A DNA stretch of 64,000 nucleotides from an uncultured delta proteobacterium (GTDB taxonomy: Bacteria > Desulfobacterota > Binatia > UBA9968): assembly GCA_963804165.1 (NCBI GenBank), contig CAWDPO010000011.1, forward strand, positions 1-64,000. Reading direction: 5' to 3'. Every line of letters starts with the position of its first letter. Position 1 is the stretch's first letter. Made by a program: the position numbers and the translations under genes. The notes under the pieces are model-generated. The model ran no database searches and was not told where the DNA came from. It saw nothing but the letters and a program-made list of their open reading frames with translations. Positions 1 to 64,000 of this stretch are shown in pieces.

Positions 1-5
1 TTTCC

Positions 6-1432
6 ATGAGCAAGGATCTGCGAGACTTTCTCGACGACCTGCAAGAGCGGCTGCCCTATGACTTTGTCCGCATCGACCGCCCGGTCTCGCCTAAAGACTT
101 CGAAGTGACCGCTCTGCTCCAGCACCTCGAGAATCAAAAAAAATTTCCTGTCCTGTTTTTTGAGAAACCGCTCGATCTCAACGGTAAACCCTCCGCTTTC
201 CCGCTGCTGAGCAATGTCTTCGCCACCCGCCAGCGTTGCGCGCTGTCTCTCGGCATGAAAGCCAATGAAGGCGACTTGCCGCTGAGCCTGGAGTATGCGC
301 GCCGCGAGGACATGTTGCTTGCTCCGGTAATGATTGCCCGCAGCGAGGCGCCGGTCAAACAGGTCATCAAGCGCGGCGACGAGGCGATCTACGATCTCCC
401 CGTCGTTCGCCACCATGCGATGGACCCGGCGCCGTACATCGACATGACGCCGGTAATGAAGGACCCCGATGGAGGTTTTTACAATATCGCCTTCCAACGC
501 AATATGGTGAAAGGTCCAAGAAAAAGCTCGGCCTGCACATGTCGCCGCGGCACAACTGGCAAATCCATCGGCCAGAACGAGGAGAAAAACCGGGCGACGC
601 CTGTGGCCATCGTCGTCAGCCATCATCCGGCATTTTATTTGGGCTCGCTGAATGTCTCACCATTCGGTGTGGACGATTACGCCAAGGTCGGCGCCATTAT
701 GGGCGCGGCGCTTCGGCTCACGCCGTCGGAAACCCTCGGCGAAGATTTCATGGTACCGGCCGACGCCGAGATGGTGATCGAAGGGCATGTGCTGCCCAAT
801 GTGAAAGAAGTCGAGGGGCCATTCGGAGAATTTACCGGCTACACGGCCCGCAGCGGTTGCGTAACGTCATCGAAGTGAGCGCCATCACGCACCGCAGCGA
901 CGCAATCTTTCAGCATATCTTTACAGGCCATCGCGACACATGGGTGCTCGGCGGCATTCCCAAGGAAGGAAGCCTGTTTAATCTCATCCGCGGCGTCGTG
1001 CCGACGATCAAAGCCGTGCATTTCCCAATGTCGGGTAGCTGCCGTTTTAACTGCTACATTTCCATCGACAAGAAAGTTGACGGCGAGACCAAGCAGGCGG
1101 CGCTGGCCGCGCTCGGCGGCTGCGACTTCGTCAAGCACGTCGTCGTCGTCGACGCTGATATCGACATTTATAACGAAGAAGAAGTCATGTGGGCCGTCGC
1201 CACGCGGGTGCAAGCGGACCAGGACGTAGACATCATTAAAAACGTCAAAGGCAACACTCTCGACCCTTCCCAGACCGACAACATCATGACCGCCAAGATG
1301 ATCATCGACGCGACGAAGCCGGTTCAGCGTCCCTACGAAGCTCGCGTGGCCGTTCCAAAAACGGCCATGGAAAAAACGCGCCTCGAAGATTTCATTCCAC
1401 GCGCGGTTATCGACCGGCTGCCGAAGGTCTAG
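6..1432 (+). CDS. UbiD-family (prFMN-dependent) decarboxylase, frameshifted in this assembly
   Basis: ORFs 6..878 and 539..1432 join into one UbiD-like protein (VPADAEMVIEG, EGPFGEFTGY, VVVVDADIDIYNEEEVMWAVATR, LDPS). Indels near 523, 571 and 842. Confidence 0.88.
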
Positions 1433-1461
1433 CCAGGTCCGTGGCGGAGAGAGTATCGGGG

Positions 1462-1537
1462 TATTCACCGCGGAGGTGCGGAGGTCGCAGAGTAAAGGTT
1501 TTTTTATTAAGAAAATACTCCGAACTCTGTGTACTCT
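1462..1537. repeat. Hairpin repeat family A (CACCGCGGAGG-CGCAGAG arms), left part; the right arm continues at 3410-3427 beyond the IS
   Basis: The 31-nt arm starting at 1462 is an imperfect inverted repeat of 1525-1537 plus 3410-3427. Confidence 0.75.
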
Positions 1538-3409
1538 ACGGTCGTGAGAAAAAATCGAAACTTGGCGACGTGAGTCGTTCTCGCATGTCGGCGGTTTTCT
1601 CAGTTGCAGAAAAACCATCCGTGCTCAGTGGTTGAGCCGATTCGGACACGCTGTTGGGCTCATTAGCCGCCCCAACTCGCGATTTTCCCCTCTACACGAG
1701 CTGCTTCTCCCTTTTCAGGACGCGGGTACCGTTGCCACTTGTCTCCAGCACAGACGAATCCAGATGCGGATGTTATAAGTTAGACAAGCCCACAACGCCT
1801 CCATCCCCACCTGGACTAACCCGCGCACGCTGAACTGGCGTAGCCCAAACTTCGCCTTGATCCACAGATTGGCGTCTCGGCCACCTGCGCTCTGGTTTTG
1901 TAGATCTCGCGCGCTCTTTCGCTCTGCATCTTGTGGCGAAACTCAGCCACTTCGGCCAACTCTTCGCTGCGATGCACCGATCGCCCCGTCACTCGATTCC
2001 CAGGACAACATTGGCTCTTCATCGGACATCCCTCGCAGTCCGATCTCTGCGCTCGATACCGCTAGCTCAGCTGCAGGTGGCGCTCTTCTTTGCCCTCGTA
2101 CGAGAGTATCTTTCCCTGCGGACAGCGATCACTATTGCTCTGGGCATCGTAGATAAACTGGGAACTTTGATACTCGGCGCTCACGCCGCGGCTGTCATAG
2201 GAACTCTGTCCCTTGCCCGCCTCATCGACACAGGGGGCGATGTACTCTATGGCCTGCCGCTTCATCGCCACGATCGTATCTCGGCTGACAAATCCTCCGT
2301 CGGTGACCACCTCTTTAGGGGTCTCGCCTTGGTTCCGTTGCACTCGGTCAATCCCAGGCTCCAATTGCTCGAAGTCATTGCCCGCTTGCACCACTCCCAC
2401 CGCCACCACCACACAGTTCTTCGCATCGGTGTCGATCTGCACGTTGGAGCTCGGCGCAAAGCCACCGTCAGGTTGCTTCATCACTCGCGCCTCAGGATCA
2501 CTCGTGCTGACTCGTCTGTGCTCTTTGTCCTTGCCTTCTTTCTCCAGTTGCTCAAATTCCTTAAGCACCTGCTCCAACCGCTCCTGGCGTTCGCGGGCCG
2601 CTCGCTGGCGTGCCGTGGCCATGCGCCGGCTGGTTTCCTCTTCGCTCTGCGCTTGGAGCGCGGCGACTTGCTCCTTGGCTTCTTTGAGCGCTTGTTCGAC
2701 TCGCTCTTTTCTCCGAAAACTATCCTGGGCCGCCTTCGCTCCAATCTTGGTCCCGTCCTGCATCACCCGTTCCAGCGTGATCAGTCCATCGGCACTCAAC
2801 AGCCCCAGGATCTGGACGAACAATCCTTGGAGCGCCTTGTCGTGCTTGACGCGAAAGTCCGATAGCGTATGGGCATTGACCACTCTTGATCCCGTCAGCC
2901 ACTGGTAGGCCGGCTCCCATTCACATAACTCTTCGATCGCTCGCGCTGATCCGACTCCTTGACTGTACGCATACACCCACAGGCTGATCAGTAACCGCGG
3001 CTCCCACCCGGGCCGTCCCGCTTTGCCCTCCACCGCTCGAACCTCTTCTCGGTACCCGCTCATATCCAGCCGCCCAACAAATTCCCAGATCGCTCGCGCC
3101 GCATGCTCTTCCCCGATCAGCCGCTCTACATCCACCCGCCGCCAACACAGCTGCTCGCGGTCGATCACTTCGTAGCGCGGCTTGCTAAACCTGGCTTCAG
3201 ACTTCGGCCTGCCTTCCCCTTCAGCTTCACTCAAAACCGCCGCTTCACACCCCGCCAATCTCCCTTGTTCAATCCCCACTCTCTTTTCTCCTCGTCCGCT
3301 CCGCTTCACGTCTGACTTCTATTATAAGAGTCCGGCTCTTGCTCTGAACTTCAGTATGCTCCTATATATACTACGCCCCTGAGCCGCCGGGTATTTTTTC
3401 TCATGTCCT
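1538..3409 (-). mobile_element. IS1182-family insertion sequence, about 1.87 kb
   Basis: Terminal inverted repeats GGTCGTGAGAAAAAAT (1540-1555) and the reverse complement of 3393-3408 (GGACATGAGAAAAAAT), 14/16 identical, enclosing the transposase. Ends accurate to about 2 nt. Confidence 0.85.
1715..3309 (-). CDS. IS1182-family DDE transposase, C-terminus frameshifted
   Basis: GRPGWEPRLLISLWVYAYSQGVGSARAIE, HTLSDFR, QDGTKIGA, STSDPEARVMK, TDGGF. The C-terminal IYKTRAQVAE..WIKAKFGLRQFSVRGL continues in other frames at 1715-2060. True start uncertain. Confidence 0.85.
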
Positions 3410-3459
3410 GCGTCTCTGTGGTGAATACTCCTTAACTCAAAAACATAAGAGGAACTGCT

Positions 3460-5130
3460 ATGCGCGTCTACGAAGCCATCGGTGAAACTCTAAAACGTCT
3501 CAACGTGCAGGCGACGTTTGGCCTGATGGGCGATGGTAATCTGCGCTTTATGACGCACCTGGCAGAGGAACTGGGTATGCCTTACTATGCCGCTCGTCAT
3601 GAGGGGGGCGCGGTGGCCATGGCAGATGGCTACGCTCGCGTGACCGGCCGGGTCGGTGTTTGCAGCGTCACGCAGGGGCCGGGCGTCACCAACACTCTCA
3701 CGGCTTTGACCGAGGCGCGCAAAGCCAGCACTCCGATGTTACTCCTTGCGGGCGATACCGCGGCACGGATCTTACGGCACAATCAGGATGTCGACCAGAC
3801 TGCCATATTCAAATCGGTCGGTGTTACCGTGGCACGAGTGCGCTCGCCAGAGACGCTGATGATCGATCTCACCCGCGCTTACAATCGAGCTCTAGCCGAG
3901 CAGCAGCCCATCGCGATCTCCATCCCGAGTGACATGCAAGGGCTGGAGTGTGAGGCGGATGGATTAGCTGCGGTGACAGTGCAAACGTCAATGCCGAGCC
4001 GGCCTCCGGCTGAAGAAATTCGCCGCGCCGTGGAGTTAATCGCCGCCTCTAAGCGGCCGGCGATCATCGCCGGCCGGGGGGCAGTTCGTTCGAACGCCAG
4101 GGAAGCGCTAGAACGTTTGGCCGAGCAGATCGGCGCATTGTTGGCGACCACCGCCCAGGCCAAGGGTTTGTTTGCGGGGAATCCTTTTTACGTCGGAAGC
4201 TCCGGCGGATTTGCCTGGGAACTGGGTGAGCGGCTGCTTCCACAGGCTGATTTGATTTTGGCGTTTGGCGCCAGCCTGAACTACTGGACCACCCGAAACC
4301 GCGAGCTCTATAGTCCCACCGCGCGTATTCTGCAGTGCGACAGAAACAGCGCGGCCATCGGCGCTCTTACATCTGCTGATTTTGGTTTGGTAGGCGACGT
4401 AGCGGCGACCGCCAAAGCTCTAACCGAGGAGTCGGCTCAGCGCGGCTTTAGCGCTACCGGTTTTCGCACGCCGGAGATCCGCCGGGAGATCGAATCATTT
4501 CGACTCGATAACTTCCAGGATCAAAGCAACGGCCGCACGATCGATCCGCGCACATTGATGCTCAATCTCGATCGGATGCTACCGCGAAATAGAACTGTCG
4601 TGATCGACAGCGGGCATTGCATGGGCTGGCCGATCATCTACCTTTCCGCGCCGGACGCCGCCGGCTTTGTTTTTTCCAACGACTTCATGGCGGTCGGTTT
4701 AGGTTTGGGAACCGCCTTCGGCGCCGCGGTCGCCCACCCCGATCGTCTGACCATTTGCACCCCGGGTGATGGCGGGCTCATGATGAGTCTCGGTGAGCTC
4801 GAGACTTTCGTGCGTTATAAAATTCCGGCGCTCGTGGTCGTCCTCAACGACGCGTCGTATGGCGCGGAGGTGCATTTGCTCCAAAACGTCGGCTTGCCGG
4901 GACATGGGGCTTTCTTCCGCGACAATGACTTTGCCGCCATCGCCACGGCGATGGGCGCCGATGGAATCACCGTCCGCGACGTCGGAGACCTTGAAAGGCT
5001 GCGAACCTGGCTCGATGAGCGCCACGGACCGATGGTAATCGATTGCAAGCTCGACGCGCAGCTGCGCGGCGACTGGTTCAGCAAAGTGTTCGCCCCCGGC
5101 GGCTGGTATCAGCGCATGTGCGGGCATTGA
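3460..5130 (+). CDS. Thiamine diphosphate-dependent enzyme (acetolactate synthase/benzaldehyde lyase-like)
   Basis: 556 aa; ARHEGGAVAMADGYAR, QGPGVTN, GDGG...VLND ThDP-binding motif. Confidence 0.92.
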   Translation: MRVYEAIGETLKRLNVQATFGLMGDGNLRFMTHLAEELGMPYYAARHEGGAVAMADGYARVTGRVGVCSVTQGPGVTNTLTALTEARKASTPMLLLAGDTAARILRHNQDVDQTAIFKSVGVTVARVRSPETLMIDLTRAYNRALAEQQPIAISIPSDMQGLECEADGLAAVTVQTSMPSRPPAEEIRRAVELIAASKRPAIIAGRGAVRSNAREALERLAEQIGALLATTAQAKGLFAGNPFYVGSSGGFAWELGERLLPQADLILAFGASLNYWTTRNRELYSPTARILQCDRNSAAIGALTSADFGLVGDVAATAKALTEESAQRGFSATGFRTPEIRREIESFRLDNFQDQSNGRTIDPRTLMLNLDRMLPRNRTVVIDSGHCMGWPIIYLSAPDAAGFVFSNDFMAVGLGLGTAFGAAVAHPDRLTICTPGDGGLMMSLGELETFVRYKIPALVVVLNDASYGAEVHLLQNVGLPGHGAFFRDNDFAAIATAMGADGITVRDVGDLERLRTWLDERHGPMVIDCKLDAQLRGDWFSKVFAPGGWYQRMCGH

Positions 5131-5162
5131 TTCACGACAAAGACCGTCAGAAAGAGAGATTG

Positions 5163-5400
5163 CACCGCACGAGGCGCAGAGTTCGCAGAGTTCGAAAGTT
5201 CATTTTGATCAATAAACTCTTTACTCCGCGTCTTCGGCGTCTCCGCGGTGAATATCCGGTGGTTATTCGCACAGTGCGCGATAGTTCCGCAAGAGAAAGT
5301 CGGAATATATCGCGCAGGCGAGGAAAGACGCAAACTTTTTTCCGAATCGGACCCCTTTGAATAAATTCTTTACTCCGCGTCCTCGGCGCCTCCGCGGTGA
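5163..5400. repeat. Hairpin repeat family A: one full copy (5163-5254) and one partial copy (about 5365-5400)
   Basis: CACCGCACGAGGCGCAGAGTTCGCAGAG ... CTCCGCGTCTTCGGCGTCTCCGCGGTG; arms and spacer resemble 1462-1537 in opposite orientation. Confidence 0.75.
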
Positions 5401-5490
5401 GTCATCTTCTGCCCTCTTTCCCCAATCTTACTTGCTTGACGCCCCGAACCGCCTGACATAAAAGTCAGCGATCCCTATCTCGGTCTTTCT

Positions 5491-8400
5491 ATGGCTGCCA
5501 CCACAAAGAAAGGTTCCCGGAAAACAAAGGCAAAGCCGCGCCGGCCGGTGGTGAAAAAGTCACAGCCGAAAAAAGTAGAAAACTTTCAGTCATTGCGGCG
5601 GGAGCTCGACGAGGCGCTCGCCCGGGAAGCGGCCGCGAGCGATATTCTGCGGATGATCGCGAGCTCGCCGACTGAGCTTCAACTTGTGCTCGATGCGATT
5701 GCCGAGCGAGCGGCAAAACTGTGTGAAGCGGAAGATGCCGCCATTTTTCGAGTGGATGGCAATTCTTACCGCCGTGCAGCCCATTTTGGACCGGTTCCCA
5801 TGGCGACTGCCCTGGGTGAGGGCCGCATCATTGATCGCGATACGCCACCGGGTCGAGCGATTGCCGACCGGCAGACGATCCATATCCCTGACCTTCAAAC
5901 AGCCGAAGCTGAATTTCCGGGTGCCAAGACCCGTGGAATCGCAATGGGCCTCCGTACGGTGCTCTCCACACCGTTACTTCGTGAAGGTATTGCCATTGGT
6001 GCTATCCATATCCGCAGACGAGAGGTCCGTCCGTTCTCGGATAAGCAAATTAGATTGCTGGAAACCTTTGCCGCTCAAGCGATGATCGCGATTGAGAACG
6101 CGCGTTTATTTCAGGAACTTGGCGACAAAACCACAAAGCTTGAATCATCCAACTCCGAACTGCGCGAAGCACTGGAGCAGCAGACCGCCACGAGCGAAAT
6201 CCTGGGCGTCATCGCCAGCTCGCCGACGGATATTCAGCCGGTGCTGGACACCGTGGCAGCAAATGCCGCCCGACTATGCGAGGCAACCGATGCACAGATT
6301 CGCCTCGTTGATGGTGATGGAATCCGGTTAGTGGCATCTTACGGAACTCTGCCAGCTCCGGAGTTTAGATCCACGAGCCTACGAGGTCCCAGTAGCCGAG
6401 CGCTTCGTAACCGAGAGACCGTGCATGTTCACGATCTTTTGGAAGCAGCGAAAACCGAATATCCCGAGAGTGAGGGCGCGCGCTTTGGAGTCCGGACTAT
6501 TCTTTGTACGCCAATGCTAAGAGAGGGCGCTCCCATTGGTGTGATCAGTATCAGGCGAACGGAAGTTCGTCCTTTCTCGCACAGACAAATCAAGCTACTG
6601 GAAACTTTCGCCGACCAAGCCGTGATCGCCATCGAGAACGTGCGCTTGTTCAAGGAACTCGGCGAGCGCAACGCGGAATTGCGCGAGGCCCTTGAGCATC
6701 AGACGGCAACGGCCGAGGTGCTCGGCATCATCAGCCGCTCGCCTACGGACGTGCAGCCGGTCCTCGACGCCATCGTCGAGAGCGCCGCGCGAGTTTGTGG
6801 GATCGATGACGTGGTGCTGCGGCTCGCGAGGGAGACATTATGGTTCCGCGGGCTCATTTTGGTCCCATTCCCATTGGTCGCGTCGAGATCGGTATTGATG
6901 AGCCAGAGTTTCGCTGGATACGCGAGCATGGCACGCTCCATATTCCCGACATCCGCGCGCAGAACGATTTCCAATGGTGGCTACCGGCAGCTGGCGCACC
7001 TTCTTGTCCGTTCCTCTTCGCCAGCAAGGGGAACTCATTGGAGTACTTGTCCGCACGTCGCATCGAGGTGCGCCCCTTCACCCCGGCGCAGATCAAGCTC
7101 CTTGAAACATTCGCTGACCAGGCAGTGATCGCGATCGAGAACGTGCGGTTGTTCCGAGAACTGAAAGAAGCATTGGAACAACAGACCGCGACCAGTGAAA
7201 TCTTGGGTGTAATCGCCAGCTCGCCGACGGATATCCAGCCGGTGCTGGAAACTAGTCGCGGAAAATGCTGCCCGGTTTGTGGCGCGGACGATGCTGTCAT
7301 GTTGCGATCGCGTTGATGGACATGTCATGCCGAATGGCGGCGCGATACGGTCCGGTTCCAGGTGTTGCAGTCGAGCGCCTATCAATAGCCAATCGCCTCA
7401 CCGGCCGCGCCATGCCTGGACCGAGCAATCATTGACATCGGCAAACGACTTCACGTGGATGATCCTTGCGGCAAGAGCTTGAAACAGAGTTCTCCGAGAC
7501 ACTCAGGAAGCCAGCCGGCGCACGTACAGGCACCGAACTATCTTGCCACGCCGCTCTTGCGTGAAAGCGTAGCTATCGGCTCCCTCGTCATTCGTCGCCC
7601 GGAGGTTCGACCCTTCAGGCGAAAAACAAGTAGCCCTACTCAAGACTTTCGCCGATCAAGCGGTGATCGCAATCGAGAACGTGCGACTCTTCCGTGAACT
7701 CGGCGAGCGCAATGCCGAGTTGCGCGAAGCGCTGGAGCATCAGACGGCAACAGCCGAAGTGCTCGGCATCATCAGCCGCTCGCCGACGGATGTGCAGCCA
7801 GTGCTCGATGCTATCGTCGAGAGCGCAGCGAAGGTCTGTGGAATCGATGACGTGATGTTGCGAATGCGCGTTGAAAACAGCATGGTTCCGCGGGCCCATG
7901 TTGGTCCCATGCCTGTCTACCGTGGTGATATCGATGTCGAAGAACCACAGTATCGATGGCTTCGCGAATGTGGAACGCTCCACGTCCCGGACGTCCGTGA
8001 GCGGCCGGAACTTCAAGTCGGAGTCATTGGCGGTTGGCGTACGCTGCTGTCCGTGCCCCTTCATCAGCAAGGCCAACTAGTCGGGGCGCTCAACGCTCGT
8101 CGCATAGACGTTCGCCCCTTCACCCCGGCGCAGATCAAACTCCTGGAAACCTTCGCCGATCAAGCGGTCATTGCACTTGAGAACGTGCGCTTGTTTCAAG
8201 AACTCAAAGAATCACTGGAGCAGCAGACGGCCACGAGTGAGATTTTGGGCGTCATCGCCAGTTCGCCGACGGACATCCAACCGGTTCTTGATGTGGTCGC
8301 CGAGAATGCCGCACGACTCTGCGATGCAAGCCATGCCGTGATTCACCGCGTGGATGGTGACATTCTTCGGCGCGCGGCTGTTTTTGGAGGACTGTCACGA

Positions 8401-10485
8401 GGACCCGTCGGAGCAGAAGCCGCCCTGGATCGTGGCAAGCTCTCGCACCGGGCGGTGATCGAGCGACGAATTATACACCTCCACGATCTCGCTACGGAGG
8501 TTGAAAGCGAGTTTCCCGGCGACGCCGAGGTCGCCCATCGTCTAGGTATTCGGACAAATCTGGCCGTGCCGCTAATGCGCGAGGACACTGCCGTCGGTGT
8601 AATCATTATTCAGCGCACCGAAGTTCGCCCCTTCACAGAAAAACAAATCGCCCTACTAAAAACTTTCGCCGATCAAGCTGTGATCGCGATTGAGAACGTG
8701 CGGCTGTTCAAAGAATTGCAAGAACGCAATTCAGAGCTGCGCGAGGCTCTCGAGCATCAGACCGCAACTTCCGAAGTGCTCGGCATCATCAGCCGCTCGC
8801 CTACTGACGTGCAACCGGTCCTCGACGCCATCGTCGAGAGCGCCGCACGGGTTTGCGTGATCGATGACGTGGTGCTGCGGCTGCACGAGGGGGACGTGAT
8901 GGTTGCACGGGCTCATTTTGGTCCCGTACCCATTCGCCGTGTCGAGATCAGTATTGATGAGCCACAGTATCGCTGGATGCGCGAGCATGGCGCGCTCCAT
9001 ATTCACGACGTCCGCGCGCAGAACGACTTCCCGGAGATAGGTTCTGCCGGCAACCTCCGCACCCACTTGTCCGTTCCCCTTCGTCAGCACGGGGAACTCA
9101 TTGGATTACTGAACGCACGTCGCACCGAGGTGCGCCCCTTCACCCCGGCGCAAATCAAGTTGCTCGAAACTTTCGCCGACCAGGCCGTGATCGCCATCGA
9201 GAACGTCCGGCTGTTCCAAGAACTGGAGGCGCGGACCGGCGAGTTGGCGCGGTCGGTTGGAGAACTCAAAGCGCTGGGCGAGGTTGGCCAAGCCGTCAGC
9301 TCTACTCTCGATCTCCAGACTGTGCTCAGCGCCATTGTTGGCCACGCGGTGCAGCTCTCCGGAACCAGCGGGGGGGTTATCTACGAGTTCGACGAAGCTG
9401 CGCAAGAGTTTCACCTCAGGGCGAGTTTCCGCATGGAGGGAGAGATAGTTCAGGCGCTTCAGGTGACACCGGTCCGTCCGGGGCAAGGCGCGACGGGGCA
9501 AATGGCGACGGTTCGTGCGCCAGTTCAAGTGCCGGACATTTTAGAGGAGCGAGAATATACGGGTACTCGCGTGCGGCCCATGCTTGCACGTCTCGGCTAT
9601 CGATCTGTTCTAGCGGTTCCGCTGCTGCGCGAGGAGCGAATCATGGGCGCCTTGACGGTCTGGCGCAAGGAAGCTGGCAGCTTCTCAACCGAGATCGTGA
9701 ATCTCCTGCAAACCTTCGCCAGCCAATCCGCCCTGGCGATTCAAAACGCCCGGCTGTTCCGCGAGATCGAGGAAAAGAGCCAGCAGATTGAAGCCGCCAA
9801 CCGGCACAAATCGGAGTTCCTCGCCAACATGTCCCATGAGCTGCGCACGCCGCTTAATGCCATCATTGGCTTCTCTGAAGTGTTGCAGGAAAAACTCTTT
9901 GGCGAGCTAAACGAGAAACAAGCCGAGTACACCGACGACATCCTCACCTCCGGCCGCCATCTGCTCTCACTGATCAATGAGATTCTCGATCTGTCCAAGG
10001 TCGAGGCCGGGCGCATGGAGCTGGAGCTGGCGACGTTCGATCTTCCGTTGGCCATCGACAACGCGCGCACCTTCGTGCGCGAGCGGGCTACAAGACACGG
10101 CATCACTCTCGACGTTATGATCGACGAGCGCCTTGGTGACATCGTCGGTGATGAGCGCAAGATCAAACAGATACTTCTCAATCTGCTTTCCAACGCGGTG
10201 AAGTTCACGCCGGAGGGAGGACGGATCGGAATCAAGGCCCGGCATGCTGATGGTTCTGTGGAAATCTCGGTGAGTGACACCGGCATCGGCATCGCCCCGG
10301 AAGACCAGCCAAAGATATTCGAGGAGTTTCGCCAGGTGGGCTCCGACTATGCGCACAAGATCGAGGGAACGGGACTGGGGTTAACTCTCGCCAAGAAGTT
10401 CGTCGAGCTGCACGGGGGAAAGATTTGGGTGGAGAGCGAAGCGGGCAAGGGCAGTAAGTTCACGTTCACGCTGCCGATCGGATAA
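5491..10485 (+). CDS. Cytoplasmic multi-GAF (about 8 domains) sensor histidine kinase, about 1660 aa, with frameshifts at about 6830-7660
   Basis: ORFs 5491..7128, 6840..7316 and 7663..10485 share repeated [26 protein letters not shown] units. His[20 protein letters not shown]; HATPase [20 protein letters not shown]. Confidence 0.88.
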
Positions 10486-10492
10486 GAATATT

Positions 10493-10635
10493 CTCCCGCA
10501 AAGAACGCCAAGGACGCCAAAAAAAACGAGATAATGGGAAAGGCGGGAGGCCTTTGTGAGCTTAGCGTGCTTGGCGCGAGGAAAAAGGATTTCGGAGAAG
10601 AGTTATCTCGCGCAAAGTGCGCAAAGGACGCCAAG
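10493..10635. repeat. Hairpin repeat family B (CTCGCGCAAAG-CGCCAAG 9-mer arms), three arms
   Basis: Forward arm 10493-10521, inverted arm 10552-10580, forward arm 10607-10635. Confidence 0.7.
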
Positions 10636-10659
10636 GTTCGGAGAAGAAGGAGAAACAAA

Positions 10660-11139
10660 ATGTCTCTACAGGTAAAGCGTGAAAATGTGCCGGAGAAAAA
10701 GGTCGTGCTCAAGACCGGAGAAGGCGAAGGCTCGATGATCATTCGGCAGGCATACGGTAACGAGAGCAGTCTTCTCGTCGCGTTGCGACCGCCGGGCTAC
10801 CATACCAGGCCCCACATGCACGCTTCGGAGCAAATCAATCACGTGCTCGAAGGCGAAATCTGGTTTTTCGTAGAAGACAAGGGTTATTACTGTAAGGCAG
10901 GCGATTTTCATCGAATCCCAGCGAATCGCGTCCACTGGGCATGGAATCGTTCCCACGCCATCACCACCGTCGTTGAATCTCATTCGCCTCCGCTGGTCGG
11001 TGGCGATCTGCGCGACGGCGCGGCAGCGCTCTTCGATGAAAACGAAAGTCCCCAGCTGCGAGCGGAGGGTGAAAACAAGTTTGTCACCTACGACTCGGAA
11101 AAAGTGGAAAGCCAGTACTTTTCCGGCAAGAAGCAATGA
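10660..11139 (+). CDS. Cupin-domain protein
   Basis: HTRPHMHASEQINHVLEG...GDFHRIPANRVH cupin motifs; ATG 10660 follows an AAGGAG RBS. The longer ORF start runs through repeat B. Confidence 0.85.
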   Translation: MSLQVKRENVPEKKVVLKTGEGEGSMIIRQAYGNESSLLVALRPPGYHTRPHMHASEQINHVLEGEIWFFVEDKGYYCKAGDFHRIPANRVHWAWNRSHAITTVVESHSPPLVGGDLRDGAAALFDENESPQLRAEGENKFVTYDSEKVESQYFSGKKQ

Positions 11140-11188
11140 TTTCGTCGATGTTTGATGTCGGTAGGCAAACCGATATGACATGCCTAAA

Positions 11189-11629
11189 CTCCGTTCGCCC
11201 TGAGCTCGGTCGAAGGGCTCCGACAAGCAAATTGCGCTTGCGCGGAATACTGCGCGGGACAAGCGATCATTGAGTGACAAGATTATGAGTTTCTGGGTTT
11301 ATATTCTGCTTTGTGCCGATAACTCTTACTACACTGGGCATACCGATAATCTCGAAGAGCGCTTAGCAAAACATGAGACTGGTGAATTTGAGGGCTACAC
11401 TTCGGCGCGACTTCCAGTAAGGTTGATGTTCTCAGAGCAATTCTTGACTCGGGAAGAAGCGTTATCTTGTGAGCGACAGATCAAAGGTTGGAGTCGGAAA
11501 AAGAAGGAAGCGCTCATGCGCGGAGATTGGGCCGAAGTATCTCGGTTAGCTCGCAGTGGTCATCGTTCGATAACCTCAGAGTCTGTCCTGAGCGACGTTC
11601 ATCCTTCGACTGGCTCAGGACGAACGGAG
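11189..11629. repeat. Inverted repeat pair (family C) bracketing the GIY-YIG gene
   Basis: 11189-11216 CTCCGTTCGCCCTGAGCTCGGTCGAAGG versus the reverse complement of 11603-11629, CTCCGTTCGTCCTGAGCCAGTCGAAGG. Confidence 0.85.
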
Positions 11630-11641
11630 ATGAAGGAGTGA
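11285..11641 (+). CDS. Stand-alone GIY-YIG nuclease family protein
   Basis: FWVYILLCADNSYYTGHTDNLEERLAKH...EALSCERQIKGWSRKKKEAL. Confidence 0.9.
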   Translation: MSFWVYILLCADNSYYTGHTDNLEERLAKHETGEFEGYTSARLPVRLMFSEQFLTREEALSCERQIKGWSRKKKEALMRGDWAEVSRLARSGHRSITSESVLSDVHPSTGSGRTEMKE

Positions 11642-11685
11642 CTGGGAGACTGATTACCCACGAAACTCGAAAAAGCGGAATAACG

Positions 11686-12684
11686 ATGGAGCTTCGCCGA
11701 CTGAGACATAAGTTGTTGTTGCTCGCTTCATTGGCGTACGCTTTTTCGTTGGATGTGGTTTCCGCCCAAGACCTTAAGCGCCTACGCTATGGCACCACGA
11801 TCAGCACGGTGAATCTGCCGGTCTGGGTGGCCAAGGAGAGTCGGCTTTTTGCCAAGCATGGTCTCGACCCTGAAGTGATTATGATTCAGGCCGGCGCTTT
11901 GACGACGCTGGCGATTATCAGCGGTGAGTTGCAATTCTCCGGCGCGGGCGCCGCTTCCGTCTTAGCGGCACGAATCAAAGGCAGCGATATCGCGCTCGTC
12001 GCATGCCCGGCGGATTCCGATCTGGTTTACCTCATGGCGCGGCCCGAGATTAAAAACGCCGCCGAGCTAAAGGGCAAATCGAGCGCAGTGACGCGTTTGG
12101 GCTCGACTACCCATTTCTATTTACGCTCGGCGCTCAAGTACGCCGGACTCAATCCCGAGAAAGATGTAACGATCCTCCAACTCGGGACGGAATACGCGGC
12201 GGCTCTAGAGACAGGCAGAATCGCCGCCGCGGCATTGCCCTTCGATCTCGCCTTGCCATATTTGCAGAAGGGCTGGCCGGTCTTAATCGATTTGTCGAAG
12301 ACCGATTTCGTTTATCCCGCGTCTTGCGTGGTGAGCAGCCGCGCATTCGTCAAGGACAATCCCGATACCGTGGAACGTTTTCTCAAGGCCTATATTGAAG
12401 CGATTCACTTAATGAAGAAAGACCGAAACGCCGGGGAGAGAGCCTATAACAAATGGCTCAAACCAAAAGATACACTGCTCACTAAGAAGGCGGTCGAGGC
12501 TTACGCGAATCTATTCAAACCGATTCCTCGCGTCACGGATCGTGGCATTCAAGCTGTCTTGGAGGAGCTTGCGTTATCGACGCCCGTGCCGAAGGATCTG
12601 ATCGATCGTCCGGAATATTTTCGCGACAGCGGGCCGCTGGAAAAACTCATAAGTAGCGGTTGGATCGCGCAGCTCGCAAAATGA
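11686..12684 (+). CDS. ABC substrate-binding protein, SsuA/NMT1/THI5-like
   Basis: Signal peptide; LPVWVAKESRLFAKHGLD, LKGKSSAVTRLGSTT, GLNPEKDVTILQLG. Confidence 0.85.
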   Translation: MELRRLRHKLLLLASLAYAFSLDVVSAQDLKRLRYGTTISTVNLPVWVAKESRLFAKHGLDPEVIMIQAGALTTLAIISGELQFSGAGAASVLAARIKGSDIALVACPADSDLVYLMARPEIKNAAELKGKSSAVTRLGSTTHFYLRSALKYAGLNPEKDVTILQLGTEYAAALETGRIAAAALPFDLALPYLQKGWPVLIDLSKTDFVYPASCVVSSRAFVKDNPDTVERFLKAYIEAIHLMKKDRNAGERAYNKWLKPKDTLLTKKAVEAYANLFKPIPRVTDRGIQAVLEELALSTPVPKDLIDRPEYFRDSGPLEKLISSGWIAQLAK

Positions 12685-12700
12685 CTATTGCTGCGTAGGC

Positions 12701-12790
12701 GCAAAGAGCATAGGGCTAAGCGCATAGAGCTGAGGGCAAAGGGCGAAGAGCAATAAAGCAGAAGGCAGGGGCAGAAGGCAGAAACCAGAG
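12701..12790. repeat. Degenerate 7-mer tandem repeat (GCAAAGA/GCATAGA/GGCAGAA)
   Basis: gcaaagagcatagggctaagcgcatagagc...gcagaaggcaggggcagaaggcagaa in an intergenic region. Confidence 0.6.
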
Positions 12791-12837
12791 ATTAAGTAGA
12801 TTCAGGCAAACACGTTCGCAACGACGCGGAGGTTTTT

Positions 12838-13872
12838 ATGAAAAGACTAACTTCATGTGCCGTCTTCGTATTCGGCTTTGTCCTTCTCTCTGGCATTGCG
12901 CAGGCGCAGGAATTTTTTAAGGGGAAGTCCGTCACGATCATGGTGGGCAACTCGGTCGGAGGAGCGCAGGATGACTGGGCTCGCTTCCTCGCGCAGCATC
13001 TCGGCAGACACATACCAGGAAATCCGTCGATCATCGTGCAAAACATGCCCGGCGCCGGAGGCATTGTCGCCGCCAATCATGTTTATAACATCTCTAAACC
13101 GGACGGCTTGACTCTCGGCATGGTCAATCCGGCGATCTACACGGACCAGCTGCTCGGCGCAAAAGAAATAAAGTTCGACTGGCCAAAATTTGGCTGGATC
13201 GGTTCCCCGGAGCAAATCGATCAGGTTTTGTTCATGCGCACCGATACACCGTATAAGACGTTGGAGGATATTCGCAAGGCGGCGGAGGCGCCGCGCTGCG
13301 CGAGCCTGGCGCGCAGCGGGCTTGGTTATTTCCTGCCGAGGCTGATGGAAGAGGGGCTAGGTATGAAGTTTCAAATCGTCGTCGGATACGGCGGCGGCGG
13401 GGAGATGAATCTGGCGATCGAGAAGGGGGAAGTGGTGTGCCGCGCCGGCACGGTGTCGGCCTACGTTTCTCGCGAGCCGACGCGCACGTGGATCAAGAAC
13501 GGTTTCGTCCGCGCTCTGGTGCAGAGCGGGTCGAAGCGTTTTTCGAAATTGCCCGATGTGCCGACGATTTACGAATTGTTTGATGCCAACAAGACGCCCG
13601 ATGCCACCAAGCGCGTGGCAAAAGTCATGCTTTCCTCCGGCGAGCTCGGTCGCCCGATCATGGCGCCGCCGGCGACACCCGCCGACCGAATAAAGATTCT
13701 GCGCGACGCTTTTACGAAAAGCATGAGCGACCCCGCGCTATTGGCCGAAGCGAAAAAAAGAAACTGGGACATCGACTTGCTTAATGGGGAAGATCTGGAG
13801 GCGTTGGCGAAAGAAATCATGGTCCAGCCGCCGGAGGTCATCGAGAGAGTTAGGAAGATTTTGGGGAATTAA
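12838..13872 (+). CDS. TctC/Bug-like tripartite tricarboxylate transporter substrate-binding protein
   Basis: GG..D.WARFLAQHLGRHIPGNPSIIVQNMPGAGG, KPDGLT, GYGGGGE. Confidence 0.88.
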   Translation: MKRLTSCAVFVFGFVLLSGIAQAQEFFKGKSVTIMVGNSVGGAQDDWARFLAQHLGRHIPGNPSIIVQNMPGAGGIVAANHVYNISKPDGLTLGMVNPAIYTDQLLGAKEIKFDWPKFGWIGSPEQIDQVLFMRTDTPYKTLEDIRKAAEAPRCASLARSGLGYFLPRLMEEGLGMKFQIVVGYGGGGEMNLAIEKGEVVCRAGTVSAYVSREPTRTWIKNGFVRALVQSGSKRFSKLPDVPTIYELFDANKTPDATKRVAKVMLSSGELGRPIMAPPATPADRIKILRDAFTKSMSDPALLAEAKKRNWDIDLLNGEDLEALAKEIMVQPPEVIERVRKILGN

Positions 13873-13899
13873 AGCGCAGTAAATTTTAAGGGCCCGGGA

Positions 13900-14814
13900 T
13901 CAGCCGCTCCGCGAGATCAAGCGCCGTATACGGCTCCAGGCTTCGACCAAGCCACCGGGGAGAAACAACACGACGAGCATGAAAAGCACGCCGAAGATGA
14001 TCAGATGAAATTCCACTAATTTTACCGCCAGCAATTCTCTTAAAATGACGTAAAAGAGCGCGCCGAGCACAGGGCCGTGGACGGTGCCGACACCGCCGAT
14101 ATAAGACATCAGCACGGCGTCGAAAGTCCACGCTGGAGAAAAAGTGTGCTGAGGGTAGTAACTAACGTGATAATAGGCGAAGGCGCCGCCGGCTAGTCCG
14201 GCCAACGCGGTGGAGAGCGCCAACGCGAGAAGCTTGTGGCGGAGCGCGCTCACGCCCGTGGCTTCGGCGGCGGCTTCGTCTTCGCGCACGGCTCGGATGC
14301 CGAGGCCGAGGCGCGAGGGGACCAGCCATGCAACCACTCCTACGCTCACCATGGCCATGGCTAGAGTCAGATAATAACGTGGCAAAATATTGTACGAAGT
14401 AAGTTCCGTTGCCGGGATCGTGGAAATCTGCGGCAACAAATTTCCGATCGTGATGCGCAGTATCTCAGCTAATCCCAGCGTGCCAATGGCGAAATAGGCG
14501 CCGCGCAGGCGGAAAGCCGGGACGCCGATAAGCAATCCAAATAACATCGCCACGAGCGCGCCGGGGAAAAGCGCCAAGATCAGCGGCGTGCCGCCGACCC
14601 AAAGCGTACGCGTGACCAGCGCGCCGAGTCCGAAAAATGCCGCGTGGCCAAGATTGATCTGGCCGGCGTAGCCGCCGAGCAGATTCCAGCTCTGCGCCAG
14701 GACGACGGCGAGAAAAATTTGCACGCAGAGATTGAGCAGATCGCTGCGCATCGTAAGGAGCGGCAGCACGGCGAACGCCGCGGCGAGCACGATTCCCGAA
14801 CCAAGCAATTTCAC
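13900..14814 (-). CDS. livM: Branched-chain amino acid-type ABC permease (LivM-like)
   Basis: WNLLGGYAGQINLGHAAFFGLG, RLRGAYFAIGTL, AVREDEAAAEATG. Confidence 0.9.
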   Translation of the reverse strand: MKLLGSGIVLAAAFAVLPLLTMRSDLLNLCVQIFLAVVLAQSWNLLGGYAGQINLGHAAFFGLGALVTRTLWVGGTPLILALFPGALVAMLFGLLIGVPAFRLRGAYFAIGTLGLAEILRITIGNLLPQISTIPATELTSYNILPRYYLTLAMAMVSVGVVAWLVPSRLGLGIRAVREDEAAAEATGVSALRHKLLALALSTALAGLAGGAFAYYHVSYYPQHTFSPAWTFDAVLMSYIGGVGTVHGPVLGALFYVILRELLAVKLVEFHLIIFGVLFMLVVLFLPGGLVEAWSRIRRLISRSG

Positions 14815-15683
14815 GGGCGCGCTCCGAAGAGCCCCTGGGGCCGCACCACCAAAACGATGAGGAAAAGAATCAGTCCGACGACTTCACGGTACGGACCGCC
14901 GATAAACACCACGCTCATCGCTTCGGCGAGGCCGAGGATGATGCCGCCGGCGAAACTGCCGAAGAGCGAGCCAAGGCCGGCGAGAACGATGACGACCAGA
15001 GCCTTGAGCGTCCACTCCAGACCGATGGATGGACTGATCGCGTAGGAAACGCTGACGAGTCCTCCCGCGATTCCGGCGAGCGCGGTGCCGAGGGCAAAGG
15101 CGAGCAGGTAAGTCTTTCCGACCGGGATTCCCATTAGAGCCGCAGCTTCCCAATCTTCGGCGGTGGCGCGAATCGCGCGTCCCCAGCGCGCCTTGGCGAG
15201 AAACAGATGGAGCGCGATTAGAATTGCAAACGCGAACACGAGGCTGCTCAGGCGCAACCACGGAATTGCCAAACCGCCGAGCCGCAGCACCGCGCCGGCG
15301 TAGGCGGTTGTCACGGCGCGTTCGTCCGCGGTCCAAAGTCGAATGGCGAGAGCGTGCAAAACCAGCGTGAGGCCGAAACCGATGAGCAGCGAATTTTTGA
15401 TGCGCGTTTCTTCGTGAGCTTTGACAACGAACTGAAATAGCGCCCAATAAAGCAATAGTCCGAGCACGAACATCGCCGGGGCGACGGCGAGCAGCGAAAC
15501 AAACGGATCGATCTGCCAAATAGTGAACAGCCAAAAAGTGCCGTAGCCGCCGAGCATGAGCAGCTCGCCGTGGGCGACGTTCAAGACCCGGAGCACGCCG
15601 AACGTCAACGAGAGTCCAGCGGCCGCCAAGCCGTAGAGGCCGCCAACGAGGAGTCCAAGAATGAGTTGTTGGGTGAGGATCAT
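14811..15683 (-). CDS. livH: Branched-chain amino acid-type ABC permease (LivH-like)
   Basis: GLSLTFGVLRVLNVAHGE, GRAIRATAED..AAALMGI. Confidence 0.9.
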   Translation of the reverse strand: MILTQQLILGLLVGGLYGLAAAGLSLTFGVLRVLNVAHGELLMLGGYGTFWLFTIWQIDPFVSLLAVAPAMFVLGLLLYWALFQFVVKAHEETRIKNSLLIGFGLTLVLHALAIRLWTADERAVTTAYAGAVLRLGGLAIPWLRLSSLVFAFAILIALHLFLAKARWGRAIRATAEDWEAAALMGIPVGKTYLLAFALGTALAGIAGGLVSVSYAISPSIGLEWTLKALVVIVLAGLGSLFGSFAGGIILGLAEAMSVVFIGGPYREVVGLILFLIVLVVRPQGLFGARP

Positions 15684-15753
15684 CCGGGATCCTGTGAGAA
15701 TTTGTTCCGCGTCGTTTTAGTCACGTGATTGCGCACAGACGTGTCTGTCATTT

Positions 15754-16123
15754 GTCACTCCCGTGAAAACGGGAATCCAGTCCGTTGGTTCCTGAGTTCT
15801 CAAATAATCCCTTCCCACAAGTCCTTTCAATCAGGATTTTGTTCCTCGATCAGATCCAACTTCCACGCCCGGTTCCACTTCTTCATTTGTTTCTCCCTTG
15901 TTATCGCTGACATCATATTGTCGTGTAGCTCATAATAGACCAGAAGGTGAACTGCATACTGCTTTGTGAAGCCTGCGGTTAAATCATTCCTGTGTTGCCA
16001 TGCACGTTTTTGGAGATTGCTCGTGACCCCGATATAAAGCGTTCCATTTCGTTTACTCGCCAGGATGTAGACGCCCGGCTGTTTGGATATCTTAACCTGG
16101 ATTCCCGTTTTCACGGGAATGAC
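15754..16123. repeat. Inverted 27-nt palindromic repeats (family D) bracketing the GIY-YIG gene
   Basis: 15754-15780 GTCACTCCCGTGAAAACGGGAATCCAG versus the reverse complement of 16097-16123, 26/27 identical; each arm is itself a hairpin (ATTCCCG-N6-CGGGAAT type). Confidence 0.9.
15800..16090 (-). pseudogene. GIY-YIG nuclease family gene, probably degenerate
   Basis: PGVYILASKRNGTLYIGVTSNL...AITREKQMKKWNRAWKLDLIEEQNPD*KDLWEGII*. TGA at 15827-15829 sits where NPxWxDL has Trp, and the probable start reads ATA (16088-16090). Confidence 0.82.
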
Positions 16124-16174
16124 GTCGCGCACGGCTCACGCATCGCGGTAACTCTGTTGTTCTTCGAGTCAAGA

Positions 16175-16900
16175 TCACGCAAATGTTCCCCGTGCCAGCG
16201 GACCCAGGTATGCCGCGCGAACGTGATCGTCATCGAGCAACTTTCGGCCTTCGCCCTCGCCGACGATTCGTCCACTTTCGAGAATGTAAGCGCGCTGAGC
16301 GAGTGCCAAGACGGCGTGAACGTTTTGCTCGACGATCAGCAGGCTCATGCCGTCTCGATGGAGTTGCGTGAGAATCGACAGGATCGACTCAACAACCTTC
16401 GGCGCCAAGCCGAGCGACGGCTCGTCGAGCAAGAGCAGGCGCGGCAGTCCCATGAGCGCGCGCCCGAGCGCGAGCATCTGCTGCTCGCCGCCCGACAGCG
16501 ATCCGGCGCGTTGTTTCTGGCGTTCGAACAGACGGGGAAAAAGCCTGAAGATGTTATCGATCTGAGCGCTTTTCTCCTTTTGGGCGCGCCGGGTAAAGGC
16601 GCCGAGCTCGAGATTCTCGCGCACCGTCATCGCCGCGAACAGCCTTCGCCCCTCCGGTACCAACGCGATGCCGTGTTCGACGATGCGTTGCGGCGAGACA
16701 CCGCTGATGATTTCGTCTTGCCATCGCATTACGCCGGCGCGCGGTGCGAGCAGTCCTGAAATCGCTTTCAGCAAAGTCGTTTTGCCGGCGCCGTTGGGAC
16801 CGACGAGCGCGACCATTTCGCCTGGGTGAATGACCAAATCGACCCCGTGCAGGACCGGAAGCGGGCCGTAGGCGACTTGGAGATTTTTTACTTCGAGCAT
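16175..16900 (-). CDS. livF: ABC ATP-binding protein (LivF-like)
   Basis: GPNGAGKTT, LSGGEQQM, LLLDEPSLGLAP. Confidence 0.93.
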   Translation of the reverse strand: MLEVKNLQVAYGPLPVLHGVDLVIHPGEMVALVGPNGAGKTTLLKAISGLLAPRAGVMRWQDEIISGVSPQRIVEHGIALVPEGRRLFAAMTVRENLELGAFTRRAQKEKSAQIDNIFRLFPRLFERQKQRAGSLSGGEQQMLALGRALMGLPRLLLLDEPSLGLAPKVVESILSILTQLHRDGMSLLIVEQNVHAVLALAQRAYILESGRIVGEGEGRKLLDDDHVRAAYLGPLARGTFA

Positions 16901-16920
16901 GCTTCACTCATAAAAACCCG

Positions 16921-17020
16921 TTTCAATCGTTCCAAGGGTTCCAATTGTTCCATACGTTTGTTTCGGAAATTTCCTTGAACGATTGGAACGACTTGAACCA
17001 TTGGAACGGCTGGAACGTTC
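16921..17020. repeat. Inverted tandem 9-mer repeat (GTTCCAATC/GTTCAA family E)
   Basis: ttcaatcgttccaagggttccaattgttcca ... ttgaacgattggaacgacttgaaccattggaacggctggaac; relatives at about 37622-37668, 43607-43646 and 58809-58924. Confidence 0.75.
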
Positions 17021-17747
17021 AACCCGAGTTGCTTTCCCCGAGATAGACTTCGATAACATGCGTATCCTTGGCGATGCTCGCCGGCGCCCCGTCGGCGATT
17101 TTTTCCCCTGCGCTGAGAACCACAATGCGATGCGAGACATCGAGTAGCGCCCAGACGATATGCTCCACCAGGACGACGGTCAGACCGCCGCGCTGCAACT
17201 GTCGAATGAGGTTTATCGCCGCCGCGGTTTCAGTCGGGGTCAATCCCGCCATGAATTCGTCGAGCAATAAAAGTTTCGGCGACGTCGCCAGGGCGCGGGC
17301 CAATTCGAGGCGCTTTCGATCCATCACCGTGAGAGTGTTCGCAGGATGATCCGACCGGCCCGCCAAACCGACCGAAGTCAAAAGTTCGCCGGCCTTGTCG
17401 CGCGCCTTGGATCCCGTAAGCCGATCTCTGCCGTAGCCGAGACCGACGAGAACATTCTCCTCAGCGGTGAGGCCGAGGAATGGACGCACAAGCTGAAAAG
17501 TTCGCGCCAGGCCGCGATGACAAAGCTGATGGGGCGGCAGTTTATTGGTACGCTCGTCCTGAAAGAAAATGTCCCCACTATCCGGATAAAAAACACCGCT
17601 GACGAGATTGAACAGCGTCGTTTTTCCCGATCCGTTCGGACCCATGATGCCGAGGATCTCGCCCTCTTCAACGGTCAAACTGATATCTTTGACCGCAGCG
17701 ACGCCGCCGAAGGTCTTGGTAGCTTTCCTTACAGTCAGCAGGGACAT
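17019..17747 (-). CDS. livG: ABC ATP-binding protein (LivG-like)
   Basis: GPNGSGKTT, GLARTFQ, LLLDE..AGL, VYLG C-terminus. Confidence 0.92.
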   Translation of the reverse strand: MSLLTVRKATKTFGGVAAVKDISLTVEEGEILGIMGPNGSGKTTLFNLVSGVFYPDSGDIFFQDERTNKLPPHQLCHRGLARTFQLVRPFLGLTAEENVLVGLGYGRDRLTGSKARDKAGELLTSVGLAGRSDHPANTLTVMDRKRLELARALATSPKLLLLDEFMAGLTPTETAAAINLIRQLQRGGLTVVLVEHIVWALLDVSHRIVVLSAGEKIADGAPASIAKDTHVIEVYLGESNSG

Positions 17748-17812
17748 TGTTGAATTGGCAAGAAGGGATTACGAGCGTAAGTGAGCTTCGACTGTGGTGG
17801 CAAGAATGTGAC

Positions 17813-19006
17813 TTAGCGCTGGTTGAAAGGCAGCGCCGGATAAGCAAAGGCTGCGGTGGCGTTTTCTTTGGGCCAAATTAGATGTTGTTTCCCCTTTTGC
17901 CACTGAATAAATACGCCGGAAATCTCTGCTGTTCCATCCGCGCGGAAGCGCAAGGGGCCCGACACCGTCATCATATTCGTGCTCGCTAGTGCTTGGCGAA
18001 GCGCATCGCGGTCCACCGCCTTGGCTCTCGTCAGCGCATCGGCAAGGATCTGGACAACGGCGTAACCGGGACCTACGACGGGGTCGGCCAGCCGTTTGTG
18101 TTTGCGTATATAAGTATCGTTCAGCTCCTTGACCTGCGGATACTTGAGGGCGGCGTGCCAACCAGTGCCCAATATCGTGTAGTCACCCGCGGCGCCAAGA
18201 TTGTTCGTCCAAGCCGGCGAGTCTGACCCGCGCAGCAACACCAGAAACTTCGGCGTAAAATCCAGCTCTTTCATTTGTTTGACCAGCGTCATGCCGTCGG
18301 GCGGTGATGGCACGCCCAAGACCGACTCAGCGCCTGCTGATCTGGCCTGTAAGATCAGGTTCGAGAAATCTTTGGCACCTGGCGCATATTCTCCCTTCAC
18401 GACGACTTCATACCCGGCTTCCTTTCCGAACGATTCCCAGTAACCGCCGATTTCTTGTCCCCAATCGGTTTTCTCCAGAAACAAAGCTACCTTCTTGGGA
18501 CGTTGATTCTCCGCCAGTGAGCCATTGAGAAGACGATAGGTTTCTCTGGCGATTTGCGGCGACTTCCAAAAAGGCGAGAAGAGATAGCGATAGCCCTGCT
18601 TGTGAATGCTCTCCAGGGCAAATCCCACACCGAGGTAGGGAATCCGATTCTTCTCAGCGACGGTGGCGCCCGCGGCATGAAGATCAGAGCCGACTCCTCC
18701 CAAGTAAACGACCACGCCCTGAGCGGCGTGAGTCTCCAATCGCGCGACGGTTTTAGTTGCATCGGATTCGTCATCGAGCACGATCAACTCCAAAAGTAAA
18801 CGCCGGCTCCCCACTTGGACCCCGCCGCCGGCGTTGATTTTCTCCACGGCAATGTCGTAACCGTGTTTGAGTTCATTGCCGATGGCGGCGTAGCGACCGG
18901 TGAGAGGCGTTACGACGCCGACCTTAATGGTTTGCCCCATTGCCGCAATGCCAAAGCCGAGCCATGCGATCTGCATTGCCAGAAAAGCCGAAATGATCGG
19001 TTTCAT
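17813..19006 (-). CDS. Amino acid ABC substrate-binding protein (LivK/LivJ-like)
   Basis: IKVGVVTPLTGRYAAIG, INAGGG, DDESD; start placed at MKPIIS after a GAGG RBS. Confidence 0.88.
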   Translation of the reverse strand: MKPIISAFLAMQIAWLGFGIAAMGQTIKVGVVTPLTGRYAAIGNELKHGYDIAVEKINAGGGVQVGSRRLLLELIVLDDESDATKTVARLETHAAQGVVVYLGGVGSDLHAAGATVAEKNRIPYLGVGFALESIHKQGYRYLFSPFWKSPQIARETYRLLNGSLAENQRPKKVALFLEKTDWGQEIGGYWESFGKEAGYEVVVKGEYAPGAKDFSNLILQARSAGAESVLGVPSPPDGMTLVKQMKELDFTPKFLVLLRGSDSPAWTNNLGAAGDYTILGTGWHAALKYPQVKELNDTYIRKHKRLADPVVGPGYAVVQILADALTRAKAVDRDALRQALASTNMMTVSGPLRFRADGTAEISGVFIQWQKGKQHLIWPKENATAAFAYPALPFNQR

Positions 19007-19107
19007 GATCGCCTCGCCTATTGAATCGAGTATACCTTTCATGTCTTCACGAGCGCATCCGAGCAGCGCACGATAAGGTTGCGCAGAACGGCCCAGGCTC
19101 ATGGCGG

Positions 19108-20301
19108 CTATCGCTGACTAAACGCCGGCGCGGGATAGCCAAAGGGCGCGGTTGCAAACTCTTTGGGCCAGACGAGTTCCTGCTTGCCTTTGAGCCATTG
19201 TTGGAAAAAGACCCTGACTTCTCCAGTGCCGTCATCGCGGAAACGCACCGGCCCGACGACTGTCGTCATTTTCGTGGCGGCGATGGCGTCGCGGATCTTG
19301 TCGCGGTCTAAAGTCTTCGCGCGAGTCACCGCGTCGGCAAGTATCTGCAAGCAAGCGTAGGACGGCCCGACGAGCGGGTCCGCGGGCCGATTAAATCGTT
19401 TTTGATGTGCTTCGTTCAATTCGGCGACTCTCGGATAGCGGGCGGCGAAGTGCCAGCCGGGCGACAGCAGAACGTAATCGCCGTCCTTACCAAGGTTCTG
19501 CGACCAGACGGGCGGGTCGGCGGCGCGAATAAAAACGTTCACTTTGGTATTGAAATCCAGTTCCTTCATCTGCTTGATGAGAGTCATGCCATCCGGCGGC
19601 GAGGGTAGGGCAAGCACGGTTTCAGCTCCCGCTGATTTCGCTTTCAAGATCAGATCGGAGAAATCCTTGGAGCCGGGCGCATACTCGCCACTCGCCACGA
19701 TCTGATAGCCATGATTCTTTGCCGTGCTTGCCCAGAGCGAGCCCATCTCTTTTCCCCAGTCCGTACGTTCAAGAAAGAGCGCGACCTTGCGCGGTCGCTG
19801 GGCGGCCGGGATTGCGGCGTCGAGAAAGTCAAAAGTTTCATTTGTCAGGTCTGGAGATTTTGGAAAAGGAGAAAAAAGATAGCGCAAGCCCTGCCGGTGA
19901 ATGCCTTGAAGTGCGAAGGCGATGCCGAGATAGGGAATCTTATTTTTATCGGCGATGGAAGAAGCGGCGGCGTGCAGGTCGGAGCCCGCGCCGCCCAGAT
20001 AGGCCACGACGCCTTGAGAGGCGAGCGTCTCCATGCGCGCGACCGTTTTTGTCGGATCCGACTCGTCGTCCAACATGATCAATTCGATTTGCAGGTTCTT
20101 GCCGCCGACCGTCACGCCGCCCGCTGCGTTTAGGTGCTGCACGCCAATGTCATAGCCGGTTTTGACCTGGCCGCCGAGCGCCGCATATCTCCCGGTGAGC
20201 GGCACCACCGCGCCGACTTTTACAGTTTGCGCAACGCCGTTGACGGGGTCGCTAAGTAGAGCGAGCGCGATGGAAACCAATAGGAGTATTGTCCACTTCA
20301 T
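19108..20301 (-). CDS. Amino acid ABC substrate-binding protein (LivK/LivJ-like), paralog of the adjacent gene
   Basis: VKVGAVVPLTGRYAALG, DDESDP; clearly similar to 17813..19006. Confidence 0.9.
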   Translation of the reverse strand: MKWTILLLVSIALALLSDPVNGVAQTVKVGAVVPLTGRYAALGGQVKTGYDIGVQHLNAAGGVTVGGKNLQIELIMLDDESDPTKTVARMETLASQGVVAYLGGAGSDLHAAASSIADKNKIPYLGIAFALQGIHRQGLRYLFSPFPKSPDLTNETFDFLDAAIPAAQRPRKVALFLERTDWGKEMGSLWASTAKNHGYQIVASGEYAPGSKDFSDLILKAKSAGAETVLALPSPPDGMTLIKQMKELDFNTKVNVFIRAADPPVWSQNLGKDGDYVLLSPGWHFAARYPRVAELNEAHQKRFNRPADPLVGPSYACLQILADAVTRAKTLDRDKIRDAIAATKMTTVVGPVRFRDDGTGEVRVFFQQWLKGKQELVWPKEFATAPFGYPAPAFSQR

Positions 20302-20370
20302 GTTGTCCTCCCACGGCCAGGGTTATTGAGCCGCGACGATAGATAGCACTGTCGAATCGGCGCGTCAAAG

Positions 20371-21474
20371 TTAAACCGTTCCCCATACCTGACGGGTGGT
20401 GTCGATGACCAGTTTCAGCTTCTGCCATTGCTGGTCTTCGGTCAGCAAGTTTCCTTCCATAGTCGAGGCGAAGCCGCACTGCGGACTGATGGCGAGATTT
20501 TCCAGCGGCACGTATTTTTCCGCTTCATCGATCCGGCGCGCGAGCTGTTCACGGGATTCAAGCTCAGGCAGCTTGCTGCTGACGAGTCCCAACACGACCG
20601 TCTTGTCGCGCGGCACGAAGCGCAACGGCTCGAAGGTGCCGGCACGCTCCGACTCGTATTCGAGCAGGAATGCATCGACGTTGAGCCGGCCGAATAATTT
20701 CTCCGCGATGGCATCGTAGCCGCCTTCGGCGTACCACTGGCTGCGATTATTGCCGCGGCAAAGGTGGATCGCCAGAGTCACGCCCGGACGTTTGGCACCT
20801 TCCAAGCAGGCATTGTCGGCGCGAATCGCTTCGTCGAGCGCCTGCTCGGGATCGAGCCCCATTTCATTCTTTACGTAGCTGCGCCATTTCGGATCGATAT
20901 AGTAACTGTAGCGCGGCGCGTCGATCTGGACGTATTGCGCTCCCTCGTTGACCAAGGCCTGAATTTCCGCCTTGATGATCGGTACGATGTCCGAGAGAAA
21001 GTCGGCATAAGTTGGATAGACTTTGTCGCTGATGCCTTTCTTATAGTAGATGGCGGGAAATTGATTAGCCGTGGGCAGAGTCACTTTCACGTCGCCGGGA
21101 CTATGCTGCTTGAGGAAAACGAATTCATGGCCGGTCAAACGCCGCGTCTGTTTGATTTTGCTGACGACGGTACCGGGCACCATCGAAGGACGGGGCGACG
21201 CGCCGGCCGGCGTTTGCCAAGTACGGGCAACGGCCACGCCTTCATCGATTCCCTCCACCGCGTCGTTGAAGTCGCTCATGAAGTTGCCGCGGCGCAGCTC
21301 GCCGTCGGTAAAGATCTTGAAGCCGAGCTCCTTCTGCCGTTCGATGACTCTCAGGACGTGCTTGTCCTCGAGCGCACGCAGTTCCTCTAATCCGACGTTC
21401 GCGCTGCGCGCTTGGAGCAGATCCGCCGGACGAAGAAAACTACCGATATGATCCGCGCGATATTTAGCTGGCAT
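20371..21474 (-). CDS. Cobalamin-independent methionine synthase II (MetE C-terminal-like) family protein
   Basis: RADHIGSFLRP, TDGELRR, QIDAP, HLCRGN, LEY, SPQCGFAS zinc ligands. Confidence 0.9.
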   Translation of the reverse strand: MPAKYRADHIGSFLRPADLLQARSANVGLEELRALEDKHVLRVIERQKELGFKIFTDGELRRGNFMSDFNDAVEGIDEGVAVARTWQTPAGASPRPSMVPGTVVSKIKQTRRLTGHEFVFLKQHSPGDVKVTLPTANQFPAIYYKKGISDKVYPTYADFLSDIVPIIKAEIQALVNEGAQYVQIDAPRYSYYIDPKWRSYVKNEMGLDPEQALDEAIRADNACLEGAKRPGVTLAIHLCRGNNRSQWYAEGGYDAIAEKLFGRLNVDAFLLEYESERAGTFEPLRFVPRDKTVVLGLVSSKLPELESREQLARRIDEAEKYVPLENLAISPQCGFASTMEGNLLTEDQQWQKLKLVIDTTRQVWGTV

Positions 21475-21492
21475 ATTTCCTCCTTAAGAATA

Positions 21493-21597
21493 TGGAGTTA
21501 TGGAGTGTTGGAGTAATGGAGTATTGGGCAAAGGACGCGACCTTTGCGCCTCCGCGGTGCAACCATCACTCCACCACTCCAATACTCCATCACTCCA
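21493..21597. repeat. Inverted tandem 8-mer repeat (TGGAGTRN / CACTCCA family F)
   Basis: tggagttatggagtgttggagtaatggagtattggg ... ccatcactccaccactccaatactccatcactcca. Confidence 0.8.
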
Positions 21598-21601
21598 ATT
21601 T

Positions 21602-22639
21602 CTACTCCGCTAAGAGTTTTTTCAACCTGGCCACGACCTCTGGCGGCTGGGCGATCACTTCCTTCGCCAGCGTCGCGAGCTGCTCGCCACCGACAGCCTC
21701 CACCGGCCAGTTGCGTTTTTTTGCCTCGGCTAATAGTTCGGGATCTTTGAGTGTTTTATTCCAGGCGTCACGCAGAATTTTTATTCGATCCGCGGCCATG
21801 CCCGGCGGCGCGGTCCAGGGCCGGCCAAATTCATTGGGCGCCATGACCAGCGTGGCGAGGCGACGGTCGGTATCGCGGACTTTGTAACGATCCATCAAAT
21901 CGTAAAGCGTCGGCGTTTCCGGCAACGAAGAATCTCGTTTCCGACCGGTCTGCACGAACGGACGGGTGAATCCCTTCTTAAACCAGGTGATATGAGGCTC
22001 GCGGCCAAAGAACGCCGCGATGGTGATGAGCCGGCACTGCAACTCGCCGCGTTCGACCGCCAGGTCGATGTCGCCCGCACCTTGATAACCGGTGATGACG
22101 TTGAATTTTACTGCGAAAATCTCTTCGATCAGCTTGGGAATATGATAGGTCGTCGAGGCCGTTCCTGTAGAACCACACTTGGGTGGTTCGGCAGCCTTGC
22201 GTAGATCGTCGATCGTTTTGTACGGACTGTCACCGCGAAAAAAGAGTACGGCCTCGGTCTGTTCGGGGGTGCCGAGCCAGTTGAATTTCGACCAGTCATA
22301 CTGAACTTCTTTGCGGCCGATCAGTTGATCCATATAGATTCCCGGATTGATCGAGCCGAGAGTCAAGCCATCCGGCTTGGCGACATTGTAGACATAATTG
22401 GCCGCGATCACCGAACCGGCGCCCGGCATGTTTTGCACCGTGACGCTCGGATTGCCGGGTATGTGCTTTCCCAAATAGGTCGCGATGTGCCGCGTCCAAA
22501 GATCGTAAAGATCGCCAGCTTGCCCGCCGCGGATGATTCTTACCGATTTGCCTTGGAAGAAATTGTCCTGGGCATGAACTGAAAAGGAAAGCGCCATGAG
22601 CATGGCGCAAAGATTAAGAACCGTGACTGTTTTCTTCAT
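21602..22639 (-). CDS. TctC/Bug-like substrate-binding protein
   Basis: KHIPGNPSVTVQNMPGAGS, KPDGLT, PPKCGSTG. Confidence 0.88.
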   Translation of the reverse strand: MKKTVTVLNLCAMLMALSFSVHAQDNFFQGKSVRIIRGGQAGDLYDLWTRHIATYLGKHIPGNPSVTVQNMPGAGSVIAANYVYNVAKPDGLTLGSINPGIYMDQLIGRKEVQYDWSKFNWLGTPEQTEAVLFFRGDSPYKTIDDLRKAAEPPKCGSTGTASTTYHIPKLIEEIFAVKFNVITGYQGAGDIDLAVERGELQCRLITIAAFFGREPHITWFKKGFTRPFVQTGRKRDSSLPETPTLYDLMDRYKVRDTDRRLATLVMAPNEFGRPWTAPPGMAADRIKILRDAWNKTLKDPELLAEAKKRNWPVEAVGGEQLATLAKEVIAQPPEVVARLKKLLAE

Positions 22640-22694
22640 GTATTTTTCTCTGTCTCGATGCACTTGTCACTCGACATTTGACACTCGCCCCTTG

Positions 22695-23670
22695 TCACTT
22701 GATGACTTTATCCGCCCGCGCCAGCACTTTCTGCGGAATCGTCAGACCGATCTGCTTAGCGGTTTTGAGATTGACGAGAAACTCAAATTTCGTCGGCTGC
22801 TCCACAGGCAGGTCGGCGGGCCTGGCGCCTTTGAGAATCTTGTCGACAAAGTCAGCGGCGCGCCGGAATAGGTCCGCATAGTTCGGCGCGTAACTCATCA
22901 AGCCGCCGGCCTCGACAAACTCCGGGCTATGGTACATCGCCGGCAACCGGTTCTTTGCCGCGAAGTCCAACACTTGGCGTTGCTGAGTATTGATAAGTGG
23001 ACCTGAATTCGTAATGAGCGCCTGGGCGCCTTCCCTTTTCGCTTGCGCAAATGCGCTCTCAAAATCGTCAAGGCTTCGCACCTCAAGCGGTAGAAGTTTG
23101 ACTCCCAACGCCTTGGCGGCAGCCTCCATCTCTGTGAGATACAGGTTTCCCCTCGCCAACAGATTGCCCGAGGGAGGCCACCCGGGCAACTTTAGGGAAA
23201 GCTTCCTTGAGCAGTTCCAATCGTTTGCCATCTAGATCTTGCGCAATGTTGGAAAGTCCGGTGATATTCCCTCCTGGTCGCGCCAGGCTGGAGACAATCC
23301 CAGCTCCCACCGGATCGCTGGCGGCGCCGAATACGATGGGAATTGTCGTGCTGGCCTTTTTAGCAGCTAAAACGCCTGGGCCGGCAGTGACGATAACGTC
23401 AACTTTGAGCTGGACCAGTTCGGTCGCAAGGTCAGTCAGCCGTTCGAATTTCCCTTCCGCATATCGGTACTCAATCAGAATGTTTTTCCCTTCGACATAG
23501 CCGAGCTCGCGCAGCCGTTGGCGAAATGCTTCGACCCGGGGCAAAAAGAAGGACGAAGAGGTCGGGTTCAAAATTCCTATCCGGGGAATTTTCGCCGGCT
23601 GCGCCGCTGCGGGGAAACTAAGCGCTAAGAGCAAAACGCCAAGCGTAAGACGCACGATGTTCTTTCTCAT
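22695..23670 (-). CDS. ABC transporter substrate-binding protein (ABC_sub_bind type), frameshifted near 23170
   Basis: LRELGYVEGKNI.IEYRYAEG, SSLARPGGNITG, KRLELLKE, then GGLMSY...KILKGARPADLPVEQPTKFE. Confidence 0.85.
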
Positions 23671-23725
23671 ATGGTTGCTCCCGTTTCTTACCCTTTTCTC
23701 TTCGCCCTATGCGCGTTGCGACTAT

Positions 23726-24238
23726 TCATCGAATCACTCTATCCGCCCGCGCCAGCACTTTCTGCGGGATCGTCAGGCCGATCTGCTTGGCGGCCAGATC
23801 TGGCGCCATGAGGCTAAGCCCTGTGATATTCCCGCCTGGTCGCGCCACGCTGGAAACAAGCCCATCTCCTACTGGATCTAAAGCAATGGCGAATACCATG
23901 GGAATTGTCGCGCTCGCCTTCTTAGCAGCTAAACTGGTCGGGCCTCCGCCGGTGACGATGACATCAACCTTGAGACGGACCAGTTCGGCTGCAAGGTCAG
24001 GCAGCCGTTCGAGTTTCCCTTCGGCATATCGGTACTCAATGACAATGTTTTTTCCTTCGACATAGCCAAGCTCGCGCAGCCGTTGGCGAAATGCTTCGAC
24101 CCGGGCCGAAAGGCTGGACGCGGAGGACCCGATCAGAATTCCTATCCGGGGAATTCTCGCCGGCTGCTGCGCCTGAGCGAAAGGAGCAGTTAGCAGCAAC
24201 ATAGTTGTTAGTAACCAAAAAAGTGGTTTTGAACTCAT
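23726..24238 (-). pseudogene. ABC_sub_bind-type binding protein with a large in-frame internal deletion
   Basis: The N-terminal half (to GGNITGLSLMAPDL) is fused directly to the terminal AKQIGLTIPQKVLARADRVIR; about 150 aa are missing relative to the neighbour. Confidence 0.8.
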
Positions 24239-24270
24239 AGTATTCGCTTCTGTTCAGTCTGACGACTGAT

Positions 24271-24520
24271 TGGACAACTGCCACCTGATGTCGAACACTT
24301 AAGTGCCATATGATCCCGAACATAAGTGTCAATAAAGACAGACCATCTTGATCGTTAGACAGGATCATCTGAGATCCGAAATCCAATTTTCACCGTCGTA
24401 GAGCGATAGGTGTAATGGGTAGACTGGCTGATTTTAATCACCGAGAAAGCAACGTTCGACATCATGTGGCATGCACACGATTCAGGATTAAAGTGTTCGA
24501 CATCATCTGACATGTGTCCA
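24271..24520. mobile_element. 250-bp non-autonomous mini-transposon with TG...CA ends and Tn7/TnsB-like end architecture
   Basis: 5-bp direct repeat CTGAT at 24266-24270 and 24521-24525; 30-bp imperfect terminal IR; 22-bp sites at 24279-24300 and 24304-24325 and inverted at 24450-24471 and 24491-24512. Confidence 0.85.
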
Positions 24521-24615
24521 CTGATTACTGATCACTGGCAATAGTCACCGGACGCCCTATCCGCCCGCGCCAGCGCGTCGCAAAGTCCAGAACAGAAAAG
24601 CATTGTGGCGCGCGC

Positions 24616-24721
24616 GTCATTCCCGCGCACGCGGGAATCAGGTGACGGACTGTGTCCGTCATACCGTTGAAAAACGGTATCCAGGTGGATGGGTCTGGAT
24701 TCCCGTTTTCACGGGAATGAC
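24616..24721. repeat. Gene-less cluster of three family D palindromes
   Basis: Units 24616-24641, 24658-24684 and 24695-24721; the last is identical (27/27) to 16097-16123. Confidence 0.88.
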
Positions 24722-24766
24722 GGAAAATGCAACGACGCTTCTTAATCGAGCTTGTGAGGCAGCACA

Positions 24767-25688
24767 CTAGCGAAAAGTCTCCTTGATGTACCGATGGGCC
24801 GCAATGGCAGCGGTGGCGCCGTCGCCGGCGGAAGTGATCGCTTGCGCTGCCGAGTCCTGGCGGATATCGCCGGCGGCGTAGAGGCCATCGAGTTCGGTTT
24901 TCATCCAATTGTCCGTCGGGACGTGGCCGGTGTCGCTGAGCTGCACATGATTCTGCAAGAGCGTCGTGTTCGGCCGTAAGCCGACGTAAACGAAGAGACC
25001 AGCGAGTTCGACTTGCGATATCTCTCCCGATGCCAAGTCGCGTGCGCGAACAGCGCTGACAACCTCGTCGCCGAAAACTTCTTCGATGATGCTCCGATAG
25101 CGCGGCTTGATTTTAGTGTTACCCAGAACTCTCTGCTGATAGCTCTGCTGCGCGGAAAAGTTCTCGCCGTCGTGGAAAATCAAAACCCGCTCCGCGTAAT
25201 TCACCAGCGTCAGAGCCTCTTGCAGCGCCGAGTCGCCGCCGCCCACGACGCCGACAGTTTGGCCGTTATAGAGCGGTCCATCGCAGCTCGCGCAGTGGCT
25301 GACGCCGCGGCCGGCAGTTTTTCTTCGCCCGGAACGCCGAGGTTCTTGAGCGTCGAGCCGGTGGCGACGATCACGGCTTTGGCACGATGCTGTTCTTCAT
25401 CGGTAACGACCAACCAGATGCGATCCTGGGCTTCCAACCTTAAAACCTCGGCGCGCTGTAATTCCGCGCCCTGATCGGCGGCCTGGCGCTGCAGGTTGGG
25501 ACAAGGTCATATCCGGGAACACCATCAGGAAAACCGGGAAAGTCCTCGATCTTTTCGATGCTGATCAGATGACCGCCGGGGATGTTCGATTCCATTACCA
25601 ACGTAGAGAGGCCGTGGCGAGCGGCGAACAGCCCGGCGGTCAGGCCGGCGAGGCCGGAGCCGACGATTATGATGTCGTAGTCAGCCAT
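24767..25688 (-). CDS. trxB: Thioredoxin reductase-like FAD/NAD(P) disulfide reductase, frameshifted
   Basis: IIVGSGLAGLTAG, IVATGS, GRGVSHCASCDG (CxxC), VGGGDSALQEA, GLYAAGD...QAITSAGDGATAA, spread over several frames. Confidence 0.85.
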
Positions 25689-25707
25689 CCTTATTAACTT
25701 GCTTGCT

Positions 25708-25779
25708 GTTCAAGGTTCCAGGTTCAAAGTTCAAGGTGCGGGAAGGGGGACATTGAACATTGAACTTTGAACGTTGAAC
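25708..25779. repeat. Inverted tandem 7-mer repeat (GTTCAAR / TTGAAC)
   Basis: gttcaaggttccaggttcaaagttcaagg ... ttgaacattgaactttgaacgttgaac. Confidence 0.78.
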
Positions 25780-25789
25780 TCAAGAATTT

Positions 25790-27451
25790 TTATCTCCATT
25801 CATCGATCGAAACCGTTTTCTGATAACTGCAGCCCATGATGCGCCAGTAGCCGTTGGTTTCGCCGCCGACGACCACGACGTGAATTTCGTCGGGCTTGAA
25901 CATCTTGACCATTTCATCCGGGGCGGCTTTCAATTTGGACGCGTAGGGCTCCTCGCCGAAAGTCGCTCGCGGATAGATGTAATTTTGAATCAGCTGATAG
26001 TCCCAGTACTCGCCGGCCGGCATGAGCGAGTTCTCGTAAATCCACTGAATGAGTTTTTCCTTGGTGTCGAAGCCGCCGCGGTCGATATACTGCCGGGCCG
26101 CGATGGGATCGAGCAGAAAGGTCGGCGCGCTGTGGGCGTCCATGCCGCGCAGCATGTTGCGCACATGCTCGCGCCAATATTTTTCGCGCACGCCGAGAGT
26201 AAAGGCCGTCGAGCGGCAGCCGGTGAATATGCTTACCGTGCTGTCGCCCGGTTTGAAGCCATGCTGGGTGTGGAACGGCGTCCACGGGCTGCGTTCTTCG
26301 TTTTCGGCGAAGGTGACCGTGCCGTAGGCGTAGCCGTTGCCTTGGGAGCCCATGTAGCTGTCGCCGGGGATCGAACCGCCCTGGAGATTCTGCGACAGCA
26401 AACCATAGGCGCGCCCGATGGTCGCGTTGGCATGATTGTAGGGTGCCATCGCGCCGGTGCCGGAGTTCATCCCGATTTCATTGCGGATCGGGCCGTTGAC
26501 GACGACCATCGCCGCCATCGAGCTGGTCGTGCTGCCGCGTGCGCTTACGCCGCTCGCCGCGAGCGCCAGGATCACCGGAAAGTATTCCGGCCGAGCGCCG
26601 GCCATCACGGCGTTGACCGCGACCTTTTCGACCGTGAATTCCCAGTGCTGGCGAAATTGGTTGGAGCGCATATGCCCGGCGACTTCGTCCGGTTTGCGGC
26701 TGGTGTGCGCGAGCATTTCCGCTACTCGCTTTTCCGTCGGCAGAACGATCGGCAGCTTGTCCGTCCAATTGCTCTCGAGGAACAGACGATGCAGGTTATC
26801 GTCCGAGTCGGAGTCCACCAGTCGCGACGTCGAGCGCTCAAACTTAATTTCTTTGATTCGATCTCCCTCGGCGGGACGGGTGAGGCCTTCGATGACTTCT
26901 TGCATCACCGGCCGGCCGCTGATCGGACTTTTGCCTTCGACGTAGGCCCGCAGTTGTTCCGCGGTCTTGCCCATCACCGGCTGGGGCACGAAAGTGTAAC
27001 GCGCCTCGGGCATGCCGTGCATCCGGGTTACCGATTGCACCGCCTTCTCGAAGGCGTTGGTATGGATAGCGACGGTAGGCACACCGTACTTGCTATCGAG
27101 AGCGATTGCGTGCACGGCGACCGCCGGCGCGCAAGTGCTTCAATGACCGACACCGATGATGGCGCCGTCCCCGTTCGCCTTGATCATCTCCCAGGTTTTC
27201 GGATCGTCCTTGGTGTAGACGCTCGACATTTCCACAAGCTTGGTTTTGACCGAAGGCATGTGGTCGGCGAACCAATCCTGCACCTGGCGCAGGAAAAGCC
27301 CCGAGTCGTCGAAGCGCGGGTCGACCAGATAGACCGTCTTGCCGTCAAGGCTGTCCAAACGCGGCGCCATCGGTTTCGGCGTAATCTTTGGTGGAAAGCC
27401 CACCGGATTGAGCACTGTGATTTTTTCCGTGCCGTTAATGCCATCAGCCAT
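25790..27451 (-). CDS. UGSC-type selenoprotein (553 aa, Sec104 in a U-S-T-C motif) fused to a large C-terminal domain
   Basis: ORFs 27140..27451 and 25790..27115 are in the same frame, separated only by TGA 27140-27142; the read-through is IIGVGH-U-STCAPAVAVHAIALDSKYGVPTV; SECIS-like hairpin follows. Confidence 0.85.
27106..27134 (-). promoter_or_regulatory. Candidate bacterial SECIS hairpin
   Basis: TTGCG-C-GC-CGGC[GGTC]GCCG-T-GC-A-CGCAA; the apical GGUC loop starts 17 nt after the UGA. Confidence 0.72.
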
Positions 27452-27523
27452 GTTTGAATCCTCCTCGCTCTATTTATGATCTAGCTGGAAAGTAATCAAC
27501 CGGTTTTTTGCCTGCGTGCAAGG

Positions 27524-28585
27524 TTACTCGGCCAGAATCTTCTTCACTTTCTCGACCACCTCGGGGCTCTGGTCCATGACCTCACGCGCTAGTTTCTGCA
27601 GCTGCTCTCCCGGCGTGTAGTCGATATCCAGACTGCTCTTTCTTGCCTCGGCGAGCAGCTCGGGGTCTTTGAGTGCCTGGGCATAAGCGGCGCGCAGGAT
27701 CTTCACGAGTTCCGTGCGCGTGCCCGGCGGGGCGATCATCGCTCGGCCGAAATCATTCGCAGTAAGAACCGTTTCAGCGACGCTCCGGCTCACCTGCGGT
27801 GTCTTGTATTCGTTCATGATCTCCCAAATCGTCGGTGTCTCGGGCAATCTCGGATCGCGCGTGCGCGCGTCCTGCACTAGATGGCGGTCGTAACGCTTCG
27901 CGTGCCAAGTGATGAACGGTTCACGACCGAAGTGAGATGAGATGTCATGACCGCGGCAAACGACCTCACCCTTTTCCACGGCAAGATCGATTTCCTTCCC
28001 GCCCGAATAACCGACGATGATGTTGAATTTTGCGCCGACGGTTTCTTCTAGAACCTTGGGAAGAATGTAGCCCGAACTGGCAAAGCCCGAAGCGCCGCAC
28101 TTGGGCGGCTCCTTGGCCTTGATCACGTCGCCGATGGTTTTGAACGGTGCGTCGGCGCGAAAATAAAGCATCTGGGTCCATTTTTCCTGGGTGCCGATCC
28201 ACTCGAATTTGCGCACGTCGAACTTGACCTCTGTTCGTCCGATCAGTTGGGTAAGATAAAGACTGCTGTTCGGTATACCCACGGTGAGGCCGTCGGGTTT
28301 GGCCACGCTGTAAACGAAATTCGACGCCACCACGGAGCTCGCGCCGGGCATGTTTTGCACGATGATGTTCGGGCCCCCCGGAATAAATTTCGGCATGCTG
28401 CGGGCGAACATGCGCGCCCATTGATCGGACAAACCGCCGGCAGTGAATCCGACGATAATCCGAATCGTCTTGCCCTGGTAGTAGGGCTCGGTCTGCGCGG
28501 ATCCGGCGGCGCTAATAGTTAAGGAGAGTAAGAGCGCGAAAAGCGTTGCGGCAGTTTTTCGCGGCTTGGTGCGAAAATGTTTCAT
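27524..28585 (-). CDS. TctC/Bug-like substrate-binding protein
   Basis: IIVGFTAGGLSDQWAR, IIVQNMPGA, KPDGLT, PPKCGASG. Confidence 0.87.
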   Translation of the reverse strand: MKHFRTKPRKTAATLFALLLSLTISAAGSAQTEPYYQGKTIRIIVGFTAGGLSDQWARMFARSMPKFIPGGPNIIVQNMPGASSVVASNFVYSVAKPDGLTVGIPNSSLYLTQLIGRTEVKFDVRKFEWIGTQEKWTQMLYFRADAPFKTIGDVIKAKEPPKCGASGFASSGYILPKVLEETVGAKFNIIVGYSGGKEIDLAVEKGEVVCRGHDISSHFGREPFITWHAKRYDRHLVQDARTRDPRLPETPTIWEIMNEYKTPQVSRSVAETVLTANDFGRAMIAPPGTRTELVKILRAAYAQALKDPELLAEARKSSLDIDYTPGEQLQKLAREVMDQSPEVVEKVKKILAE

Positions 28586-28903
28586 TGGCTTCGATGGGTC
28601 CAGGATGCAGAGGAATGTCATGTTTTTCAGGTGCCTTTCCTTACCGCTTCCCAGCTCGCACGAAAGTGAGCGGCAATTTGCGACGCAGTTTACGGGCGCG
28701 GTCGAAGATTAAACGACGCGAGCGCCGCGCTTGTCAAGTAAAGGATCGGGCCTGATTCATTTCTCTGTCCCGTGACGACAGTTACCTCGATGGCAGCCGG
28801 CTATGGTTTCTCCTTGACGTTTAATTTCGATCTGCCTTATGGTGCAAACCGCGCGGGTTTCGTCGATTGGCTTGACGTTTACGAGTTAAGGATCGGAGGC
28901 GAT

Positions 28904-29935
28904 ATGAAAAAGACTAGCGTTTGGCTCTTGTCCATTCTCTTGTGGTCGGTCGAAGTCGCGGCACAGACTCCCTATTTTCAGGGCAAGACTATCAGGGTTG
29001 TGGTGGGTTATCCGGCAGGCAGCGCGCACGACTTGTGGGGGCGGATGATCGCGACACAGCTGACAAAGCATATTCCCGGCAATCCCGCCGCGATTGTTCA
29101 GAACATGGCCGGCGCGGGTTCGATGACCGCGACCAATTACATTTACAGCGTGGCGAAACCGGACGGCTTGACCCTTGGCGTCAATAACGCAGCACTTTAT
29201 TTCGAACAGTTGCTAAAGAGGAAAGAAGTTAAATACGACTGGGCGAAATTCACCTGGGTCGGCAGCACGACACCGACGAACTCGATCTTGTACATGTGGG
29301 CTAACAGTCCCTACAAAACAATTCACGATGTCCGCACGGCGGCGGTGCCGCCCAAGTGTGGCGCGACGGGCACGGGCAACACCGGATACTATCTGCCGAG
29401 ATTGCTCGAAGAGACCATCGGCGCAAAGTTTCAGATCGTCACCGGCTACGAGGGCGGGTCGAGTATCGAATTGGCGGTGGAGCGCGGCGAAGTCCAGTGC
29501 CGGGCCTTTTCCATCCAGGTCTTCTATGGGCGCGAGCCGTTTAACACGTGGCGCAGCAAAAATTTGGTGCGTGTTTTGGTTTACACGGGAAAGAAGCGCG
29601 ACCCGCGCATCCCCGAGACGCCGCTGCTCAGCGAACTGATGGATCAATACAAGACGTCGGATTTGCACCGGCGACTGGTATCGGTGATGAATGGCTCGGG
29701 GGAATTCGGCGCCGCGCCCATGTTTGCTGCGCCAGGCACGCCGCCTGAGATAACCAAACTCCTGCGCGCCGGTTATGCCAAAGGGTTGACCAGTCCCGAG
29801 CTGATGGGTGAGGCTAAAAAGCAAGGCCTCGACCCGGAGCTGATTCACGGAGACGAAATCGAAGCACTCTCCAAAGAAGTGCTGCACCAGCCGCCCGAAG
29901 TCATCGAGCTCATGAAAAAGGTCATGGGCGGATGA
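28904..29935 (+). CDS. TctC/Bug-like substrate-binding protein
   Basis: KHIPGNPAAIVQNMAGAGS, KPDGLT, PPKCGATGTG; ATG follows GGAGG. Confidence 0.88.
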   Translation: MKKTSVWLLSILLWSVEVAAQTPYFQGKTIRVVVGYPAGSAHDLWGRMIATQLTKHIPGNPAAIVQNMAGAGSMTATNYIYSVAKPDGLTLGVNNAALYFEQLLKRKEVKYDWAKFTWVGSTTPTNSILYMWANSPYKTIHDVRTAAVPPKCGATGTGNTGYYLPRLLEETIGAKFQIVTGYEGGSSIELAVERGEVQCRAFSIQVFYGREPFNTWRSKNLVRVLVYTGKKRDPRIPETPLLSELMDQYKTSDLHRRLVSVMNGSGEFGAAPMFAAPGTPPEITKLLRAGYAKGLTSPELMGEAKKQGLDPELIHGDEIEALSKEVLHQPPEVIELMKKVMGG

Positions 29936-29974
29936 AATCCGCCCACAGCTTTTGAAATTAGACGGGCTTTTTCA

Positions 29975-31069
29975 TTGGTGCATCGGGAAGAAAAAATCCC
30001 TCTTTCATCCCCTTTAGTAAAGGGGGAAAGAGGGGGATTTGGCTCGCTCGTTTGGCAGCCTTGCGGTGGTCGGCTCATTGTACTGCCTCTTCTCGGCCTC
30101 ATTTTGTTATCTTCGGTTGCCGTCGCGGCGAGCGCGCCGAATCGGATCAACATCGGCGCCGCTTCGGCAAGCAGCAGTATGCTCAGTCTGTGGGCGGCTC
30201 AGGAACAGGGTTTTTTCGCCAAGCACGGTATCGACGCGCAACTCATTCTCATCCGGGGCGGGTCGACGCTGGTGGCAAGCTTGCTGGCGGGCGAGATTCA
30301 GATGGCTTTCACGTCCGGGGTGTCGGTTTTGGGCGCCGCGGCGCAAGGCGTCGACGTGAAGATGCTCACATCGATATCCAGTCGAGTCAGCTGGAAACTG
30401 ATCGCCAATCCGCAAATCAAAAAACCGGAGGAGCTGCACGGCAAGCGCTTCGGCGTGCAGAGCATCGTCGGCAGCACGTGGATGTATGCGATGTTGGCTT
30501 TGGAGCAATTAGGCTTGGAACCTAAGCGGGATAACATTGCATTTTTGCCGATCGGCGATCCGGTGACCATCGGCCATGCGTTGGAAGCCGGTCGTATCGA
30601 CGCCGCGGTGCTCGATCCGACCTTGAGCCAACGCCTGGCAGGCAAGGGATTTTCGCAGCTGGTCGATCTGGCCAAGACCAATGCAACCTTTCCCGGGTTG
30701 GGTATCGGCGTGACGCGCGCTTATCTCGAGCCGCATGCGGTTACGATTGAAAAATTGGTCGCCGCGCTGACCGAAGGTCTGGTGTTCGTGCAGCAACCGG
30801 CGAACAAAACCCTCGCGCTGAAAATCCTGATGAAACATCTCCGCATCGGCGATCCCAGCGTGGCCGAACACGGTTATCAGGACCATCTGCTGACCCTGAA
30901 TCGAAAACCCTATCCGTCGCTCGATGGTTTGCGCAACGCGCAACGATTGATGGCGCAGCAAAATCCCAAGATCGCGACGCTAAAAGTTGAAGACTTGGTG
31001 GATTCGCGATTCGTGCGCAAGTTGGACGAAAGCGGCTTCATCGATCGACTCTATGGGGTGCTGCGCTGA
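29975..31069 (+). CDS. ABC substrate-binding protein, SsuA/NMT1-like (true start probably downstream of 30040)
   Basis: LWAAQEQGFFAKHGID, LHGKRFGVQSIVGST, DSRFVRKLDESGFIDRLY. Confidence 0.83.
   Translation: MVHREEKIPLSSPLVKGERGGFGSLVWQPCGGRLIVLPLLGLILLSSVAVAASAPNRINIGAASASSSMLSLWAAQEQGFFAKHGIDAQLILIRGGSTLVASLLAGEIQMAFTSGVSVLGAAAQGVDVKMLTSISSRVSWKLIANPQIKKPEELHGKRFGVQSIVGSTWMYAMLALEQLGLEPKRDNIAFLPIGDPVTIGHALEAGRIDAAVLDPTLSQRLAGKGFSQLVDLAKTNATFPGLGIGVTRAYLEPHAVTIEKLVAALTEGLVFVQQPANKTLALKILMKHLRIGDPSVAEHGYQDHLLTLNRKPYPSLDGLRNAQRLMAQQNPKIATLKVEDLVDSRFVRKLDESGFIDRLYGVLR
29994..30040. repeat. Palindromic repeat family G (AAATCCCTCT..CCCCTTT-AAAGGGGG..GGGGGATTT)
   Basis: 47-nt nested hairpin; a degenerate relative lies at about 60895-60930. 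Confidence 0.7.
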
Positions 31070-31134
31070 AGGCGTTGCGCGGCAGTCTCTTGTTCGAGTT
31101 AAGTGGAGTCCCCGAAAGCGGATCAATATACGAA

Positions 31135-31228
31135 TGTCATTCTGAGGAGTCTTGCGACGAAGAATCTGCTTTTGTGTTCGGTCGGTGCTTAGTCAAAGCA
31201 GATCCTTCGCTTTCTGCTCAGGATGACA
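31135..31228. repeat. Hairpin repeat family H (TGTCATTCTGAG..CGAAGAATCT / AGATCCTTCG..CTCAGGATGACA)
   Basis: Inverted arms 31135-31172 and 31195-31228. Confidence 0.82.
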
Positions 31229-31367
31229 CATAGGAAAAACCCCGAACTCAATTTGCCATTTCATCTTCCCTGACTTGGATCCCGATTCTCGCAAGAGCCG
31301 ATTTGATTCAGCGAGCTGATTGCGATATTCGCTGCATGTAAGAGCAATTCACTTTCGGAGGTAGATC

Positions 31368-32108
31368 GTGCTTCAAGGAAAAGTTGTCGTTATTACCGGC
31401 AGCGGGCAGGGCATCGGCAAGCACGCAGCGAAGACGTTCGCGCAGGAAAGGGCGAAAGTGGTTATCGCCGACTTTAACCCGGAGTTGGCGAGGAGGACCG
31501 CTGCGGAAATCAGCGAGGTCACGGAATCGATCGCCGTTCACGCAGACATGCGCGATGAAGCCAGCGTCAAGGCGATGATCGATCAAGTGATCAACCGCTT
31601 CGGCCAGATCGACGTGCTGATCAACAACGCCGCGATCGTGCCGCACTTTGCCTGGAACATTCCGCGCTGGCCGCTGATCGCGGACTTGCCGGTGGAATTT
31701 TGGGACCGGGTCGTGCACACCAATCTCTACGGCACGTTTTTCGGCACTAAGCATGTCATCCCACATATGGCGCAACGAAAATCCGGTCACATCATCAATC
31801 TCTATGGTGGCGGCGGGCTGAAGCCCGGCGGCGCTGCGACGTACATGGTGACCAAAGACGGCATTCGCACGTTTACGCGTTACGTCGCCGAGGAAGTCCG
31901 CGATTCCAACATTTGTGTCGTCACCTTCTCGCCGCGCGTGCCGATCGCGACCGAGACGGCGCCGGAGGAAGCGCTCAAGCGCTTGCCCGGCCCGGAAATA
32001 TTGGGCCAGGGATTTGTTCTTGCAGCCCAATTGCCGATGGACCAGAGCGGCAAATGCTTCGCGCATGAGAACGGCAAATTGGTGGATGAGTTGTCCAGAG
32101 AAGGATGA
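31368..32108 (+). CDS. Short-chain dehydrogenase/reductase
   Basis: TGSGQGIG, NNAA, YMVTK (YxxxK). Confidence 0.92.
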   Translation: MLQGKVVVITGSGQGIGKHAAKTFAQERAKVVIADFNPELARRTAAEISEVTESIAVHADMRDEASVKAMIDQVINRFGQIDVLINNAAIVPHFAWNIPRWPLIADLPVEFWDRVVHTNLYGTFFGTKHVIPHMAQRKSGHIINLYGGGGLKPGGAATYMVTKDGIRTFTRYVAEEVRDSNICVVTFSPRVPIATETAPEEALKRLPGPEILGQGFVLAAQLPMDQSGKCFAHENGKLVDELSREG

Positions 32109-32156
32109 AGAAGGCGTGAGGCTTGAGGCGAGAGGCGCGAGTACGAGGGACGGAAG

Positions 32157-33176
32157 ATGACAGTGATCGATGCGGATGCGCATGTGATTGAGAATGAGTC
32201 GACGTGGGATTACATGCTCGAATCCGAGCGGCAGTTCAAACCGAAAGTCGTTGGTGCTACCAACGCTAAAGATCCGTTCGATTACTGGATGGTGGATGGA
32301 CGGGTCATTCCGCGCAATAACGTCGGCAGAGATCTGCCGGTGGCGGCGCGCGAAATGACCGACCTCACGGTACGCATCAAGCACATGGACGAGTTGGGGA
32401 TCGATTGCCAGGTGATCTATCCGACATTTTTTATTACTCCGGTGAGCCGGCGGCCGGACATCGATCTCGCCGTAGCGCGCAGCTACAACCGCTGGATGGC
32501 GGCTATCGTCAAAAAACAACCGGATCGTTTTCGTTGGGTCTTGGTGCCACCGTTGCAGAGCACGGAGCATCTTTCTGAAGAGTTGAAGTTCGGCAAGGAG
32601 AATGGTGCCTGCGGTATCTACATGCGCGGCCTGGAAGTCGAGCGCATGCTCAGCGATCCGTATTTCTATCCGTTGTACGAGCAAGCGGCCGCGTTGGATT
32701 TGCCGGTTTGTGTACATTCCGCCAACGGCGCCTTTACGACCTACGATTTCTTCGCCGACGACCCCGGCTTCTCTAAATTCAAGCTCGCGGTGATCGGCGC
32801 ATTCCATTCACTGGTCTTTCACGGCATACCGCAGCGCTTCCCCAAGCTACGCATCGGTATCATCGAAGTGAGCGCGCAGTGGATTCCCTACGCGCTCCAT
32901 GATTTATCGCGGCGCTTCGCTCGGCGCGGCCGACCGTTTCCAAAAAACGTTCTCAAAGAGAACAGAATCTATGTGACGTGCCAGACTGATGATGATCTTG
33001 ACCATGTGCTCGGCTACGCGGGGGAGGATAATCTGGTGATCGGCACCGATTACGGCCACGCGGATAACGCCGCGGAGATCGAGGCGCTGCGCAAGTTGCG
33101 CAACGATGGCAAGCTGCCCGGCCGGGTGATCGACAAGATTCTCGACGATAATCCGCGCGCGCTGTACGCGATATAG
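32157..33176 (+). CDS. Amidohydrolase_2 family protein (metal-dependent decarboxylase/hydratase-like)
   Basis: IDADAH, MDELGID.QVIYPT, LPVCVH, GTDYGHAD. Confidence 0.9.
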   Translation: MTVIDADAHVIENESTWDYMLESERQFKPKVVGATNAKDPFDYWMVDGRVIPRNNVGRDLPVAAREMTDLTVRIKHMDELGIDCQVIYPTFFITPVSRRPDIDLAVARSYNRWMAAIVKKQPDRFRWVLVPPLQSTEHLSEELKFGKENGACGIYMRGLEVERMLSDPYFYPLYEQAAALDLPVCVHSANGAFTTYDFFADDPGFSKFKLAVIGAFHSLVFHGIPQRFPKLRIGIIEVSAQWIPYALHDLSRRFARRGRPFPKNVLKENRIYVTCQTDDDLDHVLGYAGEDNLVIGTDYGHADNAAEIEALRKLRNDGKLPGRVIDKILDDNPRALYAI

Positions 33177-33209
33177 AGTCTGTGTAGAAATTGACGACAG
33201 TACCATTGG

Positions 33210-33292
33210 TGTCATGCTGAGCGCAGCGAAGCATCTTTTCTTTTCAGCGACTTTGCAAAATCGAGATTCTTCGGCTTCGCCTCAGAATGACA
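33210..33292. repeat. Hairpin repeat family H copy
   Basis: TGTCATGCTGAGCGCAGCGAAGCATCT ... AGATTCTTCGGCTTCGCCTCAGAATGACA. Confidence 0.82.
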
Positions 33293-33336
33293 GTTGCCGA
33301 CACAGTCTTCATCACTTGATTCTGGAGGTTTGAACC

Positions 33337-34374
33337 ATGTTCACCATCGACGCCGACGCGCACGTGATCGAGTGCGAGAAGACTTGGGACTATTTGGAAG
33401 GTAGCGACAAGCGCTACCGCCCGGTGCCCATTCAAGTAGATATGCCGACGGGTAAGAGGCAGAACTTTTGGATCATCGGCGGGCGCTTGATCGGTGGGCG
33501 CGACAACGTCGGGCAGGATACTGCGAAAGAGTCGCGCGAGATGGCGAACATCGATTCGCGCTTGAAGCACATGGACGAGATCGGCACGGGCGTTCAGGTG
33601 CTCTATCCGACGCTGTTCCTGCGGCCGGTCACCGACAATCCGCGCATCGAGCTGGCGCTCTGCCGTTCTTACAATCGTTGGATGGCCGATATCTGGTCGA
33701 AGGACAAAAAGCGTCTGCGCTGGGCGGTGCAGTTGCCGCTTTTGACCATGGACAAAGCGCTCGACGAGCTGCGCTGGTCGCACGGCAACGGTGCCTGCGC
33801 GGTTTTTGTCCGCGGCATCGAAACCCACCATACGCTGCACGATCCCTATTTTTTCCCGCTCTATGAGGAAGCCAGCCGGCTCAATATGCCGATCGGCATT
33901 CACTCCGGCATCGGTAACTTCACCGTCAATGAAATGCTCGGCGGCGAGCCGTTCCGCGTCGCCAAGCTGATCGTCATCGGCGGTTTTCACTCCATGATTC
34001 TGAACGGCATCCCGGAGAAGTTTCCCAAACTGCGCATCGGCGCGATTGAAGTTGCCGCGCAGTGGGTGCCGTATTTAGTGCATGATCTGAACTTGCGATT
34101 CCCAAAACTCGAAGGCAAGGAAGCGCGGCCTGATGTTCTCAGCGGCAGCCATCAATTATTCGTCGCCTGCCAGACCGACGATGACTTGCCTTATGTGCTC
34201 AAGTACGCCGGTGAGAATTGCCTGATGATCGGCTCTGACTACGGCCACGCCGACAACGCCAGCGAGTTGCTGGCATTGGCGAAACTCAAAGACAACGGCG
34301 AGATCGATCCGAAGGTGATTGACAAGATCCTTTACCAAAATCCGGCGAAGTTTTACGGGTTGGATCAGGATTAG
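33337..34374 (+). CDS. Amidohydrolase_2 family protein, paralog of the upstream gene
   Basis: IDADAH, QVLYPT, MPIGIH, GSDYGHAD. Confidence 0.9.
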   Translation: MFTIDADAHVIECEKTWDYLEGSDKRYRPVPIQVDMPTGKRQNFWIIGGRLIGGRDNVGQDTAKESREMANIDSRLKHMDEIGTGVQVLYPTLFLRPVTDNPRIELALCRSYNRWMADIWSKDKKRLRWAVQLPLLTMDKALDELRWSHGNGACAVFVRGIETHHTLHDPYFFPLYEEASRLNMPIGIHSGIGNFTVNEMLGGEPFRVAKLIVIGGFHSMILNGIPEKFPKLRIGAIEVAAQWVPYLVHDLNLRFPKLEGKEARPDVLSGSHQLFVACQTDDDLPYVLKYAGENCLMIGSDYGHADNASELLALAKLKDNGEIDPKVIDKILYQNPAKFYGLDQD

Positions 34375-34434
34375 AGCCGTGTTCGTGACGCGTGATCGTG
34401 TGAGAATAATTCGGAGCGCAGGGTGCATTCCGAG

Positions 34435-34523
34435 CCTTTCCCCTCGATGGGGAAAGGTTGGATAGGGGTGCTGCCAGCAAATACAAATCACCCCTTCCTT
34501 TGTCTTCCCCGTCGAGGGGAAGG
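34435..34523. repeat. Hairpin repeat family I (CCTTTCCCCTCGATGGGGAAAGG..GGGGTG and its inverse)
   Basis: Inverted arms 34435-34470 and 34489-34523, each with an internal palindrome. Confidence 0.78.
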
Positions 34524-34588
34524 ATCATCCGGCTCAGGGGCGCTGTGAAAATGCCAATCAAATGTAAACGATGGACTGAGGAAATTAG

Positions 34589-35734
34589 ATGAGCGATGCT
34601 TTTGATCTCTTACTGGCTGGCGGCACGGTTCTCAATCCGGCGACAAAGCTGAATCAGAAATTGGACGTCGGCGTCACCGGGGATCGGATCACGGCTATCC
34701 AAGCAAATCTTCCCCGCACCAACGCCAAGAAAACTTTGGATGTCACCGGATGCTACGTTACTCCTGGCCTCATCGATTTCCACGTGCACAGCTATTGGGG
34801 AGTGAATCCTTACGGCTGCAATCTAGACTCGCTCTGCCTCGCCACGGGCGTGACGACTACAATGGACGCCGGTTCCGCCGGCCCGGTAAATTTTCTTGGG
34901 TTCCGAAAATTGGTCTATGAGCAATCCAAGACTCGGATGCTCGGATTTGTCGCACTGGCGCAGCATGGCGTCTTGAATACTCCGGGCGAGTTGCTCAATC
35001 TCGGGTTTGCCGATTCGGACGGCGCCGCTGAATCCGTTGGCAATAACCGCGATATCGGCGTCGGTATCAAAGTTCGGCTGCATAAAAAATCCATCGGTGA
35101 TAACAGTCGGGAAGCGTTGCGGTTGGCGATCAAAGCCGGCGAAGCGACGCGCACGCCGATTATGGTTCACGTCGGCGACACGGCGATCGGCATGGATGAA
35201 ATCGCCGATACGCTACGGCCGGGCGATATCATCACGCACTGCTATACGCCGCAGCGCCCATCGATCATTGACGAGTCAGGCAAACTTCTGCCGTTGGTTC
35301 GCAAGGCCAAAGAGCGCGGCGTGATCTTCGATGTCGGCCACGCCGGTGGCCATTTTGATTTCAATCTCGTGCAGCGCGCCATGGGCGAGGGCATCATCCC
35401 CGACGTCATCAGCTCGGACCTGCATGGCCGGTTGGCGCAGCCGGGCTTCGGCGTCGTCGGGGATTTGCCGACGGTGCTGACCAAGTTTTTGCCGCTGGGT
35501 TTGAGCTTCGAGCAGATCATTGCCAACTGTACGATCAATGCCGCCCGATCGGTGGGTTGGCAAGATCGCATCGGTAGTCTCGAAGTCGGACGCGAGGCGG
35601 ACATTGCCGTGCTGCAGATTCTCGATGATCCGGTCACGCTGCGCGATTCGGTCGGCGCCGAGAAGTTGCACAGGCAGCGTATCGCGGCGAAGTGGACGCT
35701 GCGTGGCGGCGAGTTGTTTCAAGGGAGAGGATAG
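34589..35734 (+). CDS. Amidohydrolase/deacetylase family metallohydrolase (dihydroorotase-like)
   Basis: PGLIDFHVH, GVTTTMDAGSAG, GIKVR, LRPGDIITH, FDVGH, ISSDLH. Confidence 0.9.
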   Translation: MSDAFDLLLAGGTVLNPATKLNQKLDVGVTGDRITAIQANLPRTNAKKTLDVTGCYVTPGLIDFHVHSYWGVNPYGCNLDSLCLATGVTTTMDAGSAGPVNFLGFRKLVYEQSKTRMLGFVALAQHGVLNTPGELLNLGFADSDGAAESVGNNRDIGVGIKVRLHKKSIGDNSREALRLAIKAGEATRTPIMVHVGDTAIGMDEIADTLRPGDIITHCYTPQRPSIIDESGKLLPLVRKAKERGVIFDVGHAGGHFDFNLVQRAMGEGIIPDVISSDLHGRLAQPGFGVVGDLPTVLTKFLPLGLSFEQIIANCTINAARSVGWQDRIGSLEVGREADIAVLQILDDPVTLRDSVGAEKLHRQRIAAKWTLRGGELFQGRG

Positions 35735-35812
35735 AGAACTTTCGTACGGTTTATTGACGCAATTTCAGTAAGGGCGCTGCCCATGTGCTTACATCGGTTT
35801 GGAGGGTATGAA

Positions 35813-36844
35813 ATGCGAAAAGCACTTCTTTTTTTGTTTGTAATCGTTATTGGAACGAGCGGCCGCGCTGCCGCGCAGACGCCTTATTATCAAGGCAAGG
35901 CAATTACCATCATAACCGGCAGCCAGACGGGCGACGTTTTCGATATTTATGCGCGGATGATCGCGACACACATGGGAAAGCATATTCCCGGCAATCCCAA
36001 CATCGTCGTGCAGAACATGACGGGCGCGGGCCATATCGTTGCGGCGAATTACGTCTACAGCGTCGCCAAACCCGACGGCATCACTCTGCTTGCTCCCAAT
36101 CCGAACCTTTACGTCGATCAACTGATCGGCCGATCTGAGATCAAATTCGATTGGGCAAAATTTTCCTGGCTTGGTAATGCGCAGCGCACGACGGACATGC
36201 TTTACATGCGCACCGATGCTCCCTTCAAAACCATGGAAGATGTGCGCAGCGCCAAGGAGCCGCCTAAATGCGGCGCCACCGGAACCGGAACCACCGGATT
36301 TATGGTACCGCGACTGTTGGAGGAAACCATCGGCGCGAAGTTCAATGTCATCACGGGCTATAAAGGCGGTAACGAAGTCGACCTGGCTGTCGAGCGAGGT
36401 GAGATTCAGTGCCGGGCGTTCAGTGTTACCGCGTTCTTCGCTCGTGAGCCGTTTCATACCTGGCGAAAAACTAACTTCGCTCGCGCCATCATCCAGCTCG
36501 GTAAAAGTAGGGATAGCCGGTTGCCCGACGTGGTGACGCTCAATGAATTGATGGAAAAGTATAAAACTCCTGAAATCGGCCGTCGGGTGGCTCTGGTGGT
36601 GACGGCGTCGGAAATCTTTCAACGCCCGTACACGGGACCGCCCGGCATGCGCCCAGACCTTGTCAAGATCCTTCGCGAAGCGTTTCAAAAGACTCTTAAG
36701 GACAGTGCATTCTTGGAGGAAGTGAAAAGCAAAAAGCTCGATGCCGAGTTCACATCCGGCGAAGAGATGGAATCTATGGCCAAGGAGATGATGTCGCAGC
36801 GGCCGGAGGTCATCGAACGACTCAAGAAAGTTTTGGGAAATTGA
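35813..36844 (+). CDS. TctC/Bug-like substrate-binding protein
   Basis: KHIPGNPNIVVQNMTGAG, KPDG, PPKCGATGTG. Confidence 0.88.
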   Translation: MRKALLFLFVIVIGTSGRAAAQTPYYQGKAITIITGSQTGDVFDIYARMIATHMGKHIPGNPNIVVQNMTGAGHIVAANYVYSVAKPDGITLLAPNPNLYVDQLIGRSEIKFDWAKFSWLGNAQRTTDMLYMRTDAPFKTMEDVRSAKEPPKCGATGTGTTGFMVPRLLEETIGAKFNVITGYKGGNEVDLAVERGEIQCRAFSVTAFFAREPFHTWRKTNFARAIIQLGKSRDSRLPDVVTLNELMEKYKTPEIGRRVALVVTASEIFQRPYTGPPGMRPDLVKILREAFQKTLKDSAFLEEVKSKKLDAEFTSGEEMESMAKEMMSQRPEVIERLKKVLGN

Positions 36845-36908
36845 GTGGCAAGTACAATTGTCGGTGTCGGGGCACCGCTTGTCCTGGTCTCACACTTGGA
36901 GGTTTATC

Positions 36909-37616
36909 ATGGGCTCATCTTGGGAAAATGTAGACGTCGATAACTCGAAGATGCGCGTCTACCTCAGCCAGCCGGAGAGTTCGCGGCCGGCGCCGGCGGT
37001 GATTGTCGTGCAAGGCCAGACCGGCGTCGATGATTTTCTTAAATTCTCGGATATGGTGGCACGCGAGGGATTCATTGCCGCGGCGCTGGACTTTTATCAT
37101 CGCGACCCGCCGGACTGTAAAGACGATCCGCCGACACGGCGTATGCGGCTGCGCGATTCAACCGTCGTTCAAGACGTCAATGCGACAGTGAGCTTTCTCA
37201 AGTCGCACAAGTCGGTCGATCCGGGCAAGATCGGCATCGTCGGCTTCTGCATGGGCGGGCGGGTCGTGTATCTGATGTCTTCGGTAAATCCGGATATTAA
37301 AGCCGGCGTGATGTACTACGGCGGGGATCCATTTTCGGCGTGGGGAGAGGGCTTATCTCCCTTTGACCGGACTAAAGAGATTCACTGCCCGATCATGGGT
37401 CACTTCGGTGAGGATGATCAGAATCCATCGCCGGCAGATATGAAAAAACTCGATGCCGAGTTGACGAAATTCCAAAAGCCGCATGAATTTTACTCCTATC
37501 CCAATGCCGCTCACGCTTTTGCCAATTTCGGCTCAGGCAATTACCGCGAGCATGCGGCGAACGCTTCCTGGCCGAGGACGTTTGGCTTTTTCGCGAAGCA
37601 GCTAAAGGGGGAGTGA
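36909..37616 (+). CDS. Dienelactone hydrolase family protein
   Basis: GIVGFCMGG nucleophile elbow, GEDD, YPNAAHAF. Confidence 0.9.
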   Translation: MGSSWENVDVDNSKMRVYLSQPESSRPAPAVIVVQGQTGVDDFLKFSDMVAREGFIAAALDFYHRDPPDCKDDPPTRRMRLRDSTVVQDVNATVSFLKSHKSVDPGKIGIVGFCMGGRVVYLMSSVNPDIKAGVMYYGGDPFSAWGEGLSPFDRTKEIHCPIMGHFGEDDQNPSPADMKKLDAELTKFQKPHEFYSYPNAAHAFANFGSGNYREHAANASWPRTFGFFAKQLKGE

Positions 37617-37724
37617 ACGGCCCAAAGTGCTCAAACAGTTCAAGCCGTCCAAAACGTTCAAGTCGTTGACATAGGTCGACAGAATGTACTAGACCAGCAC
37701 CTCACGAAGAGAGGAGGATCCGAG

Positions 37725-38768
37725 ATGAAACACTCGCTAGATTTTCCGTCTTCTTACCTGTCTATGAGGACCGGCCGTAAGCTAGCTCTCCTCATCATAA
37801 TAGCCGCTGCGCTTCTCTCGCCTGGCTTTCTCCAGGCGCAGGCGCTTAAGAAAGTTCCTTTCCCATTCTCGCCCATCGGTCTCAATTGTCTTCCGTGGTT
37901 TGTCGCCAAGGACGCGCGCCTTTCGGAAAAGTACGGTATCGATCTCGATCCGATTTTCATCGGCGCCTCGTCGGCGCTCTTCCAATCGATGTTGTCGGGA
38001 GCCGCGGAAATGTCCGGTTCCGGCGGACCGGCGATTATCGCTAATGTCCTTAGTGGCGGCGACGTGATTCATGTCACGGCGATGGTGCCGCGGTTTACCC
38101 AGTCTGTGATGGTCAAGTCGGAGATCAAACGGCCCGAAGATATGGCGAATAAAAAGATCGGCGTGAGCCGTCTGGGAACCGTCACCCATTTCGCGCTCCA
38201 GACGGCTTTGGACGGTTACGGGGTAAAAAACGTAACGATACTGCAGATGGGCGGGCAGCCTGAAGCCTACGCCGGTCTAGCGCGCGGCTCGGTCGACGGC
38301 GCGGTTTTCTCGCCGCCTTATAATTTTCAACTTAAGAAGCAAGGATACAATGAGCTGGTGTCGCCCAACGATCTCAAGAAGTTTACCGACTTCATTACCA
38401 ATGGCATTGTTGCGCGCCGCTCAGTGGTGGAGAAAGACAAGGACACGGTTATCCGAGTCATCAAAGTCACTGCGGAAGCCATTAAGCTTATTCAGAGGGA
38501 CAAGGAGTACACGAAGAAAGTCATCATGAAATGGATGCCGATGAAAGACCCGGACTTGCTCGAGCAGGCCTATCTCTTTGCCGCGGAAAATTATGCGAAA
38601 GAAGGAATAGTCAACGAAGGAGCACTGCGCTCTATGGTCAAGCAAATGGTGCAGAGCAATCTTGTCGACGCCAAATTGGCGGCCAGCACGCCTGTTACGG
38701 CCTATTACGACAATCGCTATGTCGATGAGGTGAAACGTTCCGGATTTTTCGATCAGTTGTGGAGATAG
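37725..38768 (+). CDS. ABC substrate-binding protein, SsuA/NMT1-like
   Basis: LPWFVAKD, KKIGVSRLGTVTH, ILQMGGQPE. Confidence 0.85.
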   Translation: MKHSLDFPSSYLSMRTGRKLALLIIIAAALLSPGFLQAQALKKVPFPFSPIGLNCLPWFVAKDARLSEKYGIDLDPIFIGASSALFQSMLSGAAEMSGSGGPAIIANVLSGGDVIHVTAMVPRFTQSVMVKSEIKRPEDMANKKIGVSRLGTVTHFALQTALDGYGVKNVTILQMGGQPEAYAGLARGSVDGAVFSPPYNFQLKKQGYNELVSPNDLKKFTDFITNGIVARRSVVEKDKDTVIRVIKVTAEAIKLIQRDKEYTKKVIMKWMPMKDPDLLEQAYLFAAENYAKEGIVNEGALRSMVKQMVQSNLVDAKLAASTPVTAYYDNRYVDEVKRSGFFDQLWR

Positions 38769-38832
38769 CCGGAAAGGGTTCCTGCCTTTTTTAAATCCTT
38801 AAATGGTTATTAACGGTCGTCTGCGAAATCGG

Positions 38833-39831
38833 TTATGGCTTATATAGCCTGTCGATAAATCCTTCCTTTTCCAGTTCCGTCACGATGGAGTCGTCGACGA
38901 TGTCGTCGACTTTCACCGTCGAACCGGGTTTCTTAGACAGCGCCTCTTTGAGCTGAATATCCATGCCCTCGCGGGTGACGTAGGGCACGCGGTCGAAGAG
39001 TTTGGCGTTGATCTCGTAGGCGGCTTCTAAGTAGGACCCGTCATTGTGACGCGAATATTTGGCAAGAATATTTTTGCTTTCTTCTTTGCGCGTCTTAAAA
39101 AAGTGCACGCCCTCAGTCAGGGCCATGACCAGGCGTTTCACCGTTGGACGGTTGCTTGCCAAGTAATTCTTGGTTGTCGTGCCGCAGATGTAGGGGAATG
39201 GATAAGGCTTTTGAAATTCCGCGGTACTCACCAAGACCCGTTGCGGCATGCCTTGCGTAAGATGAAGCACTCCTGGAGGGGCGGGGAACGCGGCGATCCT
39301 GCCGGTGCGGAAAGCTGCAGCCCGTTCACCTGAGCCGCCCACTTGTATGATCGCCACGTCTTTGTCCGGTTCCAATCCAAGATGTCTGAGAAATACTCGC
39401 GCGATCACGTCCGACGAACTGCCGATGCGGCTGATGCCGATGCTTTTGCCACGCAATTGCTCTTTGGTTTTGATCGACTCTTGAACGATCAGCTCATACG
39501 GCAATGTATTCATGAAGCAGGCGACAGCGACGAGATTCGCGCCGCTGACCGCAGCGCTGGCGATCGTGCCGCCCGTGCCGTTACCGAATTTCAGTTGACC
39601 CGCGACGAGAACGGCAACGTTGGTCGAGGAAGCCGGAATAAAAATTGACTCGACGTCCAAGCCGTATTTCTTATAGAGACCTTTTTCCTGGGCGATATAC
39701 CAGTTGGCGCTCGGCGCGTCGACGGAGCTGTAGGAGACAGTGAGTTTTTCCTGGGCAGAAAGATTTGAATGGACCGCAAAGACCGCAAAGATTACAAACA
39801 GGAAAACACATTGGGATTTGACCTTGGCCAT
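38833..39831 (-). CDS. ABC substrate-binding protein, SsuA/NMT1-like
   Basis: WYIAQEKGLYKKYGLDVE, LRGKSIGISRIGSSSD; ATG follows GGAGG. Confidence 0.87.
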   Translation of the reverse strand: MAKVKSQCVFLFVIFAVFAVHSNLSAQEKLTVSYSSVDAPSANWYIAQEKGLYKKYGLDVESIFIPASSTNVAVLVAGQLKFGNGTGGTIASAAVSGANLVAVACFMNTLPYELIVQESIKTKEQLRGKSIGISRIGSSSDVIARVFLRHLGLEPDKDVAIIQVGGSGERAAAFRTGRIAAFPAPPGVLHLTQGMPQRVLVSTAEFQKPYPFPYICGTTTKNYLASNRPTVKRLVMALTEGVHFFKTRKEESKNILAKYSRHNDGSYLEAAYEINAKLFDRVPYVTREGMDIQLKEALSKKPGSTVKVDDIVDDSIVTELEKEGFIDRLYKP

Positions 39832-39898
39832 AAGTCCTCCCTCTTCGGCGTGGCATCGTAATGGAATCCGAACGAGATGGGAAGACATTTTAACTGCT

Positions 39899-39965
39899 AG
39901 ATCCTTCACTTCGTTCAGGATGACAATACAGGTCAAGTGTCATTCTGAGCAAAAGCGAAGAATCT
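39899..39965. repeat. Family H arms in outward (tail-to-tail) arrangement
   Basis: AGATCCTTCACTTCGTTCAGGATGACA (39899-39925) and TGTCATTCTGAGCAAAAGCGAAGAATCT (39938-39965). Confidence 0.78.
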
Positions 39966-40123
39966 TTCTTTCTTCGGTTTTAACGATTAAATAATTCACT
40001 ATCCGGTAAGTAAAAGGGGCATTTCTACGGCACTGTTGACGATGGTTTCACTTCGTCGGATACTCTTTTTGCCGTTGCTACTCATTGATCCTATAGCTCT
40101 CTGACAGCAAAAGGAGACTCGCT

Positions 40124-40408
40124 ATGCTTTCAGCCATCGTGCTTTTAAACACTGAAAGAGACCAAACGAACAAGGTTGCGGAAACCCTTGCCGACACGGA
40201 TGGCGTCACGGAAGTCTATTCAGTCGCCGGACGCTACGATCTCGCCGCGATCGTTCGCGCCAGCGACAACGATCAACTCGCGAAAATCGTGACTGAACAT
40301 ATTCGCGCGGTGCCGGGCATCACGACTTCGGAAACGCTGATCGCTTTTCGCGTTTACTCGCGCCACGACTTGGAGCGGATGTTTTCCATCGGCATGGAAA
40401 AAGTCTAG
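40124..40408 (+). CDS. Lrp/AsnC ligand-binding domain protein (no HTH)
   Basis: 94 aa; GVTEVYSVAGRYDL, IRAVPGITTSETLI. Confidence 0.88.
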   Translation: MLSAIVLLNTERDQTNKVAETLADTDGVTEVYSVAGRYDLAAIVRASDNDQLAKIVTEHIRAVPGITTSETLIAFRVYSRHDLERMFSIGMEKV

Positions 40409-40534
40409 CCAGCGACTGAAAAAGCCTCATCTACTTCGTTGCGCTTGATCTCTTCGCGTCAACGTACAAGAGTACGCCTCCGCTCGTCGATTCTTCGCGC
40501 GCCTCGTATCTGAATCTTTTTGAGTCGCTGGCTA
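40406..40534. mobile_element. 129-bp MITE-like element
   Basis: Terminal IR TAGCCAGCGACTGAAAAAG versus TAGCCAGCGACTCAAAAAG (18/19), TA at both ends, non-coding interior. Confidence 0.75.
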
Positions 40535-40542
40535 AGAAATGA

Positions 40543-42036
40543 TCAACGTTGACGGACGAGTTTAACGATCAGGGGCACGATGAGCAGAAGGAAGGAGATC
40601 GCGAGAATCGATGCCGAGATCGGCTGCGTGATGAATACCGAGGCGTCGCCCTGGCTAATGGCAAGAGCGCGGCGCGCCTGGGTTTCGGCGAGCGGGCCGA
40701 GAATCAGGCCGATCACGGCCGGGGCTACGGGGATGTTCCAGCGGCGCATGACGAAGCCGAGTAAACCGAAGACATAAAGAATCATCAGATCGACTACAGA
40801 CTGATGCAGGCTATAAGCACCCAGCGTCGCAAATACCAATATTCCACCGTAAAGCAGCGGCCGTGGAATCGCCAACACCTTCACCCAAATCCCAACGAGC
40901 GGCAGGTTGAGGATCAACAGCAAAACATTGCCGATATATAGACTCGCGAGCAGGCCCCAAACTAGATCAGCCTGGGCTTGAAAGAGCATCGGACCGGGTT
41001 GAATGCCGTAGTTTTGAAATGCGCTAAGTAGAATCGCGGCGGTCGCCGAGGTCGGAATGCCGAGCGTTAAGAGTGGCACCAGCGCGCCGGTGACCGAAGC
41101 ATTGTTCGCCGCTTCCGGCCCGGCTACGCCTTCAATCGCTCCTTTGCCGAACTCTTCCGGATGTTTGGTTAGTTTTCTTTCGGTTGCATAGGATAGAAAA
41201 GTTGGAATCTCCGCGCCGCCCGCCGGAATTGAGCCGAACGGAAAACCGATCGCGGTCGCGCGTAGCCAGGCCGGCCACGAGCGCTGCCAATCTTCTTTCG
41301 ACATCCAGAGAGAGCCTTTGAGTTGTTCCAGTTTTTCTTCGAGCCGGCTCGAGTAGGCCGCGACGTAGAGCGCTTCGCCGACCGCGAACAGTCCCACGGC
41401 GAGCACGACCACGTCGATGCCGTCGAGCAACTCGGGTACGCCGAATGCAAACCGCGACCTTCCCGTTTGGCTGTCGATACCGACCACGCCCAAGAGCAGA
41501 CCGAGAAATAAGCTCGTCAATCCACGCACGGTGGAGCTGCCGATGACTGCTGCAACGGTTGTAAATGCGAAGATCATCAGCGCGAAATATTCGGCCGGCC
41601 CGAATTTCAAAGCCAGTTCGACGACGATCGGCGCAAGCAGCGTAACGAGTATGGTCGCAATGGTGCCGGCGACGAAGGAGCCGATGGCGCTGGTGGCGAG
41701 CGCCGGACCGGCGCGGCCTTTTTTTGCCATCAAGTTACCTTCGAGGGCTGTGGCGATGGACGCGGATTCTCCAGGTGTGTTGAGCAGGATCGTCGTTGTC
41801 GAGCCGCCGTACATGGCGCCGTAGTAGATGCCCGCGAACATAATGAGCGCCCCGGTGGGATCCAGTTTAATGGTGAGAGGCATGAGCATGGCGACAGTGA
41901 GCGCCGGGCCGACCCCGGGGAGGACGCCGATGAAAGTGCCGAGCGTAACGCCGATGAAACCCCAGAGAAGATTGATCGGCGTCAGCGCGATGCTGAATCC
42001 ATGCAGCAATGAATTAAAGGCGTCGGGCATCGGCAA
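40543..42036 (-). CDS. tctA: Tripartite tricarboxylate transporter large permease
   Basis: [34 protein letters not shown]. Confidence 0.94.
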
Positions 42037-42537
42037 TCAAATGCCCGCGCCGCCGAGGAGTGGCTGCAGCCAGCCGGCGGGAAGATTGACGTTCAAAAAT
42101 TTTACGAAGAACAGAAATACCCCCAGACCCAGGATAAGGCCGATGGCGAAATCACGCGGCAACTTCGAGCTGCCGAATCCGCGCGCCACACAGGTAAAGA
42201 GCACTGCTTGCGCGAGCACGAATCCCGCGGTGTGGATCAGAAGGATTTGCGCGAACAGACCGGCGCTGACCCAGATAAACGCGCCGGCATGAAAGGGATG
42301 TTCGCCGCGCTCCGCGGCATCGTCCGGAATAGCATTACGCCAGCCGCCGGATAGAGCCTCGTAGGTTAACCATAGGCCGAGCAGAATTAAACCGCCGGCG
42401 ATCACTGCGGGCGCGGCATTTGGCCCCACGCGCGCGTAGCCGCCGGCGCTCGATAATTGTGACGCTCCCACGGCAACCCCAATCCCCAAGGCGAGTACGG
42501 CCAAGGAGAGAATGAGGTCCGCGGGTTTGGCTTTCAT
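42037..42537 (-). CDS. tctB: Tripartite tricarboxylate transporter small permease
   Basis: Multi-TM protein with VGPNAAP and LNVNLPAG, between tctC and tctA. Confidence 0.88.
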   Translation of the reverse strand: MKAKPADLILSLAVLALGIGVAVGASQLSSAGGYARVGPNAAPAVIAGGLILLGLWLTYEALSGGWRNAIPDDAAERGEHPFHAGAFIWVSAGLFAQILLIHTAGFVLAQAVLFTCVARGFGSSKLPRDFAIGLILGLGVFLFFVKFLNVNLPAGWLQPLLGGAGI

Positions 42538-42545
42538 GTTGCTTC

Positions 42546-43503
42546 CTATTTTTTGCCTTTGATACCGAGCGAATCGATAATACCGGCGATGCGCTTGGTA
42601 TCTTCGTCGACGAATTTCTTATAGTCATCGCCGCTCAAAAAGATCGGCGACCAGCCGAGTTTTTCCAATGTTGTCTTCCACGCCGCCGATTCGGTCGCGC
42701 CGCGGATGATCTTGATCAGCGCATCGCGTTGCTGAGTGCTGATCCCTGGCCCACCAAAAGTACCGCGCCAATTGGACAGCTCGACATCGATAGCCTGTTC
42801 TTTGAGCGTTGGGTATCCCTCGATTTTCGACGAACTCGATACCCCGAGCGCGCGCATGCGCCCGCCTTTGATCTGCTCCGCAAATTCGCCTATACCTGAA
42901 ACACCTGCAGTCACATGGCCGCCAACGATCGCCGCGATCGCCTCGCCCCCGCCTTTAAAGGGCACGTAATTGATTTTTGCCGGATCGACGCCAGCCGCCT
43001 TGGCGATCAGACCAACGAGTATGTGATCGGTGCCGCCGGCTGAGCCGCCGCCCCAGGAAACGCCTCCAGGATTGGCTTTGAAGGCTTTGACTAAGTCGCC
43101 CATGCTTTTGTGCGGTGAACTCGACGGTACGACGATGATTTCATACTCGCCGGTGAGACGGGCAAGGGGAGTTACCATAGTTAGATTGACGGGGGAATTC
43201 TCCAAGATAGATCGCGCCGACCATGACCATGCCACCGATCATGATGGCGTTGGGATCGCCTTTCGCCGAGTTGACGAACTGGGCCAAGCCGATAGTGCCG
43301 CCGGCGCCGCCTTTGTTATCGAATTGCACCGACGAGACCAGTTTCGCGCTTTGCATCGCTGCCGCGAGATTACGCCCGGTCTGGTCCCAACCACCGCCGG
43401 GATTGGCGGGAATCATCATCTTCAGACTCGGCTGGGCGTGGACTGCGGATGCTGCCGTCAAAAATGCTATGAACAATATCAGACTGAAAAACTGCTTGCG
43501 CAT
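42546..43503 (-). CDS. tctC: Tripartite tricarboxylate transporter binding protein, frameshifted near 43205
   Basis: PANPGGGWDQTGR, NKGGAGGTIG, then GGGSAGGTDH, YVPFKGGGE, NWRG. Confidence 0.88.
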
Positions 43504-43683
43504 AGTGCCTCCTTGGATGGATTCTAATCAACTTCCACGTTCTCGGATGTATAGTAGACGATGGAAAAATTGACAAGCTTCAGTAAGTTTCAAAAACCTA
43601 TTGGGTCGTTCAAACAGTTCAAATCGTTCAAGCCGTTCAAATCGTTGTCGAAGTCGAATGACGAAACCATCCTTGCAACACCA

Positions 43684-44559
43684 TTAGCGACGTTTTATGT
43701 GACGGGTTTTCGGACCGGTGTATTTCCACAACAGATGGCGCGGTATCGGGCCTTTGTTGCGTTCGCCGGATTGGCTTTCTTCCCAGGCGTGGGCCAACAC
43801 CCCGACCGAGCGGGAAAGGACGAACAGGCCGCGGCAAAGCGGTGGCGGAAAGCCCAATTCCGCGAAAACGACACCAGTCGCGCCGTCGATGTTCATCGGA
43901 ATTTTTTTGCCCTTACGTTTCGCGAGCAGTGCCTCGATGCAACGGCCGATGGCGGCGAAGCGGCCGGAGACGTGGCCGGCAGCGGCGGCGGCATCGACGA
44001 GCTTTAATAATTTTGGCGCTCGGGGATCGACCGGATGAAAGCGGTGGCCGAAGCCGGGCACGTGACTGATGCGCTGCGCCGCTAAGGAATCCATTTCCGC
44101 CTCGACCGCTGCCTGGATCGCTTGCCCATTTTTTCCTTTGGTGCGCTTGGAATCGAGGCGGTTGGCAATGCGGTTGTAAAACACCACGCACTGCTCGCCT
44201 GCCCCGCCGTGGACGTCGCCCAGAACGTTGATCGCCGACGCCATGGCGTTGTTGATGCCGACGCCGCAGGTAATCGCCATGCGGGCTATCGCGATCGACG
44301 GCGCTTGAGGACCGTGGTCGACGGCCGCGACGAGAGCGGCTTCGAGAAGGTCTGCCTGACCGGAGCTCGGCAATTCGCCGCGAGTCAGCAACCAGACCAT
44401 TTCGGCGAAACCAACTTGCCCAATTAAATCCTCAATTGCGTAGCCGCGATAGCGGATCACGCCGGGGCGCATCTCGATGATCGAAGTGGACCACCACTGT
44501 TCAGGAGTTTTGGATACGCGGAGAGAATTTGGCTTCGGCTTCCGTAGTCTTTTATTCAT
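43684..44559 (-). CDS. Citryl-CoA lyase / citrate synthase family protein
   Basis: IRYRGY, AVDHG, GDVHGGAGE, PGFGHRFH..DPRA, NIDGA. Confidence 0.88.
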   Translation of the reverse strand: MNKRLRKPKPNSLRVSKTPEQWWSTSIIEMRPGVIRYRGYAIEDLIGQVGFAEMVWLLTRGELPSSGQADLLEAALVAAVDHGPQAPSIAIARMAITCGVGINNAMASAINVLGDVHGGAGEQCVVFYNRIANRLDSKRTKGKNGQAIQAAVEAEMDSLAAQRISHVPGFGHRFHPVDPRAPKLLKLVDAAAAAGHVSGRFAAIGRCIEALLAKRKGKKIPMNIDGATGVVFAELGFPPPLCRGLFVLSRSVGVLAHAWEESQSGERNKGPIPRHLLWKYTGPKTRHIKRR

Positions 44560-45755
44560 ATGGCGTGCTGCTTTTTGAGTTCAGCAATAGCGGAGCTGTC
44601 GTAGCCGAGTTCTTCCAGGATCTTTTCCGTATCGGCGCCGAGCGCCGGCGGCGGAGTCGCAGGTTGAGGATCGCCACTCATCAAGCGGAATCCCGAACGA
44701 ACCAGCGATATCTCTCGCTCGACACTCGACGCGCTTGGGAATTTTTTAACCAGTTTGCGGCTGACGATTTGTGGGTGCTCTAGCACTTCCGGAATCGAGA
44801 GAACCTCACCGGCCGGTACGCCATGCTGATTCAATAGTGTGGACCAATCCTTGGCCGGCTTGGTTGCGAGGGCAACTTCCATCTCGGCCTTCAGTTCCTG
44901 GCGGAATTTTTTTCGGTCCTCGCGGTCAGCAAAACGCGGATCGGTGGCGAGCTCCTTTCGATCAATCAGGTGGCAAAGTTTTTCAAACTGCGCTTGCTGA
45001 TTGGCCGCGATATTGAGCAGGCCGTCGCCAGTCTTGAAAGTTCCCGAGGGACTCGCAGTCATGTTCTCATTGCCCAAAGGTTCCGGCCGCACGCCCGCGA
45101 TGAGCCAATTGGAAACCGCCCAACCCATTGTCACCAACGTTGATTCAAGCATGGATACGTCGATGAATTCGCCTTCGTTGCTGCGTTGTCGTCGAAATAG
45201 AGCTGCGGCGATGGCAAACGCTGCGGTGAGGCCGCCCATCGTGTCGGCGGCGGGAAACCCGACGCGGAGCGGCGCGGAATTTTTATCACCGGTTATGCTC
45301 ATCACGCCGGATAGACCCTGCACGATCTGGTCGTACGCCGGATTGTCTTTCAAGGGTCCACCTTGGCCGAAGCCAGAAATCGCGCAGTAGATTAGATCCG
45401 GTTTGGATTCTTTCAGCTGGTCATAACCGAGCCCCAGCCGCTCCATCACGCCCGGGCGAAAATTTTCCACGACAACGTCGGCGGTTTCGACCAGGCGCTG
45501 AAAAACTTCTTTGCCGCCGGGATTCTTGAGATTGATCGTCACCGATCTTTTGCCGGCATTCTGGGCTAGAAACGACGCACCCATCAGTTTCCGGTTCAGT
45601 TCGGCGTCGGCGCCCAGCTGGCGCGCGAGATCGCCGGTGCCGGGAACCTCAACCTTGATCACATCGGCGCCCAACTGGGCGAGTTGATAACAGCAGAAAG
45701 GTCCCGCCAACACGTTGGTGAGATCGAGCACGCGCACGCCTTCGAGCAGCTGCAT
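44556..45755 (-). CDS. CaiB/BaiF family III CoA transferase
   Basis: LEGVRVLDLTNVLAGPF, GADVIKVE, ENFRPG, PAYD. Confidence 0.93.
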   Translation of the reverse strand: MQLLEGVRVLDLTNVLAGPFCCYQLAQLGADVIKVEVPGTGDLARQLGADAELNRKLMGASFLAQNAGKRSVTINLKNPGGKEVFQRLVETADVVVENFRPGVMERLGLGYDQLKESKPDLIYCAISGFGQGGPLKDNPAYDQIVQGLSGVMSITGDKNSAPLRVGFPAADTMGGLTAAFAIAAALFRRQRSNEGEFIDVSMLESTLVTMGWAVSNWLIAGVRPEPLGNENMTASPSGTFKTGDGLLNIAANQQAQFEKLCHLIDRKELATDPRFADREDRKKFRQELKAEMEVALATKPAKDWSTLLNQHGVPAGEVLSIPEVLEHPQIVSRKLVKKFPSASSVEREISLVRSGFRLMSGDPQPATPPPALGADTEKILEELGYDSSAIAELKKQHAI

Positions 45756-45795
45756 GATCCCTCAATACCCCAAGGCCGGCAAAGATAAAACCGTT

Positions 45796-45855
45796 TGCAC
45801 TAAATCTGCACGAAGGTTCCGCAAAAGATTCACGAAAAGTCCATCAGGCTTGCAT
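45796..45855 (+). promoter_or_regulatory. Six phased 11-bp direct repeats, candidate CreB/OmpR-family operator
   Basis: TGCAC-n6-TGCAC-n6-TCCGC-n6-TTCAC-n6-TCCAT-n6-TGCAT upstream of the creD-like gene. Confidence 0.6.
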
Positions 45856-45905
45856 GAAGAGTTCCTAGACTGTTACCAGCGTAAAAACTTGAAAGGGGAA
45901 TTCTT

Positions 45906-47150
45906 GTGTCCAGACAGATTGCCGCGATCGTCATCATTTTTATCGGTGCCGCTATCGGCTGGTCGATTTTGGGAACCACAATCTTCACGCGAACCTACTC
46001 CTTCGACGAGTCTTTGAAGGGTCGGGTAGCATCCATATGGGGAGCGCCGCACGTACAGAAGCCACCGACAGCCACGACGACCAAAGAGATTGCCAAGAAA
46101 GTTGAAGTGAGCGAGAACGGCAAGACGGTTTTGCGCACGGAGAAAGATTACGTTGTGAAACCGCTCGAACTCGAGGGAAGCGAGATTGCGGTTGGGCTCG
46201 ATCTTGAGCATCGTCAAAAGGGACTTTTGTGGTACAGCACCTATAAAGTTGGTTTCGCCGCCGACTACCGGCTCAAGAATACGACGGACGAGGAGACCGT
46301 CGATCTTGTGGTGAATTTGCCTACCCCTCAAGCAAGCTACGATGAAGTTGTTATCACTGTGGATGGACAAGTAATTCCATTCACTAACGAGAAATCGTCG
46401 CTGCGCGGCACCGCGCGTATCTCGAAAGGGGATACCGTGGTTTTGACGGTCAGGTATCGATCCCAGGGCCTGGACAGCTGGCGTTATCACTTCGGAGGGG
46501 AAGTTGCCCAAGTCCGCAATTTCCAACTGAAGATGGTGACGAACTTCAAAGATATTGATTTTCCCGACAACACGCTGGCGCCGGCCATCAAAAAGGAAAC
46601 AGACAATGGCTGGGAGCTTACGTGGCAATCGAAAAACCTGCTCTCTGGTTTTCAGATCGGGATGATCTTGCCCGAGAAGCTGCAGCCCGGCCCGCTGGCC
46701 GGACGGATCAGCTACTTTGCTCCTGTATCCCTGCTGTTTTTCTTCTTCCTGATGTTTATCATCACCACCATGCGCAGGATCGACCTCCACCCAATGAACT
46801 ACTTCTTTTTGGCTTGCGCCTTCTTCTCATTTCATCTTTTGCTTGCTTATCTTGTCGATCACATTTCGATTCACGTTGCCTTTGTTATCTGTTCTTTAGT
46901 GTCACTCGGTTTGGTCATCAGTTACTTAAGGTTGGCGGTGGGTTTGCGCTTTGCCGCCGTTGAAGCTGGCCTGGCCCAGCTCATCTATCTTGTGTTGTTT
47001 TCCTACGCTTTCTTTTTCAAAGGATTTAGTGGTTTGGCGGTGACGATTGGATCGATCATTACTCTTTTTATAGTTATGCAGCTTACAGCGCGAATTCGCT
47101 GGTCGGAAAACTTTGCCGGTAAATCAACAGTCCAAGCACACGGCGGATGA
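45906..47150 (+). CDS. CreD-like inner membrane protein
   Basis: N-terminal TM, periplasmic domain, C-terminal TMs with LHPMNY and FHLLLAYLVDHI; upstream of an RR-HK pair. Confidence 0.75.
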   Translation: MSRQIAAIVIIFIGAAIGWSILGTTIFTRTYSFDESLKGRVASIWGAPHVQKPPTATTTKEIAKKVEVSENGKTVLRTEKDYVVKPLELEGSEIAVGLDLEHRQKGLLWYSTYKVGFAADYRLKNTTDEETVDLVVNLPTPQASYDEVVITVDGQVIPFTNEKSSLRGTARISKGDTVVLTVRYRSQGLDSWRYHFGGEVAQVRNFQLKMVTNFKDIDFPDNTLAPAIKKETDNGWELTWQSKNLLSGFQIGMILPEKLQPGPLAGRISYFAPVSLLFFFFLMFIITTMRRIDLHPMNYFFLACAFFSFHLLLAYLVDHISIHVAFVICSLVSLGLVISYLRLAVGLRFAAVEAGLAQLIYLVLFSYAFFFKGFSGLAVTIGSIITLFIVMQLTARIRWSENFAGKSTVQAHGG

Positions 47151-47194
47151 TTGGAGTTTCCTTTCCGAAGCGATTATCATTGGCCGTCGAATAT

Positions 47195-47887
47195 ATGCCG
47201 GACAAAATACTGGTTGTCGACGACGACGCGCATATTCGGGAAGTTGTCCAATTCGCATTGGAGAAGGCCGGCCTCGATGTGATCGAGGCCGGCGACGGTC
47301 AACGAGCTCTCGACTTGTTCGTTAGAACAAAGCCAGACTTGATCATTCTCGACATCGCCATGCCGGAAATGGACGGCCTGGCGGTATGCCGGGAAATTCG
47401 CAAGCGCTCGGAAGTCCCTATTCTTTTTTTATCGTCCCGCACGGATGAAGTGGATCGGATCGTCGGTCTTGAGATCGGCGGCGACGATTATGTAACAAAG
47501 CCGTTCAGCCCGCGCGAGCTGGTGGCGCGCGTGCAAACGATCTTGAAGCGCACGCGGGCCAAGATCGGTGATTCGTCCGAAGCGAAGGAGCTGCGGTATG
47601 GCTCGGTCAAAATGGACATACCGGGCCACACGGCATTCTGGAAAGACACCAAAGTTCCGCTCACGGCTACCGAATTCGCTCTCCTGAAACAATTTCTTGG
47701 CGCGCCCGAACGGGTGCTATCACGGGAGCAATTAATGGGTGCCGCCTATGACGCCAGGATCAATGTGAGTGATCGCACCATCGATAGCCACATCCGAAAT
47801 GTACGCGGGAAGTACGCCAAAGCCGGCTGCAAAGGGATCATCGAGACAATCCACGGGGTTGGCTACAAGTTGGGTCCATGCCGCTGA
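47195..47887 (+). CDS. OmpR/CreB-family response regulator
   Basis: ILVVDDD, LDIAMPEMDG, DDYVTKPFSPREL, RTIDSHIRNVR, GVGYK. Confidence 0.93.
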   Translation: MPDKILVVDDDAHIREVVQFALEKAGLDVIEAGDGQRALDLFVRTKPDLIILDIAMPEMDGLAVCREIRKRSEVPILFLSSRTDEVDRIVGLEIGGDDYVTKPFSPRELVARVQTILKRTRAKIGDSSEAKELRYGSVKMDIPGHTAFWKDTKVPLTATEFALLKQFLGAPERVLSREQLMGAAYDARINVSDRTIDSHIRNVRGKYAKAGCKGIIETIHGVGYKLGPCR

Positions 47888-49473
47888 TCCTAAACGCGAG
47901 CACATGGCGCTTTAAACTGCGCAGCATCCTTCTAGCGGTAAGTCTTGTTGTTCTTGTCCTGCCGCTCGGAGGCATCTATTTTTTGCGTATTTATGAAAAC
48001 GAGTTGGTGAAGCAGACCGAACTCGAGCTGATTTCTCAAGCAGCGCTGATAGCGGCCGTTTACAAGCGGGAAATCGATATTTTGACGGCCGACAAAAATC
48101 CGCAGAGGTATGGGATCAAGGTAGCCGCGCCGCCGGCCGTCGACGATTACTACAGTCCCATTCGTGCCGAACTCAAGCTCGGCGCTTCGGAGATCAAACC
48201 GCGCCCGCAAGAAGCGCAAAGAACCGATGTTCGCGCCGATCCCATCGCGCTGGAATCGGGAAGCCGGATGTCGTCATTGTTGCTCGACGCGCAGCGGACG
48301 ACGTTGTCGGGTGTAAGAATCCTCGACCATCAAGGCATTGTGGTCGGCGGCCGGGCAGACATCGGACAATCCTTCGTGCATCTTGAAGAGGTTCAGCGAG
48401 CAAGATCCGGACGATATACGAGCTCGATTCGCGAGAGAACGATTCATCGTCCGACGCGCGCGTTCGCGTCTATCAGCCGAGGCACGGGAATTCGGGTCTT
48501 TGTGGCTTTTCCGATCTTGGCCGATGATCGGCTGTTGGGAGTGGTTCTTTTGTCGCGCACGCCGCAAAGCATTTTGGAACATCTCTATAATCAGAAAGAG
48601 AAAGTATTCGTACTTGCGTCTATCGTTCTGGTTCTAGCCGTCGTTCTTGTCATATTCACTTCTTATACGGTTGCGCGCCCGCTGCATGCCTTGATGCAGC
48701 AAACGAAACAGTTTGTTAAGGGGGAAAAGGAGTCGATCGAGCCACTAAAGGCGCCGGTTACGGAAGAGGTGGCTTTGCTGTCGGAGAGCTTTACGGAAAT
48801 GGCGCGCAGCTTGCAGTCCCGCGCGGAATATATTCGTAACTTCGCCGCGCAGGTGTCGCACGAGTTCAAGACGCCGCTAACGGGTATCAGAGGCGCCGTC
48901 GAATTGTTGCAGGAGCACCAGAACGACATGTCTCTCGAGCAGCGTACTCGCTTCCTGCGTAACGTTGCGCAAGACACGGACCGGCTACAACGGTTAACTG
49001 ATCGCTTGCTCGAAATGGCGCGAGCGGACGTCATCGAGCCTACGAGCGAAACGACGGAGCTTACCCCGGTCCTCCGCAATTTCGGCGAACGGTACAAGGA
49101 TCAGAACGTAACAATTTCATTCGCCGGTGCGGATCAAGCCAGGGCGGCGATCGCTCCGGAGATTTTCGAAACCGTGTTTACCAATCTACTGGATAATAGT
49201 CGGCAGAACGGAGCTACTCGAGTGGATATCGACTTGAGTCGAGACAACGGCTGCGTTCACCTCATCGTTGCCGACAACGGCACAGGGATCTCTCCGGCCA
49301 ACGCTGAGCACATATTCGACTCGTTTTTCACAACTCGCAGAAATGAGGGGGGCACCGGGCTGGGCCTGGGAATTGTCCGATCGTTACTCAAAGCTTACGA
49401 TGGCGCAATTTCGCTGGAGCCGAGCGCGAAAGGCGCGATCTTTCGCGTGATCGTTCCCGAAGCCGGCAGTTGA
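47878..49473 (+). CDS. Membrane sensor histidine kinase (CreC-like)
   Basis: Two TMs, HAMP, SHEFKTPLTGIRG, NLLDN, DNGTG, GTGLGL. Confidence 0.92.
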   Translation: MPLILNASTWRFKLRSILLAVSLVVLVLPLGGIYFLRIYENELVKQTELELISQAALIAAVYKREIDILTADKNPQRYGIKVAAPPAVDDYYSPIRAELKLGASEIKPRPQEAQRTDVRADPIALESGSRMSSLLLDAQRTTLSGVRILDHQGIVVGGRADIGQSFVHLEEVQRARSGRYTSSIRERTIHRPTRAFASISRGTGIRVFVAFPILADDRLLGVVLLSRTPQSILEHLYNQKEKVFVLASIVLVLAVVLVIFTSYTVARPLHALMQQTKQFVKGEKESIEPLKAPVTEEVALLSESFTEMARSLQSRAEYIRNFAAQVSHEFKTPLTGIRGAVELLQEHQNDMSLEQRTRFLRNVAQDTDRLQRLTDRLLEMARADVIEPTSETTELTPVLRNFGERYKDQNVTISFAGADQARAAIAPEIFETVFTNLLDNSRQNGATRVDIDLSRDNGCVHLIVADNGTGISPANAEHIFDSFFTTRRNEGGTGLGLGIVRSLLKAYDGAISLEPSAKGAIFRVIVPEAGS

Positions 49474-51116
49474 CGTCGTTCCACTAGCGAGTGCGCAAAA
49501 TCGCCCACAGTGATTTTTTGCCCTGTCTGGGTAGCAACCTCTTTCATCTGAATGAAGACTCGCCGGAGCAGCCCTGAGTTGAAGTGGTTGTTTTCAACCT
49601 GCCCAATTTTGGTCCAGGCGTTCAAGGATCCTGTCAACTGAAGTTGACGTAACAGTTCAAAGCCGATGCTGGTTCGCGGATCGGACCGCGACCGGTCCAT
49701 CAGCTCTTCGAGCGATGCGTCGCCGGTGATCGGCAGGCCTTTGAGAAAGTTTATGATTCTCGTTGTGACGAACAGAGTGTAGATGTCATCGCGCGTAAAT
49801 TGATCCGTTTCGATCGCCAGCGCGGTCAGGCGGGCTTTGACGTAATCTTTTTCAGTCAGCTCTAACCCGCGCGCAATCGGCGCGTTCGGTGTTTGATAGA
49901 ACGGCGAGGCGCCGAGAAGCACCGGAAGACGCGCGTTGAAAGCGAGCGTCTGAATCATACTGTCCAAACTTTCGTTGGTTAAGCCGAGGATCTGATACGA
50001 AACGATTTTGAAACCGAGTTGGTGGGCTTTGTTCACGACTCTCACGTAAGCCTCGAGCGTGTGCGGCCGCTTCGTGGTTTCGCGCACGGTTTTGTCGGAC
50101 GACACCAAAGCGAGATTCAAATGAGAGAAACCCGCTTGGTGCATCAGCTCAAGCAACTCGTCGTCGAGACTTAAATAGCTGATGCCGTTCATGGCGACGT
50201 ATTCTAACTCGCGATTAGGAAAGCGGGCGATCAGCCGGCGGCAGATTTCTTTGAAAGTCTGTTTGTAATAAGTAAGGTTATCGTCTTCGAAGTCGATCAC
50301 GCGATAGCCTTGCTGATAACGCAGCTCGATTTCTTGCAGAACATTCTCCAGCGAGCGCCGCCGGTAACTCGTGCCAAAGGTCGTGTGCACCGAGCAAAAG
50401 GAACATTTATGGGGGCAACTGCGCGAGGTGATCATGAATGTCATGGCTTTGCCGGCGAGCGTGTAGTTCATTGGACAAAAATCGCTCAGATCGGGGATCG
50501 GCAAGTCGTCGATCGGAAAGTTGTCGTGAAGAGGGTTGAGGACGAATGCGCCGTCGCGCTTGTAGGCGAGATTGGGAATCGCTTCGACGGATGTCTGATT
50601 GTCGATGGCGCGCAGGAATTCAACGAACGGCTTTTCGCCTTCGCCGCGAATGACGTAATCGACATTGGCGGAAGCCAGCAAGGACTCCGGCACGGCGGAT
50701 GCGTGAGATCCGCCGATGACGACGGTGGCGTTAGTGCGCTTCTTCACGCGCGCTGCGACTTCGAGCGCTTCGCGATAATACGGCGTGAAAAGCGACGAGA
50801 TGCCGACGACATCGGGAGCGAGCTCAACGATTTCGTTTTCGATTGCGTCAAACGATTCACCGAAGTGATAGTATCGGTGAAAGGTCGAGAACGGCGATTT
50901 ATCGGCGACCTTATAGTAGTCGACCAAGTAGCCAAGCTCTTTTGGAATCGGCACGGTCCTTCGACCGCAGCCGCCGTGATAGTCTTTGATAATAACTTCA
51001 ATACTGGGCAGATGTTTTTTTACCGCCGCTTTGAGATATGCGAGCCCGATCGGCTGCAGGCGCACATCGGTGTCGTAAAAATCTTGAACCGGCGGTTGGA
51101 CGAGCAACACTTTCAA
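49395..51116 (-). CDS. B12-binding domain radical SAM protein
   Basis: QPIGLAYL, VVGISS, GGSHAS, GEGE, SRSCPHKCSFC (CxxxCxxC), FEDDN. Start placed at TTG 51116 because the ORF-track start abuts the divergent gene. Confidence 0.88.
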   Translation of the reverse strand: MKVLLVQPPVQDFYDTDVRLQPIGLAYLKAAVKKHLPSIEVIIKDYHGGCGRRTVPIPKELGYLVDYYKVADKSPFSTFHRYYHFGESFDAIENEIVELAPDVVGISSLFTPYYREALEVAARVKKRTNATVVIGGSHASAVPESLLASANVDYVIRGEGEKPFVEFLRAIDNQTSVEAIPNLAYKRDGAFVLNPLHDNFPIDDLPIPDLSDFCPMNYTLAGKAMTFMITSRSCPHKCSFCSVHTTFGTSYRRRSLENVLQEIELRYQQGYRVIDFEDDNLTYYKQTFKEICRRLIARFPNRELEYVAMNGISYLSLDDELLELMHQAGFSHLNLALVSSDKTVRETTKRPHTLEAYVRVVNKAHQLGFKIVSYQILGLTNESLDSMIQTLAFNARLPVLLGASPFYQTPNAPIARGLELTEKDYVKARLTALAIETDQFTRDDIYTLFVTTRIINFLKGLPITGDASLEELMDRSRSDPRTSIGFELLRQLQLTGSLNAWTKIGQVENNHFNSGLLRRVFIQMKEVATQTGQKITVGDFAHSLVERRQLPASGTITRKIAPFALGSSEIAPS

Positions 51117-51240
51117 ATTCGAAAGAGATTTGTGACTCGAAAAAGGATCGCTCGCCGCACTTTGCAGAAAACTTGTAACCCGATTTTCCGGAGAGTATAG
51201 TCCCGAACAGTTTTCGATTGAGTTCTTTGCAGTAGACATC

Positions 51241-52527
51241 GTGGAACTAGAGCTTTTCGATTTTCACATCGACGCGATTCAGTGGGGAGATCGAACCTCG
51301 CTTGCGGGAGGGCAACTTAGTGTCAGCCTTGCCGAGATTCAAGAGCAGATCAAGGACTTGACCAGAAATATAAAATTGACCGCTGAACTCGCCCGTCCCG
51401 GCGAATCCAAGAGAATCGTGCATGTCCTCGACACCCTGATCCCGATCAGGAAAGTTCATGACGACCTTTGCACGTTTCCCGGTATCGATGTGCCGGCGCG
51501 GCTCGTGGGAACGGGACAGACTCAGCGGCTGCGCAACGTGCTGGTTACCATCGCGGGAAGTTTTCCCCATCCGGAGGCGATGACTCCGATCGAGAAACCC
51601 CGTGAAGGTATAATCGACATGACAGGCGTCGGGGCGCGTTACTCGCATGGATCGGATTATTTTCATTTGGTTCTAACTCTCGACGGTGAACCAGCGCTTT
51701 CAAACATAGCATTTGACCAGGCGCTAAGGAACATTGGAGTGCGCATCGCCCGTTATCTTGCCGGAGCCGAAAAAAGTGGCGCGGCGCCGGAGCGAAAAAA
51801 AGTTCACCTTGCTCAAGTTCAGAAGAAGCTCCCGAAGATTGTTCTTATATACCAGGTTCAGAGCCAGATTCCTCTGGTTAGGACTTTTTACTACGGCGAA
51901 GAAATCTCGAAAACCCTTCCTTCATTCGTTCATCCGAATGAGTTCATCGATGGAGCGGTGGTGAGCGGCACCTATAAAAGCGAGCGAAAAATTCCCACTT
52001 CGCTGCATTGTGCGAACCCTTTTATCGAGGAGATGCTCAAGCGGCACGGCGGCGAGTTGGAGTTCCTCGGTGTGATTCTCTCGCGCGGATATAACGACAG
52101 CTTTGAGCAGAAAAAGAAAATGGGGCTGTGGAGCGCTCGCTTGGCCAGATGTTTGGGCGCTGACGGCGCCGTGGCGATGATGGAGGGAACCGGCAATACG
52201 ACCGTCGATTTTATGCAAACCGTCAAAGCTTGCGAAGCGGAAGGGATTAAGACCGTAGCGGTTCTGCACGAGGATAACGGCGCCAAAGGCTATGAAAGGC
52301 CGCTGGTCGATCATCCGCGCGAAGCCGACGCGATGATCAGCCGTGGCAACCGCTCCGAGAAATTGGTTCTTGCCCCACTCGACCAGGTCATCGGAGGAAA
52401 GGAGATCGACCTCCATCTTAAACTCAAACACGATCCGCATAAGCCACTGTTTTTCGACCCGACGATCTTTTTCGGTGCGCATTGTCAGATGGGAGCCAGC
52501 GGCTTTCGTGCTGCCTTTGAAAGCTGA
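51241..52527 (+). CDS. Glycine/sarcosine/betaine reductase component B subunit-like (GrdE/PrdA family)
   Basis: ELARPGESKRIV, VGTGQT, EGIIDMTG.GARYS, HPNEFIDGAVVSG, LGADGA, EGIKTV. Confidence 0.82.
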   Translation: MELELFDFHIDAIQWGDRTSLAGGQLSVSLAEIQEQIKDLTRNIKLTAELARPGESKRIVHVLDTLIPIRKVHDDLCTFPGIDVPARLVGTGQTQRLRNVLVTIAGSFPHPEAMTPIEKPREGIIDMTGVGARYSHGSDYFHLVLTLDGEPALSNIAFDQALRNIGVRIARYLAGAEKSGAAPERKKVHLAQVQKKLPKIVLIYQVQSQIPLVRTFYYGEEISKTLPSFVHPNEFIDGAVVSGTYKSERKIPTSLHCANPFIEEMLKRHGGELEFLGVILSRGYNDSFEQKKKMGLWSARLARCLGADGAVAMMEGTGNTTVDFMQTVKACEAEGIKTVAVLHEDNGAKGYERPLVDHPREADAMISRGNRSEKLVLAPLDQVIGGKEIDLHLKLKHDPHKPLFFDPTIFFGAHCQMGASGFRAAFES

Positions 52528-52539
52528 GATGAAACCAAA

Positions 52540-53844
52540 ATGATCAAAGTTTTACACTATCTCAATCAATTTTTTGCCGGCATCGGCGGTGAGGAGAAAG
52601 CCGGACAGGAATTTTTCTTTCTGCCGAAGCCCGCCGGACCCGGTGTCCTGCTCCGCGACCTACTGAAGAACCAGGACATTGAGTATGCAACGGTGGTCTG
52701 CGGCGACAACTATTTTCATGAACATGAAGAAGCTGTTCTCGCTTCTTTGACGGAAGTGATGGCGCAGTTTGCGCCGGACCTGTTTGTCGCCGGTCCGGCT
52801 TTTCATGCGGGGAGATACGGGCTTGCCTGCGCCAAAACCGCCAGCTTCGTGCGCGAGCGTTGGGGCGTGCCGGCGCTGACAGGGCTCTATGAAGAAAATC
52901 CGGGAACGAAGGAAGTCGGCCGGCATGTCTTGGTGATCCAGACGGGTTCGTCGGCTGCTTCGATGCAAACCGCCATTAAGCGGTTCGCCGATCTGGCGGT
53001 GCTTTTGCTCCACAAGAACGTTGAAAACCTCGAGGCCTTCAAAGAGGAATTTTGTCTAAAGATCCCGCGGCGATTTACCGTTCAAGCCGCTGCTCCCGAC
53101 AGCGTACGAGCAGTGGAGATGCTGCTAGCTAAGCTGGGTGGCGCGGCTTTCGAGAGCGAGATCCCGCGAATCGAGGTGGCGCCCCATCCGGTTCCCGCCG
53201 CGATTCAAGATCTCTCTCAGGCAACTCTCGCCATGGTGACGGAAGGCGGTTTGGTGCCATTAGGCAATCCCGACCGGCTGGAAAGCTCGCGCGGAACGAA
53301 GTACTTCAAGTACTCGATCAAAGAACGCGACGACTTGAAACCGGGCGAGTTCGAAGCCATGCATACCGGTTACGACACCTCCACGGTCAACGCTGATCCC
53401 GACCGGCTTATTCCCGTAGACGCCATGCGGACATTGGAACGCGCCGGGAATTTCGGCAGACTTCACGATTACTATTATGTCACGACCGGAACCGGCGCCA
53501 TGCCTGCCAAGATGCAGGAGCTCGGCGCAGGGATCGCCCAGGAGCTTTCGGCCTCGGGTGTAAACGGAGTCGTTCTCACTGCGACGTGAGGGACCGGCAC
53601 GCGTAGCGGCGCTACGATCGCAAAAGAAATTGAGCGGAGAGGAATTCCGGTGGTGCTCATCACCTGTCTCGCCAATGTGGCAACGCAAGTCGGGGCATAC
53701 CGGATCATGAGCGGAAATAAATTTCACTACCCGGTGGGCAACCCGGATCTTCCGGCCGCCGAAGAAGCGAAGTGGCGCGCTGAGTTGCTGAGCGCGGCGC
53801 TGAAAATTTTACAAACCACAGTCGATGCCCCGACTGTCTTCTAA
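52540..53844 (+). CDS. grdB: Glycine/betaine/sarcosine reductase selenoprotein B-like (434 aa, Sec350)
   Basis: HYLNQFFAGIGGEEKA, CGDNYF, AGPAF.AGRYG.AC, DPDRLIPVD. In-frame TGA 53587-53589 reads on as GTGTRSGATIAKEIERRGIPVV into ORF 53650..53844. Confidence 0.87.
53602..53616 (+). promoter_or_regulatory. Candidate bacterial SECIS hairpin
   Basis: CGTAGC[GGC]GCTACG; 12 nt separate the UGA from the stem, and the loop starts with G. Confidence 0.62.
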
Positions 53845-53857
53845 ATCGAATGCTGTC

Positions 53858-54004
53858 ATGGAACGTCGAGCATTGTTGTTGCTAGTCGCCGGCTTTGTTT
53901 TTGCTGTTAATTTCCTTTCAGTCAACGCGACGACGCGCGCGAATACCAAGATCCGCGTTGGTCTTCCCGATTTCACCAGCTGCTCTGGTCTTCATCCTAT
54001 ATAG
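53858..54004 (+). pseudogene. Possible N-terminal remnant of a secreted substrate-binding protein
   Basis: MERRALLLLVAGFVFAVNFLSVNATTRANTKIRVGLPDFT...*: signal peptide plus a KIRVG start typical of SsuA-like proteins, ending at the convergent gene. Confidence 0.35.
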
Positions 54005-55131
54005 CCGGCATCGCACTGGCCACGCCACGTTTTCGCATCTCGTCTTCGTAGTGTTTGCGAATGTACGGGTCTTCATCGGCGTATTCGATCAAGGTGCCGC
54101 CTTCTTTCACGTCTATATAAACGCCGTCCTCACTCCGCTTGTCGGCAATCTTAAAGCCGATGGGGTGAATCCGGCTGCCATAGCGAAGCGCGAGATGTCG
54201 CGCCGGCTCGGGGCCGGTATTAAAATGTTGATGGAACCATCCCCCCGGCGGGCAATAGACACTGCCGGCTTTCCATTTCACCTCGACGATTTCGTCCCCG
54301 CGGCCCGCTTCATAGGGCCCGAGGACCGAGTTCCTTCGACCATAACAAAACATAACCCGACGACTGCAAGCCCAACAGAATCGCGCCGGAACCGTGATAG
54401 TGCGCCTTGTGGTACCGAGCCGCCGGCCACTGTGCTAGATGGCCGATCAAACTATTGCCGGATAGCTCGAACTGAGTAATCCGCACCCCCGCTCCCTTGA
54501 TCTCGCGTTGATCCAAATTCGCCGACTGAATGTCCATGATGAAATTGGTTTCCCAGATATGCTGCATTCCCGACTCGTAGCGCTTTTGTCCGACATGAAA
54601 AAAATCGTCTACCCCCGCGTAACGATCGGCAAAATTATAGGGGCAGTTAAAAATGAACTCCTCATTATGCACGATGTCCATCACCAGCGGGGCGTTAGTG
54701 ACCGCCAAAAATTTCACCGGCAGGCGCCCGCCGTTGATCAACCGATGCCAGGTGTTGAGCGGTGGCGCAAACAAGCTCCACGGCCCCCATTCGAACATCT
54801 GCTTGCGCCCACCCTCTTGCCATACTTCCGTGGCGCCTTGGCCGTCGAGTATGCAGATCACTTCTTCGTAAAAATGCTTCTCGGCTAGAAGCGCGCCGCC
54901 GGCGGGAATCTCGCCGACATACATTCCGGTAACGCCTTCCATGCCGTATAGATTAATGAACGTCGCCTTGCCGCCGGTGCGTGTCCAGGGCGCCATGGCG
55001 ACTTCCCGGACATCCTCGAGGCCGTAACCATCGATCACCGGAATCCCCTGGCAAGCCATCCACTTGAAGTAAGTGGTTTTGTGAAACGCCGCCATCAAAG
55101 CTTTGATTCGTTCGTCCTGCGACATAATCAT
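53997..55131 (-). CDS. Bicupin-domain protein, frameshifted near 54320
   Basis: EKHFYEEVICILDGQG..PPLNTWH, then YHKAHYHG..CPPGGWFHQHFNTG across ORFs 54310..55224 and 53997..54353; AGGAG RBS. Confidence 0.8.
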
Positions 55132-55580
55132 CCGGCTCCTTCGCCGACGGAATTTTTTCTTAGTGAATGTTTCGATTGCAGATTGATTCGGCCATTGCAT
55201 CGAAACGGAACGAAAACCTACCACAGTTCGATGAGATCAGGAAGGTTTCCGATGCGCAACGAAAAAGAGCCGGATCTTAAGCGTCAACGGCGCAACAGGT
55301 GATTGATTGGGTGCTGAAAGCGAAGATGATCGGAAAGGAGTTCGAGGATCTGGCGCGGATGCGGGATGCGTTGACACGCGCCAAATCAGCTCTGGGCGGC
55401 GCTAGACGACACAGGGGGCGTTGGTTTCGACGTTCCGCTTTACATCGTGCATGCTCTCCGCTCTCTTAGCGAGATCAAAGCTATCAAGATGATGAGTGTC
55501 GGTGCACCCGAGGCGATGGCTGGTCGCTCAGGGCGAAATCATGATCGACATCGATCGCAATTTCGCTACCGCGCAGGCGG

Positions 55581-57116
55581 TCAGCGCAAAACGAATGTTC
55601 CGACACGGCCGAGTCCGTCGGAACCCATGTCGCTATTTTGAACCAATTCCCCGCGAACCAATGACCACGCCGAGGATCTTGAGGTAGGGCCGACATCGTC
55701 GACGACGGTCCAGCCGGTAAGAGTCGTGCGGTTGAAGTCATCCCAAAGCAACTCCGCACCAGTGGCGAGGTCGACGACTTTTACGTCGTCGAAAGCGCTT
55801 CCCTGATTGCGCGAAGAGTAAAGCGCGACGGTGCCGTTTCGAAAACTTTGATCGTGAACAGAGAAAACCGGTTTACCGTCGATGTTGACCTTCAGAGTCG
55901 TTCCCTGGGCGATAAGCTCGATCAAATAGTTGTGACCACTGACGTACGGGACAGTATCCTCAGCGATAACCTTGAAAATACCGTTTTCACGTTTTATGAG
56001 CTGACGTCCCGCGGGTTCTTGCGCCCATGAAAAGCGATAATAGTTGTCTCTGTCCTGATAGCGGAACATGACCCCTAACGTGTCATCGTCGGCAGAGCGC
56101 ATTTTTAGCGCGACGCGATAGTCTTTCCAGCTTGCTTGAGTGTACAAAGCGTAGGTTCCTAATTGCCCGCCTCGCGTTGAAGAGATATTGCTGCTTTGCA
56201 CCAGGGCGCCCGTGGCTGCGGACCAATGGGATGGGCCGGCGGAGTCTCCCTCGTCGATAATGGTCCAGCTTCGATGTATGCCGTCATTGAAGTTGGCAGA
56301 GAGTAAGGTATTACCGCCGTTGAGGTCATCAACCACGATGTCGTCGAAGGCACTTCCCTGGTTGGAATACGAATATAACGCAATCGTCCCTTCCGGGATG
56401 GCGCTGTCGGTCACGGAGAACACCGAGCGTCCATCGATCAAGACCTTCAAGGACGAGCCCTGGGTGACGATTTGTAAAGTATACGTTTGCCCCACTGTGT
56501 ACGGCACTGAGTCTTTCGCCAATACCTGGAACACACCGCCGACACGTTTCTCAAGTCGCCGAGAGCTATTCCCCGCAGACCAGCTGAAACGATAGTAGTT
56601 GTTTGGATCCTGATAGCGAAACATTGCTCCTATGGAGTCGCTATCGGTGGAGCGGATTTTCATTGTCAGGCGATAATTGTTCCACCGACCGGCGCCCTCT
56701 GCGCCGGGTGAGGGATTTGAGCCCAGAGCCGTGGAGCCAGTCGAGATCTGGGTGGTGGGAGTCAAGGTCGTAGGAGCCAGGTTCGTGGAAGTGGGCTGAG
56801 AATTACTCGAAACGGTGGCGCACGCGCTGTTGGAAGTCAGCGAATCTCCCGCCTTGTTAAACGCCCGCACGCGATAGCAGTAAGTTGATCCGGCGTTTAA
56901 TCCTGAATCCGTGTAGCTTTCCGTATTGGCGCCCACCCGGGCGATTTCAACATACTTACCTGAGATCTGGCGCTCGATCGTAAATCCGACTTCCGTGGCA
57001 GAATTGTCTCGCCAGTTCAGGAGTAGAGTAGCGGACTCACTGATGCTGGCCCATAGCGTCGTGAAACCGAGGGTGAACAAAACAAAGGCCAAGAACGGCA
57101 GTGGAATTCGGAGCAA
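55581..57116 (-). CDS. Secreted protein: fibronectin type III domain, S/T/P linker and two lectin/thrombospondin-C-like repeats
   Basis: Signal peptide; LNWRDNS..YTDSGL..TYCYRVRAFN; duplicated W..YR...KxRSxDxDxxGxMFRYQDxxNYYRFSW...GTxALYS..NQGSAFDD. Confidence 0.78.
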   Translation of the reverse strand: MLRIPLPFLAFVLFTLGFTTLWASISESATLLLNWRDNSATEVGFTIERQISGKYVEIARVGANTESYTDSGLNAGSTYCYRVRAFNKAGDSLTSNSACATVSSNSQPTSTNLAPTTLTPTTQISTGSTALGSNPSPGAEGAGRWNNYRLTMKIRSTDSDSIGAMFRYQDPNNYYRFSWSAGNSSRRLEKRVGGVFQVLAKDSVPYTVGQTYTLQIVTQGSSLKVLIDGRSVFSVTDSAIPEGTIALYSYSNQGSAFDDIVVDDLNGGNTLLSANFNDGIHRSWTIIDEGDSAGPSHWSAATGALVQSSNISSTRGGQLGTYALYTQASWKDYRVALKMRSADDDTLGVMFRYQDRDNYYRFSWAQEPAGRQLIKRENGIFKVIAEDTVPYVSGHNYLIELIAQGTTLKVNIDGKPVFSVHDQSFRNGTVALYSSRNQGSAFDDVKVVDLATGAELLWDDFNRTTLTGWTVVDDVGPTSRSSAWSLVRGELVQNSDMGSDGLGRVGTFVLR

Positions 57117-57280
57117 ACTACACCTCCTAAAGCCGGTAAGATCCCGACCTGTGAAGGTGCGGGGAATCGTCTCGGGCAGTCTTTCAGTACTCAGTAGCGT
57201 CCCGCCAGCGCCTTTCAGGGTAGCGGGCTAATCGTCCATGTGCAGAGTGATTTAATTCTGGCGCGTCGCCGCACTGCAAC

Positions 57281-57296
57281 GCAATCGCGATGCCAA
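57281..57296 (-). promoter_or_regulatory. Sigma-54 (-24/-12) promoter
   Basis: Minus strand TTGGCATCGCGATTGC (GG-N10-GC), about 165 nt upstream of the FN3 gene. Confidence 0.65.
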
Positions 57297-57728
57297 GTAC
57301 GGATCATCGAAAAAATTTGCTAACCGCATTTTCTGACTCTGAAACAATGAAACCATCGACGGGACAAATGCATGATTTTTTGGAGGAACTGTCGCAAGAA
57401 AATTTTCGGTAACTGCGACTTCGCCAAAGCACTCCCGCTCTTTGTCGAGGAGCGATGTATGAAAAAGAAGTCAAAATAGTGACAAAAGAGTGCAGGGAGG
57501 TTCGGACACTTTGGGCTCATTCAATTCAGATAACTTTAGTCTCTCCCGGTGATGCTCATTCGGTAACGACGAGAGAGCATCGGTTCTGACGCGTCGATCT
57601 TGGTCGCCATTGTGATACTGTTGTTCGCTTGTCGAATTAGATATCCGTCTAGTTAGGCTGGCAGCTTATCATTAAGTTATGCTATCCATCGCTACAGTTT
57701 TATCATTTTGAGATCGAGGTAGGGCGTT

Positions 57729-58796
57729 ATGCAGATCGCGAAAATCGATACCAGGTTGCTCGAAATGCCCTATAACAAGCCGTTGGTTACGGCAACGAAT
57801 AATTTCACCGTCGCGCGCGGATTGCTCGTGAAGGTCGCTACGGACGGTGGCATCGAAGGTTACGGCTATTCCGATCTCTTCCCGCGCACCGGCGAGACGC
57901 CCCAGACGGCGCAGCATGTCATCGAAACAGTTCTAAAAGGTAAGGTGGTCGGCAAGGAGATCGAGGATCTGCCGCGGATACGCGCCGACATCGATCATAC
58001 TTTGACCGGAAACCCGCGGGCCAAGGCGGCTTTGGAAACCGCGATGTACGACGCGCTGGCGCGGGGCTATCACATGCCGCTATCCGTCATGCTCGGCGGG
58101 AAATATCGAAGCGAGATTAGAGTCATCAAGATGGTGAGCGTCGGCGATCCCGATGCGATGGCCGAAGAAGCGAAACAGCTTGTGCGTAGCGGACTGGCGC
58201 TGAAGCTCAAAGTCGGCGGGAAGATTGAGCAGGATTTGCCCCGGGTTGCGGCCGTACGCAAGGCGGTCGGCGCCGACGTCTTCATCAAAGTCGACGCCAA
58301 TGAATCGTACGATGCAAAAACCGCCATTCGCTTGGCCAAAGGGCTGGCCGATCACGGGGTGGAAGTCTTCGAACAGCCGGTGCCGCGCGATCAACTCGAC
58401 GCCTTGTGGGAAGTGAAAAAGCATTCGCCGATCAAGATCGAAGCGGACCAGTCGGCACGATCCTTCGCCGACGTACAGATGATGATTAAAAATCGCATGG
58501 TCGATTCGATCAACACGGGTATCGCTAAAGTCGGTAGCATTGGAGAGGTGCGCAAAATCGCTGATCTTTGTGAGCTGAACGGTATCCGCTGCGCCCTCTC
58601 GAACACGGCGGGCAGTATGGTTGGCGACGCTGCCGCGGTGCATCTCGCGGCGAGCACGCCCGGTATCTCACCGTTGTGCGAGCTGGGCGAGTTTGAAGTG
58701 ATCACCGGCGATCCATTTTTCGGCCTGACGGTCGAGAAGGGCATGATCAGCGTGCCGGAGGGCGAGGGATTGGGGGTGAGTCTCAGGGGATTCTAG
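57729..58796 (+). CDS. Mandelate racemase/muconate lactonizing enzyme (enolase superfamily)
   Basis: KLKVG, VDANE, FEQP, EADQS. Confidence 0.9.
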   Translation: MQIAKIDTRLLEMPYNKPLVTATNNFTVARGLLVKVATDGGIEGYGYSDLFPRTGETPQTAQHVIETVLKGKVVGKEIEDLPRIRADIDHTLTGNPRAKAALETAMYDALARGYHMPLSVMLGGKYRSEIRVIKMVSVGDPDAMAEEAKQLVRSGLALKLKVGGKIEQDLPRVAAVRKAVGADVFIKVDANESYDAKTAIRLAKGLADHGVEVFEQPVPRDQLDALWEVKKHSPIKIEADQSARSFADVQMMIKNRMVDSINTGIAKVGSIGEVRKIADLCELNGIRCALSNTAGSMVGDAAAVHLAASTPGISPLCELGEFEVITGDPFFGLTVEKGMISVPEGEGLGVSLRGF

Positions 58797-58808
58797 GAAG
58801 AGTGGAAG

Positions 58809-58924
58809 CAATCGTTGCAGACGTTCCAATCGTTCAAGTCGTTTCGAACGGACTCCGGACTCGATCCCGGCGATTGAACGTTTTGAACGGAGCGTAGCGG
58901 TTGAACGGTTTGAACCATTTGAAC
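58809..58924. repeat. Family E inverted tandem 9-mer repeat
   Basis: cgttccaatcgttcaagtcgtt ... gattgaacgttttgaacgg..ttgaacggtttgaaccatttgaac. Confidence 0.72.
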
Positions 58925-58948
58925 TCTTAATCTTGAGGAAAGATACCT

Positions 58949-60382
58949 ATGCCGGATTTACGCACATGGCTTAACGATGTCGACAAGCTCGGTCAGCTGA
59001 TGACCGTGGAAAACGTTCACTGGGATCTCGAGCTTTCGACCTTGACGGAAATTATCAACGAGCGCTCGAAGACGCGACCGGCGATCATTTTCGATCGCAT
59101 CAAAGACTACCCGCAAGGTTATCGCGTTGCCGCCAATCTGGTGTCATCTGTCGGTCGCTTGGCTCTCACGCTCGGCATGAAGGCCGACATGAGCGATATG
59201 GATTTCGTCCAAGCTTGGCGCCAGCAGGTTAAGAAGATCACACCGCTGCCGACAGAGACAGTTGCGACGGGACGGCTGTTTGAAAACGTCAAGAAAGGTA
59301 AAGACATTAACGTACTGCAATTTCCCGTGCCACGCTGGCACGAGCTGGATGGCGGGCGCTACATCGGCACCGACGATCTCGTGATCACGCGCGATCCGGA
59401 GGAGGACTGGGTCAACGTCGGCACCTACCGAGTCATGGTTCACGGCCCCGATCGCCTGGGGTTACACATGTCGCCCGGTAAACATGGCCGCGTGCACAGG
59501 GACAAATATCACGCGTGGGGAAAACCGTTGCCGATCGCGGTTTCTTTCGGTCATCATCCGATCAACTTCGTCGTGGCGTCCACCGACGTACCGAATCGCG
59601 TCAACGAGTACGAGTACACCGGCGGCATTCTCGGCAAACCGCTGCAGGTCGTTAAAGGACCGCTGACGGGTTTGCCGATCCCCGCCGACGCGGAGATCGC
59701 CATCGAAGGCGAAGTGGCGGTTGACGATGTCATGCCCGAAGGTCCGTTCGGAGAATGGACCGGCTACTACGCAAGCAATCAGCCGGCGGTACCCGTGATT
59801 CAAATCAAAGCGCTCTACTTCCGCAACGATCCGATCCTCTGCGGCTTTCCACTGCTCAAACCCTCCGCAGGCGACAATATTCATTTCTCGCTGATGCGCT
59901 CGTCCTTGGTCTGGAACGCCCTGGATGAAGCCGGCGTGCCCGATGTCAGAGGCGTGTGGTGTCATCCCTCGGCGGGCCGCTTCCTTACCGTGGTTTCGAT
60001 CAAGCAGCGCTACCCCGGTCATGCGCGCCAAGCCGGCATGATCGCTAGCCAATGCCGATCCGGCGCTTATCTTGGCCGTTACGTCGTCGTGGTCGATGAC
60101 GACGTCGACATAACCGATTCCGAAGAATTTCTCTGGGTGCTGAGCAGCCGTTCTGATCCGGCTGAGTCGATCGAGATTCTCCGGCGCGCCTGGAGCGGCC
60201 CGCTCGATCCGCGCATCGCGCGCGACCAGGTGGGTCACAGCTCGCGCGCGGTGATCGATGCGACGCGGCCGTACGAATGGCGCGAGAAGTTTCCCAAAGT
60301 CAGCGGCGCGAGCCGAGAATTAAAAGACAAAGTCGCGGGCGATTGGCGTGAGTTTCTCGATCAGAAGGTCGCCGGAAAATAG
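58949..60382 (+). CDS. UbiD-family decarboxylase
   Basis: DGGRYIGT, NVGTYR, IPADAEIAIEG, EGPFGEWTGYY, VVVVDDDVD. Confidence 0.93.
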   Translation: MPDLRTWLNDVDKLGQLMTVENVHWDLELSTLTEIINERSKTRPAIIFDRIKDYPQGYRVAANLVSSVGRLALTLGMKADMSDMDFVQAWRQQVKKITPLPTETVATGRLFENVKKGKDINVLQFPVPRWHELDGGRYIGTDDLVITRDPEEDWVNVGTYRVMVHGPDRLGLHMSPGKHGRVHRDKYHAWGKPLPIAVSFGHHPINFVVASTDVPNRVNEYEYTGGILGKPLQVVKGPLTGLPIPADAEIAIEGEVAVDDVMPEGPFGEWTGYYASNQPAVPVIQIKALYFRNDPILCGFPLLKPSAGDNIHFSLMRSSLVWNALDEAGVPDVRGVWCHPSAGRFLTVVSIKQRYPGHARQAGMIASQCRSGAYLGRYVVVVDDDVDITDSEEFLWVLSSRSDPAESIEILRRAWSGPLDPRIARDQVGHSSRAVIDATRPYEWREKFPKVSGASRELKDKVAGDWREFLDQKVAGK

Positions 60383-60446
60383 CGCAGCGTTTACGCGCTT
60401 CTAAGGGCGCGTGTCGCCCGTTGGAGTTCCGCAAACGCCGCAGCCC

Positions 60447-60476
60447 GTAGGTCGGGTTGGCTCAGCGTAACCCGAC
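60447..60476 (+). repeat. GTAG-type REP palindrome upstream of RAYT; a degenerate partner lies at 60771-60815
   Basis: GTAG-GTCGGGTT..AACCCGAC; downstream GTCGGGGTACGC followed by a stuttered GAAGCTAACCC (three copies, the last imperfect). Confidence 0.78.
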
Positions 60477-60492
60477 GACTCCGATCGTACCG

Positions 60493-60801
60493 ATGCAATA
60501 TCGCCGCCCTTTCGTTCCTGGTGGCACTTTCTTTTTCACGGTGGTGACAGCGGACCGTAAACCGGTGTTCGCCGAGCAAAAGAACGTCACTACGTTGCGG
60601 GAGGCCTTTCGCACGATTCGGTTGCGGCGGCCATTTAAACTGGATGCGGCCGTGGTTTTACGGGATCACTTGCATTGTATCTGGACGCTACCTTCCGGCG
60701 ACGCAGATTTCGCGACTCGTTGGCGGTTGATCAAGACGTGGTTTACCAAGCATTGCGGTTCCGATACGTCGTCGGGGTACGCGAAGCTAACCCGAAGCTA
60801 A
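60493..60801 (+). pseudogene. rayT: REP-associated tyrosine transposase (RAYT), C-terminally truncated
   Basis: MQYRR..PGGTFFFTVVT..R, VVLRDHLHCIWTLP.GDADF..RWRLIK (HUH motif); the catalytic Tyr/NPV segment is absent. Confidence 0.85.
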
Positions 60802-60841
60802 CCCGAAGCTAACCTTTTTTTAGCAACCTGCCAGGGCTAGC

Positions 60842-61032
60842 CTAGTGTCCTGTTCAGAAGTTCGCTGCATAATTGCCGCGCCACCAGTAGCCACAAATCT
60901 CCCTTGCCCTCTTTTGCAAAGAGGGTTAAGACGTTCGGAGAAAATTCCCAGAGGAACGGAAGGATTTGAGCGCGACTCCAGCCGCCATTCACTATTTGTA
61001 CTTTTAAATGAACTTCTGGGTCAGAACACTAG
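60842..61032. mobile_element. 191-bp MITE-like element bounded by CTAG
   Basis: CTAGTGTCCTGTTCAGAAGTTC versus the reverse complement of 61010-61032, CTAGTGTTCTGACCCAGAAGTTC. Confidence 0.68.
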
Positions 61033-61428
61033 ACGGTTTCTCCGATCGGGCCCGTGTGCATCGGCTCGTTGACGGCATCGTCCGGAACCTCACTGCGTAG
61101 GGCCTGAAGAATGTTGCGCGCAGCGCGAAGCTCTATCTGGCGCCGAACCTCGTCCACCGCGGAGCCAAGGTGCGGTGTAAATAGCGTTTGAGACGGGTTA
61201 TTGAGAAGGGTTTGCGGAATCGACTTGAGGTGGTCTTGCCGTTGCACGTCTTCGAGAATACGCCCGCGGTATAGCCCGCGAGCTTACCCGACTCCAGAGC
61301 CCGTGCCACGGCACCTTCGTCGACCACTGATCCGCGACCGATGTTCACGAGACAACTGCCGGGCTTCATGGCAGCAAGCGTCACATCATTGATCAAGTGG
61401 AAGGTGCCGTCGAGCAGCGGCGCCGCCA
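61029..61428 (-). pseudogene. C-terminal fragment of a phosphite dehydrogenase (PtxD)-like D-2-hydroxyacid dehydrogenase
   Basis: [29 protein letters not shown] and [24 protein letters not shown]; frameshifted, N-terminal half missing. Confidence 0.7.
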
Positions 61429-61544
61429 GAAATCCTTGTCTTAAAGCAAGCGGATCCGCATCAATACATGGTGGAAATATACCTGCTCGTCAGGATTCTC
61501 TAGCGCTCGGTGACAAGTATTTTCCCGCTCATATAGGGGTGGAT

Positions 61545-62768
61545 TGAACAGAGATAATCATAAGCGCCGGGGCGATCGAAATTCGCGCTGTAACTGGAGC
61601 CCGGCATCACTGTGTCCGAGGCATGCGCCATTCTTCACGGCGATGCTGTGCGGCGCGCCATCGTCATTGAGCCAAGTCACCGTTTCTCCTGAGGTCACTT
61701 CGAGAAGCGCGGGATTAAAAGCGAACCCACTGATCGTCACCCGCCGACTCGAAGATCGTTGCTGCGGTCGCTGCCGTTTGCACCACAATCTTTCGCGGCG
61801 CATTGCCGACTGGCGATATTGGTCACTGTGCCGCTCTCGAGATCGACGATGGACACATCGTTGGAGTCTTCGTTGGTCGTAAGCGCGGTTTTTCCGCCAG
61901 GCCCGCCCGCCACCCAATGGGGCCGCGAGCCGACTTTGATCGATTTCTCAACGCTGTTTGTCTGCGGATTGAAAACGGCGAGCAGGCTCGGGCCTTGAAC
62001 CGCGGTGAGACCGCGTTTGCCATCCGCCGTGAAGTTCGCGTAATGCGGCGAGACGCCCACAGGGATTTCGCCGACGATTTTATTGCCTGCTCGGATCGAC
62101 CACGACCACGGAATCAATGCCCGCCTGGGTGATATATAGGTGTCTTCCGCCGGGGCCGAACTCCAATCCGCGCGGGGTCTTTTCCAGAGGTACGCGTATT
62201 CGTGAGCTTGCGATCCGCCAGGTCGATGATCGCGAGCGAGAACTTGCCCGGTGATTGTGATCCAACATAGGCGAGCCGTCCATTTGGATGGACGGCGATG
62301 TTGTGCGGCTTGCCCACTGCAACGCTGCCGACCACTTTGCGAGTGGTGGTATCGATGAGAGCGACTGAATCGGTGTCGTACACCCCGACCAGGACAAACT
62401 TGCCGTCCGGGCTCGACTGCAACGCCGTGGGGGTTTTTGCCCACTTCGATGTTTTCGACCAGCTTGTCCGTCGCCGTATCGATGACGCTGACGGTCGATG
62501 CGCCGTCGCTGGCAACATAGACCCAGCGGTTATCGGCCGTAATGGCGATGCCATGGGGGCCGGGCGGAACCGGGATGGTTGCCGTGACTCGCTTCAGCTC
62601 AACGTCAATGACGCTGATCGTATTGTCCTTAAAATTGCCGACGTAAGCTTTAGGTCCGGCGGCGATGGCGGCACTGGCGGTGAGAAATATCGCTGCCAGT
62701 AACAGAATTGTAACCGAGCAGCCATTGCGAAAAAATGGGATTTGGTCAAAGTTGGCTTTTTGCGACAT
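61545..62768 (-). CDS. YVTN/YncE beta-propeller protein with a C-terminal cupredoxin-like segment, multiply frameshifted
   Basis: AYVGNFKDNTISVID..IPVPPGPHGIA repeats; TISGFAFNP.LEV..GETVTW.NDD.APHSI. The 3' end is uncertain. Confidence 0.72.
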
Positions 62769-62814
62769 GTCATCTACCTCAATGTAACTTAGAATTTGCA
62801 TGAGCTACTGGTAG

Positions 62815-62880
62815 GACTAGGGCAGAAATATTTTATTCCATGGCGTAATTTCGGGAATAATATCGTTTCCCGAATGGTCT
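62815..62880. promoter_or_regulatory. Back-to-back ECF sigma-type promoters
   Basis: Plus: GGAAT (62854)-N18-GTC (62877). Minus: GGAAT (62839)-N17-GTC (62817). Both begin GGAATAA. Confidence 0.6.
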
Positions 62881-62902
62881 ACATTATAATAGGGGAATCG
62901 GG

Positions 62903-63470
62903 TTGGATTCGGACAACAAGAAAGCTCGTTTCGAGAATAGCGTGTCGCCGCATGTCGATGCCGCGTACAATTTAGCCCGCTGGCTCACCCGCAACGAGCA
63001 CGATGCGCAGGATGTGGTCGCAAGAGGCGATGCTCCGCGCGTTTAAATTTTTCGATGGTTTTCGCGGCGCGGATGCGCGTTCATGGGTGCTCAAGATCGT
63101 CCGAAATACATGCTTCACATGGCTTCAGGCCAACCGTCCCAATGAGATCGTCGGAACCGTCCCGAATGAGTTGGACGAATTGCCAGACGTTACTGCCGCC
63201 GCCGTTCTGTTCCGGGTCGGCCGATGATCCGGAGACCCTCGCGCTGCGCCGGACTACGGCTGCACAGATCGATAAGGCGCTATCCGCATTGTCGGCCCCG
63301 TTGCTCGAAGTCGTCGTTTTGCGGGAGTTGGAAGGGCTCTCGTACAAGGAGATTGCAACGGTGATCGATGCGCCGATAGGGACAGTGATGTCACGGCTGG
63401 CGCGGGCTCGAGCGGAATCTGCGGCGTATTCTCGCCGGCTCGCAGTGTTTCGTGGGAGCAAGAAAATGAC
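62903..63470 (+). CDS. ECF RNA polymerase sigma factor, frameshifted
   Basis: PHVDAAYNLARWLTRNEHDAQDVV, EAMLRAF, SWVLKIVRN, LEGLSYKEIATVIDAPIGTVMSRLARAR; end approximate. Confidence 0.87.
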
Positions 63471-64000
63471 GCCGGAGACGAATGTGCGTGCTATTGCACG
63501 CCTATATTGACGGCGAACTCGATGCCGCCTCGACCATCGAGTTGGAGTCTCGGCTTAAGGCGTCCACGGCATTGCGGCAGGAATTGGCGCGCTTGACCGC
63601 TTTACAGCGGTCCGTGCAGAATCACGCCACGCGTTTCAACGCTCCGTCCGGCCTTACTGAAGGTTCGTTTGCGGAGATCCCCGCGGTTCAACCCAAAGCA
63701 ATTCCTGTCGGCGTTCCGCCTTGGTGGCGTACGCTCGCGATCGGAACGAGCATCGCTGCTGTGGCGCTTTTGGTTTGGAGTCTCTCTTCGATCTTTGTCG
63801 GTCGTGAAACGAATTCTGTCCAATTGGAGGAGGTCGTCAGCGCGCACGTCCGCTCTCTGCTCGCGGATCATCTGACGGATCTTGCGTCCGCGGAACGCCA
63901 CTCGGTCAAGCCGTGGCTGTCCAACCGTCTCGATTTCGCGCCGCCGGTTCTCGATCTCGCAAACGAAGGCTTTTCGCTCGCGGGCGGCCGGTTGGATTAT
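63466..64000 (+). CDS. Transmembrane anti-sigma factor (PrtR-like), partial at window end
   Basis: LLHAYIDGELD..., TM segment, EVVSAHVRSLLADHLTD..S..RHSVKPWL..RLDFAPPV.DL..EGFSLAGGRLDY. Confidence 0.82.

Follow-up and report, generated by a model that had tools for sequence, protein, structure and literature searches.

A long-form UGSC selenoprotein paired with an unnamed C-terminal domain and encoded beside a thioredoxin reductase-like gene in an uncultured Binatia bacterium

The window analysed here is a stretch of 64,000 nt from one contig of an uncultured delta proteobacterium (GTDB lineage Desulfobacterota; Binatia). The locus of interest is a series of genes and features on its minus strand (Table 1). 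Two 'hypothetical' open reading frames, 27140..27451 (103 aa) and 25790..27115 (441 aa), share one frame, and when the TGA that separates them is read as selenocysteine (Sec, U), a 553-aa protein results with U104 within GVGH-U-STC. A first-pass annotation of the sequence had joined the two frames in this way, and the motifs that it listed (NWTDKLPIVLPT, KVAVNAVMAG, NATIGRA and FAENEE) were each found in the protein. The redox motif is U-S-T-C, not literally U-G-S-C, and its three genomic paralogs read D-U-G-S-C; each of the four UGSC genes of the genome contains one in-frame TGA (4/4). The closest database relatives of the protein are 441-aa truncations; gene callers cut such genes at the TGA.

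Table 1. Features of the UGSC selenoprotein locus (positions in the window)
Feature	Position	Strand	Remarks
TrxR-like flavoprotein gene, CASC motif	24767..25688	-	two 1-nt deletions near 25507 and 25316
Long imperfect hairpin, GTTCAA-type repeats	25708..25779	-	between selenoprotein stop and trxB-like start
Long-form UGSC selenoprotein gene	25790..27451	-	553 aa + stop, single frame through TGA
Unnamed C-terminal domain, residues ~205-553	25793..26839	-	no sequence match in Pfam, NCBIfam or the PDB
UGSC domain, residues 13-172	26936..27415	-	PF24696 91.5 bits; AF2 secondary structure; GRDB Sec-region homology
SECIS-like hairpin	27106..27134	-	core stem-loop 27128-27112; GGUC apical loop 27122-27119
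In-frame TGA, U104 of U-S-T-C107 motif	27140..27142	-	TGA/Cys codon alternation in 160 related loci
GGAGG ribosome-binding site	27460..27464	-	8 nt 5' of ATG at 27451; read from sequence
TctC-family solute-binding protein gene	27524..28621	-	upstream, same strand; PF03401 E 8.7e-17

Folding of the RNA confirmed the hairpin that had been proposed to follow the UGA: it begins 17 nt 3' of this codon, and its CGGC/GCCG stem is capped with a GGUC loop. The folding energy was unremarkable (z = -0.96; 36 of 200 shuffles were at least as stable), and an Rfam search of the hairpin matched no SECIS family. The hairpin core, GCGCCGGCGGTCGCCG, was unchanged in 79 of 80 sequences. Over codons +4 to +9, the third-position entropy was from 0 to 0.07 bits among 111 distinct Sec forms and from 0.79 to 1.33 bits among 29 distinct Cys forms; only in the Sec forms are the six hairpin codons frozen at their synonymous sites. 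Covariation was not found in the hairpin, because the core is invariant. The genes selA, selB and selD and a tRNA-Sec with the anticodon TCA were all found in the genome, as the first-pass annotation had suggested to confirm. The selB gene was matched as two pieces, and selD itself has an in-frame TGA.

Alternatively, the TGA might truly terminate translation or result from a sequencing error, with the two open reading frames being separate genes or a pseudogene. The assembly does have indel problems, seen in the fragmented trxB-like and ABC_sub_bind genes and likewise in a GRDB gene on another contig. However, the same TGA was present in 124 of 160 related loci, from many independent assemblies and with the frame preserved on both sides, and all of the remaining 36 had a Cys codon (TGC or TGT) at this position; Trp or a true stop was found in none of the 160. 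Furthermore, the full-length database homologs aligned at U104 all read GVGHCSTC (15/15), so that the Sec/Cys pairing at position 104 was observed in the loci and in the proteins. The constraint on the SECIS-like hairpin, confined to the Sec forms, and the complete Sec machinery also argue against a stop or an error, and this reading, to which we assign hardly any probability, is effectively refuted. No RNA or protein data for the locus were found. From the comparison of sequences, the gene almost certainly encodes a real selenoprotein of the UGSC type, with Sec recoding at U104.

Residues 13-172 match PF24696 with 91.5 bits (cut-off 25), and the score against NF041046 was 64.1 bits (cut-off 125), which misses the equivalog threshold. 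On these profile scores, we assign the protein to a divergent long subfamily of the known UGSC family (PF24696). It shares with this family (PF24696, NF041046; surveys by Zhang and Gladyshev) the UxxC redox motif and the Sec/Cys alternation, but differs in its USTC motif, its long fused form and its score below the NF041046 cut-off. According to the accessible parts of the literature, UGSC has been among the most abundant selenoprotein families of aquatic metagenomes since 2005-2008 and is grouped among redox proteins (PMC2398784, PMC13188914), and its fold has been described as 'likely Trx-like' (PMC2398784); the accessible text of a 2026 review (PMC13188914) still carries it without a function. 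Our literature search found no experiment on any UGSC protein. The AF2 model of the UGSC domain is parallel alpha/beta; strand 96-102 leads up to Sec, and helix 107-121 follows it. The full-length model (pLDDT 93.7, pTM 0.91) had no Foldseek match in the PDB at E<=0.001, and the weak matches of the UGSC domain model were Rossmann- or flavodoxin-like.

When a UGSC profile of 50 sequences was aligned by hhalign with 21 C-terminal regions of the GRDB family, the probability was 97.1% (P 7.7e-11) with Sec placed on Sec, and masking of the Sec/Cys residue left it at 96.1%. For eight control families without relation to UGSC, it ranged from 0.1 to 4.5%. With thin profiles the value was only 24.8%, and PF07355 did not match the 553-aa protein at E<=1. 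The UGSC domain and the Sec-bearing part of GrdB/PrdB can thus be regarded as homologous at the level of profiles. In both, a helix, a strand, Sec, a helix, a GIP strand and an hP.G motif align. Each is a small Sec subunit with a closely bound partner that binds the substrate, presumably so in the case of UGSC; the Sec of Prd is described as attacking the bound substrate (PMC11229817). Unlike in PrdB/GrdB (PF07355), the partner domain of UGSC is not the pyruvoyl proenzyme PF09338, and the organisms in question belong to soil MAG lineages and are not Stickland fermenters. The genome separately has four true GrdE-like/GRDB pairs, one of them inside the window.

The Sec domain is fused to a further domain, as the first-pass annotation stated, although this domain has about 350 aa (residues ~205-553) and not the roughly 440 aa given there. 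A profile search of it against PDB sequences gave 0 matches at E<=1, Pfam at E<=10 gave nothing consistent on 30 members, and for ten relatives that were divergent or longer, UGSC was the only Pfam match. The family of the C-terminal domain has 4021 representatives at 50% identity (E<=0.001). Its invariant residues are Arg, Glu, Asp and Asn, with no conserved Cys (in the wide family), His or Lys. The model of the domain (pLDDT 88.7) had no Foldseek match in the PDB at E<=0.001; the best match, to class I fumarate hydratase (E 0.018, probability 0.38, TM 0.24), was not accepted. As far as the model goes, the fold is unplaced, which does not equal a new fold. Homology to GrdE/PrdA (hhalign 0.1% against a GrdE-like profile) and to the N-terminal half of GRDB (0.7%) was also rejected; as the domain has no detectable relation to GrdE/PrdA, the pyruvoyl chemistry of Prd/Grd is not transferable to it.

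In a sample from one phylum, a homolog of the C-terminal domain was found within 1.5 kb of UGSC in 30 of 30 loci, either fused, downstream or upstream, and the genome studied here has two fused and two split modules. The UGSC and C-terminal domains very probably form an obligate two-domain unit. The 2008 GOS paper (PMC2398784, Figure S1A) reports a fusion of the same plan, in which UGSC is joined to a conserved domain of unknown function, 'Unknown_1', and presumably this is the C-terminal domain described here.

The next gene downstream had been taken as a thioredoxin reductase with a CASC motif. The CASC motif is present in the window copy and in its relatives, but the gene is spread over three frames in the window (25688-25440, 25437-25210 and 25330-24767), and the proteins of the relatives fall just under the cut-off for thioredoxin reductase (326.8 and 276.7 bits against TIGR01292; cut-off 343.45); the pieces in the window scored 189.7, 60 and 34 bits. 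Seven relatives have an intact trxB-like gene of 305-308 aa, against which the window copy has two 1-nt deletions, and in one related contig an additional G stands behind 25315. No sequencing run contained more than 0.20 of the words of the stretch, and the contigs aligned to it come from relatives, not from this strain. The frameshifts may be either an assembly error or decay. Between the selenoprotein gene and this gene, the hairpin of GTTCAA-type repeats had a folding energy of -26.7 kcal/mol (z = -3.13), and 1 of 200 shuffles was as stable.

A canonical trxB (410 bits) is present elsewhere in the genome, and the TrxR-like neighbour is a paralog of it. Like the reductases of the TrxB-Trx and AhpF-AhpC systems, the neighbour is matched by TIGR01292 over the full length and has retained CxxC (CASC) and GGGDSA; unlike them, it is below the equivalog cut-off, it coexists with a canonical trxB in the genome and its acceptor does not appear to have the thioredoxin fold. 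The HRRxxxR stretch of canonical trxB, which we take to be the binding site of the NADPH 2'-phosphate, reads HQG, NRE, HRG and the like in the partners. When only loci whose downstream DNA extended for 500 nt or more were counted, a TrxR-like gene was directly downstream on the same strand in 67 of 138, made up of 48 of 110 among the Sec forms and 19 of 28 among the Cys forms. The neighbourhood is conserved in both Sec and Cys lineages, between which the identity of the partner falls to 41-50%, but such a gene was not found in 60 of the 110 Sec loci or in any of 21 loci labelled Rokubacteria/Methylomirabilota. Prediction of the complex of the TrxR-like and UGSC proteins gave a weak pass (ipSAE 0.58; runs 0.58, 0.62 and 0.35; best of three controls 0.00), with contact agreement of at least 23% and partner pLDDT of at least 85. 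Of 80 solved complexes, 58 attain the mark applied, as do 2 of 110 mismatched pairs, and the range of ipSAE <=0.60 holds only 7 of the 80 solved complexes together with both passing mismatches.

The TctC-like gene reported upstream does exist on the same strand, but the association is not kept beyond the closest relatives: a close ortholog is upstream only in the few nearest, and these genomes carry multiple copies of the family. We rejected TctC as a functional partner. Different members are surrounded by genes for solute-binding proteins and transporters, accompanied by decarboxylase, amidohydrolase or malonyl-CoA genes. Among the loci listed, MatA is beside 5 of 33 and MatB beside 8 of 33 Cys forms; we did not accept this adjacency as proof of a malonate-related substrate, because the contigs may be close kin. 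Since the neighbouring genes vary between lineages, no substrate can be named. It is probably a small imported organic acid, and its reductive cleavage may be put forward tentatively as the reaction.

Our preferred explanation, held at slightly better than even confidence, is that the protein is a cytoplasmic two-domain selenoenzyme, in which a UGSC domain of PrdB/GrdB stock would act with a substrate-holding C-terminal domain and would be re-reduced directly by the TrxR-like neighbour. Sec104 and Cys107 of the N-terminal UGSC domain, which would share its stock with the Sec-bearing part of PrdB/GrdB, would form a redox pair where a helix begins. The C-terminal domain of about 350 aa, an apparently obligate partner that is fused here and is a separate neighbouring gene in paralogs, would most likely hold the substrate. 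The selenolate would attack the bound substrate, and the adduct would be resolved by Cys107 to a selenenylsulfide. The TrxR-like flavoprotein, with its CASC disulfide, FAD and a pyridine nucleotide, would then re-reduce the selenenylsulfide with no thioredoxin between. The first-pass annotation had placed no free thioredoxin in the operon, and in fact there was no thioredoxin-family match anywhere on the contig. Its chain from NAD(P)H through TrxB to a Sec-Cys enzyme is plausible and is consistent with the conserved gene pair, but the reductase gene is frameshifted here and direct contact had only the weak in-silico pass described above. Taken by itself, the role of the TrxR-like protein as the reductant of the UGSC selenoprotein is fairly likely.

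The selenoprotein may be real and the TrxR-like neighbour not its direct reductant, with thioredoxin or another carrier donating the electrons and the adjacency reflecting co-regulation only. The absence of the adjacency from roughly half the loci and from one whole lineage, the broken gene in the window, the three full thioredoxin genes elsewhere in the genome and the regeneration of PrdB by a separate protein, PrdC (PMC11229817, as far as its accessible text goes), all point in this direction. However, the gene pair has been retained from Sec to Cys forms despite the low identity of the partner, and no thioredoxin cluster was seen among the conserved neighbours, and we consider an indirect reductant unlikely. 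We also judge improbable a stress-defence thiol/selenol oxidoreductase (a reductase of peroxides, electrophiles or disulfides), which would resemble AhpC/AhpF, with the TrxR-like protein recycling it and the C-terminal domain only shaping specificity or oligomerisation. The UxxC motif with a dedicated TrxR/AhpF-like reductase would suit such a role, as would the matches of the partner to AhpF models (222-257 bits), the MarR-family regulators located divergently upstream in 7 of 33 Cys-form loci among those listed, and the redox grouping of UGSC in the reviews cited above. However, the UGSC domain is related to PrdB/GrdB and apparently not to peroxiredoxin or thioredoxin folds, transport and catabolic genes predominate nearby, and the presence of 6-14 UGSC paralogs in some genomes suits diversification of substrates better than a single defence role.

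The first-pass annotation described the selenoprotein as hidden, and it is indeed unannotated in this assembly, but at NCBI its close homologs already go under the name 'UGSC family (seleno)protein'. The UGSC family, this name and, from the accessible part of the 2008 paper (PMC2398784), the fusion with Unknown_1 were already known. The present analysis adds the homology to PrdB/GrdB, the pairing with the C-terminal domain, a model of this domain that has no PDB neighbour, and the downstream TrxR paralog with CASC. A bolder and rather doubtful extension is that UGSC and the C-terminal domain form an unrecognised selenoenzyme class, a pyruvoyl-independent offshoot of the B lineage of proline/glycine reductases, whose substrate-binding fold would be new and whose TrxR-like reductase would serve it alone. 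In aerobic bacteria of soil and water, such enzymes would reductively cleave bonds of imported organic acids, and up to 14 copies per genome would correspond to different substrates. The link to the Sec domain of PrdB/GrdB, together with the obligate partner and the dedicated TrxR-like reductase, would make the orphan UGSC family testable. Cys forms need no Sec machinery for their expression and can be assayed together with the flavoprotein encoded next to them; they occur in records labelled Alphaproteobacteria, one of them on a 4.96-Mb contig.

The two open reading frames called for the UGSC-long gene are in the same frame, and reading the TGA at 27142-27140 as selenocysteine (Sec) produces a 553-aa protein with U104 in the motif GVGH-U-STC; GGAGG stands 8 nt ahead of the ATG. 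The first-pass annotation had proposed this joined frame, which read-through translation confirmed, and a hairpin downstream, which was found as described: an RNA hairpin is predicted directly 3' of the UGA, with a CGGC/GCCG stem and a GGUC loop starting at +17 nt. The expected Sec/Cys alternation was also observed. Among 160 loci (80 each from species-representative genomes and metagenome contigs), the site is TGA in 124 and TGC or TGT in 36, and neither Trp nor any other codon occurs there. Every one of the 15 full-length homologs from the database (65-72% identity, 546-569 aa) has Cys (GVGHCSTC), and the nearest database relatives (81-92% identity) were entered as 441-aa truncations, which are what the gene caller makes of the TGA.

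Given the high G+C content of the DNA, the folding energy of the hairpin does not stand out (z = -0.96; 36 of 200 shuffles were as stable or better), and no Rfam family matched it. Covariation could not be counted because the 16-nt core is nearly invariant (identical in 79 of 80 sequences); of the 11 pairs, 6 were invariant, 3 changed on one side only and none on both. In the Sec forms (111 distinct sequences), the third-position entropy of codons +4 to +9 was 0 to 0.07 bits, whereas in the Cys forms (29 distinct sequences) it was 0.79 to 1.33 bits, and the flanking codons varied similarly in both sets. Synonymous sites are frozen in the Sec forms alone; therefore, the constraint is on the RNA and is present only with Sec insertion. 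The Sec machinery was found in the genome (81% complete) as selA, selB and selD (table) and a tRNA-Sec with the anticodon TCA. Its selD has its own in-frame TGA, selB matches its model in two stretches, 2-346 and 527-580, and all four UGSC genes of the genome contain one in-frame TGA each. UGSC-long is a genuine selenoprotein, a new member of a known, uncharacterised family.

Features of the window and of other contigs (C16, C17, C33) of its genome (G000)
Feature	Contig	Position	Strand	Remarks
ABC_sub_bind ORFs	window	22695-24238	minus	three adjacent/overlapping; PF04392, profile parts 3-122, 4-137, 151-293
Long imperfect hairpin	window	25708-25779	minus	GTTCAA-type repeats; between UGSC-long and trxB-like genes
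UGSC-long, first ORF	window	27451-27140	minus	103 aa
UGSC-long, second ORF	window	27115-25790	minus	441 aa; same frame
GrdE/PrdA-like gene	window	51241-52527	plus	PF09338, E 2.8e-94
GRDB-family gene	window	52540-53841	plus	read-through TGA 53587-53589, U350 in LTAT-U-GTGT
selA, selB, selD cluster	C16	139949-144339		loci L001, L004, L005
UGSC modules, D-U-GSC motif	C17	361981-363910, 375645-377814		loci L185-L187 (with C33)
UGSC module, D-U-GSC motif	C33	42048-43700

Residues 13-172 match Pfam UGSC (PF24696) at 91.5 bits; the score against the NCBIfam UGSC equivalog is 64.1 bits, under the 125-bit cut-off, although "UGSC family (seleno)protein" is the name that NCBI gives to close homologs. The C-domain (residues ~205-553) had no match in Pfam, NCBIfam or PDB sequences. 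Clustered at 50% identity, its family numbers 4021 representatives with E<=0.001 (415 with E<=1e-30) and includes stand-alone proteins of 350-400 aa. AlphaFold2 models were confident for the full-length protein (pLDDT 93.7, pTM 0.91) and the C-domain alone (pLDDT 88.7). The genome has four UGSC modules, two fused (the window gene and that on C33) and two split (both on C17), the latter consisting of a ~200-aa D-U-GSC protein and then a separate C-domain gene of 350-363 aa. In one split module, a 159-aa ORF lies between the halves. In a phylum sample of 151 genomes, 18 had UGSC matches (56 in total, up to 14 in some genomes), 50 of the 56 with one TGA and 39 with a read-through frame of at least 535 aa. 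Each of 30 retrieved loci, 28 of them outside this genome, has a C-domain homolog within 1.5 kb of UGSC, whether fused, downstream or upstream. Thus, the two domains belong together. The available text of a 2008 GOS paper (PMC2398784) mentions a fusion of UGSC with "Unknown_1", presumably this C-domain.

The GRDB-family gene is a second unannotated selenoprotein gene within the window, and the genome has four pairs of GrdE/PrdA-like and GRDB genes (C45, C11 twice and C10). Around Sec, GRDB and UGSC share a similar local order of strand, U, helix, G-I/V-P and strand. With thin profiles, the hhalign probability was only 24.8%; when 50 UGSC domains were compared with the C-terminal regions of 21 GRDB-family proteins, it rose to 97.1% (P 7.7e-11), with Sec on Sec. 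Against seven full-length GRDB proteins alone the value was 96.7%, with the Sec/Cys residue masked 96.1%, and for eight unrelated control families from the same loci 0.1-4.5%. For the C-domain, no relation was detected either to GrdE-like proteins (0.1%) or to the GRDB N-terminal half (0.7%). In Prd, substrate bound to PrdA is attacked by the Sec of PrdB (25.7 kDa), and a U-to-C variant was inactive (PMC11229817). Many phylum-sample genomes encode 150-250-aa proteins (e.g. L222-L246) whose match to the GRDB model is confined to its C-terminal half and in which C-G-x-C or C-P-F-C occupies the position equivalent to Sec; such small relatives, the size of PrdB, may bridge GRDB and UGSC.

A chain of electrons from NAD(P)H through TrxB to the Sec enzyme had been proposed in the first-pass annotation. 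Among loci with 500 nt or more of DNA beyond the gene (omitting 18 short-DNA loci and 4 missed by the search pattern), 48 of 110 Sec forms and 19 of 28 Cys forms have a TrxR-like gene as their immediate downstream neighbour in the same orientation; in 7 further loci it is found at another position. The proposed neighbourhood is conserved to this extent, but not everywhere: grouped by record label, adjacency was observed in 24 of 27 Binatia or "delta" loci, 8 of 18 Chloroflexota loci and none of 21 Rokubacteria/Methylomirabilota loci. No other neighbour is comparably conserved among UGSC-long loci. The partners score just below the TIGR01292 cut-off (326.8 and 276.7 versus 343.45 bits), and a canonical trxB (410 bits) is on another contig of the genome. 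The latter reads AHRRDQLRA in the stretch that we take to bind the NADPH 2'-phosphate, where the partners read FHQGESFSA, FNREESFSG, IHRGPCPSA and similar; because of this difference, the donor may, judging from sequence, be NADH. No thioredoxin-family match was found on the window's contig. Complex prediction for a Cys-form UGSC domain with its own TrxR-like neighbour gave a weak pass: ipSAE was 0.58 (runs 0.58, 0.62 and 0.35) against 0.00 for the best of three controls, with contacts agreeing to 23% or more and a partner pLDDT of 85 or higher. Of 80 solved complexes, 58 attain this mark, as do 2 of 110 mismatched pairs; those passing at ipSAE <=0.60 comprise just 7 of the complexes and both of these mismatches. 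A chain from NAD(P)H through the TrxR-like protein to UGSC is plausible, with comparative support. For UGSC proteins, the available text of the literature searched describes neither a function nor a relation to GrdB/PrdB nor a pairing with TrxR.

In the window itself, the downstream CASC TrxB of the first-pass annotation is present as a pyridine-nucleotide disulfide oxidoreductase gene, but is spread across three frames. Comparison with seven intact relatives shows two single-base losses, near 25507 and near 25316; at the latter site, one related metagenome contig carries a G. These frameshifts are probably an assembly error, since the assembly has further fragmented genes (ABC_sub_bind, the GRDB gene on C10 and selB); the ABC_sub_bind ORFs appear to represent one or two genes likewise disrupted by frameshifts. 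A search of sequencing runs turned up none with this MAG's own reads. The long imperfect hairpin between UGSC-long and the trxB-like gene, matched in stability by 1 of 200 shuffles (z = -3.13), could be a terminator, attenuator or repeat element.

The window gene is surrounded by several TctC, NMT1 and ABC_sub_bind solute-binding genes, including the upstream TctC-like gene noted earlier. Such genes are unusually dense at 21602-31069, with three TctC-like genes, one NMT1-like gene and the ABC_sub_bind pieces in 10 kb. An NMT1-like binding protein gene comes after each of the C17 and C33 paralogs; those on C17 are flanked by four Amidohydro_2 genes and that on C33 by a cupin and a UbiD-like decarboxylase. 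Two layouts recur among Cys forms (annotated from one example per cluster): divergent MarR, UGSC-long, TrxR-like, MFS, NMT1 and ABC ATPase; and malonyl-CoA decarboxylase (MCD), MatB-like synthetase, UGSC-long, TrxR-like and GntR. The context points to catabolism of imported organic acids, with no single compound named. Cys-form pairs beside malonyl-CoA decarboxylase (PF05292), MatB-like malonyl-CoA synthase and GntR were found at loci L120, L128, L130, L140 and L171, all on metagenome contigs.
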